In this document: positions 1-64,000 of the stretch, one piece after another
Layout of the letters: each line of letters opens with the position of its first letter
Position numbering within the stretch: position 1 is the stretch's first letter
NCBI RefSeq assembly: GCF_000027125.1
Contig: NC_017626.1
Reading direction: 5' to 3' (one strand)
Origin: Escherichia coli 042
GTDB taxonomy: Bacteria; Pseudomonadota; Gammaproteobacteria; Enterobacterales; Enterobacteriaceae
DNA: 64,000 nt
The notes under the pieces: generated by a model
Told to the model about the DNA's origin: nothing
Database searches by the model: none
What the model saw: the letters and a program-made list of their open reading frames with translations, nothing else
Translations under genes and position numbers: made by a program

Positions 1-520
1 GTACCCTGCGCCAACAGTAACTTTTGCACCAGAACCAGTGAAGATCACTCACCCGATTTCACTTCCCTGACGTCAGCCTGAACACGGCTGGCGTTTTCAT
101 TTATAAACAGAAAGGAAAAATGATGATGTCAGATACCACACTCTCCCGCCCGGAGGTGGTCAGCGGGCATACGGACGTTATCTATTCCACCTCAGTCTGC
201 CACATTCTGGCTGTACGAAAGAGTACACTGTTGCCAATCGACACAATTATCCGGCATCAAGTAAGCGATATCAGTTAACCGATATAGATGGGGAAGATGC
301 TTTTATCCGGATTGGTTCTATCGCGATGGTGCGAGTACCACTTGATGCAATGGCGCCTGTCGAGGAAGATGACGAGTAACAGAGCTCGGTATCTCAATCA
401 GGACCTGATTGTCCTGGTTCGATGCCGAAAACCAGTGATTTTTCGTGTTGGTATCTGTGTTGGTATAGGATGGTGTTGTTTATTATTAACAATTTTAAAT
501 CATGAGGTTAAATCGCATGT

Positions 521-541
521 TTGAGTCCGGCCTTCGCACCA
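521..541 (+). repeat. 21-bp sequence resembling the 3' end (T-arm/acceptor/CCA) of tRNA-Leu leuX; possible att-site direct repeat of a leuX-integrated island
   Basis: ttgagtccggccttcgcacca read directly; compared with recalled leuX 3' end CGAGTCCGGCCTTCGGCACCA (one G missing); no full tRNA upstream. Confidence 0.4.
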
Positions 542-929
542 CATCGTATGCAAATCGAGTCGCTCAAGGGCGGCTTTTTTTGTACCTGTGTTTTCACTAC
601 TTTGTTTGCATGTAACGCTGATAATCTAAGAACTTCGGAAGCCCCATTTCCATCAATGATGTTCATTCATCATCCTGAAAATTAAGTAGATATAAAACTT
701 CATTGCCTTGGTCTAATGGCACAGAAATAGATTGCATTTGGCGAGTGGCATTCTTAGTGCGTCGTTGTTTAGTCATGAAACGATGCGTAAAATTGCTGAT
801 TTTATGTGTCAAAGTCCCGCAACCGGAGATGGCCTTACTTCAATGATCAACCACTATTGACGTATCCTTTTAATATCTTGATTCAATTCAGCAGGTTATC
901 GTCCAAAGTACAGCGAAGAGAGAGAAAAG

Positions 930-3821
930 ATGATTGGTACAACACCTTATCATGCGAAATATTTTGCGCATGAACTTTCCATTCTTCATTCAAACAATGG
1001 GGTGGACCGTCTGTCTCAATCGCTGTTTGATGCAAGCGTAGATCTAAACCCTCATCAAATTGAGGCGGCTCTTTTTGCTATCGAAAATCCGCTAAGCAAA
1101 GGTGTTGTGCTTGCCGATGAAGTTGGTTTGGGTAAAACCATTGAAGCTGGACTAGTGCTTTGCCAGTTGTGGGCTGAAAGAAAACGTAAACTGTTGATCA
1201 TTTGTCCTGCTTCACTGCGTCGCCAATGGGCGAGCGAGTTACAGGAAAAGTTCAATCTACCTTCTCAGGTGTTGGACGCGAAAATGTATAGCCAGCTTCA
1301 AAAAGAAGGGATCCATAATCCCTTAAATAATAAATCGATCACTATCATGTCATACCACTATGCTGCTCGGTTAGAAGAGAAATTGGTGGCTGAAATGTGG
1401 GATCTGGTTGTTATCGACGAAGCCCATAAACTGCGTAATGCTCATCGAGAAAGCAACAAAATGGGGCAAGCGTTAAAGCGTGCGCTTGATGGGCGGAAGA
1501 AATTACTACTGACCGCAACGCCTTTACAGAACTCGTTGATGGAACTGTATGGCATGTCGACGCTTATAGATGAACATACCTTCGGCGAAGTTAAAGCGTT
1601 CAGAAAGCAATATATGCAGGCAGATAGCGATATTGCGGAGTTGAAGGGGCGATTGTCGCGTTTTATCAAACGAACTCTACGCAAGAATGTGCTGGAGTAT
1701 ATCAAGTATACAGAACGTAAAGCGATCACTATTCCTTTCTATCCGAGCGAACAGGAGCAGGATCTTTATGAACGCGTACAAAAATTGCTTGAACGTGAGG
1801 ATAGCTATGCCTTACCAAAACGACACCGGCATCTGACGGGGCTTATACTCAGAAAACTACTTTCCTCAAGTACGAAAGCCGTATTGAATAACTTGCAGAT
1901 CCTTAAGACTCGTTTAGAAAGGTTAAAGCTGGAAGGTATCGTTGAAGATGATATGGACATCATCCAACAGATCATAATGGATGATGATCTTGAAGATGAC
2001 ATCGTTGAAGATGCCGAATCAGTAGCGCCAGATACAGAGTGCAAATCTGTGGATTCAGATGCGCTTCAGGCAGAAATCAATGAGCTGGAATCACTCATTG
2101 TCAAAGCAGAACAGATTGGCACTGATACCAAATCAAAAGAGTTGCTTTCTGGCCTGGAGCAAGGTTTTGCACAGCTTGCCGAAATGGGGGCTGCAAAAAA
2201 AGTCATCATCTTCACGGAGTCGATGCGAACTCAACAGTACCTTGCACATTTTCTGGAAAACAATGGCTACCAGGGAAAAGTAGTAACCTTTAGTGGCACA
2301 AACAATACACCGCAGGCAAACAAGATCTACCAGCAATGGCGCGAGGAATATCAGGGATCTTCTCGTATTACCGGGTCGGCGCAAATTGATAAACGCTCGG
2401 CTTTGATCGACCACTTCAAAGATCATGCTGAAATCATGATAGCTACAGAAGCTGCAGCTGAAGGGGTGAACCTGCAATTTTGTTCGCTACTGATCAATTA
2501 CGATTTCCCCTGGAACCCACAACGCATTGAACAGCGTATTGGACGTTGTCACCGATACGGGCAAAAATTTGATGTGGTTGTTATTAACTTCCTCAATCAG
2601 CGAAACCAGGCCGATCAACGCGTTCTTGAACTCTTAACTGAAAAGTTCAGCCTGTTTGATGGCGTGTTTGGCGCATCGGATAGTGTGCTTGGCAGCATAG
2701 AAAATGGTGTGGATTTTGAAAAAAGGATCCAGTCAATTTATGAGTCATGCCGTACCCCCGAGGAGATAGAGCTGGCTTTTGAAAGGTTGCAGAAAGAGCT
2801 GGAAGATGAAATCAATCTCAAGATGCAGAAGACGCAAGAACAGTTGCTTGAGCATTTTGATGAAGATATTCACGATATCCTTAAAATAAGGCTTGATGAA
2901 GCTCGGGAGCGCCTGGATAAAGTCGGTCGTTGGTTTTGGGCCGTGACCTGTCAGCAGCTCAAACAATATGCTGATTTTGATCATGAGCATCATCGTTTCA
3001 CTTTACGTGAATCAGTCAATGAACTGCCTGTCGGGCAGTACCAGCTGTTGCGCAAAGATGGCAGGCAAAATAGTGCGTTACAAATGCAGGATCACCACAG
3101 TTTTGCATATCGGATCAATCATCCGCTGGGTGAGTACGTCATTGAGGGAGCCAAAGCCCAGGAGACGAAAACAGCTGAAGTCATCTTCGATTACAGTAAC
3201 CACACAACGAAAGTTTCGGTGGCTGAGCAGCTGAAAGGGCAATCAGGATGGTTAACACTAAATTTGCTTACTGTTGATGCGTTTAACAGGCAGCAATTTT
3301 TAGTCTTTACCGCGAAAACTGACAACGGACGTGTGGTAGATGGTGAAGCTTGTAAACGTCTGTTCAACTTGTCTGCAATAACCAACGAAAAGCTGGATAA
3401 TTCGGCAAGTTTAGATGCATTACCTGATGACTTGATCTTACTCAAGAACAGGCAAATTGACGCCAGGCTTGCAGAAGTTTTGGAGCAGAACTATGTCCTT
3501 TTTGAAGCGGAAAGAGATAAGCTGGAAAAATGGGCTGAAGACATGATCTTTGCGGCGGAAGAAGCATTACGCGATACCAAAATGCAAATCAAGTCGTTGA
3601 AGCGAGAAGCCAGGCTGGCGCAATCGATCGAAGAACAAAAGCAAAACCAGGAAAAGCTTAAGCTACTGGAACGGCAGCAGAAGCGTCAACGTATGGAAAT
3701 TTTTGACATTGAAGATGAGATCGCCGACAAGAGGGATGAACTCATCAGTGCCCTTGAAGAGCGGATGAAGCAAAAGACGGATATCACCGAGCTGTTTACC
3801 ATCCGCTGGAAAGTTATTTAA
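930..3821 (+). CDS. SNF2-family (SF2) helicase/ATPase with C-terminal charged coiled-coil-like region; gene 1 of candidate defence operon
   Basis: 963-aa ORF from ATG 930; motifs in translation: LADEVGLGKT (motif I), VVIDEAHKLRN (DEAH), LLLTATPLQN (motif III), QRIGRCHRYGQK (motif VI); C-terminal E/K/Q-rich region. Confidence 0.85.
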   Translation: MIGTTPYHAKYFAHELSILHSNNGVDRLSQSLFDASVDLNPHQIEAALFAIENPLSKGVVLADEVGLGKTIEAGLVLCQLWAERKRKLLIICPASLRRQWASELQEKFNLPSQVLDAKMYSQLQKEGIHNPLNNKSITIMSYHYAARLEEKLVAEMWDLVVIDEAHKLRNAHRESNKMGQALKRALDGRKKLLLTATPLQNSLMELYGMSTLIDEHTFGEVKAFRKQYMQADSDIAELKGRLSRFIKRTLRKNVLEYIKYTERKAITIPFYPSEQEQDLYERVQKLLEREDSYALPKRHRHLTGLILRKLLSSSTKAVLNNLQILKTRLERLKLEGIVEDDMDIIQQIIMDDDLEDDIVEDAESVAPDTECKSVDSDALQAEINELESLIVKAEQIGTDTKSKELLSGLEQGFAQLAEMGAAKKVIIFTESMRTQQYLAHFLENNGYQGKVVTFSGTNNTPQANKIYQQWREEYQGSSRITGSAQIDKRSALIDHFKDHAEIMIATEAAAEGVNLQFCSLLINYDFPWNPQRIEQRIGRCHRYGQKFDVVVINFLNQRNQADQRVLELLTEKFSLFDGVFGASDSVLGSIENGVDFEKRIQSIYESCRTPEEIELAFERLQKELEDEINLKMQKTQEQLLEHFDEDIHDILKIRLDEARERLDKVGRWFWAVTCQQLKQYADFDHEHHRFTLRESVNELPVGQYQLLRKDGRQNSALQMQDHHSFAYRINHPLGEYVIEGAKAQETKTAEVIFDYSNHTTKVSVAEQLKGQSGWLTLNLLTVDAFNRQQFLVFTAKTDNGRVVDGEACKRLFNLSAITNEKLDNSASLDALPDDLILLKNRQIDARLAEVLEQNYVLFEAERDKLEKWAEDMIFAAEEALRDTKMQIKSLKREARLAQSIEEQKQNQEKLKLLERQQKRQRMEIFDIEDEIADKRDELISALEERMKQKTDITELFTIRWKVI

Positions 3822-3841
3822 TTGATTTGAAAGAGAAAATA

Positions 3842-6800
3842 ATGAGTAAGTACAACGAATTAGTTAAGAAGTTAAAAGAAATTTTTCAGATTGATCGACC
3901 AGAACTGGATTTCGGTATTTATCGTATTTTAAATGCACGTGCTGATGAAATTAACGACTATCTGGATAATAAGCTGAAGGCCAAAATCCAGTCTGCGCTG
4001 GCGGATGCAGGAAATGCCAATAAATCAGAATTAGAACATCAGTTGCAACTGACAATAAAAGCGGCAACTGATGCGGGTGTAGACCCTGCTGATAGCCCAA
4101 AAGTACAGGAGCTTAAAAAGCAACTGGCGGCTATGGCATCCGGAGCAAATGAGCATGAAAATGCAGTATTTTCCCATCTGCTCACTTTCTTTTCGCGTTA
4201 TTATGACAACGGCGATTTTATCAGCAAACGCCGTTATAAAGGTAATACCTACGCCATCCCCTATTCTGGCGAAGAAGTGATGTTGCACTGGGCAAATAAG
4301 GACCAGTACTACATTAAAAGCGGTGAAAACTTCGCTAATTATTCGTTCAAATTAGAAGACGGTCGTAAAGTTAGCTTTAAATTGCTCGCAGCGGACACAG
4401 CAAAAGATAACCGTAAAGATAATGAATTAGATCGCTGCTTTGTACTTATTGAGCCGCATGTTCGTACCAAAATTGATGAAGAAGGCGATGAGTACGAACA
4501 AGAATATAAGCCAGTAGAAGTGGTGAAAACTTCATCTGTGGTTGACGGTAAACTCGTTGAAACAGAAGAGTTAGTTATTCATTTCGAATATAAGGCAATG
4601 AAAAAGGGCACTAAGCAGGATGCTTTAGTGCAGTCCGCTATTTCAAAAATTCTGGCTGATAAAACAGTACAACAGCATTGGGTTGATCTTGCTAAACGTG
4701 CGCCAACCGAAAAAAATCCGTCACGTACAGAGTTGGAGCGTCATTTAACAACATATACCCAACGTAATACGGCTGACTACTTTATTCATAAAGATCTCGG
4801 TGGCTTTTTAACGAACGAACTGGATTTTTATATTAAAAATGAAGTAATGAATCTCGATAATGTGCAAAATGCAGAAGTGTTTGCTAATATTGAGAAACAA
4901 CTGCGCATGATTCAATGTTTGCGTGCTGTTGCGCTGGAACTCATCACTTTTTTGGCACAGATTGAGAATTTCCAAAAGAAACTTTGGACTAAGAAAAAGT
5001 TTGTTGTAGAGACAAACTATATATTTACCGTAGATAAGTTACCAGAGGAATTATATTCAATTGTCATTAAGAATGATGCCCAATGGGAACAATGGAAGCA
5101 ATTAGGTTTCCTCAGCGATTTTTCGGGAGATAGAGAGAAAACTCTGAAAGAAAAACAAGGGTTAATTGTTGATACTTCATTATTTGATTCCAAGTTCAAA
5201 GAGAAATTTATCAACAATATCGCTGATGTTGACACAAATGTTTCCGCTTATTTATATAGTGGAGATAATTATCAAGTGTTAAATCTTATTAAAATAAAAT
5301 ATAATAATAAAGTTGATGGTATATATATAGATCCACCTTATAATACCAATGCGTCTGAGATTTTATACAAAAACGGTTATAAGGATAGCTCATGGTGTTC
5401 TTTAATGAGTTCTCGTTTAGAGATAAGTAAATCCTTATTAAAAGAAAATGCAGCTACTTGTACAACTATTGATGAGTATGAAGTTGCTAATTTGGAATTA
5501 TTGCTAAAAGAAACGTTTACAGGATATCAAATCAGACCTGTTGTTATTGAATATAACCATCGAGGACGAGTTAAAAGTAATTTCGCTATTACCCATGAAT
5601 ATGCTTTATGGACCTTACCAGAAAATAAAGATGTAATATCGAGACAAGTTGAAATATCAGAAGAAATTAGGCGTAACTTGCGTAGAACTGGTTCAGGTTC
5701 TACTCGTGCCGAATCTGAAAGTCAATTTTATGGCATCGAAGTTGACAATAATACCCTCGAGATTGTCAATGTAACCGAAGCTTTACCAAGTTTAGATTCA
5801 GCAATTCCTACGCATCTAAATAAAGATACAACAATGGTATGGCCAGTAGATGACCAAGGGGTTGAGCGGCGCTGGTACTATGGGCGAGATCGTGTTATTC
5901 GCGAAGCTAAAGAAGGTACTGTTTGGGCGAAAAGAATAAAAGGTGAGATACAAATACATTACAGACAAGCAGGAAAACCTAAAATGCGTAAATCTGTATG
6001 GATTGGTCCAAAGCTTGACGCAAGTACCTATGGTTCGGAACTATTAAATAGTTTGTTTAACGTGACTCAGATTAATTTTTCTTTTCCAAAAAGTATTTAT
6101 GCGGTTAAGGAATGTTTAGAGTCGCTTAGTAATTCGAAGTATGCTCATTTCTTAGACTATTTTGCTGGCTCTGGTACTACAGGGCATGCAGTGGTAGATA
6201 TGAATAGGGATGATAATGGTTTTCGAAAATTTAGCTTGGTCGAACAAGGTGAATATTTTTATTCTGTTACCTTGCCTAGAGTAAAAAAAGCTATTTTTAC
6301 AACTGATTGGAAGTATGGAAAAGCACTAAGCTGTAATCCAGTTGAGCAGACATTAATAAAATATATTAAAATTGAGAGTTTTGAGGATACTCTTAACAAT
6401 ATAGCACTGAAACGTACTGAAACAACAAAGGATCTTTTCGACGATCTTAAAGAAATTCGAGAGGATTATGTTCTTAACTATATGCTTGAAACAGAAAGCA
6501 AAGGCTCACTACTCAATACTGATAATTTCAAAAAACCATTTAACTACGAAATGGATGTTACAACGGATTCCGCAGGTGCTACTGAGCGTAAGAACATCGA
6601 TTTAGTTGAAACTTTCAACTATCTCATTGGCTTACATGTGAAATCCATCGAATCCAATATCGAACGTGGCTATGTGCGTGTTGAAGGAACGCTACCAACT
6701 GGCGAGCGTACCCTTATTCTGTGGCGCGATTGCGACAAGATCGGCTATGAAGAATTGAATAAATATGCCAACAGATTCGATTTATATGCAAAAGAAAATA

Positions 6801-6946
6801 CGTTCGACGTTATCTATATCAATGGCGATCATAACTTACCTACCGCCTTTACCGTTGATGAAGAAGACGGCGAGATTGTTCGTAGCCTGAAAATCCGCCA
6901 GATCGAACCTGAATTCTTGAACCTGATGTTTGCGGAGGAGGTTTAA
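3842..6946 (+). CDS. large beta-class N6-adenine/N4-cytosine-type DNA methyltransferase (Type III Mod-like core with N- and C-terminal extensions); gene 2
   Basis: ORF track opens at TTG 3827; first ATG 3842 with AAGAG upstream, 20 bp after gene 1 stop; motif IV DPPY (about 5330-5341) precedes motif I FAGSGTT (about 6161-6181) with about 285 aa between (TRD position). Confidence 0.8.
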   Translation: MSKYNELVKKLKEIFQIDRPELDFGIYRILNARADEINDYLDNKLKAKIQSALADAGNANKSELEHQLQLTIKAATDAGVDPADSPKVQELKKQLAAMASGANEHENAVFSHLLTFFSRYYDNGDFISKRRYKGNTYAIPYSGEEVMLHWANKDQYYIKSGENFANYSFKLEDGRKVSFKLLAADTAKDNRKDNELDRCFVLIEPHVRTKIDEEGDEYEQEYKPVEVVKTSSVVDGKLVETEELVIHFEYKAMKKGTKQDALVQSAISKILADKTVQQHWVDLAKRAPTEKNPSRTELERHLTTYTQRNTADYFIHKDLGGFLTNELDFYIKNEVMNLDNVQNAEVFANIEKQLRMIQCLRAVALELITFLAQIENFQKKLWTKKKFVVETNYIFTVDKLPEELYSIVIKNDAQWEQWKQLGFLSDFSGDREKTLKEKQGLIVDTSLFDSKFKEKFINNIADVDTNVSAYLYSGDNYQVLNLIKIKYNNKVDGIYIDPPYNTNASEILYKNGYKDSSWCSLMSSRLEISKSLLKENAATCTTIDEYEVANLELLLKETFTGYQIRPVVIEYNHRGRVKSNFAITHEYALWTLPENKDVISRQVEISEEIRRNLRRTGSGSTRAESESQFYGIEVDNNTLEIVNVTEALPSLDSAIPTHLNKDTTMVWPVDDQGVERRWYYGRDRVIREAKEGTVWAKRIKGEIQIHYRQAGKPKMRKSVWIGPKLDASTYGSELLNSLFNVTQINFSFPKSIYAVKECLESLSNSKYAHFLDYFAGSGTTGHAVVDMNRDDNGFRKFSLVEQGEYFYSVTLPRVKKAIFTTDWKYGKALSCNPVEQTLIKYIKIESFEDTLNNIALKRTETTKDLFDDLKEIREDYVLNYMLETESKGSLLNTDNFKKPFNYEMDVTTDSAGATERKNIDLVETFNYLIGLHVKSIESNIERGYVRVEGTLPTGERTLILWRDCDKIGYEELNKYANRFDLYAKENTFDVIYINGDHNLPTAFTVDEEDGEIVRSLKIRQIEPEFLNLMFAEEV

Positions 6947-6948
6947 GA

Positions 6949-9900
6949 ATGGCTAAAAAACCGACCACCGGTAAAGCAGTTAAAAAAGAGACTAACAGCA
7001 AGCTGAGCTTTCATAAGCAGTTGGTTTTAAACCGCTTTATGTTCCATTTTTTTAAAGATGGCACATTGCAAGGTTTGAAGAATCGGTTAGGCGAGGATCG
7101 CTTTGAAGGCATCCATGAAGATGGCCAAAGCTTATTCTTCCATGAGCTGAGTAACTATTTATTCGAGGTCGATCTTATCGATCTCGATGAACTGCGTCGT
7201 TACGATCTCAATATCGTGCAGCACTGGCAGCAGATAACCGAGCACCGTAATCGTAAAGAAGACACAGTGCTGAACATGAAATATTTTCAGTACTTGTCGC
7301 TTCTGTTTACCGAGATCTACCTGGACTGGTACTTCAACCGTAAACAGCAATTACTCGATGGGCTAAATAACGAGCTGGCAGCATACAATGCTGAAAATGA
7401 TAAAACAGCAAAAGACCGGGCTAATCAGTTCAAATCATACGTTCTGGATGATTTGAATAAACTGGCATACTGGAACGCTACTGGTTCTGGTAAGACACTG
7501 CTATTACATGTCAATATTTTGCAATATTTACATTATTTCCAGAACGGTAATAGCCATCATTACCCGGATAAAATCATCCTGCTTACGCCGGATGAACGCC
7601 TATCGAAGCAACATTTAGATGAACTGGAAAACTCAGGATTTACCCAATACCAGTTATTCGATAAGAGTAAATCCGCGCCATTTAAAGGCACGATTGAAGT
7701 TATTGATATCAATAAACTTGCCGATGAAATGGGTGACAAAACTGTTGCCGTTGAGGCATTTGAAGGCAACAATCTGGTCTTGATTGATGAAGGGCATAAA
7801 GGCACAGGAAGTGCTGCTGGTGCCTGGATGCGCCGTCGTGACAAATTAACGCGTGACGGATTTGCGTTTGAATATTCAGCAACTTTTGGCCAGGCAGTGG
7901 CCGGTGGCAATAATGTTGAGGCAGTTGAAACAGAAATTCAGAAGAAAAAAGCAAAGCTGCTTTTTGAAACAACTGCCTTAGGTAAACTGAGCGAAGAACA
8001 GTTAGCGCAAATAGCATTAACCAGCGAAGAACAACGTGATGCGCGTATTCAGGCGACACGAGAAGTCTATGGGAAATCGATTCTGTTCGATTACTCCTAT
8101 AAATTCTTCTATGAGGATGGTTATGGTAAAGAATCACTGATTCTTAACCTTAATCCTGAAGAGGATAAAAAAGATGAGCGTCGGTATGAGTATTTTACCG
8201 CGTGTTTGCTCAGCTTTTATCAGCAACAATATTTATTCAATAAGAATAAAGAAAAATTAAATGAATTTAATATCGAAAAACCGCTATGGGTTTTTGTCGG
8301 TAACACCGTAAGTGGTGAAGATTCAGACATTCACGCAGTACTGCGTTTTTTAGCATGGTTTTTAAATCATGAATCGCAGGCAAAATCGTGGATTAAAGAT
8401 CTCATTGAAAATAAAGCGCGAATTCTTGATACCAAAGAGCGTAACATTTTTGAAAATCGCTTTACCGCACTAATGAACGGCCCGGAAGATATCTACGCAG
8501 ATATTCTTTCTCGTTTGTTTAACACCACTCACTCAGGTCAGAGACTGCGAGTTCTGAATTTAATAGGCAGTAAAGGTGAACTGGCATTACAGGTTGGTGA
8601 GGCCGAACCGTTTGGTCTTATCAATATTGGTGATGCACCGTCTCTTTACAAAATGTGTGAAGAGGATACGACATTTGATTATCAGAGAGATGATTTTGCG
8701 AAGTCACTCTTTCATACGTTAAATGACAAAGACTCGCAACTACATATTTTGATCGGCTCGCGAAAATTTACTGAAGGCTGGAGCAGTTGGCGCGTCTCAA
8801 CGATGGGATTGCTCAATATGGGCCGTGGAGAAGGTTCACAGATCATTCAGTTATTTGGTCGTGGCGTTCGCCTTAAAGGTCGCAATTATTCTTTGAAACG
8901 CAGTACACCCGGTGAGCGTCCGAAAGGGTTGCATCTGGAAAAATTAGAGACACTGAATGTATTCGGTGTACGTGCCGATTACATGGCAACCTTTAAACAA
9001 TACCTGGAAGATGAAGGGATTACGCCAAGTGACGAGATCCTTGAGCTGAATTTTGAAACTCGGCCAAATATGCCAGCAACCAGGCTTAAAACACTTAAGC
9101 TTAAAGATGGTTATAAAGATAATCAAAGACTCGGCTTTAAACGTGTCTATTTTCCCGAATTGTATGAAGTTCCTGCTGATTTTCAGGGGAAAATTAAGCA
9201 GCCGCATATTAAGCTGGACCTATACCCGAAACTTGAGTCGATTGATACCAGCAGAAAAGGGGACAATACTCCGGTTAACGTGCGTAATGAAGCGAAGTTA
9301 GATTATAAAATCATTAGTGCGTTTGATTTTGATCGGCTTTATCTCGCCATTCAGAATTATAAACTACAACGCGGCTGGTCAAATTTACGTGTGGATAAAC
9401 AACGTTTGATCGACTTTTGTACCGGTAAGACAAAGATCGGAAATAGTTGGTATACCCTTTTGATTCCAGCTTCAGAGCTTGAGATTAAGCAATATGCAGA
9501 TATTGCTAAGCAGGAAGATATTATGCTTCGTCTGCTGACTGATTATACTGATCGCTTTTACAACACATTGAAAAATGCTTATGAAGGTCAGTTTTATGAA
9601 GTCACGCAGGTGAAAGAAGATGATCCTGGTATGATCAAAATGTACCATTTCGAGATCGAAGAAACTGATGATGGGTTGGCATATGCCAGTCGGCTGGAAC
9701 AATTACAACAATTGGTCATCGACGGCGAAATCGGTAAAGCAAAATCCTGGAGTGCATCCGGGATGGTTGCTATTACCTTTGATAAACATCTCTATTATCC
9801 ACTTCTTTCGATTGAAAAAAATGCCAACATACCGCTAAAAATGCGACCGGCAGCACTGGGTGCATCAAGTGAGATTACTTTTGTCCATGATCTTCAGTCT

Positions 9901-18510: not shown

Positions 18511-19695
18511 ATGGAACAGACCTGGCGCTGGTACGGCCCAAACGATCCGGTTTCTTTAGCTGATGTCCGTCAGGCGGGCGCAACTGGCGTGGTTACCGCG
18601 CTGCACCATATCCCGAACGGCGAAGTATGGTCCGTTGAAGAGATCCTCAAACGCAAGGCGATCGTTGAAGACGCAGGCCTGGTATGGTCTGTCGTAGAAA
18701 GCGTGCCAATTCACGAAGATATCAAAACCCACACTGGCAACTATGAGCAGTGGATCGCTAACTATCAGCAGACTCTGCGCAACCTGGCGCAGTGCGGCAT
18801 TCGCACCGTGTGCTACAACTTCATGCCGGTGCTCGACTGGACCCGTACTGACCTCGAATACGTGCTGCCAGACGGCTCCAAAGCTCTGCGCTTTGACCAG
18901 ATCGAATTCGCTGCATTCGAAATGCATATCCTGAAACGTCCAGGCGCGGAAGCGGATTACACCGAAGAAGAAATTGCTCAGGCAGCTGTTCGCTTCGCCA
19001 CTATGAGCGACGAAGACAAAGCGCGTCTGACCCGTAACATCATTGCTGGTCTTCCGGGCGCGGAAGAAGGGTACACCCTCGACCAGTTCCGTAAGCACCT
19101 GGAGCTATATAAAGATATCGACAAAGCCAAACTGCGCGAAAACTTTGCCGTCTTCCTGAAAGCGATTATTCCGGTTGCCGAAGAAGTTGGCGTCCGTATG
19201 GCTGTTCACCCGGACGATCCGCCGCGCCCGATCCTCGGCCTGCCGCGCATTGTTTCCACCATTGAAGATATGCAGTGGATGGTTGATACCGTAAACAGCA
19301 TGGCGAACGGTTTCACCATGTGCACCGGTTCCTACGGCGTGCGTGCTGACAACGATCTGGTTGATATGATCAAGCAGTTCGGTCCGCGTATTTACTTCAC
19401 CCATCTGCGCTCCACCATGCGTGAAGATAACCCGAAAACCTTCCACGAAGCGGCGCACCTGAACGGTGACGTTGATATGTACGAAGTGGTGAAAGCGATT
19501 GTTGAAGAGGAACACCGTCGTAAAGCGGAAGGCAAAGAAGACCTGATCCCGATGCGTCCGGACCACGGTCATCAGATGCTGGACGACCTGAAGAAGAAAA
19601 CTAACCCAGGTTACTCCGCAATTGGTCGTCTGAAAGGCCTGGCCGAAGTTCGCGGTGTCGAACTGGCGATCCAGCGCGCTTTCTTTAGCCGTTAA
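18511..19695 (+). CDS. uxuA: D-mannonate dehydratase
   Basis: translation [32 protein letters not shown]...; 394 aa. Confidence 0.95.
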
Positions 19696-19775
19696 TATCC
19701 ACCGGCATGGCTGCGCGCCGTGCCGGTTCCTTCTTCCTTGCCGTCACTCTCTGAAGACGGATTCTGGAGTTTACG

Positions 19776-21236
19776 ATGACTACTATTGTTGACAGCAATC
19801 TGCCGGTTGCCCGCCCGTCATGGGTGCATTCTCGTCTGGAATCACGCATTGTGCATCTCGGTTGCGGGGCGTTTCACCGCGCGCACCAGGCGCTGTATAC
19901 CCATCATCTGCTGGAAAGTACCGACAGCGACTGGGGTATCTGCGAAGTTAACCTGATGCCAGGTAACGACCGTGTGCTGATTGAAAACCTGAAAAAACAG
20001 CAACTGCTGTACACCGTGGCGGAAAAAGGCGCGGAAAGCACCGAACTGAAAATTATCGGTTCGATGAAAGAAGCGCTGCATCCGGAAATCGACGGCTGCG
20101 AAGGTATTCTCAACGCGATGGCGCGTCCGCAGACGGCGATTGTCTCTCTGACGGTCACGGAAAAAGGCTACTGCGCTGATGCGGCAAGCGGTCAGTTGGA
20201 TCTCAATAACCCGCTGATCAAGCACGATCTGGAAAACCCGACTGCGCCGAAGTCTGCGATTGGTTACATCGTCGAAGCCCTGCGTCTGCGTCGTGAAAAA
20301 GGGCTGAAAGCGTTTACGGTGATGTCCTGCGATAACGTGCGTGAAAACGGTCATGTGGCGAAGGTCGCGGTACTGGGGCTGGCTCAGGCGCGTGACCCGC
20401 AGCTGGCGGCATGGATTGAAGAGAACGTCACCTTCCCGTGCACCATGGTTGACCGCATCGTTCCGGCGGCGACGCCAGAAACCTTACAGGAAATTGCTGA
20501 CCAGCTGGGTGTTTATGACCCGTGCGCCATTGCCTGCGAACCGTTCCGTCAGTGGGTGATTGAAGATAACTTCGTTAATGGTCGTCCGGACTGGGATAAA
20601 GTGGGCGCACAGTTCGTTGCAGACGTTGTGCCGTTCGAAATGATGAAGCTGCGTATGCTGAACGGCAGCCACTCTTTCCTGGCATACCTCGGTTACCTCG
20701 GCGGCTATGAAACTATTGCCGACACCATGACTAACCCGGATTATCGCAAAGCGGCCTTTGCCCTGATGATGCAGGAACAAGCGCCAACGCTGTCGATGCC
20801 GGAAGGTACGGACCTGAACGCCTATGCGACGCTGCTGATCGAGCGTTTCAGCAACCCGTCTCTGCGTCACCGTACCTGGCAGATTGCGATGGACGGCAGC
20901 CAGAAGTTACCGCAGCGTCTGCTGGATCCGGTGCGTCTGCACCTGCAAAACGGCGGCAGCTGGCGTCACCTGGCGCTGGGCGTGGCTGGCTGGATGCGTT
21001 ACACCCAGGGCGTGGATGAGCAGGGTAATGCCATTGACGTGGTCGACCCGATGCTGGCCGAGTTCCAGAAGATTAACGCGCAGTATCAGGGCGCAGACCG
21101 CGTGAAAGCGCTGCTGGGCCTGAGCGGTATTTTTGCCGATGATCTGCCGCAGAATGCCGACTTTGTTGGCGCGGTGACGGCGGCATATCAGCAGCTGTGC
21201 GAACGCGGTGCGCGCGAGTGTGTGGCTGCGCTGTAA
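19776..21236 (+). CDS. uxuB: D-mannonate oxidoreductase
   Basis: 486 aa, MTTIVDSNLPVARPSWVHSRLESRIVHLGCGAFHRAHQALY... Confidence 0.95.
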   Translation: MTTIVDSNLPVARPSWVHSRLESRIVHLGCGAFHRAHQALYTHHLLESTDSDWGICEVNLMPGNDRVLIENLKKQQLLYTVAEKGAESTELKIIGSMKEALHPEIDGCEGILNAMARPQTAIVSLTVTEKGYCADAASGQLDLNNPLIKHDLENPTAPKSAIGYIVEALRLRREKGLKAFTVMSCDNVRENGHVAKVAVLGLAQARDPQLAAWIEENVTFPCTMVDRIVPAATPETLQEIADQLGVYDPCAIACEPFRQWVIEDNFVNGRPDWDKVGAQFVADVVPFEMMKLRMLNGSHSFLAYLGYLGGYETIADTMTNPDYRKAAFALMMQEQAPTLSMPEGTDLNAYATLLIERFSNPSLRHRTWQIAMDGSQKLPQRLLDPVRLHLQNGGSWRHLALGVAGWMRYTQGVDEQGNAIDVVDPMLAEFQKINAQYQGADRVKALLGLSGIFADDLPQNADFVGAVTAAYQQLCERGARECVAAL

Positions 21237-21260
21237 CTAACTGATTACCCTACAGACTTA

Positions 21261-21305
21261 CTGGTCAATCAAACTGATATTTGGTTGACCAGTTTTCGTT
21301 TTTTT
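21261..21305 (+). terminator. rho-independent terminator downstream of uxuB
   Basis: ctggtcaa...ttgaccag hairpin followed by ttttcgttttttt. Confidence 0.65.
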
Positions 21306-21374
21306 GCCCACCTGTACGTGCCAACTTCCAGTGCTAATGGTATAGTTTGAGATTAACGGGTGCCGTAAAATTGC

Positions 21375-21418
21375 CCGTTGTAGGCCGGATAAGGCGTTCA
21401 CGCCGCATCCGGCAAAAA
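21375..21418. repeat. REP element
   Basis: gttgtaggccggataaggcgttcacgccgcatccggca. Confidence 0.5.
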
Positions 21419-21450
21419 TTTGATTAACCGCACCTAACGGACACAACACC

Positions 21451-22224
21451 ATGAAATCTGCCACCTCTGCGCAAAGACCTTACCAGGAAGTCGGGGCGAT
21501 GATCCGCGATCTGATCATAAAGACGCCGTACAATCCTGGCGAACGGTTGCCGCCGGAGCGTGAAATTGCAGAAATGCTTGATGTCACGCGGACGGTGGTA
21601 CGTGAAGCGCTGATCATGCTGGAGATCAAAGGGCTGGTGGAAGTGCGCCGGGGTGCCGGTATCTATGTTCTTGATAGCTCAGGCAGCCACAACACAGACA
21701 GTCCGGATGCCAACGTTTGCAATGATGCGGGTCCTTTTGAGCTGTTGCAGGCGCGACAGCTTCTTGAGAGCAACATCGCCGAGTTTGCCGCCCTGCAGGC
21801 TACCCGCGAAGATATCGTCAAAATGCGTCAGGCATTGCAACTGGAAGAGCGTGAACTGGCTTCCAGTGCGCCGGGCAGCAGCGAAAGCGGTGACATGCAG
21901 TTCCATCTCGCTATTGCCGAAGCAACGCATAACAGCATGCTGGTGGAGCTGTTCCGTCAGTCCTGGCAGTGGCGGGAAAACAATCCAATGTGGATCCAGT
22001 TGCACAGCCATCTGGATGACAGCCTGTATCGCAAAGAGTGGTTGGGCGATCACAAACAGATCCTCGCCGCGTTAATCAAAAAAGATGCCCGAGCGGCGAA
22101 GCTGGCAATGTGGCAGCATCTGGAAAACGTTAAGCAACGTCTGCTGGAATTCTCGAACGTTGACGATATTTATTTTGATGGCTATCTGTTTGATTCATGG
22201 CCGCTGGATAAAGTCGACGCCTGA
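21451..22224 (+). CDS. uxuR: GntR-family repressor of hexuronate genes
   Basis: 257 aa; N-terminal HTH then FadR-like C-domain; K-12 order. Confidence 0.93.
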   Translation: MKSATSAQRPYQEVGAMIRDLIIKTPYNPGERLPPEREIAEMLDVTRTVVREALIMLEIKGLVEVRRGAGIYVLDSSGSHNTDSPDANVCNDAGPFELLQARQLLESNIAEFAALQATREDIVKMRQALQLEERELASSAPGSSESGDMQFHLAIAEATHNSMLVELFRQSWQWRENNPMWIQLHSHLDDSLYRKEWLGDHKQILAALIKKDARAAKLAMWQHLENVKQRLLEFSNVDDIYFDGYLFDSWPLDKVDA

Positions 22225-22461
22225 CTTATTATAATAAGCGCAAGGGTAAACGTTCCTTGCGCTTTCTTAAATTAAGAAGTCGCAATGAGTATTACTTTGT
22301 AAATTGCAGGGGATTGTTTAGCTATCTGTATAACCTGAATGTTAGTACTCATTCTTCCTGGTAGTTATTTACCAATATAATTCCATTCACCATTTTTTAA
22401 TTCAAACAGTTCTGGAAGAGATGACGGTTGCAGAGTCATACGTTTGAGTGGTGCATTTTCA

Positions 22462-23040
22462 TCACCCGGGATAGGCTTCTATACCAATTATTGGGTCATT
22501 ACCCAACTCAATATTAGCATTAAGTAATGCGGCAAGGGCGAATCCGGAAGAATTTGCTACCCCTGTTACCGTCATTATCTGATCAATATAGATATCAATC
22601 CTTGGCTGCTCATTGGTCCATCTTTTTGCCTGAGAAGCTGGAAGGGTTGAAATATATCCTATCGTGGTTCCGGCATAACCAGGAACATTGCAACCAGGGC
22701 CTAATGTTATTTCATGAACTGTATAGTCCTCAACAGGATCGAAAGGGCCTTTCATAAATAAATTTAGCCGTAATCCTTTTGCTAACTCTGTGGCAGCATG
22801 CGCCTTTTTACATATACCACCATATATTTCGTCTAAAGCTGAGGTGATTTTCAAGTTTCGATAGAGCATACGTCCTGTTGTTGTAATACCATTGAATTCT
22901 CTGCATGTTTCTGTCACATAATTAAATGGCCAGGACTCTTTACTAATATCAAGTTTTCTAATTTCGACAACGCTTTTTCCATCGTAATTATGGTTATTGC
23001 CACGAGCAAGAGGCGGAAGATAGATATTTTCCGTATCCAT
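22462..23040 (-). CDS. yjiC: uncharacterised protein at the K-12 yjiC position
   Basis: 192-aa ORF; position between uxuR and iraD; length not verified against K-12. Confidence 0.55.
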   Translation of the reverse strand: MDTENIYLPPLARGNNHNYDGKSVVEIRKLDISKESWPFNYVTETCREFNGITTTGRMLYRNLKITSALDEIYGGICKKAHAATELAKGLRLNLFMKGPFDPVEDYTVHEITLGPGCNVPGYAGTTIGYISTLPASQAKRWTNEQPRIDIYIDQIMTVTGVANSSGFALAALLNANIELGNDPIIGIEAYPG

Positions 23041-23822
23041 GCGTGCACGTTCATGTTTACGTGTTAACTCACTGTCGACTTTTGGATGATGAAGGAAGTG
23101 ATTATCTGTAATAATTTAACTCTGAAGGGCATTGCTTAATGGCATAGACATAATAGTTACCTTTATGAGTATTTCACTGATGCTTAGAAAAATAGATAAA
23201 TTTTTCTGTAGTAAAAAGAGAAGTAAACAAATGACATGCATGTTTCTGTTGTAGTGATATCAACTCTACACAGTGATATTAAATGGTGGGAAACACTCTA
23301 AAGTATCAAAAAACGCTCATTTAAAATTATTTGCATGCAATTTAAAAGCATATCTTATTACTAATTGGAATTTGATGTTGCTATATTGATGTCTATATTA
23401 ATAATGCCTGTGAATGGTATTTTTGATGTATTTGATATGTTATCAATTTATATTATTTACAAACTAATTGTTTTAAATAATACATAGCTGATTATGCGGA
23501 AATAAATAATTTCCCACCGGAATTAAGTAGCGGTGGTGACAAGTATTTTCATCTACGTAACTATTCGGAATATTCAGAATATACTAGCGGTTTTTTTTTG
23601 AGTTTGATGATTTTTATCAAATCATGACTTTTTTCCTGAAAAGTCAGTAGATATTCATAGGCAAGTAAGGTTTTATACTTTGCTGACAGGATTCAGGCCT
23701 GTCTCAGACTGACATGGATGTAATGAACAAAAGGGAATGGCTATGGAAAATGAGCATCAATACAGTGGTGCCCGGTGTTCAGGGCAAGCCGCATATGTTG
23801 CTAAACGTCAGGAGTGCGCAAA

Positions 23823-24215
23823 ATGATGCGCCAATCACTTCAGGCTGTTTTACCTGAAATTTCAGGCAATAAAACGTCACCGCTGCGTAAATCAGTATGC
23901 AGCGATCTCCTCACTCTTTTTAATTCTCCTCATTCGGCATTACCGTCATTACTTGTTTCAGGCATGCCCGAGTGGCAAGTGCATAACCCGAGCGACAAAC
24001 ATCTCCAGAGCTGGTATTGCCGTCAGCTGCGTTCTGCACTGTTATTTCATGAGCCACGGATTGCGGCGTTGCAGGTTAATTTGAAAGAAGCGTACTGCCA
24101 CACTCTGGCGATCAGCCTTGAGATAATGCTGTATCACGACGATGAATCGCTAACGTTTGATCTGGTCTGGGATAATGGCGGTTGGCGCAGTGCGACGCTG
24201 GAGAATGTCAGCTAA
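23823..24215 (+). CDS. iraD: anti-adaptor protein IraD
   Basis: translation [23 protein letters not shown]...; 130 aa. Confidence 0.85.
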
Positions 24216-25119
24216 GCACAATCTCCAGCTCGCGCAGTTCACGCCAGAAGCGTTCGGCAACTGGATTCATGCGGGTATTCATCCGGTATGCATAGGCCTG
24301 AATCGGGATCACCAGTTCGTCCCGATTCAGTACAACGAGCTGCCCGCTGCGAATTTCTTGTTGGATGGCGTATTCCGGTAGCCAGGCAATCCCACAGCCG
24401 TCGAGGGCAACCTGCTTTAAAAGCTCGCTCATCGAAGAGACAAAAAAGGTGCTGAAACTTAACTCACTGTGGCGCGTCAGGGTGCGATTAATCAATCGCC
24501 CCATGTAGGAGTTGCGGCTGTAATTCAGTAACGGAAAGTGTGGCTGCGCGAGGTTAAAAAGTGCTTCTCCGTGTTCGTCACTGGCGCAAACGGGGAACAA
24601 TTGAGATTCAAATAAGCGAATGTGGTCAAACGGCGCTTCCAGCAAATCTTCGTCGTGAAAGGAAAAAATACAGTCACTTTGCCCTTCACGCAGTTTATCG
24701 ACCGCTTCATCGACATCAATAGCTTCAATTGCCCAGGTAAAGAGCGGCGGCATCTGGCTGATAATGGACGGTAACAGCCCGAGGGAAAGAGAGTGTGCAG
24801 CGGCTATTTTAATTTTGCGTTGCGCGTAATCGCTGCCACCACGGAGTTCTGCAAGGTTGCTCTCTAACTGTTGCAACAGATGGCGGATCTGCGAATGGAA
24901 TATTTTACCTTGTTCCGAGAGTTGCAGCGGCGTCACCTGGCGGTTAAACAATTCAACGCCAATCGCCTGTTCCAGCGCACGGATGCGGCGGCTGAATGCC
25001 GGTTGCGAGACGTTGCGACTGACTGCTGCCTGGGAAAAATTGCGGCATTTTTCCAGGGTCAGAAAATCATAAAGCCATTTAGTTTCAATATTATGCAAAA
25101 CCGCACCACAGTCATCCAT
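24208..25119 (-). CDS. hypT: LysR-type regulator HypT (YjiE)
   Basis: 303 aa; N-terminal LysR HTH ...[23 protein letters not shown]... Confidence 0.9.
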
Positions 25120-25183
25120 TACGTTTTACTCTGTCAGCCGCCCTTGCGGGCATTCTACGTCCATTCGGGCGGCTGACAACCGT

Positions 25184-26356
25184 TTATGCCGTTTCAAACG
25201 TTCCTTTCACGCAGGCTTTGCCGTCTTTGACCATCAGCTTGCCGCGAGCGTATACCTGCTCAATGCGTAATTCTGGCGTCATGACCAGTAAGTCTGCGTC
25301 ATTGCCTGGCAGAATTTCGCCTTTCCCGCTCAGGTTAAGGAAACCGGCTACGCTACTGGTGAGCGGGCGCAGGGCATCGCTGATACTGAAATCATAATCT
25401 TTGACCAGCACCTGCACGGTTTCCAGCAACGTTTCAAAACCGGCAACACCGATATGGGTTAAATTCCCTTCGTCATCGAAGAACGGCTGGCTACCGTTGC
25501 CGTCGGAGCTGAGGGTGACGCGTGCCAGCGGAATACCCGCCTGAACGGCGCGGGCAATACCTTCGGCAGGGGCGACTGGTTCGTCAATGCTGCTGGTGAT
25601 ATCGATGGTGCCGCCTTTGCGCGCGAACTCCAGCGCCTGCTCAAACAACGGAACGTTGCGGTTAACGTGGGTCGGCAGCAACTTGCTAATCGGCACATCG
25701 CAGTTTTCCAGCAGGTCATAGACAGGCTGTAACGCCTTTTTGCTGTCGCCCATGTGGAACACGGTGACGCCAGGTTTACCGCCGAGCAAACCGCCAACGC
25801 GGGATTCCGCCGCCATATTAGCCAGGTGATAAACGTCCGGTGCGGCAGAACGGTGATCAGAGATGGCGCATTTCACGCCAATCACGCGATCGATAATCGC
25901 CACGTCTTTTTCCACGGAACCCGTAATAGTGCGGGAAGGGACATGATAAGCGCCGGTCAGCATCCAGGCGCTGATGCCTTCTTCATTGAGCGCACGGGTC
26001 TTGGCGAGCAGGGATTCCGGGTGGCGAGAGATAGAGTCGGTGCCCAGCAGACCAACCACTGACGTGACGCCTGCTTCCGTCAGACGACTTAACGCCACTT
26101 CCGGCGTGCGCGTCGTGGGACCTGCTTCGCCGCCACCGCCAATCAAATGGACGTGTTGATCAATAAAACCTGGGCAGAGGATCTGCCCGCTGAGATCGAC
26201 AACCGTGCAGTCCGGTACAATGTCAGAAGGGATATTACTGGCAACGGCGATAATTTTGCCGTTAGCGACGAGGACATCGCAAATTCCCCGATCTTCCGGC
26301 GCATACAAATGCGCTCCCTGCAGCAGGGTAAAACCGGCTGCGGTATAATCAATCAT
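25184..26356 (-). CDS. iadA: isoaspartyl dipeptidase
   Basis: 390 aa; metal-dependent amidohydrolase motifs (FIDQHVHLIGGGGEAG). Confidence 0.93.
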   Translation of the reverse strand: MIDYTAAGFTLLQGAHLYAPEDRGICDVLVANGKIIAVASNIPSDIVPDCTVVDLSGQILCPGFIDQHVHLIGGGGEAGPTTRTPEVALSRLTEAGVTSVVGLLGTDSISRHPESLLAKTRALNEEGISAWMLTGAYHVPSRTITGSVEKDVAIIDRVIGVKCAISDHRSAAPDVYHLANMAAESRVGGLLGGKPGVTVFHMGDSKKALQPVYDLLENCDVPISKLLPTHVNRNVPLFEQALEFARKGGTIDITSSIDEPVAPAEGIARAVQAGIPLARVTLSSDGNGSQPFFDDEGNLTHIGVAGFETLLETVQVLVKDYDFSISDALRPLTSSVAGFLNLSGKGEILPGNDADLLVMTPELRIEQVYARGKLMVKDGKACVKGTFETA

Positions 26357-26368
26357 GGTAACTCCTTG

Positions 26369-26830
26369 TTAAACAATAAGCTGCATAACCCAGATCGACA
26401 GCAATGCGTTAATCACGCAGACCGTAATGATATGCGGGTAATATTTGGCATTCACTTCGGCTGTCCCCAGGCAGCGACCGACATTTTGCACCGGGTTGCC
26501 CATTAAATACATCGCGGGCAGTAAAACGGTGACATCGTGACCGGTTAATGCGCCAGCGGTTGCCAGACTGGCGGCAACACCGACTGCGCCACCCATACTC
26601 ATTAATGCGGCTAAAAGGACGGTTGCCGCTTCACCGGGTAATCCCCACAGCGCCATTACGGGTTCACAGATATGCCCCACCCAGTCGAGCAGGCCGGTAA
26701 TTTTCAGCGCCTGAATGATGACAAACGCCATCACCACGTTTGGCAGCAGGTTGGTCGTGGCGATAGTAAAGCCACGGCGCGCACCATCGATAAACATATC
26801 CATGATGTTTTTGCGGACCTGAGTTGTCAT
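26369..26830 (-). CDS. yjiG: inner membrane protein YjiG
   Basis: 153 aa; K-12 order. Confidence 0.88.
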   Translation of the reverse strand: MTTQVRKNIMDMFIDGARRGFTIATTNLLPNVVMAFVIIQALKITGLLDWVGHICEPVMALWGLPGEAATVLLAALMSMGGAVGVAASLATAGALTGHDVTVLLPAMYLMGNPVQNVGRCLGTAEVNAKYYPHIITVCVINALLSIWVMQLIV

Positions 26831-27510
26831 GCTTGCGCTCCTTGCGTTGGGTTGCGACGTTCTTCGAAGTTAAGCCAGACGCGCAAAATGTTGGCTCCGA
26901 CAAATTTAAACACCAGGATGACTGCTAAAGGTACGATTACGGACGTGCCCAGAAAGGCAAACACCGCGACGCCGGAAGAGAAGTAGTTGGTGATAATGGC
27001 GCTACCGCTGGTTTGATATGCGGCGAAAATCACTTTATCGCGTTCGGTAATTTCACCTTCCTGCGCCAGCTCTTTGGTCATACCTGCGGCGGCATCGGTG
27101 TTTTGCAGGTTAGCGATCAGCGCCAGCGAGCAGATCCCTGGAATGCCCAACAACGGTTTTAGCACTGGCGTCATTAACTGCTGCGCGGCGCGTAATCCGC
27201 CAAGACCATCGGTAATTGAAATAATCCCCAGAGAGAGAATGACTGACGGTGCCAGCTCCAGCGCAAAGAGAAAGCCATCTTTAGCCCCCGCGCCACCCGC
27301 GCCGCGAAACGAGGTGGTGGCTCCGTTCGCACCAGGCAGTTGCCCAAACGATCCGTTCAGAACGGAAAAATCAAAAACGCGCCACCAACTGTCTGTCCCG
27401 GAAAAAACACCGGAAAAAAAGATTATGGTGAGAAAAAAAGCCAGATACCCTTTAATGCCCACTTTTTCTGTCGCCAGCTCCCCGGCTACAGCATCCCCTT
27501 GTTGTGTCAT
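26827..27510 (-). CDS. yjiH: inner membrane protein YjiH
   Basis: 227 aa from internal ATG; overlaps yjiG start by 4 bp. Confidence 0.88.
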   Translation of the reverse strand: MTQQGDAVAGELATEKVGIKGYLAFFLTIIFFSGVFSGTDSWWRVFDFSVLNGSFGQLPGANGATTSFRGAGGAGAKDGFLFALELAPSVILSLGIISITDGLGGLRAAQQLMTPVLKPLLGIPGICSLALIANLQNTDAAAGMTKELAQEGEITERDKVIFAAYQTSGSAIITNYFSSGVAVFAFLGTSVIVPLAVILVFKFVGANILRVWLNFEERRNPTQGAQA

Positions 27511-27759
27511 AACAATCCCCATTGTTTTTTTGTGTTTGTGTGTTGCTTGAGCCAGGAAAATTCCTGGAGCTGAAAAACCTTATCAGCGATGTGGGTATGG
27601 GGAAAATGCAAGTATGTTTCTGACTATGCGTTTTTTGCATAGCGGTAAAATTACGCTGTGTGGAAAAGGTTCTACGCAGGATTGAGTTGCAGAAAATTCA
27701 TAAACCCAGTGACAATGACATAGTAAATAAAAAACAGATAATCCAGGGACGAAAACGCG

Positions 27760-28314
27760 ATGGCAAAGTACAACGAAAAAGAGCTGGCGGATACGAGCAA
27801 GTTTTTAAGTTTTGTCCTCCGACACAAACCGGAGGCGATTGGTATCGTACTGGACCGTGAAGGATGGGCGGATATCGATAAGCTCATACTTTGTGCCCAA
27901 AAAGCGGGCAAGCGGTTAACCCGTGCATTGCTGGATACCGTGGTTGCCACCAGCGATAAAAAGCGTTTTAGTTATTCCAGTGATGGTAGGTGCATCCGCG
28001 CGGTTCAGGGGCATTCGACTTCGCAGGTCGCTATTTCCTTTGCCGAAAAAACACCGCCACAGTTTCTCTACCACGGTACGGCAAGCCGTTTCCTTGACGA
28101 GATAAAAAAACAGGGGCTGATTGCAGGTGAGCGTCACTACGTACATCTCTCTGCTGATGAAGCAACGGCACGCAAAGTGGGAGCAAGACACGGATCGCCG
28201 GTTATTTTAACCGTCAAAGCACAGGAAATGGCGAAACGAGGCCTCCCTTTCTGGCAAGCGGAAAACGGGGTCTGGCTGACATCAACGGTTGCGGTCGAAT
28301 TTCTTGAGTGGTAA
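27760..28314 (+). CDS. kptA: RNA 2'-phosphotransferase
   Basis: 184 aa, [29 protein letters not shown]... Confidence 0.92.
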
Positions 28315-28326
28315 GGGAAACACTCC

Positions 28327-29505
28327 TCATGAAGTGACCACTTGCAGCTTAAATAATTGTACTGTGCTGATAAGCGCAGCAATAAACAACGCCGCCGCGC
28401 CGCAGAGAGTGGCGCCGGCAAGCGCCGATGTTCCATTGCCGAGCATACTGGTCAGCGCCGGGCCGAGGATTTGTCCAATGCCGTAAATGAGCGTCACAAA
28501 GCCTAAAAGATTGAGATTTCCCGGTACGCTCAGTTGGCGGGCGATAGTCATCACCAGAGATGTCGTGCCCATAAAGGTACCGCCAAAACCAAGACTGCTG
28601 ATGATAAGCAAGAGAGGCGAGTCGCTGGCGAGAGTAAGCAGCACACAGATAGCCTGCACCAGCAAATTCGCCGTCAGGCAGGGCAAAGCCCACCAACGTT
28701 TTGCTGCCCATAGCCAGCCAAAGCAACCAGGCACAATTGATAAGCCGACTAACGTCCAGAGATGGGCGGTTAACAATGGTGAGCCTGCATCTTTCGCCAT
28801 GAGCGGCAGGTAAGTCGCGACGATGATATAACCAAATCCCGCCAGGCCGTACAGAATAGCCAGTAACCACCAGCTCATTATCTGTTGCTCCGTTTTTGCC
28901 AATGGCATTGGTGTGATGGCGTGTTTTTTCGAGGGCATTAAAAGCGTAAGTGCAATCAGCATCATGCCAGAAAGCGCCCCGGCGCCTTGCCATAACGTTT
29001 GCGAGGAGAGGTCAAAATGCAGGCCTGCCAGAACATATTCATTGCCCAGTGCGATGCCAATGCCAACGCCAGAAAACAAAGCTGCCAGCACAAAAGGATG
29101 GCGCGTGTGCTGCATAATCAGCGTCGAACCAAAAATCAGCATACCGGCGCTGGCGACACCCGCCAGGACGCGAATCAATAACACCAGAATAAATGGCAGC
29201 AACCATGCCATTGCGAGGATCAACAACCCGCTCGCCAGGGCAGAAGCCAACAGAAATGGGCGCAGGCGCGATGGCTGGTGAAATGCGCCAAACGAAAATA
29301 GCAGACTGCCAGCCAGATACCCCGCATAGTTGCCGCTGGCAATCCACGAGAGCTGGCTAAATGAAAACGATCCTTCCGCCATCATGACGGGCAACATAGG
29401 CGTATAAAGGAAGCGGCCTAAACCCATACCTAAGGTCAGAACCAGCATCCCGAAAAGCGCGGTGCTGAAAGAAAAGCGTTCTACGGGATGCGAGGGCGAA
29501 GGCAT
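28327..29505 (-). CDS. yjiJ: MFS transporter YjiJ
   Basis: 392 aa polytopic membrane protein. Confidence 0.9.
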
Positions 29506-29572
29506 GTTTAACCTTGTTTGTCATTTTTGTTGTTAACAAGTTAATAACAAAAAGGTGAAACATGCCAGCCTG

Positions 29573-30580
<1,008 letters not shown>

Positions 30581-30751
30581 TCACCCATTGAATTTCCTCG
30601 CCAGGCGGACAGGTCAGCCAAATGCATAACCCGCAGCCGCCGCGTAAATCACGGGGAATATCGCTGACGCGAAAAGTCATGCCCGCTGCCTGCAACGCCT
30701 TGCGGGTTTGTATGACGCCGACCGTGGAGTGAAATAAAAACAGATACTCTT

Positions 30752-32680
<1,929 letters not shown>

Positions 32681-32795
32681 GATTTTCCTTCCCCGTACCA
32701 CGGGAGATAATGAAAAGAGGCCACATTATTACCATTCTTTTAGTGTGGTTTATTTGATCTCTCTCGCGGTTAGCCACTTAGTTTTTCATGGATTT

Positions 32796-34076
32796 CTATA
32801 AATTGCCGAGGGGGAACAAGGCCGGGAGCTGCGACAGCAAATACAAAATAAGTCCAATACAACCGCCAACCAGCGTACCGTTGACACGGATAAACTGGAG
32901 ATCTTTGCCGATATTTAACTCGATTTGCCGCGACATGTCCCGTGCGTCCCAGCTTTTTACCGTGTCGCTGATATGGCGAGTCAGGAATGCGGAAAACTCA
33001 GGCGCAATGCGGTGTGCGGCTTGTTCCAGATGACCATTTAACGACGCCCGCAAGGCATCATCGGCAATTAACGTTTCGCCAAACCATTGACCAGCCCGCG
33101 CGATACGTTCTTTCACACGAGAATCTTCACTGTTGATATCCGCTTTCAGCCATTCCCGTAAATCCCCCCACAATTCACTGAGATAGCGGTTAAAAGCTTC
33201 ATCTTCTTTCAGATAGCTTTTTACGGCATCGGCTCGCGCCGCCATTTCCGGATCGTTTTTCAGTTTCTCGATCAGGGCGAAGGTAGCGCGATCAAACGCA
33301 TGGCGGATCTGATGCGCACGATCGCGGCTGATATCATCAAGCAAAGAATTCACCGCGTCAGAAACCAACTCCGCGCTATGTTCGCCCAGCCATTCAGTGG
33401 GCAAAATTTTGGCTTTCAGTGGATGCTCGCTCTCCAGCCAGCGAACAATTTGCTGGGCAATAAACTTGCGCGATTTATCGCGCTGGAGAAGGGCGATCAA
33501 CTGTGCGATCAGCGTATCCAGCAGCACCTGATGACGATCGTTTTTAGTCATACTCTCCAGCATCAACGCACTGGTGCCAGAAAGATCGACTTTATCAATC
33601 GCCCGGTGGACCGCGCGCTTAAGCAGGCGCTGAATACGCGCATCATCGGTTAGTTCAAGAAAACCGCTCATGATCTGCAACAGATGCTGACCAACGCGGC
33701 GGGCGTTTTCTGGCTGACTAAACCAGTTGCCAATCAACAACGCCGGTTCGTGACGTCGAATCAATGCCACCAGCGATTGGGTATCGAGAAATTTTTCCTG
33801 CACGAACTGGCCGAGATTTTCGCCAATCCGGTCTTTATTACGCGGAATAATCGCCGTATGACGAGAAATGATCGGAATCGGCACGCGGCGAAACAGCGCC
33901 ACCACCGCAAACCAGTCCGCCAGCGCGCCGACCATCGCCGCTTCAGCAATCGCCTTCACGCCGCTCACCCAAAAATTGGGCGGCAAAAACAGCGTAACGA
34001 CAAAGGTAGCAGCGGCGATAAGCAGTAAAGAGAGCGCCAACATTTTGGCGCGTCTGAGTTCAATGAGTTTATTCAT
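32796..34076 (-). CDS. yjiN: DUF445 inner membrane protein YjiN
   Basis: 426 aa from [19 protein letters not shown]... Confidence 0.9.
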
Positions 34077-34116
34077 AATGTTAAGAATAGAGCCTGACGG
34101 CAGGATCGCGCAAAAA

Positions 34117-35349
34117 TCACCGCTCCTCCGCCAGCTCGGCAGCCTGATGTTGGCGCACGCGATTAAGCAATCCGGCCAGGGTGAAAACGACGATAACGCC
34201 TGCCACAACGGCTAACAGATGAAACGGCAAGCGACCGCTGTTAAACCACAGCCAGCGGCCGATTTCGACCGAGACAGACATCACCATCAGGATCACCATA
34301 TTCAGCGATGCGGAGACGGTCCCTTTCGGTAAGTTATTGGAAAACAGCGTAAAGCGGAATAAGGTCGGGAAAATCAAACCAATCCCGAAAGCATACAGAC
34401 TGGTGCCCAGCACCGACCACAGCCAGACGTGCGGTGACAGCAGATTGCCGATAATCAACAGCGCGAGGCCAACCAGTTGAAGGGGTACGGCACGCCAGAT
34501 AAAGCGCGGTTCGGTCGGATCTTTAACGAAACGCGCCACGATGGCATTCGCGACAATCACCGCGCCGAACACCGGAACCTGTGTCCAGGCGAACTGCGAA
34601 GTTGTTAAGCCGCCCGCGTCGATCAGGATCACCGGCGAGACAGCCACCCAACTCATCATGGGGATATAGCTTAAAGAGATGGTTGCTGCGCCAAAGAGGA
34701 ACAGCCGATTGCAAAAGACATTACGAAAATCGCGCAAGACGCTTTTGGCGCTAAATGGAACCGCGCCGCGCTTCACCGTCTCTGGCATCGCCAGCAGTAA
34801 GCCAACAAATGAGATAAAACCCATAACCGCAATGATGGCAAAAAGGACTTTCCAGTGCACAAAGTGCATCAGAGCTGCGCCGGAAAGCGGGCCAATAATC
34901 GGCGCAATCAGTACGATGGAGGTGATAATCGCCATCAACTTGATCCCTTTTGTCTGTCCGAACGCCTCCTGCACCGTGACATAACCAACGGTGGCAATAA
35001 AACAGATACTGGTGCCCTGAATTGCACGCGCGATAAGAAACTGTGTCATAGACGTTGTGAACATTGTCGCAGCGCAGGCAAGGGTAAATATTAGCGCCCC
35101 GGTAATCAGCACCGGCCTGCGGCCAACCCTGTCGGAAAGCGGCCCCAGCAGCCACTGCAATGCCATGCCTCCAGCGAGATAGAGACTGACGGCAGCCGGG
35201 GCCAGACTGACATCGGCATTAAAATCACGGACCACATTAATGATCCCTGGCTGGATCAGGTCCGTCGACAGATACGCAGCAAAGTCATACAAAATCAACG
35301 CCATCGGGAAAAACAGCGTGGCGGCATGGCGGGCAAAAAAACGTGGCAT
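34117..35349 (-). CDS. mdtM: multidrug efflux MFS transporter
   Basis: 410 aa from [26 protein letters not shown]... Confidence 0.92.
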
Positions 35350-35662
35350 AACAAACAACTCCTTGTCCGGAGAACCCAATGGGGAAAACGAAATTCAATA
35401 CCGTCGGTAATGACGAAAGGCAGGCGAGAAGGACAAATGTACTGAATTTCATGTAATCAACCACACTGCCTGCGAATACACAGACAGAGAAATACCTTCT
35501 GACTCCAGGTCAGAATGTATAACGATTACAAATAGTCATCAGCACATTACACCTCTTTAATTGATGGCTTGCATAGAAAATATACACCTTAAGTGTAATT
35601 AAAATTTGGTAATGCTGCCAACTTACTGATTTAGTGTATGATGGTGATTTTAAGGTGCTTGC

Positions 35663-35938
35663 GTGGCTTCCATTTCCATCAGATGTCCTTCCTGCTCCGC
35701 TACTGAAGGCGTGGTGCGTAACGGCAAAAGCACTGCCGGACATCAGCGCTATCTCTGCTCTCATTGCCGTAAAACATGGCAACTGCAGTTCACTTACACC
35801 GCCTCTCAGCCCGGTACGCACCAGAAAATCATTGATATGGCCATGAATGGCGTCGGATGTCGCGCCAGTGCACGCATTATGGGCGTTGGCCTCAACACGG
35901 TTTTACGTCACTTAAAAAACTCAGGCCGCAGTCGGTAA
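35663..35938 (+). CDS. insA: IS1 InsA
   Basis: 91 aa, near-identical to copy 1 InsA. Confidence 0.9.
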
Positions 35939-36359
35939 CCTCGCGCATACAACCGGGCAGTGATGTGATTATCTGCGCTGAAATGGACGAACATTGGGGC
36001 TACGTCGGTGCTAAATCACGTCAGCGCTGGCTGTTTTACGCGTATGACAGGATACGGAGGACGGTTGTGGCCACGTCTTCGGTGAACGCACTCTGGCCAC
36101 ACTGGAGCGTCTTCTGAGCCTGCTGTCGGCCTTTGAGGTCGTGGTATAGATGACGGATGGCTGGCCGCTGTATGAATCACGCCTGAAGGGAAAGCTGCAC
36201 GTTATCAGCAAGCGTTACACTCAGCGCATTGAGCGACATAATCTGAATCTGAGACAACATCTGGCAAGGCTGGGACGGAAGTCACTGTCGTTCTCAAAAT
36301 CGGTGGAGCTGCATGACAAGGTCATCGGGCATTATCTGAACATAAAACACTATCAGTAA
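35857..36359 (+). pseudogene. insB: IS1 insB, frameshifted
   Basis: frame splits into 35857-36117 and 36150-36359; alignment with copy 1 shows a 1-bp deletion near ...acggttgtggccacgtcttcggtg and an in-frame TAG. Confidence 0.7.
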
Positions 36360-36530
36360 GTTGGAGTCATTACCCGACAGCGAGGTGTTTAGTGTGCCAT
36401 GTCAGGCGAGAAATTCTATTGGATGAATCAAGTCCAACTTACTCATTGTCAATTTCATGGTTGATTATTCGAAACGTGATGCTATTTCCAACATCAACGC
36501 TATAATTGCAGAATAATTGTAGATACATTT

Positions 36531-36845
36531 TTGTATATACAATTAGGGATGGCAATTATGCCAATGGAGTTTGAATGGGATGAAAACAAGGCCAAAAGTA
36601 ATCGGGTGAAACATGGCATCCGCTTTGAAGATGCGGTGTTATTGTTTGATGATCCACAACATTTGTCACAGCAAGAACGCATAGAAAACGGTGAGTATCG
36701 CTGGCAGACAATCGGCCTGGTTTACGGCATCGTGGTTATTCTGGTTGCGCATACCATCCGTTTCGAAAGCGGAAATGAAATTATTCGAATCATCAGTGCA
36801 CGAAAAGCAGATCGTAAAGAGAGGAATCGCTATGAGCATGGTTAA
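36531..36845 (+). CDS. BrnT-like toxin (DUF497 family)
   Basis: ...MEFEWDENKAKSNRVKHGIRFEDAVLLFDDP...IRIISARKA...; start ambiguous (ATG 36531/36549/36558). Confidence 0.65.
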   Translation: MYIQLGMAIMPMEFEWDENKAKSNRVKHGIRFEDAVLLFDDPQHLSQQERIENGEYRWQTIGLVYGIVVILVAHTIRFESGNEIIRIISARKADRKERNRYEHG

Positions 36846-37134
36846 ACATAAACGAGGGACCTCCTCTACACTCGATGTGCAGCATGAGGCCGAACTGAAG
36901 GCGCTGACGAATAAATCCGACGAAGATATTGATTACAGTGATATCCCACCTTCCAGCGATGAGCAATGGTCTAACGCCGAACGCGGTAAGTTTTATCGGC
37001 CATTGAAAACTCAGGCTTCGGTGCGTATTGATGCTGATGTGATGGAATGGTTGAAGCGACCAGGTAAAGGCTATCAAACTCGCCTGAACGCAATTTTACG
37101 TGAAGCGATGCTGCGCGATCAGAACAAAAAATAA
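36832..37134 (+). CDS. BrnA-like antitoxin (ribbon-helix-helix C-terminus)
   Basis: ATG overlaps toxin stop; ...SVRIDADVMEWLKRPGKGYQTRLNAILREAM... Confidence 0.6.
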   Translation: MSMVKHKRGTSSTLDVQHEAELKALTNKSDEDIDYSDIPPSSDEQWSNAERGKFYRPLKTQASVRIDADVMEWLKRPGKGYQTRLNAILREAMLRDQNKK

Positions 37135-37167
37135 TTCAGGCCGCCACATGGCGGCCATCATCCAAAA

Positions 37168-38124
37168 TTACTTCCTCAACCCCGCAAACGCTGCCCGAAT
37201 CTCTTCCTCCGGCAACTGAATCCCGATAAACACCATTGTGCTATGTGGTTTTTCATCGCCCCACGGGCGATCCCAGTCGGCGCTGTAGAGGCGCTGGACG
37301 CCCTGGAACAGCAGGCGGTTAGGTTCGCCGTCAATCCACAGCATCCCTTTGTAACGCAGCAGTTTATCTGCCGATTCCAGAAGCAGGTTTTCCATCACCC
37401 GGGAAACTTCGCTGATATCTACCGGGTAATCCAGTTCCACCACAATCGACGAAATATCGTTTTGTTTATCCGCGATAAAGTGGAAACGCGGTTTGGTGCT
37501 GACGACGTTCTCTTCCAGCATAAAACCGTTGGTGTTGAACAGCAGGCCCAGGTCGATGTCGCCGTGGGTGACGGTGTAGACCGGTGCACGGGCGTTGATG
37601 CGCGCCAGGCGTTCACGCAGTTTTTCTGCTTCGCCTGCGACGTCGGTTTTGGTCAGCAGAATACGGTCGGCGTAGCCAACCTGGGACTGGGCGATGGTGA
37701 ACTGGTTCATCTGCTCGTCGGCATGTACCGCATCCACCAGCGCAATCACACCGTCCAGCAGGTAACGCTGGCATAAAATCTCATGGGAGAAAAAGGTCTG
37801 AATAATCGGGCCGGGATCGGCCATGCCGGTGCATTCAATGACCAGACGGTCAAACTGAATATTGCCCTTGTCGAGATTATCCAGCAGGTCGAGTAGTGCG
37901 TCTTCCAGCTCGTTGGAGCGCGAACAGCAGATGCAGCCGTTGGTCAGCGTTTTGATCTGCGTGGCGCGGTCGCCAATTAGTTGATCATCAACGGAGACTT
38001 CGCCGAATTCGTTTTCAATCACGGCAATCTTGTAGCCGTGTTGTTCGTTAAGAATATGGCGCAGCAGGGTGGTTTTTCCCGCGCCTAAAAAACCGGTGAG
38101 TAGGGTAACTGCAATCGGGTTCAT
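37168..38124 (-). CDS. yjiA: CobW/P47K-family GTPase YjiA
   Basis: MNPIAVTLLTGFLGAGKTTLLRHIL...; 318 aa. Confidence 0.92.
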   Translation of the reverse strand: MNPIAVTLLTGFLGAGKTTLLRHILNEQHGYKIAVIENEFGEVSVDDQLIGDRATQIKTLTNGCICCSRSNELEDALLDLLDNLDKGNIQFDRLVIECTGMADPGPIIQTFFSHEILCQRYLLDGVIALVDAVHADEQMNQFTIAQSQVGYADRILLTKTDVAGEAEKLRERLARINARAPVYTVTHGDIDLGLLFNTNGFMLEENVVSTKPRFHFIADKQNDISSIVVELDYPVDISEVSRVMENLLLESADKLLRYKGMLWIDGEPNRLLFQGVQRLYSADWDRPWGDEKPHSTMVFIGIQLPEEEIRAAFAGLRK

Positions 38125-38134
38125 GCTCTCTCCA

Positions 38135-38338
38135 TTAACAACAGCGCATACCGCCTTTACCATCGCCGCCGTAGCGCGCGTTCTGGCGTTCGCGGAAGAA
38201 TTCTTCATAGCTCATGTACGGCTTGTCGGGATGGTTGGTCTTCATATGCTCGACGTAGTTGTCGTAGTCTGGAATGCCAATCAACATCTTTGCCGCCTGG
38301 CCGAGATATTTTTTTGCCTGTCCTAAGTTACCAAACAT
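38135..38338 (-). CDS. yjiX: DUF466 small protein YjiX
   Basis: 67 aa, [33 protein letters not shown]... Confidence 0.9.
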
Positions 38339-38387
38339 AGTTCACTCTGATAAGAACAAAGCCCCGCCGAAGCGGGGCTAAACACGG

Positions 38388-40538
38388 TTAGTGGTGCGAA
38401 GAGATCTTCACGCCGCCTTCCGGGATTGGAACGTACGGTGTTTCTTTGTCAGTACGTTTGTCGCTGTTACGCACCGCAAGCCAGGTTTTGAAACCGTAGA
38501 AGATGATGCTGTACACCACAATCAGGAACAGAATACTCAGGCCCGCGTTGGTGTAGTTGTTCACAACGATGTGGTTCATGTTGGCAATCTGCTGCGCCGT
38601 CAGGTCAGTACCGTTAGCAATCTTCTCTTTGTACTGGCTTGCCATGTAGAAGAAGCCTTCCATCTGCGGGTTGGTGCTGAACAGTTTCAGACCCAGCGCC
38701 CAGGTGGTGCAGATAAGCAGCCATACAGCCGGAACAACAGTTACCCAGATGTATTGGGTGCGCTTCATCTTAATCAGCACAACGGTGCCCAGTACCAGCG
38801 CTACGGCTGCCAGCATCTGGTTGGAGATACCGAACAGCGGCCACAGGCTCTTAACGCCGCCCAGCGGATCGACCACGCCCTGATACAGCAGGTAGCCCCA
38901 CAGACCCACACAGCCCGCAGTACCGATGATACCGGCAACCAGAGAGTCGGTTTTTTTCAGGAACGGGATGAAGTTACCCAGCAGGTCTTGCAGCATAAAG
39001 CGGCCAGAACGGGTACCCGCATCCAGCGCGGTCAGGATGAACAGGGCTTCGAACAGAATACCGAAGTGATACCAGAAGCCCATGTCAGCCATCGGCAGCA
39101 CTTTGTGGAACACATGAGCGATACCTACCGCCAGCGTCGGCGCACCACCTGCACGGTTCAGGACAGAAGGCTCACCAATGTCTTTCGCGGTTTGCAGGAT
39201 CTGCTCTGGCGAAATCACGAAGCCCCAGGAGCTGACGGTCGCCGCCGCGTGTGCGGTAACGTCTTTCAGCTGCGCCATGATGAGCGGCGCGTTCTCGCCA
39301 CCCATTTCATGCAGGTTAGGCATGGTGATGCCAAGGCCCGCAGGCGGGGTATTCATCGCGAAGTAAAGACCCGGTTCGATGATGGACGCAGCAACCAGCG
39401 CCATAATCGCCACGAAGGACTCCATCAGCATTGCGCCGTAGCCAATGAAACGCGCGTCGGTTTCGTTAGCCAGCAGTTTCGGCGTCGTACCGGAAGAGAT
39501 CAGCGCGTGGAAGCCAGATACCGCACCACAGGCGATGGTGATGAACAGGAACGGGAACAGAGCGCCTTTCCACAGCGGGCCAGTACCGTCAATGTACTGG
39601 GTCATCGCAGGCATTTTCAGTTCCGGGTTCAGCACCACGATACCCAGCGCCAGGCCGACGATAACGCCGATTTTCAGGAAGGTTGCCAGATAGTCGCGCG
39701 GTGCGAGGATCAGCCACACCGGCAGCAGTGCGGAAACAAACGCATAGCCAATCAGCGCGAAGGTAATGGTGGTGTCTTTAAAGGTCAGTGCCGGACCCCA
39801 GTACGGATCGTGAGCAATCACGCCACCGAAGTAGATAGAGGCAACCAGCAGCACGATACCAATGACAGAGACTTCACCCACACGCCCCGGACGGATAAAG
39901 CGCATGTAGATACCCATAAACAGCGCAATCGGTACGGTTGAGCAAACGGTGAAGACACCCCACGGACTTTCGGCCAGGGCTTTAACCACAATCAGCGCCA
40001 GGACGGCGAGGATGATGATCATGATTAAGAAACAGCCAAACAGCGCGATAGTCCCCGGTACTGGTCCCATCTCTTCTTTGATCATCTCACCAAGAGATGC
40101 GCCATTACGGCGAGAGGAGATAAACAGCACCATAAAGTCCTGAACCGCACCGGCCAGCACGACCCCCGCCAGCAGCCACAGCGTGCCAGGCAGGTAGCCC
40201 ATCTGCGCGGCGAGAACCGGACCCACCAGCGGACCAGCACCGGCGATAGCGGCGAAGTGGTGACCAAACAACACGTAACGGTTGGTCGGAACGTAGTTCA
40301 GACCGTCGTTGTTAATAACCGCAGGCGTCGCGCGCGTGGGGTCGAGTTTCATCACCTTCTGGGCGATGTACAGACTGTAGTAGCGATACGCCACCAGATA
40401 CACCGATACAGAGGCGACCACGATCCACAGGGCGCTGACGTGCTCCCCCCGACGTAATGCAACTACCGCGAGGCAGAATGCACCGATGATTCCGAGAATC
40501 ACCCAGGGTATGTGCTTGAATATCTTTTTAGTATCCAT
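38388..40538 (-). CDS. btsT: CstA-family pyruvate/H+ symporter BtsT (YjiY)
   Basis: 716 aa from MDTKKIFKHIPWVILGIIGAF... Confidence 0.93.
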   Translation of the reverse strand: MDTKKIFKHIPWVILGIIGAFCLAVVALRRGEHVSALWIVVASVSVYLVAYRYYSLYIAQKVMKLDPTRATPAVINNDGLNYVPTNRYVLFGHHFAAIAGAGPLVGPVLAAQMGYLPGTLWLLAGVVLAGAVQDFMVLFISSRRNGASLGEMIKEEMGPVPGTIALFGCFLIMIIILAVLALIVVKALAESPWGVFTVCSTVPIALFMGIYMRFIRPGRVGEVSVIGIVLLVASIYFGGVIAHDPYWGPALTFKDTTITFALIGYAFVSALLPVWLILAPRDYLATFLKIGVIVGLALGIVVLNPELKMPAMTQYIDGTGPLWKGALFPFLFITIACGAVSGFHALISSGTTPKLLANETDARFIGYGAMLMESFVAIMALVAASIIEPGLYFAMNTPPAGLGITMPNLHEMGGENAPLIMAQLKDVTAHAAATVSSWGFVISPEQILQTAKDIGEPSVLNRAGGAPTLAVGIAHVFHKVLPMADMGFWYHFGILFEALFILTALDAGTRSGRFMLQDLLGNFIPFLKKTDSLVAGIIGTAGCVGLWGYLLYQGVVDPLGGVKSLWPLFGISNQMLAAVALVLGTVVLIKMKRTQYIWVTVVPAVWLLICTTWALGLKLFSTNPQMEGFFYMASQYKEKIANGTDLTAQQIANMNHIVVNNYTNAGLSILFLIVVYSIIFYGFKTWLAVRNSDKRTDKETPYVPIPEGGVKISSHH

Positions 40539-40914
40539 AGTAAAACCTGGCATGTATTGATTAATAGTTGGCCGAAGCCGTTCTAGGTTTGCGTTGCGTT
40601 TGAGGAGGTAAATTGACCGCTATCCTGTAGTGATGTTGCCAGAGTTACGCGCGCGTAAAGTAAGGTAAATAACTGAGTGGTTATTTTAGGGATGTAAGCG
40701 GTCAGTTTTGCGGTTGAGCGGCAAAGGCGTCGTTTAAGTGACGATAAATATGTGATTCATATCACATATTTATATTGTGAATAATTTATGTAAATAATGG
40801 CTTTTTAAATTCAGAGTGTGAATAAAATTACTCGGCGTAATCTCCGCGGGATATTCATAAAGTTTTTCCTTTCCAGGCCGAAAATCTTGCATCGGTCCAC
40901 AGGAAAGAGAAACT

Positions 40915-42579
40915 ATGTTAAAACGTATCAAAATTGTGACCAGCTTACTGCTGGTTTTGGCCGTTTTTGGCCTTTTACAACTGACATCAGGCGGTCTGTT
41001 CTTTAATGCCTTAAAGAATGACAAAGAAAATTTCACTGTTTTACAAACCATTCGCCAGCAGCAATCCACGCTGAATGGCAGCTGGGTCGCGTTGTTGCAG
41101 ACGCGTAACACCCTCAACCGCGCGGGTATCCGCTACATGATGGATCAGAATAATATTGGTAGCGGTTCAACCGTTGCTGAGCTGATGCAGAGTGCCAGTA
41201 TTTCGCTGAAACAGGCGGAAAAAAACTGGGCGGATTACGAAGCGTTGCCGCGTGACCCGCGTCAGAGCACCGCCGCAGCGGCAGAGATCAAACGTAATTA
41301 CGATATTTATCACAATGCGCTGGCGGAGCTGATCCAACTATTAGGTGCAGGTAAAATCAACGAGTTCTTTGATCAGCCGACCCAGGGATATCAGGACGGT
41401 TTCGAGAAGCAGTATGTAGCTTACATGGAGCAAGACGATCGGCTCTATGATATCGCCGTCAGCGATAACAATGCCTCCTACAGCCAGGCGATGTGGATTC
41501 TGGTGGGCGTGATGATCGTCGTACTGGCGGTCATCTTCGCCGTCTGGTTCGGTATTAAAGCCTCGCTGGTAGCGCCAATGAATCGCCTGATTGACAGCAT
41601 TCGTCATATTGCAGGCGGCGATCTGGTGAAACCGATTGAGGTGGATGGCTCTAATGAGATGGGGCAACTGGCAGAGAGTTTGCGCCATATGCAGGGAGAG
41701 CTGATGCGTACCGTCGGTGATGTGCGCAACGGGGCCAATGCCATCTATAGCGGTGCCAGCGAAATCGCCACCGGCAATAACGATCTCTCTTCGCGCACCG
41801 AGCAACAGGCCGCTTCGCTGGAAGAGACGGCAGCCAGCATGGAGCAACTGACCGCAACGGTGAAACAGAACGCCGAGAATGCGCGTCAGGCCAGCCATCT
41901 GGCGTTAAGTGCTTCTGAAACGGCGCAACGCGGCGGCAAAGTGGTGGATAACGTAGTACAGACCATGCGCGATATCTCCACCAGTTCGCAGAAAATCGCC
42001 GATATTATCAGCGTAATTGACGGCATTGCCTTCCAGACCAATATTCTGGCTTTGAACGCGGCGGTTGAAGCAGCGCGCGCGGGTGAGCAAGGGCGCGGTT
42101 TTGCGGTGGTCGCGGGTGAAGTGCGTAATCTGGCTCAGCGCAGCGCTCAGGCGGCTCGTGAAATTAAAAGCCTGATTGAAGACTCGGTGGGGAAAGTAGA
42201 TGTTGGCTCTACGCTGGTCGAAAGCGCAGGGGAAACAATGGCGGAGATTGTCAGTGCCGTGACCCGCGTGACGGACATTATGGGCGAAATTGCTTCTGCT
42301 TCTGATGAGCAGAGCCGTGGTATCGATCAGGTTGGCTTAGCGGTTGCTGAGATGGACCGGGTAACTCAACAGAACGCTGCGCTGGTGGAAGAATCTGCCG
42401 CTGCCGCCGCCGCGCTGGAAGAGCAGGCCAGTCGCCTGACCGAAGCTGTGGCAGTGTTCCGGATTCAGCAACAGCAGCAACAGCAGCGTGAAACATCGGC
42501 TGTGGTAAAAAACGTGACGCCAGCTACGCCGCGTAAAATGGCAGTGGCAGATAGCGGGGAGAACTGGGAAACGTTTTAA
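40915..42579 (+). CDS. tsr: methyl-accepting chemotaxis protein I (serine chemoreceptor)
   Basis: [23 protein letters not shown]... C-terminal NWETF pentapeptide; 554 aa with 7-Q run. Confidence 0.95.
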
Positions 42580-42592
42580 TCGCCATAAAAAT

Positions 42593-42618
42593 GCCCGATA
42601 AGCAAAATGTTATCGGGC
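42593..42618. terminator. bidirectional hairpin between convergent tsr and lgoT
   Basis: gcccgataa gcaaaatg ttatcgggc; A/T-rich flank on the lgoT side. Confidence 0.55.
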
Positions 42619-42627
42619 ATAGGGAGT

Positions 42628-43989
42628 TTAATCTTTACGCGGGTCGTTGATCGGCTGACGAACCAGGAAGATGTACGCCAGTGCTCCCGCTGCGGTGACG
42701 CAACCGCAGATGATTAGTGCCAGACGGAATGAGTGGGTGGTATCAACAATAAAACCAGTAATGATCGGCGCAAAAGAGGCGCAGATGAAGCTGGCAAAGT
42801 TCTGGATACTGCCCACCGACGCCGTCATGCGAGAAGCAACTGCGACGTGGATCAAGCCCCAGCAGGATGTTCCGGCAAAGTGAATACAGAACAGTGCCAT
42901 GCCAATCAGCAGAACCGCCGTCATGGATGTTGTCGCTTGCGGTACGACCAGCGTAAAGGCGGCAGAACAGAACATCCCGGCAATAATGCAGATCTTACGG
43001 CTTTTAATCGGAGCCATTCCCCCTTTGACCAGCCAGTCAGTAACGTAACCGTTGACCAGCATCCCGGCAGCCCCAAACAGGAAAGGGATAGCCGCCATCA
43101 ACCCTGTGCTTTTTAAATCCAGGTTATAGGCTGTTTGCAGGTAACCAGGAAGCCAGGCCAGATACAGCCACGCAGTGTAGTTGATGCCACTGAATCCGAG
43201 CATCATTCCCCACATTGTGCGGTTACGGAACAGGCTGCGCCATTCGGCAAAACTGAGCGGATCTCGGCGGGCATTGACGCTACCTGCATTGAGATAAGCT
43301 TGTTCAACGGCAGTCAGTTCTACGTGCTCGCGGTTGCGATAGAGCATATACCAGCCAATGGCGAGAAAAATCCCCAGCACACCAATGGTAATAAACATCC
43401 CACGCCAGCCCATCACCAGCATCATCGCCGCCAGAATCGGTGGGCTTACGGCAACGCCAATGGTAGAAGCTGCGTTGAAGAAGCCCATCGGGCGTCCGCG
43501 CTCTTTGATGTTGAACCAGTCGTTAATGACTTTTACGCCACATGGGTTCATCGGCGCTTCACCAATCCCCATACCGATACGCACCAACACGAACTGCGTA
43601 AAGCTGTGCACCATGCCAGACATGGCCTGGAACAGTGACCAGAAGAACATCCCCAGTCCCAGCATCAGGCGTGGGCCTTTACGATCCAATAGTGGGCCGC
43701 AAGGAAGTTGCGCAATCCCGTAAGCGAGTGAAAACACGGAGAGCAAAGCGCCGATTTCGGTGGCACTTAATCCCAATTCTTCACGAATCGTTAAATTTGC
43801 TACCGACAGCGAACTGCGGTCGAGATAATTGATTACCGCCGCAAAAAATAATAACAACATGGCGGTGGTTTGAATGCGTTTAATTCGGGTACTGCGTTGA
43901 ACTAATCCATCTGGTGGCACGGGAATATCTGCCGACGAAGATGGAGTAAATGAAGAACGCGGATCGAGGGTGATATTTTCTTTTTCCAC
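42628..43989 (-). CDS. lgoT: MFS L-galactonate transporter (YjjL)
   Basis: 453-aa MFS protein; K-12 order. Confidence 0.88.
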   Translation of the reverse strand: MEKENITLDPRSSFTPSSSADIPVPPDGLVQRSTRIKRIQTTAMLLLFFAAVINYLDRSSLSVANLTIREELGLSATEIGALLSVFSLAYGIAQLPCGPLLDRKGPRLMLGLGMFFWSLFQAMSGMVHSFTQFVLVRIGMGIGEAPMNPCGVKVINDWFNIKERGRPMGFFNAASTIGVAVSPPILAAMMLVMGWRGMFITIGVLGIFLAIGWYMLYRNREHVELTAVEQAYLNAGSVNARRDPLSFAEWRSLFRNRTMWGMMLGFSGINYTAWLYLAWLPGYLQTAYNLDLKSTGLMAAIPFLFGAAGMLVNGYVTDWLVKGGMAPIKSRKICIIAGMFCSAAFTLVVPQATTSMTAVLLIGMALFCIHFAGTSCWGLIHVAVASRMTASVGSIQNFASFICASFAPIITGFIVDTTHSFRLALIICGCVTAAGALAYIFLVRQPINDPRKD

Positions 43990-44203
43990 GCCGGACTCCT
44001 GTATTTATAATTTTAATTGTTTACGTAATTGTGCATTACGCAAGGTTGACATTAACGGCAGGTTAAAGTTTTAGGACTTTACTACCGCTCACAAAAACAT
44101 TTTTAGTCGACTGATTGTGAGCATAGGTAAGCGGGAATTTCCCGGTATTTATCTTTTGATAAAACCGTGCACCCGCTAATAGTTTGCTGTTTTTAATCCG
44201 TAC

Positions 44204-45118
44204 TTAATGAGCATAACGCGTGTTCTCATTAATGGATCGAATCATTGATTGTTTAGCTGAATTCAAATGGTTACGGAGCGCAAGGGTGGCATCAAGGTCA
44301 CTGCGGCAAATCAGAGCGCTGAGAATGGTCATATGCTCATCGACGGCAATGATATTGCGCTGTTTAAGATCGCTTTCGTCCCATTGATAGTGAAAATGAA
44401 AGATGACTGAGATGATCTCAAGAGATTGATCAAAAAAGATATTGTCGGCAGCTGAAAGCAGTAAGGAGTGAAAATCTCTGTCAAGTTGCGAGAACATGCG
44501 AAAGCTATTGCCGATGTTGTCACGCAGTAGCCGATGACGTTCGAGCATGGTTTTCGCCTGCAGCCAGCGGGGATCATGATCAGGCAGGTTGAGAAAGTGC
44601 TGAAGTGAATGTGTTTCGAGCATTTCGCGTAGTTCAAACAGCTGCTCGGCGTAGGATTGATCGAATTGCTTCATGCTCCACTGGCCGCGCTTTTCGCTTT
44701 GAATAAGATTATAACGGCCGAATTTTAAAAGATATTCTCTTACTACAACCGGGCTGACACCCGCGGCCCGAGCCAGTTGCAGTTCAGAAAAAGTTTCCCC
44801 AGGGCGTAACTGGCGCTGGTTTATCATCGTGAAAAAAGCCTGCTCAAACACTTTGTTTTGTTCACTCATTGAAGCGGTAGTACAGGCGAAACCGTCATCA
44901 TGGTCAGGTTTACGCGCAATCACATAGTCGTTTCCAACCTGCGTTAAGACGCCGCATTCGCGTAAGTGGCTGAGAATATGACGCACTGTAGTGCGGCTGA
45001 TGTTGTACATTTCCGCCAGCGCACTTTGCGATGGAAGTGGGGAAGGGATATGACCCCGCGCCATATCATCAATGACCTGGTTAATCACATTGTGGCGTAA
45101 ATTTTGTGAACGACTCAT
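44204..45118 (-). CDS. lgoR: GntR-family regulator (YjjM)
   Basis: 304 aa; N-terminal HTH. Confidence 0.88.
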   Translation of the reverse strand: MSRSQNLRHNVINQVIDDMARGHIPSPLPSQSALAEMYNISRTTVRHILSHLRECGVLTQVGNDYVIARKPDHDDGFACTTASMSEQNKVFEQAFFTMINQRQLRPGETFSELQLARAAGVSPVVVREYLLKFGRYNLIQSEKRGQWSMKQFDQSYAEQLFELREMLETHSLQHFLNLPDHDPRWLQAKTMLERHRLLRDNIGNSFRMFSQLDRDFHSLLLSAADNIFFDQSLEIISVIFHFHYQWDESDLKQRNIIAVDEHMTILSALICRSDLDATLALRNHLNSAKQSMIRSINENTRYAH

Positions 45119-45256
45119 ATTTTCCTCCTTGTGAGTCCATTAAAACCCGATTTAAAACATTTTTATGCGTGTGTTTTCACAAAACAGATTTTCCGTTCCG
45201 CTGCCATTTTTCATTTTCATTGATATCTAAGGCAACAAAAAATGGAGAGCCGAATC

Positions 45257-46279
45257 ATGTCTACGATGAATGTTTTAATTTGCCAGCAGCCGAAAGAATT
45301 AGTCTGGAAACAACGCGAGATACCTATTCCGGGTGACAATGAAGCATTAATAAAAATTAAGTCTGTCGGGATTTGCGGTACCGATATTCATGCCTGGGGT
45401 GGAAATCAACCATTTTTTAGTTATCCACGGGTTTTAGGCCATGAAATATGTGGGGAGATTGTTGGGCTGGGTAAAAATATTGCAAATCTTAAAAATGGAC
45501 AGCAAGTAGCGGTGATCCCTTATGTTGCCTGTCAGCAATGCCCGGCGTGTAAAAGCGGGCGTACCAATTGCTGTGAAAAAATTTCAGTCATTGGCGTGCA
45601 TCAGGATGGCGGTTTTAGTGAGTATTTGAGCGTGCCGGTGGCGAACATTTTGCCCGCAGATGGTATTGACCCGCAGGCGGCAGCATTGATTGAACCTTTC
45701 GCTATTAGCGCTCATGCGGTACGTCGCGCAGCCATTGCTCCCGGCGAGCAGGTGCTGGTGGTCGGGGCGGGGCCAATCGGTCTGGGCGCGGCGGCAATCG
45801 CTAAAGCCGATGGCGCACAGGTGGTGGTGGCGGATACCAGTCCGGCGCGCCGTGAACATGTGGCAACGCGTCTGGAGTTGCCCGTGCTGGACCCATCAGC
45901 CGAAGATTTTGACGCGCAGCTGCGGGCGCAGTTTGGTGGTTCTCTGGCGCAGAAAGTGATCGACGCGACAGGTAATCAACATGCGATGAATAACACCGTG
46001 AATCTGATTCGTCACGGCGGCACGGTGGTATTTGTCGGTCTGTTTAAAGGTGAGTTGCAGTTCTCCGATCCAGAATTCCATAAAAAAGAAACGACGATGA
46101 TGGGTAGCCGCAACGCCACGCCGGAAGATTTCGCTAAAGTCGGTCGACTGATGGCGGAAGGGAAAATCACTGCCGACATGATGTTAACCCATCGCTACCC
46201 GTTCGCCACGCTGGCAGAAACCTACGAGCGTGATGTGATTAACAATCGTGAGTTGATTAAGGGTGTAATTACTTTCTGA
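45257..46279 (+). CDS. lgoD: L-galactonate 5-dehydrogenase, Zn-dependent (YjjN)
   Basis: MSTMNVLICQQPKELVWKQREIPIPGDNEALIKIKSVGICGTDIHAW...; 340 aa. Confidence 0.9.
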   Translation: MSTMNVLICQQPKELVWKQREIPIPGDNEALIKIKSVGICGTDIHAWGGNQPFFSYPRVLGHEICGEIVGLGKNIANLKNGQQVAVIPYVACQQCPACKSGRTNCCEKISVIGVHQDGGFSEYLSVPVANILPADGIDPQAAALIEPFAISAHAVRRAAIAPGEQVLVVGAGPIGLGAAAIAKADGAQVVVADTSPARREHVATRLELPVLDPSAEDFDAQLRAQFGGSLAQKVIDATGNQHAMNNTVNLIRHGGTVVFVGLFKGELQFSDPEFHKKETTMMGSRNATPEDFAKVGRLMAEGKITADMMLTHRYPFATLAETYERDVINNRELIKGVITF

Positions 46280-46306
46280 TAAGGCGAGATTATTAAAGTT
46301 GCCATG

Positions 46307-46341
46307 CAGCGTCCGGGGAAGTGTTGGGCGCTGTTTTTTTT
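46307..46341 (+). terminator. rho-independent terminator after lgoD
   Basis: imperfect hairpin cagcgtcc...ggcgctg followed by eight T. Confidence 0.55.
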
Positions 46342-46354
46342 CTGTTTCTCAATG

Positions 46355-46410
46355 ATGTTTTGTAGGCCGGAGAAGATGTGTAGGTCGCACCTTATGCGAC
46401 CTACACATCA
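46355..46410. repeat. REP-like palindromic element
   Basis: gatgtgtaggtcgcaccttatgcgacctacacatc. Confidence 0.45.
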
Positions 46411-46418
46411 GTCAGAAA

Positions 46419-48710
46419 TTACCCTTCACGTTCCACAACTTTAATTTCCACCATGCCGATCCCGAGCTTACGCGGCGAGTGTCCGAGGATATTCCCTTCG
46501 TTGGTTGAGACAGGTTCCGGTGGCACAATTACCAGTGTGTCGGCATCGGTTGGGTTATCGAAATGCAGTGTGGTGGTGGTCACTTCATTGCCCAGCACAA
46601 GAGTTTGTTCTTCATTGCCTACGCGTACCGGAATAGGACGGCTGGCGTTATTGCCGTATGCTTTGGCGGTAATCACCAGGTCAAATTTCTTCGGCAGCGG
46701 ATGCTTGTACTCGATTTTTACTTCATCGCCCAGCTGCGCGTTGGACCAGCGGCCCCACGACTCTGGACGGGAAATCCCACTAAACTGTTTCACCTCTTCT
46801 GGCGCACCGGCGACGTTGAAGATGAAACTGTCGGCTTTGTAGCGAATATCGTTATCAACAATTTTCAGCGTATCGACATTGCCTTTATAACGCGCCATGT
46901 CGATGACCGTATCTTTAAATGCCGTTTTGCCCTGCCATGTTGTTTTGTCAACATGCTGAACAATTTGCTGACCGCCAAGCTGCCCTTGCGAGACACACCA
47001 GTCGGTGGAGAGTGCCAGTTCCGGAGCCCAGAGTTGTGCCATCTTATAGCAACGGTCAACCCAGACGAAATTGTCGCGTGGAGCGAAATCGGCCAGCTGG
47101 AAACGCAGCGGTGCTGAGTATTCGCTTTCCGGCAGCGGTTCCACGCGTTTGTCTGAAACCCGCAACAGCAGCGGCAAACGGAAATGGCTACCCGAGAAGG
47201 CAATCATGTTTTTCTGCTGGTCGATGGTGAACTCTTTCATCTCTTTAGGGAATTTCCACAGGCGGATGATATCTGGCTTCCACGCCAATGTTTTCTCTTT
47301 GATATTGAGGAAGATTTCCGACATCGACTGCCCGGATAAACTGCTACGACCAAGTCCGAGATAGTTATCGCCACCGAGAATGTCCAGCACCGTCGCGCCG
47401 TTATCCATCGTGTTACGCTTCACTGCCAGCGTCTCTTGCTGCGGCTTGTCGCCACGAATGACAAAAAACAGGTTATTGCGATCCTGCTTATTGAGGTATT
47501 TCCACGCCGTGTTGTTCATCGCTAAATGGTCAGAAGAGACGACGATGACAGTATCTTTAAACCACGGTGACGCTTTGATTTTGTTGATAAACGTCGCGAT
47601 ATTCTCCTGGCTGCAACTTACCGCGCTGAATGACTGATTCGGTTTACCGTCAAAATCATATTTTTTGCGGTTACAGGTACGAGAAATAAAACCATCCGGG
47701 TGATGGGTATCGACTGTCAGGGTAAACAGTGAGAATCGCTGACCTGAGCGGGAAAGCTCTTCAAACTTTTTCCACGCTTCATCGAGAACGGTATCGTCGT
47801 AGAATCCCCAGTCGTTGCGATAGTGCGGGTCGGCTACCACGCTTTTCAGCTCTTCTGAGCCGTATAAGTGGTCGAAGCCGTGCGATTTCAGGAACACATC
47901 TTTACCGGCAAAACGCAGATTTGCGCCCTGCACGAAATAGTTCTGATAACCCGAGTTTTTCAGGATATCGCCCAGACAGATGTTCTGCGGGAAGAAGCTG
48001 GAGACAGAGGCGGAGGCGTTGCCTTCAAAGGGGGCAAACAGCGGTATGCCGCACTGAGAAGCCACCATGCCCGCAATCGTGTAATCCGTTCCTGGCAGCT
48101 GCTGCGTGTGGCTGAAATCCAGGCCTTCATTTTTCAACGCGCCCAGTTCAGGCGTGAGATCCGGGAAAGCTTCGTTATCAAAATAGGTTCGCTCGAGACT
48201 TTCGCCGTAGATATAAACCAGGTTGAGTTTCGGGTCAGGGATAGTTTTCGACGGCTCTTTATAATAAGCCGCAAAGTCCGGGTCGCCGTCGCGTGACTGG
48301 GATTTCACCAGTTCCGTTATCTGACGAAATGCCGGGCTGGCATCCACTGAACCCAGCGCCAGTAAGAGTGCCAGCAGGCTGTAACCAAAATGGTGCGGAT
48401 GATGGCGACGACGGTGCAGGATCCAGCCCAGCGCACCGAACACCGCCGTCAGCCCCAGCACAATGCCGATACCCGGAAGAATGTATTTGCTGACACCAGC
48501 ACCGGTCAGGCTGTTGGTTAAGGTATAGAGAACCGCGTCGTTAATACCATCGCCAGTAAAATAGTCGCTGGCAAACAGGGTGATATTTAAAACGACAAAT
48601 AGCCCCAGCACCGTTAACGTGGCTGCAAACCACCAGGTGTTACGTCCCGCTTTCCATGCGTAAATCAGCACAGAGGCGAGAAAAAGGGCGAAAGAGAGTA
48701 GTTCTGACAA
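46419..48710 (-). CDS. opgB: phosphoglycerol transferase I (OPG biosynthesis)
   Basis: 763 aa; N-terminal TM segments plus sulfatase-like domain. Confidence 0.92.
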
Positions 48711-48963
48711 CGGGCGATCCTCACTAAACCGGGCCGTTTAGCCAACGTTTAAGCTTTTTGAGAAGCACAATGTAATGGCGTCGCCATATTGCTGCAATTC
48801 TAGTGTCAAAAAAATGCGATGTTGTTAGGAATTAGTTTATAAACAGACTTTTTTGATTACGGTCGCTTCCCGTGTAACAGGGGGAAAACCGTCCAGGAGC
48901 AGGGAAAAGGGCAGGAGAGAGCCGCGTCAGCCGGGTAACAGCTAAAACGCGGCGTTTCGCGGT

Positions 48964-49461
48964 TCAGGAAATGAAGTTCAGCCCCTGCTTTAACACCAGA
49001 TCGCAGGCTTTGGTTTTCACCTTTTCTGCCAGCGGAGTCGTTCCGATATTATCCAGATTGAGTTGCTGACCATCTTTAGTTTTCAGCAAACCCTGAATGC
49101 CATCCAGATAGTTGGTGTCTTCTTTTTGCTCTTCACTGTTCAGGCCCAGTTTTTCCAGTACCTGATTCTTGATGTTTTCGGCATCGGTTACCGACGCCAG
49201 CTTTTGCTTCGCGCAGTATTGCAGAATGCCTGCGGCATTGTTCATGTTATCTGCGCTTAAGGCCTGGTTTCCGCTGCTAAGCAAGTTAGTTAATGACGCG
49301 AGCGACCAACCGCCTTCCTGTGTCGTGCTGTTTTGGTTGCCAAGTTCGCTGGCGGCGCTGGAGAGCGCATCTTTCCAGGACGCAGCATGCACCTCGGTGG
49401 AAATTAATGCGCTGGCGGCAATGGCACAGCACAGAAGATGTTTAACAGTTTTCATCATCAT
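48964..49461 (-). CDS. yjjA: DUF2501 periplasmic protein YjjA
   Basis: signal peptide MMMKTVKHLLCCAIAASALISTEVHA; K-12 order. Confidence 0.85.
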   Translation of the reverse strand: MMMKTVKHLLCCAIAASALISTEVHAASWKDALSSAASELGNQNSTTQEGGWSLASLTNLLSSGNQALSADNMNNAAGILQYCAKQKLASVTDAENIKNQVLEKLGLNSEEQKEDTNYLDGIQGLLKTKDGQQLNLDNIGTTPLAEKVKTKACDLVLKQGLNFIS

Positions 49462-49506
49462 TACTCAAGGTGGAATTGTGTCGCAGTATACCGCCAGAAA
49501 CGGGGA

Positions 49507-50244
49507 TTAATACTCTTTACCTGTTACACGGCTACGGTAGCTATCCCAGTTGAAGATCACCCACAAACTGTTACCCAGGCGCATACGGTCCATCACGCGT
49601 TCGCCCAGCAACTTGGTCATCTCTTCCATATTACTGTTGGTCAGCATCCCGGTTGGGCGTTTGGAAGAAGAGCGGCGATCGACGATCTGGTTGATGATCA
49701 CTTTTTCGTATTTCGATTCGGTCTGCACGCCGATCTCATCGATCACCAGCAGATCAACGTTGCTCAGATCGTTAAGCAGTTGTTCTTCGCTGGTACCGCT
49801 ATTCCTGAAGGTATCTTTCATCGCCGACATAATATCGGCCACGGTGATGATCAATACGGATTTACCGCGTAGCAGCAGCTCGTTGCAGATTGCCGCCGCC
49901 AGATGGTTTTTGCCGGTTCCTGGCTTACCAGAAAAGATGAAGCTGGCGATGTTGCCGTCAAACTCTTCGACATACTGGCGCGCTTTGCTTAACGCATTCA
50001 TCTGCCCTTCACACTCAACGCGATAGTTCTCAAAGGAGCAGTTCTGATGCAGTGGACGAATACCGGAGCGGTTAAAGGTGCGCTGCATTTTCATCGCCCG
50101 ATTTTCACGTTCGAGAGCGGCGGAGCGGATCGCCCCTTGTTCTTTCTGCCAGGCCAGTAGCTCTTCACCCGTTTTGAATGCAGGTTTGATATGGGCAGGC
50201 ATCATTTTTTGCAGGCGTTGCATCAGGTCGCCAACGTTTTTCAT
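49507..50244 (-). CDS. dnaC: helicase loader DnaC
   Basis: 245 aa; Walker A GKPGTGKNHLAAAI. Confidence 0.95.
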   Translation of the reverse strand: MKNVGDLMQRLQKMMPAHIKPAFKTGEELLAWQKEQGAIRSAALERENRAMKMQRTFNRSGIRPLHQNCSFENYRVECEGQMNALSKARQYVEEFDGNIASFIFSGKPGTGKNHLAAAICNELLLRGKSVLIITVADIMSAMKDTFRNSGTSEEQLLNDLSNVDLLVIDEIGVQTESKYEKVIINQIVDRRSSSKRPTGMLTNSNMEEMTKLLGERVMDRMRLGNSLWVIFNWDSYRSRVTGKEY

Positions 50245-50246
50245 CG

Positions 50247-50786
50247 TTACCCTCTGAATCCTGGTGGAATTTGGCTGTCAGGTTCGCTGACCGTATTCAC
50301 ATCTCGTTTCGGCAGTCCGCCGTTGCTGGCACGACCGATTTGCAGGCTGCGCGCCAGTTTTTGTTGCCACTGCACATGGTGAAAGACTTTACCTTCCGCC
50401 TGCCAGTAGGCAATGAATGAGGCCAGTTCTTCGGTGGTCACCGGCTCTCTTAGCGCCACGCCCCATAGCGCCGCCAGGCGGATAAAGTCGGCATCGGGTT
50501 GCCAGTCCGGATACATGGCGAATTTCCCCATGGGGACAGCAACGGGAGCGGCTTGCGGTTCCTGATAGAGTTGATCGTCCAGAGCGACATCGCTTCCCGG
50601 ACGCGCCAGCTTTTCTTCCAGCGCCAGCAGTTCAGCCAGGCGTGCAGGCGTGACGGCATAAAACGCCGGGGCATTGTTAGCAAATACGGCAACCACACCG
50701 CCTTCAGCTTTTGCCAGAACGGTTTGGTGATCGTGTACCAGGGCGTCAATACCAACGACGTCCGGGGTCAAAACTCTGGAAGACAT
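50247..50786 (-). CDS. dnaT: primosomal protein DnaT
   Basis: 179 aa from [20 protein letters not shown]...; 2 bp from dnaC. Confidence 0.93.
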
Positions 50787-50892
50787 ACTGTTTCTCAAAT
50801 ATGGAACGATGAACGAGAAGGGAGATAACTTTTATAGTAACACACGGAGGAGAGGAGGCTGTCTCTCATCCGTGTGCTTAAGCGAGGCAATT

Positions 50893-52127
<1,235 letters not shown>

Positions 52128-52745
52128 AACTCGCCCTTTGTCATAGACGTGCTGCGTATTGTTCAGATAATGAGAATCCATTTGTATCATGAAGCACGGT
52201 TGTTTTGCGGTAGGTTAAGATCAAAATTGCGCTGATTAATCCTGGTTATCGGGACAAGCTCGGTGATAAAAAGCGAATTATCTCTCGTCGCAAACAAACT
52301 ATCACATGAATATTATCACCATAATGAATTTATTGTTTGTCCTTTACGAACCAGAATAATAGATAACCGGGCACGTTTTTTAATGTTAACAAGTTAAAAC
52401 CATCAGATTTCATTGAATAAATATTGGTTGTGTGATTTTTCATTCTGCGGGAAGGGATATCATTTAATTATAAATTAAATGAATGTGATTTCTGTTTTTC
52501 ATTAAGTATTCCTAACAACTTAATGTAGATATTTTAAATGTCTCCAGGCTATTTCACCAGGTTATCATTTGATGCTAACCTTCTGACACATGCAGTGGAG
52601 TTGTTGTGCAGCAGGAGTATGCTGATATGAAAGTGAATGCTAAGGATAATTTATTCGCTTAATCTATTAATTTGCTGGAAACATTTAAGGAATGAATATC
52701 CTGAATAAACCATCATAATTTTTAGACAGTGGATGTGGAGGAAAT

Positions 52746-53471
52746 ATGTTGCCAGGATGCTGCAAAAATGGAATTGTTATCAGTAAAATACCTGTTATGC
52801 AAGCAGGGTTAAAAGAGGTCATGAGGACTCACTTCCCTGAATATGAAATAATATCCAGCGCCTCTGCGGAGGACCTTACCTTATTACAATTACGTCGTTC
52901 CGGATTAGTCATTGCTGATTTAGCCGGTGAAAGTGAAGATCCACGTTCTGTTTGTGAACATTATTATTCTTTAATCTCACAATATCGGGAAATTCACTGG
53001 GTTTTCATGGTGTCACGCTCCTGGTATTCCCAGGCAGTAGAACTGCTCATGTGCCCTACGGCGACGTTATTGTCTGATGTTGAACCCATTGAGAATCTGG
53101 TCAAGACCGTACGTTCCGGCAATACGCACGCAGAGCGTATCAGCGCCATGCTGACCTCCCCGGCAATGACTGAAACTCATGATTTTAGCTATCGCTCCGT
53201 CATTCTCACTCTTTCAGAGCGCAAGGTACTGCGGCTATTAGGTAAAGGATGGGGCATCAACCAGATAGCTTCATTGCTTAAGAAAAGTAATAAAACTATC
53301 AGCGCCCAAAAAAACAGTGCGATGCGTCGACTGGCAATTCACAGCAACGCTGAAATGTATGCATGGATAAATAGCGCGCAGGGTGCAAGAGAACTTAACT
53401 TGCCTTCTGTTTATGGAGATGCCGCAGAATGGAACACAGCCGAATTAAGAAGAGAAATGTCGCACTCATAG
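52746..53471 (+). CDS. yjjQ: LuxR-family transcriptional regulator YjjQ
   Basis: 241 aa; C-terminal LuxR HTH; AT-rich upstream region. Confidence 0.88.
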
Positions 53472-54106
53472 AAAAATGCGTCATGAGTAGTATCGGTATT
53501 GAGAGTTTATTCAGAAAGTTTGCGGGCAACCCTTATAAGCTCCATACCTATACCAGTCAGGAGTCATTTCAGGATGCCATGTCGCGGATCTCGTTTGCGG
53601 CGGTCATTTTTTCTTTTTCTGCCATGAGAAGTGAGCGCAGAGAGGGATTATCTTGCCTGACTGAACTGGCGATTAAGTTTCCGCGTACCCGGCGTTTAGT
53701 TATTGCGGATGATGATATTGAAGCTCGGCTGATTGGTTCATTGTCGCCATCACCGCTGGACGGTGTATTAAGTAAAGCGTCAACGCTGGAGATTTTTCAT
53801 CAGGAACTCTTTTTGTCATTAAATGGTGTACGTCAGGCGACCGACCGACTGAACAATCAGTGGTACATTAACCAAAGCCGGACGCTAAGCCCGACGGAGA
53901 GAGAAATATTGCGCTTTATGTCGCGTGGCTACTCAATGACACAAATTGCCGAGCAGCTTAAACGCAATATCAAAACGATCCGCGCGCATAAATTTAATGT
54001 GATGTCGAAACTGGGCGTCAGTTCTGATGCAGGATTGTTGGAGGCCGCAGATATTCTGTTATGTATGCGGCATTGCGAAGCAAGTAATGTGTTGCATCCC
54101 TATTAA
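53429..54106 (+). CDS. bglJ: LuxR-family regulator BglJ
   Basis: 225 aa; overlaps yjjQ 3' end. Confidence 0.9.
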
Positions 54107-54143
54107 TCCGCATGATGCCGGGTTTACTTCCCCGGCAGTGCTT

Positions 54144-54932
54144 TCATTTCAGCGTACAATCGCCACATTGCTGCACATCCGGTAAGCGATAACGCTGGCA
54201 GCAAGTGCGGCGCACCAGCAGGCCGTCGCGCAGTACCACGGTACGCCAGAGTGGATTATCTTCACCGTTCGTGAGCGTTTTCTCAAAAAAGATGGCATGG
54301 CGCAGCGATTCAACCGTCGCCTCGCCGAGCAGTTGCTTCATCTCAGTGAGATACCAGTTGATCAAATAACCGGTATTACTCCAGATAAGTTTGCCGTTGA
54401 TCTCTCCGGTCGCTTCTAGTGCCTGCACAACCGGAACCAGCGCCTGGCTGATTAACGTTTCCATTCGCTGCTGCGGCGAATGTGGTGTTGCGTTTTTATC
54501 TTCACACACATCGACCCAGAAACAGGCGGCACGGCCGGTTTCGTGAAACTCAGCATGGAAATGTTCCGGCGACACATCTAATGCTTTTTCCTGCGTCAGT
54601 AGCGCCAGCATTAATGGTGGCACCATCAGGCCGATATACCATTGTGCCCATAGTGAGATCAGCGGTTTGTTCTCGCGGATCATCGTTGGTTGGTTGCGAT
54701 AGATATGATCGGAATAGACCGCGAGTAGAGAACTTAGCGCATTCGGTGATGACCATTGCGCCAGCGTCATGGCGTTAAGCGGAGCGGGTTCATCCAGGCG
54801 GATAAACTCCAGCAAATGTTCACGATGTTCGGCGATCGTCGCACGTACGGCTTGTGCAAGCCCAGCATCCTGTGGCTGGAGATGCGTTCGCCAGATGATA
54901 TCTTCATAGAGCGGTGCGGAACGATAGGCCAT
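54144..54932 (-). CDS. fhuF: ferric-siderophore reductase FhuF (2Fe-2S)
   Basis: 262 aa; C-terminal C-C-x10-C-x2-C (CCQRYRLPDVQQCGDC). Confidence 0.92.
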   Translation of the reverse strand: MAYRSAPLYEDIIWRTHLQPQDAGLAQAVRATIAEHREHLLEFIRLDEPAPLNAMTLAQWSSPNALSSLLAVYSDHIYRNQPTMIRENKPLISLWAQWYIGLMVPPLMLALLTQEKALDVSPEHFHAEFHETGRAACFWVDVCEDKNATPHSPQQRMETLISQALVPVVQALEATGEINGKLIWSNTGYLINWYLTEMKQLLGEATVESLRHAIFFEKTLTNGEDNPLWRTVVLRDGLLVRRTCCQRYRLPDVQQCGDCTLK

Positions 54933-55072
54933 AATCGTGATAGTAATCTAAATGATAATGATTGCTAATCCTAGCGATAGGTTTACCCGATAGCAAGGGA
55001 TTTCCCTGGCTTGCAAATGATAAAAATTATCATATGATATCGGTTATCATTATCAATGAAAGAGATGAAACC

Positions 55073-55309
55073 ATGTTGCAACGTACGCTGGGCAGTGGCT
55101 GGGGAGTGTTGCTGCCGGGATTGCTGATTGCAGGGCTGATGTATGCGGATTTATCGCCGGATCAGTGGCGGATTGTCATTCTGATGGGATTGATATTGAC
55201 GCCGGTGATGCTGTATCACAAACAGTTACGGCATTACATTTTGCTACCATCGTGCCTGGCGCTTAGTGCTGGCATCATGCTGATGCTAATGAATTTGAAT
55301 CAGGGATGA
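55073..55309 (+). CDS. yjjZ: small membrane protein YjjZ
   Basis: 78 aa from MLQRTLGSGWGVLLPGLLIAGLMY... Confidence 0.8.
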   Translation: MLQRTLGSGWGVLLPGLLIAGLMYADLSPDQWRIVILMGLILTPVMLYHKQLRHYILLPSCLALSAGIMLMLMNLNQG

Positions 55310-55346
55310 AAAATCAAGGAAGAAACAAGAAAGGAAGTAAAGATAA

Positions 55347-55434
55347 TTGGTGCGAGGGGGGGGACTTGAACCCCCACGTCCGTAAGGACACTAACACCTG
55401 AAGCTAGCGCGTCTACCAATTCCGCCACCTTCGC
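55347..55434 (-). tRNA. leuV: tRNA-Leu (anticodon CAG), 88 nt with one extra G in the variable arm (leuV position)
   Basis: reverse complement reads GCGAAGGTGG...CTTCAGG...CCTTACGGGACGTGGGGGTTCAAGTCCCCCCCCTCGCACCA; one base longer than copy 3. Confidence 0.85.
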
Positions 55435-55466
55435 ACAGTCATCTTACTTTTTTGATATCGCCTCGT

Positions 55467-55553
55467 TTGGTGCGAGGGGGGGGACTTGAACCCCCACGTC
55501 CGTAAGAACACTAACACCTGAAGCTAGCGCGTCTACCAATTCCGCCACCTTCG
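55467..55553 (-). tRNA. leuP: tRNA-Leu (anticodon CAG), 87 nt, C-to-U in variable arm (leuP position)
   Basis: as above with GTGTTCTTACGGAC instead of GTGTCCTTACGGAC. Confidence 0.9.
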
Positions 55554-55582
55554 CCCAGTGCGAGCAATATCAACGTGGTTTT

Positions 55583-55669
55583 TGGTGCGAGGGGGGGGAC
55601 TTGAACCCCCACGTCCGTAAGGACACTAACACCTGAAGCTAGCGCGTCTACCAATTCCGCCACCTTCGC
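55583..55669 (-). tRNA. leuQ: tRNA-Leu (anticodon CAG), 87 nt, canonical (leuQ position)
   Basis: full cloverleaf sequence ending CCA; third tandem copy with about 33-bp spacers. Confidence 0.93.
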
Positions 55670-55799
55670 ATACCATCAATTCTTAAAAAGAATTGCTACC
55701 ACGGAGGCGCATTCTAGTGGTTTTCAGCTTTTCGTCAATAGTTAATTATCGCCGGAGGTGTAATTGCTGGAAAAATGGCCATCAGCGGATTGTGGATAA

Positions 55800-55965
<166 letters not shown>

Positions 55966-55969
55966 ATAC

Positions 55970-57001
55970 TTAACCTTTCTTCGCCTGGCGGGTCATAATG
56001 GCGCGATACACCTTGAAGCGCCCGGTTTGCGCGATAACTTCATGGAAGCCAAATGTCTCATCCAGCACGTCCGGATAAGGCAGGAAGGCGTTCGCTACAA
56101 TTCGCAGCTCGCCGCCGCTATTAAGATGACGCACCGCACCGCGAATCAGCGTTTGCGCCGCATCCAGGCTGGTTTGCATCCCATCGTGGAACGGCGGGTT
56201 GGAGATGATCATATCAAAACGACCTTTCACCTCGGAAAAGACGTTGCTGGCAAAGACTTCACCTTCAACACCGTTGGCCGCAAGCGTCGCGCGGCTGGCT
56301 TCTACCGCCGGGGCAGAGACATCGCACAAGGTGAGACGGATTTTCGGCGAATGGCGCGCAAAGGCAACTGAAAGCACACCCGCGCCACAGCCGACATCCA
56401 GCACTTTACCTTTCGTGTGCGGAGTTAACGTCGAGAGCAGCAACTGGCTACCGACATCCAGACCGTCGCGGCTAAACACGCCAGGCAGCGTTTTGACCGT
56501 CAGGCCATCGACGCTGTATTCGCCCCAGAATTTATCGGCATCAAATACCGGCTGTTTTTCCAGACGACCAAAATAGAGGCCACAGCGACGAGCGCTGTCG
56601 ACTTTATTCAACGGCGCATAATCTGCCAGCATCTGCTCGGCGCTGCGCACGCCGCTGCGGTTCTCGCCAACGACAAAAATATCTGTCCCCACTGGCAGCA
56701 GAGAAAGTAAATTCATCAACTGGAACTGGGCTTCCGGTTTGTTCTTCGGCCAGTAGTAAATCAGCGTATCGCAATCTGCGACGTCATCCGCCGTGGCGAC
56801 CAGACTAAAACGGGCGTTATCCCCCATCTGGCGGCTTAACACCTGCCAGTGGTGGAATTGCTGGGTATGAGCACGGCTAGCCGCGGTATCTAAACGCGCG
56901 GGCAGGTCATCCTGTAAGTCTCCGGCAAACAGAATACGGCTTTGTTCGAAATCATCACTGTGACGCAGCAAGACTTCACTTGCCGGGGTAAATGCAGACA
57001 T
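55970..57001 (-). CDS. rsmC: 16S rRNA m2G1207 methyltransferase
   Basis: 343 aa; SAM motif [11 protein letters not shown]. Confidence 0.93.
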
Positions 57002-57103
57002 GGAATGCTCCTCAATTGATACTGGCGGCGATTATAGCCATATGTTGGCGCGGTATCGACGAATTTGCTATATTTGCGCCCCTGACAACAGGAGCGATTC
57101 GCT

Positions 57104-57517
57104 ATGACATCCCGACGAGACTGGCAGTTACAGCAACTGGGCATTACCCAGTGGTCGCTGCGTCGCCCTGGCGCGTTGCAGGGGGAGATTGCCATTGCGA
57201 TCCCGGCACACGTCCGTCTGGTGATGGTGGCAAACGATCTTCCCGCCCTGACTGATCCTTTAGTGAGCGATGTTCTGCGCGCATTAACCGTCAGCCCCGA
57301 CCAGGTGCTGCAACTGACGCCAGAAAAAATCGCGATGCTGCCGCAAGGCAGTCGCTGCAACAGCTGGCGGTTGGGTACTGACGAACCGCTATCACTGGAA
57401 GGCGCTCAGGTGGCATCACCGGCGCTCACCGAATTACGGGCAAACCCAACGGCACGCGCCGCGTTATGGCAACAAATTTGCACATATGAACACGATTTCT
57501 TCCCTCGAAACGACTGA
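57104..57517 (+). CDS. holD: DNA polymerase III psi subunit
   Basis: 137 aa, MTSRRDWQLQQLGITQWSLRRP... Confidence 0.93.
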   Translation: MTSRRDWQLQQLGITQWSLRRPGALQGEIAIAIPAHVRLVMVANDLPALTDPLVSDVLRALTVSPDQVLQLTPEKIAMLPQGSRCNSWRLGTDEPLSLEGAQVASPALTELRANPTARAALWQQICTYEHDFFPRND

Positions 57518-57932
57518 TTTACCGGCGGCTTACCACATTGAACAACGCGCCCACGCCTTTCCGTGGAGTGAAAAAACCTTTGCCAGCAACCAGGGCGAGC
57601 GTTATCTCAACTTTCAGTTAACGCAAAACGGCAAAATGGCGGCGTTTGCGATTACGCAAGTGGTGCTGGATGAAGCTACATTGTTCAATATTGTGGTCGA
57701 TCCCGACTATCAGCGTCAGGGATTGGGAAGGGCGCTGCTGGAACATCTGATCGACGAACTGGAAAAACGCGGTGTGGCGACGCTATGGCTGGAAGTCCGT
57801 GCCTCAAACGCTGCCGCCATTGCCCTGTACGAAAGTTTAGGCTTTAACGAGGCGACGATTCGCCGCAATTACTACCCCACCACGGACGGTCGCGAAGACG
57901 CCATCATCATGGCGTTGCCAATCAGTATGTAA
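57486..57932 (+). CDS. rimI: ribosomal protein S18 alanine N-acetyltransferase
   Basis: 148 aa GNAT fold; overlaps holD 3' end. Confidence 0.93.
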
Positions 57933-57946
57933 GACAAGGTGGAATA

Positions 57947-58624
57947 ATGAAGTGGGACTGGATTTTCTTTGATGCCGATGAAACGCTGTTTACCTTTGAC
58001 TCATTCACCGGCCTGCAGCGGATGTTTCTTGATTACAGCGTCACCTTTACCGCTGAAGATTTTCAGGACTATCAGGCCGTTAACAAGCCACTGTGGGTGG
58101 ATTATCAAAACGGCGCGATCACTTCATTACAGCTTCAGCACGGGCGTTTTGAGAGCTGGGCCGAACGGCTGAAAGTTGAAGCAGGCTTGCTTAACGATGC
58201 CTTTATTAATGCGATGGCGGAAATCTGCACGCCGCTGCCGGGCGCGGTTTCTCTGCTTAACGCCATTCGTGGCAACGCCAAAATCGGCATCATCACCAAC
58301 GGCTTTAGCGCCTTGCAGCAAGTGCGTCTGGAACGCACGGGCCTGCGTGATTACTTCGATTTGCTGGTGATTTCCGAAGAAGTTGGCGTTGCCAAACCGA
58401 ATAAGAAAATTTTCGATTATGCGCTGGAACAGGCGGGCAATCCTGACCGTTCACGCGTGCTGATGGTTGGCGACACTGCCGAGTCCGATATTCTCGGTGG
58501 CATCAACGCCGGGCTTGCGACCTGCTGGCTGAATGCGCACCATCGCGAGCAACCAGAAGGCATCGCGCCCACCTGGACCGTTTCTTCGTTGCACGAACTG
58601 GAGCAGCTCCTGTGTAAACACTGA
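57947..58624 (+). CDS. yjjG: HAD-family nucleotidase YjjG
   Basis: 225 aa; [12 protein letters not shown] motif I. Confidence 0.92.
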
Positions 58625-58714
58625 TTGCCTCCCCCCCGTTGATGGGTAAAATAGCCGCAATTTTTCGTTTTCAACAAGCGCGGCGCGATGCCGCTTACTC
58701 AAGAAGAAAGAATT

Positions 58715-64000: not shown

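Follow-up and report, generated by a model that had tools for sequence, protein, structure and literature searches.

Type III restriction-modification (R-M) systems such as EcoP15I and EcoPI are encoded by a mod gene followed by a res gene. The Mod subunit has a beta-class methyltransferase core with its target-recognition domain (TRD) between motifs IV and I; in Res, an SF2 ATPase is followed by a PD-(D/E)xK nuclease at the C-terminus. Ordinary mod alleles, such as the phasevarion mod genes, show a mosaic centred on the TRD. All of these traits reappear in genes 2 and 3 of a locus found in a 64,000-nucleotide stretch of Escherichia coli 042 DNA (contig NC_017626.1; the window, whose positions are used throughout), including the mosaic of the central mod region, and PADLOC files both genes under Type III. 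The likeness has its limits, however. The Mod protein is 1034 residues long against a canonical ~600-700, and the Res protein 1126 against ~900-1000; an N-terminal module of 389 residues and a C-terminal module of 147 residues have no counterpart in solved Mods; and a third gene (gene 1) places an SNF2 helicase beside the pair, as in most loci of the family. We put at about 0.55 the probability that genes 2 and 3 constitute a long Type III-like R-M system, with a DrmD-like SNF2 protein as an accessory, and that the end modules of gene 2 provide a constant platform for Res.

Other systems resemble the locus in part. Class 1 DISARM (DrmD-DrmMI-DrmA-DrmB-DrmC) is similar in that, within a defence island, an SNF2 protein with a core closest to DrmD profiles lies beside a large adenine methylase. 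Gene 2, however, is beta-class and Mod-like and matches no DrmMI profile, and the DrmD match of gene 1 is limited to the helicase core and falls under the NCBIfam cut-off. Membership in DISARM was rejected on the absence from the locus of the core genes DrmA, DrmB (DUF1998) and DrmC (PLD); PADLOC returned no DrmA for gene 3, only REase_III. ARMADA systems are defined by a YprA-like helicase (DUF1998) and a PglX-like methylase (10.1101/2025.09.15.676423), type II comprising ArmABCD (bioRxiv 10.1101/2025.09.15.676423, 10.1101/2025.09.22.677730). In the E. coli chromosome, ARMADA type II is found at the same position, upstream of nanS-nanM-nanC-fimB, and its first gene likewise encodes a Swi2/Snf2 helicase; a very large methylase comes next and then a helicase-nuclease. 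Yet ArmB is PglX-like (NPPW, gamma class), which gene 2 is not, and neither BLASTP nor hhalign detected any similarity between ArmB and gene 2, its N-terminal module included. Between ArmA and gene 1, identity over the helicase core is only 25%; ArmC belongs to the YprA/DUF1998 helicases, whereas gene 3 has no DUF1998; and no ArmD equivalent is present at this locus. Lacking a PglX-like methylase and a DUF1998 domain in gene 3, the locus was not assigned to ARMADA. BREX type 3 and BREX-related (DUF499) systems combine a BrxXI-type methylase with PglZ and with either BrxC or a DUF499 ATPase (PMC12839542). Assignment to BREX was likewise abandoned: the operon consists of three genes only, flanked by IS elements, pseudogenes and nan genes, and neither PglZ nor BrxC nor DUF499 appeared among the top PADLOC matches of the three proteins (for gene 1, the best 25 of 48 families, where the sole BREX match was the BrxHI/BrxHII helicase profile). 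The Hma system differs in having an m5C methylase with an ATPase. Gao_RL (Gao et al. 2020, Science 369:1077) is reported to be a "restriction-like" system of four genes, active in defence and with a DNA-modifying enzyme among its products; it may bear some likeness to the present one. A review counts Gao_RL among DNA-modifying systems. The literature search returned no description of this three-gene system.

Gene 2 (3842..6946, plus strand) runs from ATG 3842 to the TAA codon at 6944-6946 and encodes a 1034-residue protein identical to RefSeq WP_000049830. The ORF list places its start at TTG 3827, but RefSeq uses ATG 3842, a choice supported by the invariance of M1 among 69 homologues. The DPPY of motif IV (residues 497-500; nt 5330-5341) and the FAGSGTT of motif I (residues 774-780; nt 6161-6181) are also invariant in this set and lie where the original prediction had put them, near residues 497 and 775. 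The order motif IV, variable region, motif I defines the protein as beta class; its specificity is probably for N6-adenine. The sole Pfam domain, N6_N4_Mtase, covers residues 491-790, and solved Mod subunits align, by sequence and by structure, only over residues ~457-860. The catalytic core does lie in the middle portion alone, as the original prediction had it. The sequence matches were to the Mods of Mbo45V (7dsu; 6.6e-24), Helicobacter pylori (6k0w; 1.1e-19) and EcoP15I (4zcf; 1.1e-12), and the same three were the best Foldseek matches of the gene 2 model (E values of 1e-15 to 4e-17). Next to the 644-residue chain of EcoP15I Mod, the description of gene 2 as 1.5 times the size of a Type III Mod was apt, but the implied oddity was not: 1034 residues is the family norm, and the PADLOC MTase_III profile PDLC03646 already models the full length, matching gene 2 from end to end (1-1034 versus 1-1057; 1624 bits).

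The long ORF might also have been an artefact, the original prediction itself having named a frameshift fusion of two genes and disordered extensions as possibilities. Neither withstood scrutiny. A fusion is ruled out by the 100% identity of gene 2 in many independent complete E. coli genomes and by at least 8000 homologues with the same full-length architecture, which also recurs in 80 loci across many phyla. Disorder is ruled out by the full-length AF2 model, which has a mean pLDDT of 81, a pTM of 0.73 and regular secondary structure throughout. The probability left for an artefact of either kind is negligible: gene 2 is an intact, genuine beta-class DNA methyltransferase ORF.

Three parts can be distinguished in the protein. 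AF2 models and the conservation profile delimit an N-terminal constant module (residues 1-389; 3842..5008); matches to solved Mods and allele comparison define a swappable Mod-like core (residues 390-887; 5009..6502); and the AF2 model shows an alpha/beta domain forming a C-terminal constant module (residues 888-1034; 6503..6943), all on the plus strand. The unassigned extensions announced in the original prediction thus exist, but they measure ~370-390 residues at the N-terminus and 135-150 at the C-terminus, not 480 and 250, because a canonical Mod itself has ~90 residues before and ~40 after the aligning region. Recombination breakpoints between residues 389/390 and 887/888 (see below) agree with the corrected lengths. 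In the AF2 models the N module comprises a long helical hairpin (residues 34-120), a highly conserved loop of low confidence (residues 121-166; pLDDT <50), a beta-sheet domain (residues 167-254) and a helical domain (residues 259-389) with the basic patch QKKLWTKKKF at its end. Modelled alone, the N-terminal part reached a pTM of 0.47 as opposed to 0.73 for the full-length protein, which suggests packing contacts between its subdomains and the remainder of the chain. The N module gave no match to Pfam, PDB or PHROG, nor in a fold search, possibly run on an imperfect model given the low pLDDT of the most conserved segment. The C-terminal region (residues 840-1034) gave none with Pfam, applied to 24 members, or in a PDB profile search. 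Internal duplication was discarded as the origin of the N module, which shows no similarity to either neighbouring protein.

The N module is better conserved than the core (mean pairwise identity 0.59 versus 0.39). Two of its blocks, GEEVxLHWANxDQYYIK and DYFIHKDLGGFLxxELDFYIKNE, are near-invariant across phyla, exceeding the methylase motifs in conservation, and its invariant polar residues include D125, E144/E145, N152, D154, Q155, K159, D312, H316, E326, D328, K332 and E334. Such blocks might be expected of a second enzyme, an unrecognised nuclease, hydrolase or nucleotide-binding domain in which the invariant residues (acidic, His and Lys) would make up the active site; this seems very unlikely, however, as the module matches no catalytic fold or family and gene 3 already supplies a conserved PD-(D/E)xK nuclease. 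The module also contains invariant Lys/Arg clusters, QKKLWxKKKF at the boundary with the core (residues 378-387) and RRYK in the conserved loop (residues 130-133). Together with the greater conservation of the module relative to the catalytic core and its retention with or without an SNF2 gene, these clusters would suit a mainly DNA-handling device (a clamp, a guide for sliding or translocation, or a sensor of DNA state) that extends the DNA contact of the core and docks no partner, a reading we regard as rather unlikely. It counts against the platform reading that the invariant polar residues and basic patches of the N module would be as suited to a catalytic or DNA-binding role as to docking.

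Variation is concentrated in the core. Gene 2 is least conserved over residues 551-725 (identity 0.15-0.23), within a variable target-recognition region extending over residues ~551-750 (nt 5492-6091); the assignment of target recognition to the stretch between motifs IV and I was therefore well founded, since this is both the least conserved part of the protein and internal to the exchanged segment. Two E. coli alleles are ~99% identical over residues 1-389 and ~98-99% identical over residues 888-1034, as against ~40% over residues 390-887; both neighbouring genes are also ~99% identical between the two. The exchange is not confined to this allele pair. Among 118 homologues, pairs with N modules at least 95% identical had a median core identity of 36% and a median C module identity of 92%; replacement of the core is thus recurrent. 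Pairwise divergence of the N module follows that of the C module (rho 0.72; 0.91 among the 118 homologues) but follows the core poorly (rho 0.26). The GC content of the core, 0.339, also sets it apart from the N and C modules (0.39-0.42).

Gene 3 (6949..10329, plus strand) encodes a Res-like SF2 ATPase of 1126 residues with a C-terminal PD-(D/E)xK nuclease. It has Pfam ResIII/DEAD domains and a full-length match to the PADLOC REase_III profile PDLC03654 (2318 bits); a sequence search against PDB chains gave no match. Walker A (GSGKT, nt 7483-7497), DEGH (nt 7786-7797), motif VI (QLFGRGVR, nt 8848-8871) and the nuclease motif PD...DxK (YPDF...IDPKG, nt 10012-10086) are invariant in 37 of 37 sequences. 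The start of gene 3 is coupled to the stop of gene 2, with a GGAGG site, in a tightly coupled operon. A Res-like gene lies downstream of the methyltransferase, on the same strand, in 68 of the 69 loci that could be assessed, and this across many phyla. Pairwise divergence of the Res-like gene correlates with that of the N module (rho 0.85) and of the C module (rho 0.73), and both modules are thus co-inherited with it. The original prediction had suggested that the extensions could interact with the products of both helicase genes or sense unmodified DNA. Co-inheritance fits docking to the gene 3 product; the link to the SNF2 protein of gene 1 is weaker, and the modules are kept where no SNF2 gene is found. 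Linkage and recombination history alone could also give rise to module-Res co-inheritance, and a mosaic around the TRD is shared with ordinary Type III mod alleles; both points weigh against the platform reading. Between the convergent gene 3 and a 100-residue ORF lies a perfect hairpin with a 15-bp stem (10341..10373), probably a bidirectional terminator closing the operon.

Gene 1 (930..3821, plus strand) encodes an SNF2-family helicase of 963 residues (Pfam SNF2-rel_dom and Helicase_C) with a DrmD-like core containing motif I (GLGKT) and motif II (DEAH); ~290 C-terminal residues lie outside any assigned domain. The match to PADLOC DrmD (PDLC02619; 4.9e-198) involves residues 31-671 only, and the NCBIfam DrmD_b score of 665 bits is below the cut-off of 950. 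Were the extensions adaptors for this helicase, as in the helicase-methylase pairs of DISARM, ARMADA or BREX-3, one could account for the DrmD-like core, for the SNF2 gene adjoining the long methyltransferase in 65 of 80 loci, in two different gene orders that argue for functional linkage, and for the long helical or coiled-coil segments predicted in the products of both genes 1 and 2. Nevertheless, both modules are still present at full length where no SNF2 gene lies within 9 kb (loci L014, L046, L078 and L087, and L006 and L007 from metagenomes), and their divergence correlates with that of the SNF2 gene at rho values of only 0.40-0.51, compared to 0.85 between the N module and Res. In addition, gene 2 does not resemble ArmB, the methylase partner of ArmA. 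These observations make the adaptor role improbable, and the intactness of the modules in SNF2-less loci indicates that they are not dedicated SNF2 adaptors.

Under the preferred reading, gene 2 would encode an active Mod subunit belonging to a long-form, Type III-like R-M system. Its core, residues 390-887, is a complete unit of canonical Mod size, a cassette that strains exchange and that would determine sequence specificity. The constant, folded N and C modules would form a fixed platform joining this core to the enlarged Res-like ATPase-nuclease, allowing specificity to change without re-evolution of the Mod-Res interface, and the N-terminal helical hairpin may also help Mod to dimerise. 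If EcoP15I is a guide, the complex of Mod and Res would methylate the cell's own DNA, and at unmodified sites ATP would drive it into a translocating or sliding state leading to cleavage by the C-terminal PD-(D/E)xK domain. The DrmD-like SNF2 protein would be a frequent but dispensable third partner, perhaps one that helps to load the complex onto DNA or to remodel it there. Of this scheme, the integrity of the gene, its motifs, the confidence of the fold, the conservation, the exchange of the core and the co-inheritance with Res are results of the analysis, whereas physical docking, formation of Mod dimers, cleavage of the Type III kind and the part played by SNF2 are inferred.

It seems possible, though doubtful, that the "long Type III" combination of long Mod, enlarged Res and usual SNF2 defines a distinct, phylum-spanning class of ATP-dependent restriction. 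In such a class, the Mod core would be a plug-in specificity cassette held between two constant modules of novel fold, which would link it to the nuclease-helicase and also, either by way of that protein or on their own, to a motor of the chromatin-remodeller type. The N module would then represent a new kind of coupling domain, for protein-DNA or protein-protein contacts, and the systems would connect, in mechanism, classical Type III R-M with helicase-methylase defences of the DISARM/ARMADA type.

The family is widespread: the cassette is found in ~150 of 5426 complete E. coli genomes, the N module in at least 534 of ~100,000 species representatives; loci of the family sit in defence islands and host embedded defence genes. 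Annotation pipelines give these genes only generic names ("DNA methyltransferase", "DEAD/DEAH box helicase family protein"), and tools for detecting defence systems probably report an ordinary Type III R-M system and, separately, an orphan DrmD. About half of the methyltransferase is a conserved set of domains without annotation, structure or literature. Should the constant modules couple Mod to Res as a platform, this would account for the free swapping of specificity with the restriction complex intact and would offer a handle for engineering specificity. Should SNF2 have a defined role, Type III restriction would be connected through this family with the SNF2-methylase pairs known from DISARM, ARMADA and BREX-3.

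Three + strand genes form a tightly coupled operon within the E. coli chromosome, encoding a 963-aa SNF2 helicase (gene 1; 930-3821), a 1034-aa methyltransferase (gene 2; 3842-6946) and an 1126-aa Res-like protein (gene 3; 6949-10329; "DEAD/DEAH box helicase family protein" in RefSeq). The gene 2 start is the ATG at 3842, which follows an AAGAGA-type ribosome-binding site and is backed by homologue alignment and RefSeq; the mechanical ORF call was a TTG five codons upstream (3827). Gene 3 starts 2 nt past the gene 2 stop, preceded by GGAGG, and a perfect 15-bp hairpin (10341-10373) closes the operon. The methyltransferase gene was matched in 166 of 5426 complete E. coli genomes, many of which carry 100% identical copies, and the whole cassette in about 150 of them. 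The GC content of the island (0.34-0.45) is below the window average (0.486). Close by on the downstream side lie nanM, nanC and remnants of other restriction genes. As annotated in an identical E. coli locus (L001), the interval at about 10990-12620 contains pseudogene fragments of a phosphorothioate-dependent restriction endonuclease, an HNH endonuclease and a sialate O-acetylesterase, which are debris of earlier island contents. Comparison with the O157 Sakai locus (L004, 5357499-5391646) identified the slot at about 900-11700 as a defence-system exchange hotspot.

The catalytic motifs of the gene 2 protein, DPPY (aa 497-500) and FAGSGTT (aa 774-780), lie where the original prediction placed them and are invariant in an alignment of 69 homologues. 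The sole Pfam domain, N6_N4_Mtase, spans aa 491-790. Mbo45V, H. pylori Mod and EcoP15I Mod, the Type III Mods of solved structure, align to about aa 457-859 only; they are also the best structural matches, with TMq up to 0.26, each covering about one quarter of the model at most. Since both Pfam and the solved Mods match only the middle of the protein, its description as a catalytic core flanked by unassigned regions was correct. The extensions are shorter than first proposed, however: relative to a canonical Mod they measure about 370-390 aa (N-terminal) and 135-150 aa (C-terminal), not 480 and 250. Modelled by AF2 on 69 sequences (mean pLDDT 81, pTM 0.73), the protein has regular secondary structure all along, from which we conclude that the extensions are folded and not disordered. 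A frameshift fusion was ruled out as well, the ORF being genuine and its full-length relatives (1020-1060 aa) numbering at least 8000 database proteins, from Enterobacteria, Vibrio, Shewanella and others. Nor is the size unusual, as had been supposed, since these relatives and a PADLOC profile show the long form to be the family norm. The PADLOC families MTase_III PDLC03646 (1057 positions; 1624 bits) and REase_III PDLC03654 (2318 bits) match the gene 2 and gene 3 proteins, respectively, from end to end. A search with the N-terminal 470 aa alone returned 2373 clusters at 50% identity, and a survey limited to one genome for each species found this part in at least 534 species, among them Proteobacteria, Bacteroidota, Planctomycetota, Verrucomicrobiota, Actinomycetota, Firmicutes, Chloroflexota, Spirochaetes and candidate phyla. 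Thus, the long methyltransferase is the norm of a family already catalogued but uncharacterised.

The limits of the extensions emerged from a second E. coli allele (WS0115A), about 99% identical over aa 1-389 and about 98% over aa 888-1034 but only about 40% identical over aa 390-887. Both neighbouring genes are near-identical too. Within the operon, GC content is lowest (0.339) in the exchanged DNA (about 4830-6630), which corresponds to a whole canonical Mod in size and content. Among 118 pairs of close homologues with N modules at least 95% identical, core identity was below 60% in 90% (median 36%), against a median of 92% for the C modules; the Spearman correlation was 0.91 for N versus C and -0.14 for N versus core. 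These comparisons show that core exchange between constant ends is general. Ordinary Type III mod alleles also show central-region mosaicism. Here, the exchange pattern cleanly marks the N module (aa 1-389) and the C module (aa 888-1034) as the constant parts.

The N module is made up of a long helical hairpin (aa 34-120), a near-invariant but poorly modelled segment that includes GEEVxLHWANxDQYYIK (aa 121-166), a beta-sheet domain (aa 167-254) and a helical domain (aa 259-389) that includes DYFIHKDLGGFLxxELDFYIKNE and ends in the basic patch QKKLWxKKKF. The C module is modelled by AF2 as an alpha/beta domain. Neither part matched Pfam (32 family members searched for N, 24 for C), PHROGs or, by sequence profile, the PDB. 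The alignment of another, shorter Type III family of PADLOC (PDLC03638, 816 positions) spans aa 237-941, so the helical domain has a wider distribution than the first 236 or so residues.

Of 80 loci from different species, 69 could be assessed for a Res-like gene, and in 68 it lies downstream of the methyltransferase and in the same orientation. An SNF2 gene accompanies the methyltransferase in 65 of the 80, upstream in 58 and downstream in seven; the order MTase-Res-SNF2 occurs in Cardiobacterium, Neisseria and Pasteurellaceae (L048, L050-L055). That SNF2 stays linked through such rearrangement points to a function, not to chance adjacency. The DrmD-like helicase is usually, not always, attached to the long-form system: four of the 80 loci demonstrably lack it within 9 kb and it is missing from two metagenomic contigs as well, and every SNF2-less locus retains full-length N and C modules. 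Pairwise divergence in 37 complete three-gene loci gave rho values for the N module of 0.85 with Res, 0.72 with the C module, 0.51 with the SNF2 core, 0.40 with the SNF2 tail and 0.26 with the methylase core; the value for the C module with Res was 0.73. By these measures the unannotated end modules accompany Res, not SNF2. The interaction with two helicases originally proposed for the extensions is thus plausible with gene 3 and weaker with gene 1.

The gene 3 protein has the motif layout of a Type III Res (invariant GSGKT, DEGH, SAT, QLFGRGVR and a C-terminal PD...DPK); a PDB sequence search gave no match. The C-terminal 290 or so residues of the gene 1 protein (aa ~670-963; 2940-3818) extend beyond the DrmD profile match, have no PHROG match and finish with a long stretch that is charged and coiled-coil-like; they are as unassigned as the ends of the methylase. 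A 100-aa ORF (10376-10678, - strand; RefSeq WP_000771541, hypothetical), without match in PADLOC or NCBIfam, converges on the Res-like gene; the arrangement is shared by V. cholerae (55% identity) and five further gammaproteobacterial loci (L009, L010, L012, L025, L040), and the ORF may serve the cassette as a lineage-specific accessory or regulator. About 25 of the 80 loci have extra genes between mod and res, in gaps of about 1 kb (L013, L015, L017, L021, L024, L025, L028, L033, L035, L045 and others) or about 1.9 kb (L026, L041, L067, L073, L077). Sampled inserts match PADLOC PDC-S02 (DUF1016-type PD-DExK), AbiU-like/AIPR and HEC-01A/B (AAA ATPase plus partner), and one, judged by eye alone, is Schlafen/AlbA_2-like. 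They are candidates similar to the "embedded" defence genes described in Hma, BREX, DISARM and Type I R-M.

In sequence, fold, motif order and gene order the system agrees with Type III R-M, but it departs from the canonical size and from the two-gene arrangement; we read the operon as a long-form, Type III-like R-M system in which gene 2 encodes the Mod subunit. DISARM was rejected, as DrmA, DrmB and DrmC are absent and the DrmD match of gene 1 is below the NCBIfam threshold, and so was ARMADA, there being no YprA helicase here and ArmB being unrelated to the gene 2 protein. BREX-3 or a BREX-related system was rejected, no PglZ, BrxC or DUF499 being among the top PADLOC matches of the three proteins, and so was Hma. 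We found no paper describing this three-gene system, which may resemble the "restriction-like" defence system Gao_RL.

The end modules are rich in invariant charged residues and are better conserved than the catalytic domain, features that would also suit a DNA-handling or enzymatic role. Because the modules are constant and co-inherited, the best-supported reading is that they provide a platform through which an exchangeable Mod core would be joined to the Res-like ATPase-nuclease; the N-terminal helical hairpin may additionally serve Mod dimerisation. What is new here is the domain map of the methyltransferase (N module aa 1-389, core aa 390-887, C module aa 888-1034), the cassette-exchange pattern, and the association of the end modules with Res, not SNF2.

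Follow-up and report, generated by a model that had tools for sequence, protein, structure and literature searches.

A restriction-gene-free allele of the immigration control region in Escherichia coli 042, with a defective IS1 and a BrnT/BrnA-family gene pair between mdtM and yjiA

Organization of the mdtM-yjiA interval

In the 64-kb stretch of the Escherichia coli 042 chromosome analyzed here (64,000 nucleotides, hereafter the window), the conserved anchors of the immigration control region (ICR) follow one another in the K-12 order: yjiN and mdtM, then yjiA, yjiX and btsT. The ICR, bounded by yjiN/mdtM and yjiA and also referred to as 'Hotspot 36' (PMC12707154), is the first-studied defence island, and its content varies in a cassette-like manner (PMC12707154, PMC3874153, PMC3032704, PMC3874165). 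In the window, mdtM and yjiA are separated by 1,818 bp (35350-37167, from the mdtM start codon at 35349 to the yjiA stop codon at 37168), an interval that is wholly made up of DNA upstream of mdtM, one IS1 element and a segment carrying the toxin-antitoxin gene pair brnTA (Table 1). An earlier first-pass annotation, made from the sequence, had placed the two genes 1.8 kb apart with only IS1 and a toxin-antitoxin pair between them, and a part-by-part reading of the 1,818 bp bears this out. The window is collinear over its whole length with strain BUCT2930 (NZ_CP059723.1), to which it is 99.95% identical across the first 35 kb, and the same five features are annotated by PGAP in near-identical genomes.

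Table 1. Features of the mdtM-yjiA interval and its anchor genes (window coordinates)
Feature	Position	Strand	Evidence
mdtM, left conserved ICR anchor	34120-35349	-	NCBIfam NF011932 MdtM, 855 bits vs cut-off 700; mdtM in BUCT2930
mdtM upstream DNA, 258 bp	35350-35607	.	Collinear with K-12 and ST131-type genomes (blastn)
IS1, 767 bp, defective, at probable deletion scar	35608-36374	+	Both inverted repeats intact
insA ORF of IS1, intact, 91 aa	35663-35938	+	NCBIfam IS1 transposase; IS1/IS1595 zinc-binding N-terminal domain
insB' lesions of IS1	36072-36148	+	Base-by-base comparison with DEC5E copy
brnT upstream DNA, 183 bp	36375-36557	+	Collinear with ST131-type haplotype from first base
brnT toxin gene, 95 aa, intact	36558-36845	+	Pfam PF04365; PGAP 'BrnT family toxin' WP_001297643.1
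brnA antitoxin gene, 100 aa, intact	36832-37134	+	Pfam PF14384
GC-rich terminator-like hairpin between convergent brnA and yjiA	37139-37156	.	Terminator scan
yjiA (GTPase), right conserved ICR anchor	37168-38124	-	NCBIfam NF008578, 683 bits vs cut-off 361

The hairpin at the yjiA end of the interval consists of seven G-C pairs and a 4-nt loop, followed by a T-rich tail on the minus strand, and is a match to the consensus only. An Rfam scan of 35200-37300 provides no evidence of an RNA element, returning solely a sub-threshold chance match to drz-agam-1, which scores 21.5 bits where the gathering score is 37.

A defective IS1 that lacks a target-site duplication

Members of the IS1 family are approximately 768 bp long, are bounded by terminal inverted repeats of roughly 23 bp, and express the transposase InsAB' from insA and insB' by a -1 frameshift. 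Simple insertion of IS1 generates a 9-bp target-site duplication, and the element is also known to promote adjacent deletions. The copy in the gap runs from GGTAATGCTGCCAACTTACTGAT to GTTGGAGTCATTACC, with both inverted repeats present, and is 90% identical to an intact IS1 located at 15716-16483 of the window. That second element provides a further example in the window of an IS1 at a deletion, since 8.8 kb of fim operon DNA is absent from its site.

The insA ORF of the gap copy is intact, and the lesions reside in insB', as revealed by alignment with an intact 768-bp copy that occupies the same site in O55:H7 strain DEC5E. Relative to this reference, one G has been lost at 36072, which shifts the reading frame, and a TGG codon has become TAG at 36148; the equivalent IS1 copy is labelled 'frameshifted; internal stop' by PGAP. 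Because insB' is broken by both the single-nucleotide deletion and the nonsense change, the element is non-autonomous, and its description in the first-pass annotation as defective stands. Direct reading of the flanks (left, TTAAAATTT; right, CGACAGCGA) reveals no 9-bp target-site duplication around the element, which indicates that a rearrangement has occurred there. Among carriers of the element, it is intact in DEC5E, bears only the stop in ESY002 and STN0717-11, and bears both the stop and the frameshift in the window and in BUCT2930. The presence of an intact IS1 at the identical site in DEC5E, along with graded lesions elsewhere, indicates that decay came after the rearrangement.

Absence of the canonical restriction genes

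The window was searched by tblastn with the K-12 HsdR/M/S, McrB/C, Mrr, SymE, YjiR and YjiT proteins, as well as with ST131-type Type I and Mrr-like proteins, and no hsd, mcr, mrr, symE, YjiR or YjiT homologue was found anywhere in its 64 kb at E ≤ 1e-3. The locus is an empty allele of the ICR, devoid of restriction genes, and the earlier statement that the canonical restriction hot spot is unoccupied is upheld by this search. The accompanying figure of about 25 kb of restriction genes in K-12 was too high: in K-12 the interval from mdtM to yjiA measures 19,389 bp, and restriction genes (mcrC to mrr) take up about 11 kb of it. Its full content is ytiE, rpnD, yjiR, yjiS, yjiT, yjiV, mcrCB, symE/symR, hsdSMR and mrr, and brnTA is absent. 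By blastn, homology to K-12 extends from mdtM to position 4791 of the K-12 comparison segment (L004), where it stops at the left end of IS1 (window 35608), and it restarts exactly at the yjiA stop codon (37168, equivalent to L004:23910).

The strain should not be called restrictionless, because an intact Type III-like system of three genes is present at 930-10329, encoding a DrmD-like SNF2 helicase together with a methyltransferase and a restriction enzyme, both of Type III and both with a PADLOC E-value of 0. This system ends about 25 kb from the ICR, and its region corresponds to Hotspot 37, between lptG and uxuR (PMC12707154). The first-pass annotation had noted a different candidate restriction system at about this distance, near leuX; the intact candidate and its spacing are as described, but leuX is absent from the 64-kb window, whose sole tRNA genes are three copies of tRNA-Leu(CAG) at 55348-55669.

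The BrnT/BrnA pair

Judged by sequence, the gene pair next to yjiA is a bona fide BrnT/BrnA-family module. BrnT matches the Pfam family BrnT_toxin (PF04365, formerly DUF497) over model positions 1-77 of 77 (E 4.7e-24), and BrnA matches BrnA_antitoxin (PF14384) over positions 1-68 of 68 (E 3.1e-17). These end-to-end matches confirm the earlier reading of a DUF497 toxin paired with a ribbon-helix-helix antitoxin. Structural homologs lead to the same assignment: BrnT aligns over its full length with the toxin chain of a solved toxin-antitoxin complex (PDB 7VD7_A, E 4.1e-52), and residues 14-57 of BrnA align with the antitoxin fragment present in the same crystal structure (E 4.9e-16). Neither protein is matched by the NCBIfam or PADLOC models, and family membership is settled by the Pfam and PDB searches.

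The pair resembles BrnT/BrnA of Brucella in its Pfam families, in its toxin-first order and in having an antitoxin with a C-terminal ribbon-helix-helix, but the resemblance between the toxins themselves is distant (Brucella abortus BrnT, PDB 3U97_A, E 1.6e-4), the 7VD7 toxin being far closer. Toxin-antitoxin gene order is listed for the BrnT/BrnA family (PMC11980606). In the window the two ORFs overlap, as had been proposed, but they do so by 14 nt rather than through a simple stop/start junction. BrnT belongs to the RelE/ParE (BECR-fold) superfamily, the Brucella protein is an RNase in vitro, and the C-terminal ribbon-helix-helix domain of BrnA autoregulates the operon (PMC11980606).

A perfect TATAAT box (36501-36506) precedes brnT and is followed by a palindrome with 14-nt arms that are 93% complementary (36514-36545). 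It is plausible that these elements are, respectively, a candidate promoter and a candidate operator for BrnA. Compared with the ST131 allele, pN/pS is 0.43 for brnT and about 0.12 for brnA, values that derive from small counts (8-10 substitutions per gene). Most likely, the surviving operon still works as a type II toxin-antitoxin module, for which the intact ORFs and a pN below pS offer indirect support. In such a module, BrnT would act as an RNase of the RelE fold and arrest translation, the N-terminal part of BrnA would bind the toxin, and its C-terminal ribbon-helix-helix would repress the operon at the palindrome just upstream of brnT; both the toxicity and the autoregulation are predictions. 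A literature search found no published functional experiment on the E. coli brnT/brnA pair.

Correspondence with the ST131-type haplotype

A close relative of the window allele is the ICR of ST131-type strains, typified by ZH193 (NZ_CP014497.1), in which the order is mdtM-rpn-yjiR-yjiS-symE-Type I hsdR/S/M-Mrr-like-brnT-brnA-yjiA. The same haplotype is present in strain 4993 and, by junction matches, in Nissle 1917. Its Type I proteins share about 24% identity with those of EcoKI, which places the system in a different family, and its Mrr-like (Type IV) enzyme is 388 aa in length. The brnT upstream region, brnT, brnA and yjiA of the window are collinear with this haplotype and 98% identical to it, and the mdtM flank is collinear up to IS1. 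In contrast, the ST131/Nissle-type allele retains the 11.27 kb containing rpn, yjiR, yjiS, symE, the Type I hsdR/S/M genes and the Mrr-like gene, at the position where the window has IS1.

The break points can be placed to the base. Collinearity with the ZH193 segment (L007) proceeds to L007:2731, ends at the left end of IS1 (window 35608), and resumes at the first base past the element (36375, equivalent to L007:14001), a position that precedes the start codon of the Mrr-like gene in ZH193 by 14 bp. Between these points, 11,269 bp of ZH193, from rpn to the Mrr-like gene, is represented in the window by IS1. A segment of 11,269 bp exchanged for one IS1 with no target-site duplication is what an IS1-associated deletion classically leaves behind. 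In addition, because the right-hand sequence is collinear with a haplotype that itself bears brnTA, the toxin-antitoxin pair appears to be a survivor of the event rather than a replacement for what was lost.

Distribution among complete genomes

The pan-genome comparison of the mdtM-yjiA interval that the first-pass annotation had suggested was run across a collection of 5,426 complete E. coli genomes, from which all counts below are taken, and the short allele proves to be common. The brnTA segment (36375-37167) lies beside yjiA in 2,112 of the genomes (39%). It is single-copy in every one of these carriers and chromosomal in 2,111 of them, and in about 1,000 genomes it occurs beside yjiA without a window-type IS1 and alongside restriction genes. 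The pair is accessory and does not have the core status that the first-pass annotation had named as a refuting outcome. Partial alleles also exist, in which brnT is lost or disrupted and brnA is kept.

The junction between IS1 and brnT is found in 1,112 genomes, and mdtM and brnTA are no more than about 1.2 kb apart in 1,099; an mdtM-IS1-brnTA arrangement, present in about 1,100 complete E. coli genomes, is not unusual. The mdtM-IS1 junction in the form seen in the window, and with it the full set of both junctions, is restricted to about 449 genomes, including E24377A and several STEC, and DEC5E has the same arrangement as the window. The difference between the 449 left junctions and the 1,112 right junctions arises because about 650 genomes carry a sister allele, in which the right junction is identical but, on the left, 263 bp copied from the yghW-yghX locus is joined to mdtM at a point 21 nt within the 5' end of that gene. 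The identity of the right junction in the two alleles shows that IS1 is anchored on the brnT side and that rearrangement took place at its left end, which has participated in at least two different events.

Origin of the allele

Taken as a whole, these features make it likely that the window carries a deletion allele of the E. coli ICR, derived from an ST131-type haplotype by an IS1-associated event. The order and mechanism that we infer for the deletion are as follows. The ancestor would have had the arrangement mdtM-rpn-yjiR-yjiS-symE-Type I hsdR/S/M (not of the EcoKI family)-Mrr-like Type IV-brnT-brnA-yjiA. An event associated with IS1, in which either the transposase produced an adjacent deletion or two IS1 copies recombined, would then have taken out 11.27 kb. 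The lost segment would have extended between points 258 bp upstream of mdtM and 14 bp upstream of the Mrr-like gene. One IS1, with no target-site duplication around it, would have stayed behind, and its insB' would subsequently have decayed by frameshift and nonsense mutation. As in known IS1-mediated deletions, a lone IS1 lacking a target-site duplication joins two sequences that relatives have 11 kb apart. Collinearity, and not phylogeny, is what suggests descent of the window allele from the ST131-type haplotype.

An undeleted intermediate would be expected to contain a simple insertion of this IS1, complete with target-site duplication, at one of the two break points. Synthetic junctions representing such an insertion at the right or left break point were used as queries, and none was matched in the 5,426 genomes. 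A two-piece match in Ec-91 was rejected, since it spans 445 bp for a 250-nt query and represents a different IS1 insertion. With no intermediate recovered, either adjacent deletion or IS1-IS1 recombination may have been at work.

Other explanations for the arrangement can be envisioned. One builds on the replacement proposed in the first-pass annotation: IS1 and brnTA would have come in as a mobile unit and displaced the hsd-mcr-mrr genes. Cassette-like exchange of whole ICR segments is known to occur (PMC3874153), and IS1 directly adjoins brnTA in the window. However, the sequence past IS1 follows the ST131-type haplotype from the very first base, the roughly 1,000 genomes that have brnTA beside yjiA without this IS1 have restriction genes as well, and the near-universal single-copy, chromosomal state of brnTA (2,111 of 2,112) indicates that it does not travel with IS1. 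Neither a target-site duplication nor a second IS1 bracketing brnTA is present. Replacement by a cassette is thus largely refuted and very improbable, brnTA being a yjiA-proximal resident in 2,112 of 5,426 genomes. It is more improbable still, to the point of being negligible, that a collapsed IS1 repeat has falsely joined mdtM to brnTA during assembly. IS1 occurs at a median of about 10 places in an E. coli genome, and multi-copy repeats of this kind can cause misjoins, but the identical join recurs in about 1,100 independently finished complete genomes, and both flanks read straight through the ends of the element.

The remaining possibility concerns where the deletion took place, and it is compatible with the deletion explanation, of which it is a refinement. 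The empty allele may have arisen once (or twice) elsewhere and arrived in this strain by homologous recombination of the mdtM-yjiA neighbourhood, a proposal that we consider somewhat favoured. Base-identical junctions occur in E24377A, DEC5E, several STEC and small commensal-type genomes, backgrounds that we take to be of different phylogroups. The mdtM flank of the window is 95.6% identical to K-12 as opposed to 99.8% to DEC5E. The first 35 kb contains 17 mismatches to the near-twin BUCT2930, but past about 42 kb every 2 kb contains 20-60, a shift that points to recombination patchiness nearby. Furthermore, the region is a known 'bastion of polymorphism' (PMC12707154). Against these observations stands the consideration that they are comparisons of sequence and not of phylogeny. 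For the deletion allele itself, its occurrence, or that of the IS1-brnT junction, in about 20% of genomes from unrelated lineages argues that this strain is probably not the originator, having either inherited the allele or gained it by homologous recombination rather than generated it.

Relation to known ICR alleles and significance

Variability of the ICR, the existence of empty alleles and the presence of brnAT within the region have already been described, and hundreds of RefSeq genomes carry annotations of this exact allele. Across 9,040 enterobacterial genomes that have been surveyed, brnAT, symE/symR and rpn are listed as the toxin-antitoxin systems of the region (PMC12707154). 'Empty site' alleles are on record for E. 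coli C, W and Crooks (PMC12707154, PMC3032704, PMC3874153); hsd, mcr and mrr have been lost in W, which has pac instead, and in Crooks, where the changes involve IS elements (PMC12707154, PMC3874153, PMC3032704, PMC3874165). The window allele resembles these three in occupying the same slot between yjiN/mdtM and yjiA and in likewise lacking hsd, mcr and mrr, and it shares with Crooks the implication of IS elements. In E. coli C, yjiS and a remnant of hsdR persist, and the yjiS-yjiA distance is 13 kb shorter than in K-12 (PMC3874153). By this description the window differs from E. coli C, since it has no hsdR remnant and no yjiS side, shows no similarity to HsdR or to YjiR/YjiT, and bears a single IS1 at the scar. 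A database record named 'strain C' (NZ_CP029371.1, from cow's milk) is a strain other than laboratory E. coli C and contains a full mcrBC-hsd island. The 'empty site' of E. coli C is reportedly to be attributed to Sibley and Raleigh in 2004.

It is conceivable, though unlikely, that brnTA acts as a deletion barrier at the yjiA edge of the island or as an abortive-infection defence against phage. As an addictive module, it would permit IS1-driven deletions to remove restriction genes but not brnTA itself. If this were so, the 'empty' allele would keep a defence function, and the persistence of intact brnTA beside a decaying IS1 in about 1,100 genomes would be explained; the partial alleles that have lost or disrupted brnT while keeping brnA would fit as well.

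Beyond the description of the strain, the importance of the locus is small. For the strain itself, the lack of EcoKI-type, McrBC and Mrr restriction at the canonical locus bears on how readily it can be transformed and how sensitive it is to phage, and the locus offers a tidy textbook example of the way in which IS1 may erode a defence island and spare a toxin-antitoxin module.

IS1-associated rearrangements

An empty allele of the immigration control region (ICR), sister to the one in the window, is present in NZ_AP022478.1 (positions 3330-3592 of L010, the locus drawn from that genome) and in about 650 other genomes. In this sister allele, the left end of IS1 abuts a duplicated 263-bp stretch from the core yghW-yghX locus, which is fused 21 nt inside mdtM and thereby creates a chimeric MdtM N-terminus. 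This arrangement implies that IS1 mediated a translocation from a far-off part of the chromosome. ST131 strain 4993 has the ICR haplotype that carries brnTA, and its Type I hsdR is truncated by an IS1A (8546-9749 of L005, the locus from that strain), which is an independent case of the same island being eroded by IS1.

A second IS1 in the window marks another probable deletion (see table). By comparison with K-12, 8,846 bp are absent at this element, removing fimB, fimE, fimA, fimI, fimC, fimD, fimF, fimG and most of fimH, and on this gene content type 1 fimbriae are expected to be missing from this strain. No target-site duplication is found at this IS1, as is also the case at the ICR IS1. 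The counterpart of the second element in the near-twin genome BUCT2930 is intact.

Features of the window outside the ICR
Feature	Window position	Size	Remarks
Three-gene defence candidate	930-10329		intact; in 'Hotspot 37' region
DrmD/BrxH-like SNF2 helicase		963 aa	member of defence candidate
Type III-like methyltransferase		1,034 aa	member of defence candidate
Type III restriction enzyme		1,126 aa	member of defence candidate
Row of gene remnants	10991-12619		per annotation of collinear genome BUCT2930
Second IS1	15716-16483 (context 14527-16800)		between nanC and fimH 3′ remnant
fimH 3′ remnant	16484-16782		directly after second IS1
yjiC (DUF2686)	22365-23115		frameshifted per BUCT2930 annotation

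Divergence along the window

Relative to BUCT2930, positions 1-35440 carry 17 mismatches in 35 kb, and within the compared span 40000-64000 the count from about 42 kb onward is roughly 20-60 mismatches per 2 kb. This jump in divergence points to a recombination boundary a few kilobases to the right of the ICR.

Decay of brnTA and possible turnover of defence genes

Among matches to the brnTA segment, some genomes retain an intact brnA beside a disrupted brnT, and in others the brnA half (query positions 409-793) is the sole remainder. Retention of brnT with loss of brnA was not seen in a spread of 60 of the 2,112 records, as would be expected if brnT is toxic. In the row of remnants at 10991-12619, the gene for a phosphorothioate-DNA-binding restriction endonuclease and nanS (sialate O-acetylesterase) are both truncated, and an HNH endonuclease is present as a fragment. 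These remnants suggest that defence genes turned over earlier at this site.

Follow-up and report, generated by a model that had tools for sequence, protein, structure and literature searches.

The second of the two IS1 elements in the stretch of Escherichia coli 042 DNA analysed here (64,000 nucleotides of NC_017626.1; hereafter the window) is very probably a long-established insertion of the IS1F isoform lineage that is fixed in the chromosome, lies where the variable 'immigration control' region meets mdtM, and has a decayed transposase gene. This element, termed copy 2, is a degraded member of a known and still active isoform lineage. As an IS1F-type pseudo-element it is already known and ordinary, and public annotation records it: in genomes identical over the region, including FORC_031, PGAP labels it 'IS1 family transposase; frameshifted; internal stop'. 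The features of copy 2, of its neighbours and of the intact comparator, copy 1, are listed in Table 1.

Table 1. Coordinates of the two IS1 copies, the parts of copy 2 and its flanking genes in the window
Feature	Position	Strand	Description	Basis
Copy 1	15717-16483	-	IS1A-type, 767 bp, insA and insB intact; comparator	Alignment, ORFs, PGAP 'IS1-like element IS1A family transposase, programmed frameshift'
mdtM	34117-35349	-	Left neighbour of copy 2; K-12 collinearity up to IS1 left end
Copy 2	35608-36374	+	IS1F-type IS1 element, 767 bp (768 bp minus deleted G), non-autonomous	Terminal repeats, alignments, PGAP pseudogene
IRL of copy 2	35608-35630	+	Left terminal inverted repeat, GGTAATGCTGCCAACTTACTGAT, identical to K-12 IS1F
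insA of copy 2	35663-35938	+	Intact, GTG start, 91 codons; Zn-ribbon and HTH DNA-binding protein, IS1 repressor	ORF, translation, Pfam Zn_ribbon_InsA and HTH_Tnp_IS1
insB 5' fragment of copy 2	35857-36117	+	86 aa; native frame to 36071, then 14 codons out of frame, TGA 36115-36117
A6C motif of copy 2	35914-35920	+	AAAAAAC, programmed -1 frameshift site, intact	Read directly
1-bp deletion	between 36071 and 36072	+	G lost (GCGCAC>GCCAC), after InsAB' residue 137	Alignments
Amber codon	36147-36149	+	TAG for TGG (W163 of InsAB', directly before WMTDGW motif), shared with K-12 IS1F	Alignments
insB 3' fragment of copy 2	36150-36359	+	69 codons (69 aa), starting at ATG after amber
IRR of copy 2	36352-36374	-	Right terminal inverted repeat, GGTAATGACTCCAACTTACTGAT on minus strand, identical to K-12 IS1F
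brnT/brnA	36558-37134	+	Toxin-antitoxin pair, right neighbour of copy 2; K-12 collinearity resumes at 37168 (yjiA)

Copy 2 has the organization of the IS1 family. It is ~768 bp long and is bounded by imperfect ~23-bp terminal inverted repeats starting with GGTRATG; in shuffled sequences, the number of IS1 terminal-repeat matches expected by chance was 0. Its insA overlaps an insB' frame that continues in the -1 register via A6C, and the repaired InsAB' fusion contains the InsA Zn-ribbon, the InsA HTH and DDE_Tnp_IS1, with Pfam matches to PF03811 (1.5e-19), PF12759 (1.8e-27) and PF03400 (1.9e-73, profile positions 1-131 of 131).

In IS1, synthesis of the transposase InsAB' depends on a -1 ribosomal slip at A6C, through which insA is fused to the insB frame. 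This fusion frame is broken twice in copy 2, by the deletion after codon 137 and by the amber at W163. The two are independent lesions, with the amber situated 26 codons past the deletion in the original insB frame. The preliminary description had held that insB of copy 2 is split by a frameshift and that the shifted frame terminates at a TAG. The split is borne out by the ORFs at 35857-36117 and 36150-36359, but the shifted frame ends at the TGA. The TAG is a separate TGG to TAG change in the original frame, and two lesions had therefore been merged into one. The same description correctly noted a 1-bp deletion and multiple substitutions relative to copy 1. A pairwise alignment of the two copies (91% identity) contains 68 substitutions and two single-base indels, the second of which lies near the left end, where copy 2 has one base more (GGTGATTTT versus GGTG-TTTT).

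Unlike an autonomous IS1, copy 2 lacks an uninterrupted InsAB' frame through the DDE domain. Its native InsAB' product comprises 137 native residues before the shift and, according to Pfam, retains the InsA Zn-ribbon and HTH together with DDE_Tnp_IS1 positions 1-37 of 131. The only products that copy 2 could yield would be intact InsA and a 151-residue stub, which would keep the DNA-binding N-terminus and lose ~70% of the catalytic DDE domain. From the extent of the Pfam domain and the motif pattern, the second Asp (WMTDGW) and the Glu (RIERHN) of the D-D-E triad would be situated downstream of both lesions. We infer that the stub would be catalytically dead and that InsA is still expressed from copy 2. 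Because most of the catalytic domain would be missing from the stub, the element is predicted to be unable to move itself; since its terminal repeats are intact, it would remain a substrate for transposase supplied by other IS1 copies in the same genome. The earlier view that copy 2 is probably defective unless complemented in trans agrees with the domain truncation, the PGAP pseudogene call, the mobilization in trans of K-12 IS1F and a duplicate found in strain 720632 (both described below).

We assessed the distribution of the insertion and of its alleles among 5,426 complete E. coli genomes. The mdtM-IS1-brnT/brnA arrangement, with both junctions, is present in 1,005 genomes and the IS1-brnT right junction in 1,111, so that the locus occurs in about 20% of complete genomes. 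The exact 75-nt allele with the G deleted was recovered in 359 complete E. coli records and the undeleted allele, as an exact match to a 76-nt isoform-specific probe, in 3,905; at the amber site, the exact 76-nt TAG allele is found in 2,303 records and the TGG allele in 2,907. At the mdtM-brnT locus itself, at least 33 genomes match a lesion-free query at 100% over the flank and the right part of the element, which is the part that holds both lesion sites. The copies at this locus in HS30-1, one of the 33, and in RIVM_C037166 (99.8% match) are annotated as whole transposases. The amber alone is carried by ESY002, MLI108K2 and JKHS006, and the amber together with the deletion by the window, BUCT2930, CFSAN061761, FORC_031 and 720632. 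ETEC-like strains, FORC_031 among them, have a near-identical sequence over the window. In the fetched copies, the deletion allele co-occurs with the linked private substitutions 35785G and 35994T. The occurrence of intact, amber-only and amber-plus-deletion alleles at one locus fits a stepwise decay of an old insertion.

The missing G reflects a genuine, heritable polymorphism by which a sublineage can be recognized, and is not a read error. Single-base indels are the commonest errors in long reads, and some other strains have undeleted alleles at this locus, either of which might suggest that the deletion arose in sequencing or assembly and that copy 2 is really an amber-only or intact IS1F. 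We give this explanation practically no credence, since the change occurs outside any homopolymer, the exact allele recurs in 359 independent complete-genome records and the deletion travels with its linked private substitutions; moreover, with the base restored, the amber would still truncate the transposase. The homopolymer error against which the preliminary description had cautioned is refuted by the sequence context of the site and by the 359 records. It is likewise very improbable that copy 2 represents a functional variant with an unusual frame structure, using either a second recoding event with amber read-through or a split transposase. IS1 already employs programmed frameshifting, the amber allele is common (2,303 records) and amber-bearing IS1F-type copies occupy at least two loci. 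However, no slippery motif is present at the deletion site, and both +1 recoding and read-through would be needed, while K-12 IS1F, which has the amber only, is already immobile natively (PMC12428005). Because intact alleles with the standard single slip exist at the same locus and elsewhere, the lesions are derived.

A different question is whether the decayed element is kept as a source of trans-acting repressor (InsA, perhaps the stub) for the roughly 40 IS1 copies in the genome, which would make it a domesticated regulator and not neutral debris. InsA is a known IS1 repressor that binds the terminal repeats (PMC12428005, PMC12903888), and the 10 same-locus copies compared all retain an undamaged insA, start codon and IRL region, with insB' gathering the lesions. 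The variable sites, at 3 in the 276 bp of insA versus 9 in the 421 bp of insB', are nevertheless too few to indicate selection. Because InsA is also made by all intact IS1 copies in the genome, copy 2 would add only a small dose, and the persistence of the locus in about 20% of complete genomes is equally expected of a neutral relic that is unable to excise. We therefore regard retention as a repressor source as improbable, and favor the reading of copy 2 as an old IS1F-type insertion with a decayed transposase gene.

The W163 TGG to TAG change is found in IS1F-type copies at two loci, mdtM-brnT in the window and fec-yjhU in K-12. Descent of the amber from one dead element ancestral to both the K-12 and the mdtM copies was considered and is not supported: a single base, the amber, separates K-12 IS1F from an intact IS1F, lesion-free alleles exist at the mdtM locus and the fec-locus copy of FORC_031 has TGG. 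This FORC_031 copy, the second IS1F in that genome, occupies the site of K-12 IS1F (fec-yjhU, ~29 kb beyond the window start; retrieved segment 45598-46400). In it a 2-bp deletion directly follows that codon; it has a further 6-bp deletion and a right flank unlike that of K-12. Since 94 single-step nonsense changes, including 23 transitions, are possible in InsAB', recurrent mutation to amber at W163 is unlikely but not absurd. Among about ten sampled copies from the mdtM-brnT locus, sites 35994 (G/T) and 36148 (G/A), which are 154 bp apart, occur in all four haplotype combinations. The shared amber could have arisen by recurrent mutation, allelic recombination or gene conversion. More specifically, gene conversion between dispersed dead IS1F copies, or repeated inactivation at a single codon, perhaps under selection, with an InsA-only repressor copy as the result, is in our estimate unlikely; if true, it would mean, together with the event in strain 720632, that dead IS1F copies are still active in genome dynamics as trans-mobilized elements and as regulators.

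With respect to its genomic setting, the window lacks the immigration control region of K-12 (~19.1 kb, rpnD to mrr, with yjiR-V, mcrBC, symER and hsdRMS), and only copy 2 and brnT/brnA lie between mdtM and yjiA (35608-37167). No 8-9-bp direct target-site duplication was found at copy 2 (flanks ...TAAAATTT / IS / CGACAGCGA...), because its left junction is variable. Across strains the locus has three different left junctions versus one constant right junction, which suggests that the left side of the element was probably rearranged later. In the window, the insertion event of copy 2 itself is therefore documented only indirectly.

Two further parts of the window deserve mention. According to the FORC_031 annotation, a cluster encoding an SNF2-related protein, a DNA methyltransferase and a DEAD/DEAH helicase occupies about 930-10330. 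Remnants of HNH and of phosphorothioate-dependent restriction genes lie next to it, as does a truncated nanS, and the stretch has the appearance of a defence island. At the other end, a 101-bp tandem array (63582-64000; 4.1 copies, 96% matches) lies downstream of yjjV and runs past the window end. This array is REP/BIME-like and ordinary-looking; the idea that it consists of tRNA genes was rejected, as no tRNA genes were found in it.

Copy 1 differs from copy 2 in isoform and in distribution. Its insB had been described as a single 167-codon frame, and that ORF was found at 15732-16235 on the minus strand. At its own junction copy 1 is present in 306 genomes among the 5,426, versus 1,005-1,111 for copy 2, and the two copies belong to different isoforms. 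The earlier suggestion of independent acquisition is upheld, and the conclusion that copy 1 and copy 2 were acquired separately at different times is well supported. At 15717-16654 of the window, copy 1 lies directly between the nanC side and a remnant of the FimH C-terminus, 55 aa long (16487-16654), beside gntP. In K-12, fimB-fimH lie between nanC and gntP, and by that gene order the type 1 fimbrial operon would be absent at copy 1. No target-site duplication was found in the flanks of copy 1, which we attribute to the fim deletion. Copy 1 is 767 and not 768 bp long, with GGTGTTTTGAGG between IRL and the insA start (16440-16445, just inside the IRL of this minus-strand element); at that position the aligned IS1F/IS1X2-type copies have one base more, and other IS1A copies measure 768 bp over the same query range.

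Evidence that the dead allele can move comes from strain 720632 (NZ_CP025842.1), for which we compared segment 1873-2840 of one retrieved stretch and 1-7600 of another. This strain carries two amber-plus-deletion copies in inverted orientation that bracket an inverted yjiJ'-mdtM segment and are 100% identical to each other over 767 bp. Each has one original junction and one new junction in yjiJ, and the same 9 bp, GTGGATTGC, are found at both new junctions. The new junction occurs in only 1 of the 5,426 genomes. The structure could have resulted from replicative intramolecular transposition or from insertion followed by homologous recombination; the latter route still requires transposition of the dead allele. 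By either route, an element that is incapable of encoding transposase made an IS1-type 9-bp target duplication, which shows that the transposase of another copy served it and that it was mobilized in trans.

Copy 2 should be annotated as an IS1F-type pseudo-element with two lesions, and is neither a sequencing error nor a new isoform. Beyond annotation, its decay is of little consequence, apart from providing a stable sublineage marker (the deletion allele in 359 records). The element is still a possible substrate for a helper transposase and for homologous recombination, which is relevant to how the DNA near mdtM and the immigration control region is rearranged. The decay of IS copies and the continued movement of dead ones are illustrated by the allele series and by the duplication in 720632, but both principles were established before.

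Comparison with known IS1 elements places copy 2 next to IS1F of E. coli K-12 MG1655 (NC_000913.3 4518472-4519239; insA7 b4294, insB7 b4576), which belongs to the same isoform lineage. By the ISfinder convention, isoforms share roughly >95% DNA identity. Over 768 aligned columns, 7 substitutions and 1 indel separate copy 2 from K-12 IS1F (~99% identity), and the two elements share the same IRL and IRR sequences. The identity of copy 2 to copy 1 is 91%, and its description as a divergent isoform thus holds. Of the seven substituted sites, five (35763, 35785, 35817, 36283 and 36309) have in copy 2 the base of the IS1A-type copy 1, unlike in K-12 IS1F, and the base common to copies 1 and 2 is probably the older state. 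K-12 insB7 is annotated as a pseudogene and carries the same W163 amber. Both elements are non-autonomous, but K-12 IS1F is located at fecI-yjhU instead of mdtM-brnT and is without the 1-bp deletion. We also considered whether copy 2 is a recombinant mosaic of the two copies, which lie 19 kb apart in inverted orientation; this was rejected, as differences from copy 1 occur along the whole element, which is IS1F-type throughout.

Intact relatives of the same IS1 isoform clade have a complete InsAB' frame (PGAP 'programmed frameshift') and are found in many copies per genome. Between copy 2 and an intact IS1F near malM in strain 203740 there are 8 substitutions and the deletion, and this IS1F is distinguished from K-12 IS1F at the amber base only; an IS1X2-type copy near pdeF in strain L73 differs from copy 2 by 27 substitutions and the deletion. 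Both are flanked by a 9-bp target duplication, whereas copy 2 lacks both the complete frame and the duplication. The notion that the whole isoform lineage is dead was rejected, given the undeleted alleles (3,905 records), the TGG alleles (2,907 records) and these intact, duplication-flanked copies. The canonical IS1A/IS1R type, represented by copy 1, shares its architecture with copy 2 (~768 bp, IRL/IRR, insA, A6C slip and insB'); it differs in its ~9% nucleotide divergence (the 68 substitutions) and, in the case of copy 1, in being intact. The IS1A/IS1R type is mobile in K-12 (PMC12428005).

K-12 IS1F is essentially immobile natively (PMC12428005), and when a consensus InsAB' was overexpressed in trans, it gave 44% of the IS1 insertions (PMC12903888). 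Copy 2 can also be likened to mini-IS1 constructs and MITE-like elements, which have intact ends, no transposase of their own and a need for a helper copy; mobilization in trans has been demonstrated for IS1F and for mini-IS1 (PMC12903888). Copy 2 differs in being a full-length element inactivated by point lesions, and not a derivative with its interior deleted.

Follow-up and report, generated by a model that had tools for sequence, protein, structure and literature searches.

The seven-glutamine run in the Tsr tether of Escherichia coli 042 is an allele of an in-frame 9-bp repeat, probably of ancestral length

The serine chemoreceptor Tsr of E. coli 042 carries seven consecutive glutamines at the start of its C-terminal tether. 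In the 64,000-nt stretch of DNA analysed here (the window), this run is a small in-frame variable-number tandem repeat with ordinary length polymorphism, and our preferred explanation, to which we give a probability of about 85%, is that it is the modal, ancestral-length allele of a repeat of the form (CAGCAACAG)n+CAG. This reading joins directly observed features (how the tract is built, how frequent each allele is, the steps in which its length changes, the state of the outgroups and recurrence on different haplotypes) into a conditional sequence of events. An older QQxQQxQ segment would have had both x positions changed to Gln in E. coli, giving two perfect 9-bp units. Misalignment of these units during replication or repair, the presumed mechanism, would then have removed one unit, leaving the four Gln of K-12 and the B strains, and the same misalignment would have added one unit to give the ten Gln of HS, LF82 and O104:H21. 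Such unit changes would be tolerated because they are in frame and fall within an unstructured linker; CheR and CheB would then be served by a tether of 30, 33 or 36 residues, probably with a slight shift in the reach of these adaptation enzymes. The four-codon allele keeps only 3 bp of homology, which would make it comparatively stable.

The window protein is Tsr, a high-abundance MCP, by every feature tested: its domains, its orthology and locus, and an NWETF peptide carried on an unstructured linker whose 33 residues lie within the range of about 30-35 that defines the type. Its amino-acid identity to K-12 Tsr (b4355, NP_418775.1, 551 aa) is 99%, and the two share the same gene, locus, domain order and NWETF terminus; the window allele differs by one additional CAGCAACAG unit (seven vs four Gln), a tether of 33 vs 30 residues, and six substitutions. 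Near-identical matches to the window gene (at least 99.9%) are annotated 'tsr' by RefSeq, a label that the matching gene bears in 5,385 of 5,426 complete E. coli genomes. The TarH, HAMP and MCPsignal domains (Pfam PF02203, PF00672 and PF00015) are precomputed on the proteins listed as 100% identical (P0001-P0006), and the product of a more divergent allele described below (P0123, locus L094) also matches all three families. The locus order btsT-tsr-lgoT is that of K-12, with a btsT-like gene upstream and a gene for an lgoT-like MFS transporter downstream in convergent orientation, and the 25 kb around the tract are 100% identical to several E. coli chromosomes. A previous reading of this DNA, made from the sequence only, had placed seven Gln at 42466-42486 in a 554-aa ORF that it named tsr; the coordinates and the translation are correct, and the K-12 identity, locus order and domains bear out the gene assignment.

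Table 1. Features of the tsr locus, in window coordinates
Feature	Position	Strand	Basis
tsr CDS (serine chemoreceptor, 554 aa including the 7-Gln allele)	40915..42579	+	ORF and K-12 identity
C-terminal flexible tether, Ile517-Glu549, 33 residues	42463..42561	+	literature and AF2
9-bp tandem repeat (CAGCAACAG)x2 + CAG, Gln518-Gln524	42466..42486	+	sequence and TRF
Repeat unit 1	42466-42474	+	
Repeat unit 2	42475-42483	+	
Partial unit CAG	42484-42486	+	
NWETF terminus, Tsr residues 550-554	42562..42576	+	translation
tsr stop codon	42577-42579	+	
11-pair terminator-like hairpin (ATGCCCGATAA...TTATCGGGCAT) between convergent tsr and lgoT	42591..42620	.	consensus scan

The tract reads CAG CAA CAG CAG CAA CAG CAG in frame, which is two copies of CAGCAACAG followed by CAG. 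In MG1655 (NC_000913.3, 4591657-4593312), tsr encodes 551 aa and the tract is CAG CAA CAG CAG, a single CAGCAACAG copy and the same terminal CAG; the length and the shorter run that the sequence-only reading gives for K-12 Tsr are accurate, with four Gln in this strain. The sole indel between window and K-12 Tsr is the 9 bp of this one unit, within the Gln tract. Tandem Repeats Finder assigns the window tract a period of 9, about 2.3-2.4 copies and 100% matches. Read as a period-3 repeat, it reaches only 78% matches, and it does not behave as an uninterrupted repeat of 1-6 nt because the CAA codons break period 3. The number of CAGCAACAG copies is 1.3 in K-12, 3.3 in LF82 and O104:H21 and about 3.3-3.4 in HS, and the 12-mer CAGCAACAGCAG occurs twice in the seven-codon allele, offset by 9 nt. 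At a Gln content of 4.6%, chance would yield about 6e-4 runs of at least seven Gln per 1.3 million residues, showing that the seven-Gln run is not a chance product; all the long open frames of the window together hold two homopolymer runs of at least five residues, of which the Gln tract is one. On the minus strand, no ORF of at least 100 aa overlaps the tract, and nothing pointed to an antisense, other-strand or non-coding role, which was considered as a candidate.

The tract was surveyed in 5,426 complete E. coli genomes with a 57-nt probe that carries 18-nt flanks on either side. The site was found in 5,382 genomes, with 3,351 exact matches, 708 matches of the same length with 1-2 substitutions (part of which are explained by an ACA to GCA change, T to A, in the neighbouring codon, with 295 exact matches) and 1,323 matches with a 9-nt gap. 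Seven codons are present in 4,059 of the 5,382 genomes (75.4%), four in about 1,251 (23.2%) and ten in 72 (1.3%; 12 + 60), values to be read as database proportions, since clinical lineages and laboratory derivatives of K-12 and B are over-represented in RefSeq. With short four- and ten-codon probes these two alleles look alike, the 18-nt gap breaking the alignment into two segments that each match perfectly; a ten-codon probe with 25-nt flanks was used to tell them apart, and its 60-80% identity band holds 1,211 clear four-codon genomes. The bands also delimit the other lengths: the 90-95% band of the 57-nt probe is empty, excluding six- and nine-codon alleles, that of the four-codon probe holds a single record with a partial alignment, excluding three and five codons, and that of the ten-codon probe is empty, excluding eight. 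No 11-codon allele occurs among the rows listed, and the band arithmetic leaves room for 11.

An independent replicate came from metagenome contigs, scanned with a pattern that permits any 3-33 nt between the tract flanks. Across 120 contigs, the gap was 21 nt in 88 (a seven-codon share of 73%), 12 nt in 28 and 30 nt in 4, with no other length. An assembly artefact, also considered, is ruled out, because the sequence agrees across complete genomes and metagenome contigs that number in the thousands and are independent of each other. No one-codon step was found among the 5,382 genomes and 120 contigs; the occurrence of only 4, 7 and 10 codons shows that what mutates is a perfect 9-bp unit and not the triplet, the tract being (CAGCAACAG)n+CAG with n from 1 to 3. 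Head-to-tail CAGCAACAG copies therefore vary by whole units among strains, as in an in-frame VNTR.

The three lengths are spread over diverse strains. Seven codons are carried by O157:H7, O103:H2, JJ1886, ATCC 25922 and the window's own group; four by K-12, BL21/Rosetta, 744, OkiPb01696, ET479, N1 and S88; and ten by HS, KSC64, LF82 and O104:H21. The four-codon genomes listed are mostly natural isolates, with some laboratory K-12 or B derivatives, and the K-12-derived genomes listed all have four codons. We take O157:H7 to belong to phylogroup E, O103:H2 to B1, and JJ1886 and ATCC 25922 to B2.

These data bear directly on what the sequence-only reading had made of the run, namely that a CAG/CAA triplet tract prone to slippage had recently gained three codons over a normal form like that of K-12. 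K-12 is indeed three codons shorter, and the tract is repetitive and made of Gln codons only. But seven codons are the majority state in both samples, in about 75% of the complete genomes and in 88 of the 120 contigs; the surrounding 25 kb are 100% identical in several unrelated isolates; the seven-codon genomes, with phylogroups B1, B2 and E among them, are not one recent clone; the outgroups have the same seven positions (see below); and alleles one or two codons apart are missing from a tract that matches period 3 at 78%, its lengths moving in steps of the 9-bp CAGCAACAG instead. We give a recent triplet expansion almost no credence. That reading had itself named a seven-Gln tract in K-12 and most strains as the outcome that would overturn it: most strains do carry seven Gln, and K-12 carries four.

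We next consider the ancestral state. Polarity was set with three Escherichia alleles (L034, P0122 and P0123) and with Tsr proteins of more distant genera, a comparison that did not extend to Salmonella, E. albertii or E. fergusonii, and with an outgroup-rooted tree built on the tsr gene only, tract columns left out. L034, a GTDB species representative labelled E. coli, has a Tsr of 554 aa that is 94% identical, and its tract is CAG CAA GCG CAA CAG CGT CAG (QQAQQRQ). P0122, from an unclassified Escherichia, is also 554 aa long and has QQTQQRQ at the tract position. P0123, an E. coli-like allele of again 554 aa with 53 nt differences from window tsr, reads ATT and then CAG CAA GAG CAG CAA CGC CAG (QQEQQRQ), followed by REASAVVK; its tract has the length and frame of the window tract and differs from it at 3 nucleotides, which fall within the third codon of each unit. 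Among the matches listed, Tsr is 553-557 aa long in Leclercia, Enterobacter, Citrobacter, Kluyvera, Pseudocitrobacter, Superficieibacter and Hafnia, and in several other-genus proteins the segment that follows FRI starts with QQDQQK, QQEQQK or QHDQQR, and with QQSQ in Kluyvera. In the tsr tree, the root has seven-codon alleles on both sides, with the four- and ten-codon alleles nested within these. That sister Escherichia share the seven codon positions indicates that the seven-codon frame QQxQQxQ is older than E. coli. Seven codons are thus probably the ancestral length, and the 551-aa Tsr of K-12 probably a derived form with one unit (9 bp) deleted, a polarity that we draw from sequence comparison.

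The opposite polarity would make four codons ancestral in E. coli, a 9-bp duplication producing the seven-codon form, which would then have spread by selection or recombination and regained the outgroup length by chance. The two units are identical, as a recent duplication predicts, and fast evolution of the linker weakens the codon homology with the outgroups, which may not be airtight codon by codon. Yet P0123 is only 3 nucleotides away from a seven-Gln tract, at the third codon of each unit and with equal frame and length; seven-codon alleles are found to either side of the root and on every deep haplotype, with four-codon alleles nested beside seven-codon ones; and a duplication starting from the four-codon form would have only 3 bp of microhomology at its disposal. 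We consider a four-codon ancestor very unlikely. Alternatively, the two perfect 9-bp copies might reflect an early deletion and a later re-duplication that swept, a less parsimonious course of events.

P0123 calls for a separate remark: 17 of its 53 differing sites (L094, ENA contig k141_67667) lie within the last ~165 nt of tsr, the linker. This distribution suggests either a mosaic gene whose 3' end came from a more divergent Escherichia lineage or very fast evolution of the linker.

We compared haplotypes at the variable sites within about 300 nt on either side of the tract. The ten-codon allele of O104:H21 lies on the haplotype of three seven-codon alleles (the window, FORC_069 and EC-14-2-9); those of HS and KSC64 share the haplotype of the seven-codon O103:H2, and that of LF82 lies on a third haplotype. 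For the four-codon alleles, N1 differs from the seven-codon 98205 at 2 sites over the whole gene; near the tract a single site separates them, 5 nt upstream, which is 98205's own CGG to CTG change. N1 is further set apart from K-12-type four-codon alleles by a GCA lying 6 nt downstream of the tract, and ET479, another four-codon strain, is K-12-like downstream of the tract and different upstream. The presence of four- and ten-codon alleles on several seven-codon haplotypes, together with a Gln to His substitution found on all lengths, indicates that unit loss and unit gain each recurred. Copy-number change is in this sense recurrent (homoplasious) on local haplotypes, with recombination possibly explaining a part of it.

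Indeed, the scattered four- and ten-codon alleles could in principle descend from a few mutated alleles moved by homologous recombination, not from repeated mutation. E. coli recombines, the mixed flanks of ET479 fit such an exchange, and the 3' neighbour of tsr varies between lgoT and a TRAP permease. Against this, the downstream GCA of N1 is not that of K-12-type alleles, and N1 is two sites in the whole gene from a seven-codon relative; the ten-codon alleles of O104:H21 and HS match different seven-codon haplotypes on both sides of the tract; and conversion patches would need to span few bases only. Transfer as a full account of the pattern is rather unlikely in our judgement; as a partial one, it may account for some of the allele sharing, ET479 being ambiguous.

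Substitutions in and next to the tract were also seen. The His variant, a CAG to CAT change in the penultimate tract codon (window 42481-42483), was present in 11 of the 120 metagenome contigs (L096-L215), on four-, seven- and ten-codon alleles. A CAG to AAA (Lys) variant and a synonymous CAG to CAA variant were each found in single contigs. The CGG to CTG change of 98205 (L083) is Arg516Leu, at window 42460-42462, directly before the tract and at the tethering point of PMC10561060.

The K-12 Tsr tether has been described as 30 aa long counted from I517, that of Tar as 34 (PMC10561060), and the conserved part of Tsr ends at residue 517 (PMC4692393); NWETF is the peptide on which CheR and CheB dock (PMC7390727, PMC4692393). 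An AF2 model (a monomer predicted from a 30-sequence ortholog alignment, mean pLDDT 75, pTM 0.40) ends its last helix at residue 513 and has pLDDT below 50 for residues 519-554. The I517 boundary and the predicted disorder together make Gln518-524 the first stretch of the flexible, NWETF-bearing tether, in line with the sequence-only reading, which had put the run in a flexible tether that precedes NWETF; this part of the C-terminus is not conserved. Tether lengths are then 30 residues with four Gln (K-12), 33 with seven and 36 with ten. In the ortholog alignment, N550, E552, T553 and F554 are invariant and W551 is nearly so. Three of the six substitutions between window and K-12 Tsr (T to N, A to T and E to G) fall within the 29 alignable tether residues, the other three being spread over the remaining 517 residues, which indicates a much higher rate of evolution in the tether than in the receptor body.

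What would one unit do to adaptation? When the tether of Tar was engineered to lengths of 22-46 residues, the likeliest position of CheR shifted by 0.128 +/- 0.048 nm per residue (PMC10561060). Extrapolated from Tar, one unit would correspond to a shift of the CheR position of ~0.4 nm on about 10 nm, for 1.1 nm of contour length, so that the effect of each unit on CheR/CheB reach would probably be small or none. The engineered Tar tethers (22, 29, 34 and 46 residues; PMC10561060) and the Tsr alleles alike change the length of unstructured chain between receptor body and NWETF, and at the tract site the natural Tsr alleles differ in tether length only; the Tar constructs, however, are laboratory-made and change by 5-12 residues, whereas the Tsr alleles are natural and move in 3-residue steps.

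One may then ask whether the repeat is a selected tuning knob, the tether of 30, 33 or 36 residues adjusting CheR/CheB reach and hence the speed or precision of serine adaptation, a proposal compatible with the preferred reading. Units have been gained and lost repeatedly, on more than one background; in Tar, adaptation behaviour varies linearly with the length of an engineered tether (PMC10561060); and linker truncation affects receptor function, according to earlier work cited in that paper. Yet the repeat has three alleles only, which are stable within lineages (all the K-12-derived genomes listed have four codons), and the predicted shift of ~0.4 nm per unit is small on ~10 nm. Known contingency repeats have copy numbers far above two perfect units, which also counts against tuning. 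We consider the tuning knob unlikely, and hold as equally improbable a natural three-state length switch (30/33/36) under selection that would tune CheR/CheB reach across lineages; if it were true, K-12-based quantitative models of chemotaxis would describe an atypical, short-tether receptor. Under the preferred reading, the tract is otherwise probably an ordinary, near-neutral in-frame polymorphism in a fast-evolving disordered linker.

These results change how the K-12 tether should be viewed. K-12, like the B strains and roughly one in four sequenced E. coli, would have an atypically short Tsr tether with one unit deleted, and the common natural Tsr tether has 33 residues, close to the 34 of Tar, making the '30 versus 34' contrast specific to the K-12 allele. 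This contrast ('Tsr 30 aa versus Tar 34 aa') has been explained by methylation-site geometry (PMC10561060); because the common tether has 33 residues, that geometric argument for a shorter Tsr linker depends on the allele of K-12. Together, the three alleles found in nature form a minimal, ready test set for models of adaptation by tethered enzymes.

In-frame coding VNTRs whose copy number varies in whole units are known in bacteria, for example in the repeat region of E. coli tolA. The tsr tract is likewise a short in-frame repeat in a flexible segment, but comprises 1-3 units of 9 bp and three alleles. It also resembles contingency loci and eukaryotic CAG polyQ tracts in being made of CAG/CAA codons and homopolymeric Gln, and differs from them in being interrupted by CAA every third codon, in having no single-codon steps and no frameshifting switch, and in spanning only 4-10 Gln. 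The observed maximum of 10 Gln falls short of the tens of Gln of long, aggregation-type or prion-like polyQ. In the literature that could be searched, no earlier description of the tsr repeat polymorphism was found, which is weak evidence of novelty, and the Tsr protein variants are all in public databases under routine annotation. The 'TSR' of PMC6760104 is an unrelated Salmonella PCR target.

The surroundings of the gene vary as well. In the window, lgoT (42628-43989) faces tsr as its convergent neighbour, and so it does in K-12, O157 and JJ1886; in 2015C-4944, 98205, N1, HM670 and LF82 (among loci L078, L083, L088, L089 and L091) a 'TRAP transporter large permease' stands 3' of tsr instead. 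As the 3' neighbour differs among strains, the tsr stop codon adjoins a variable region. On the minus strand, a T-run follows the hairpin between tsr and lgoT; by its match to a consensus pattern this hairpin could plausibly serve both genes as a terminator, and terminator-like consensus sites are no more numerous here than in shuffled sequence. The hairpin lies outside the tract repeat and is context only.

In a few dozen complete genomes, tsr is absent or broken. No tsr match at all was found in 39 of the 5,426; strain a7 (hit H40) has only the first 212 nt of the gene left, in Z1323HEC0355 (H100/H332) the tsr match is split between two places, the break falling just past the tract, and BS-01 (H200) is named among the genomes with a missing or broken tsr.

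Finally, a second length variant lies upstream of the tether. A run of six Ala (Ala495-Ala500, GCN x6, window 42397-42414) occurs in the C-terminal methylation helix, between what we take to be the methylation sites E493 and E502 (K-12 numbering). The tsr of HM670 (L089, 1,662 bp), examined as a candidate six-codon Gln allele, was rejected as such: its 3-bp deletion sits in this poly-Ala run, not in the Gln tract. The resulting five-Ala allele is also that of protein P0058, and the identity band that would contain it holds at most 33 of 5,425 genomes. A one-residue Ala deletion within a coiled-coil helix is less obviously harmless than a Gln indel.
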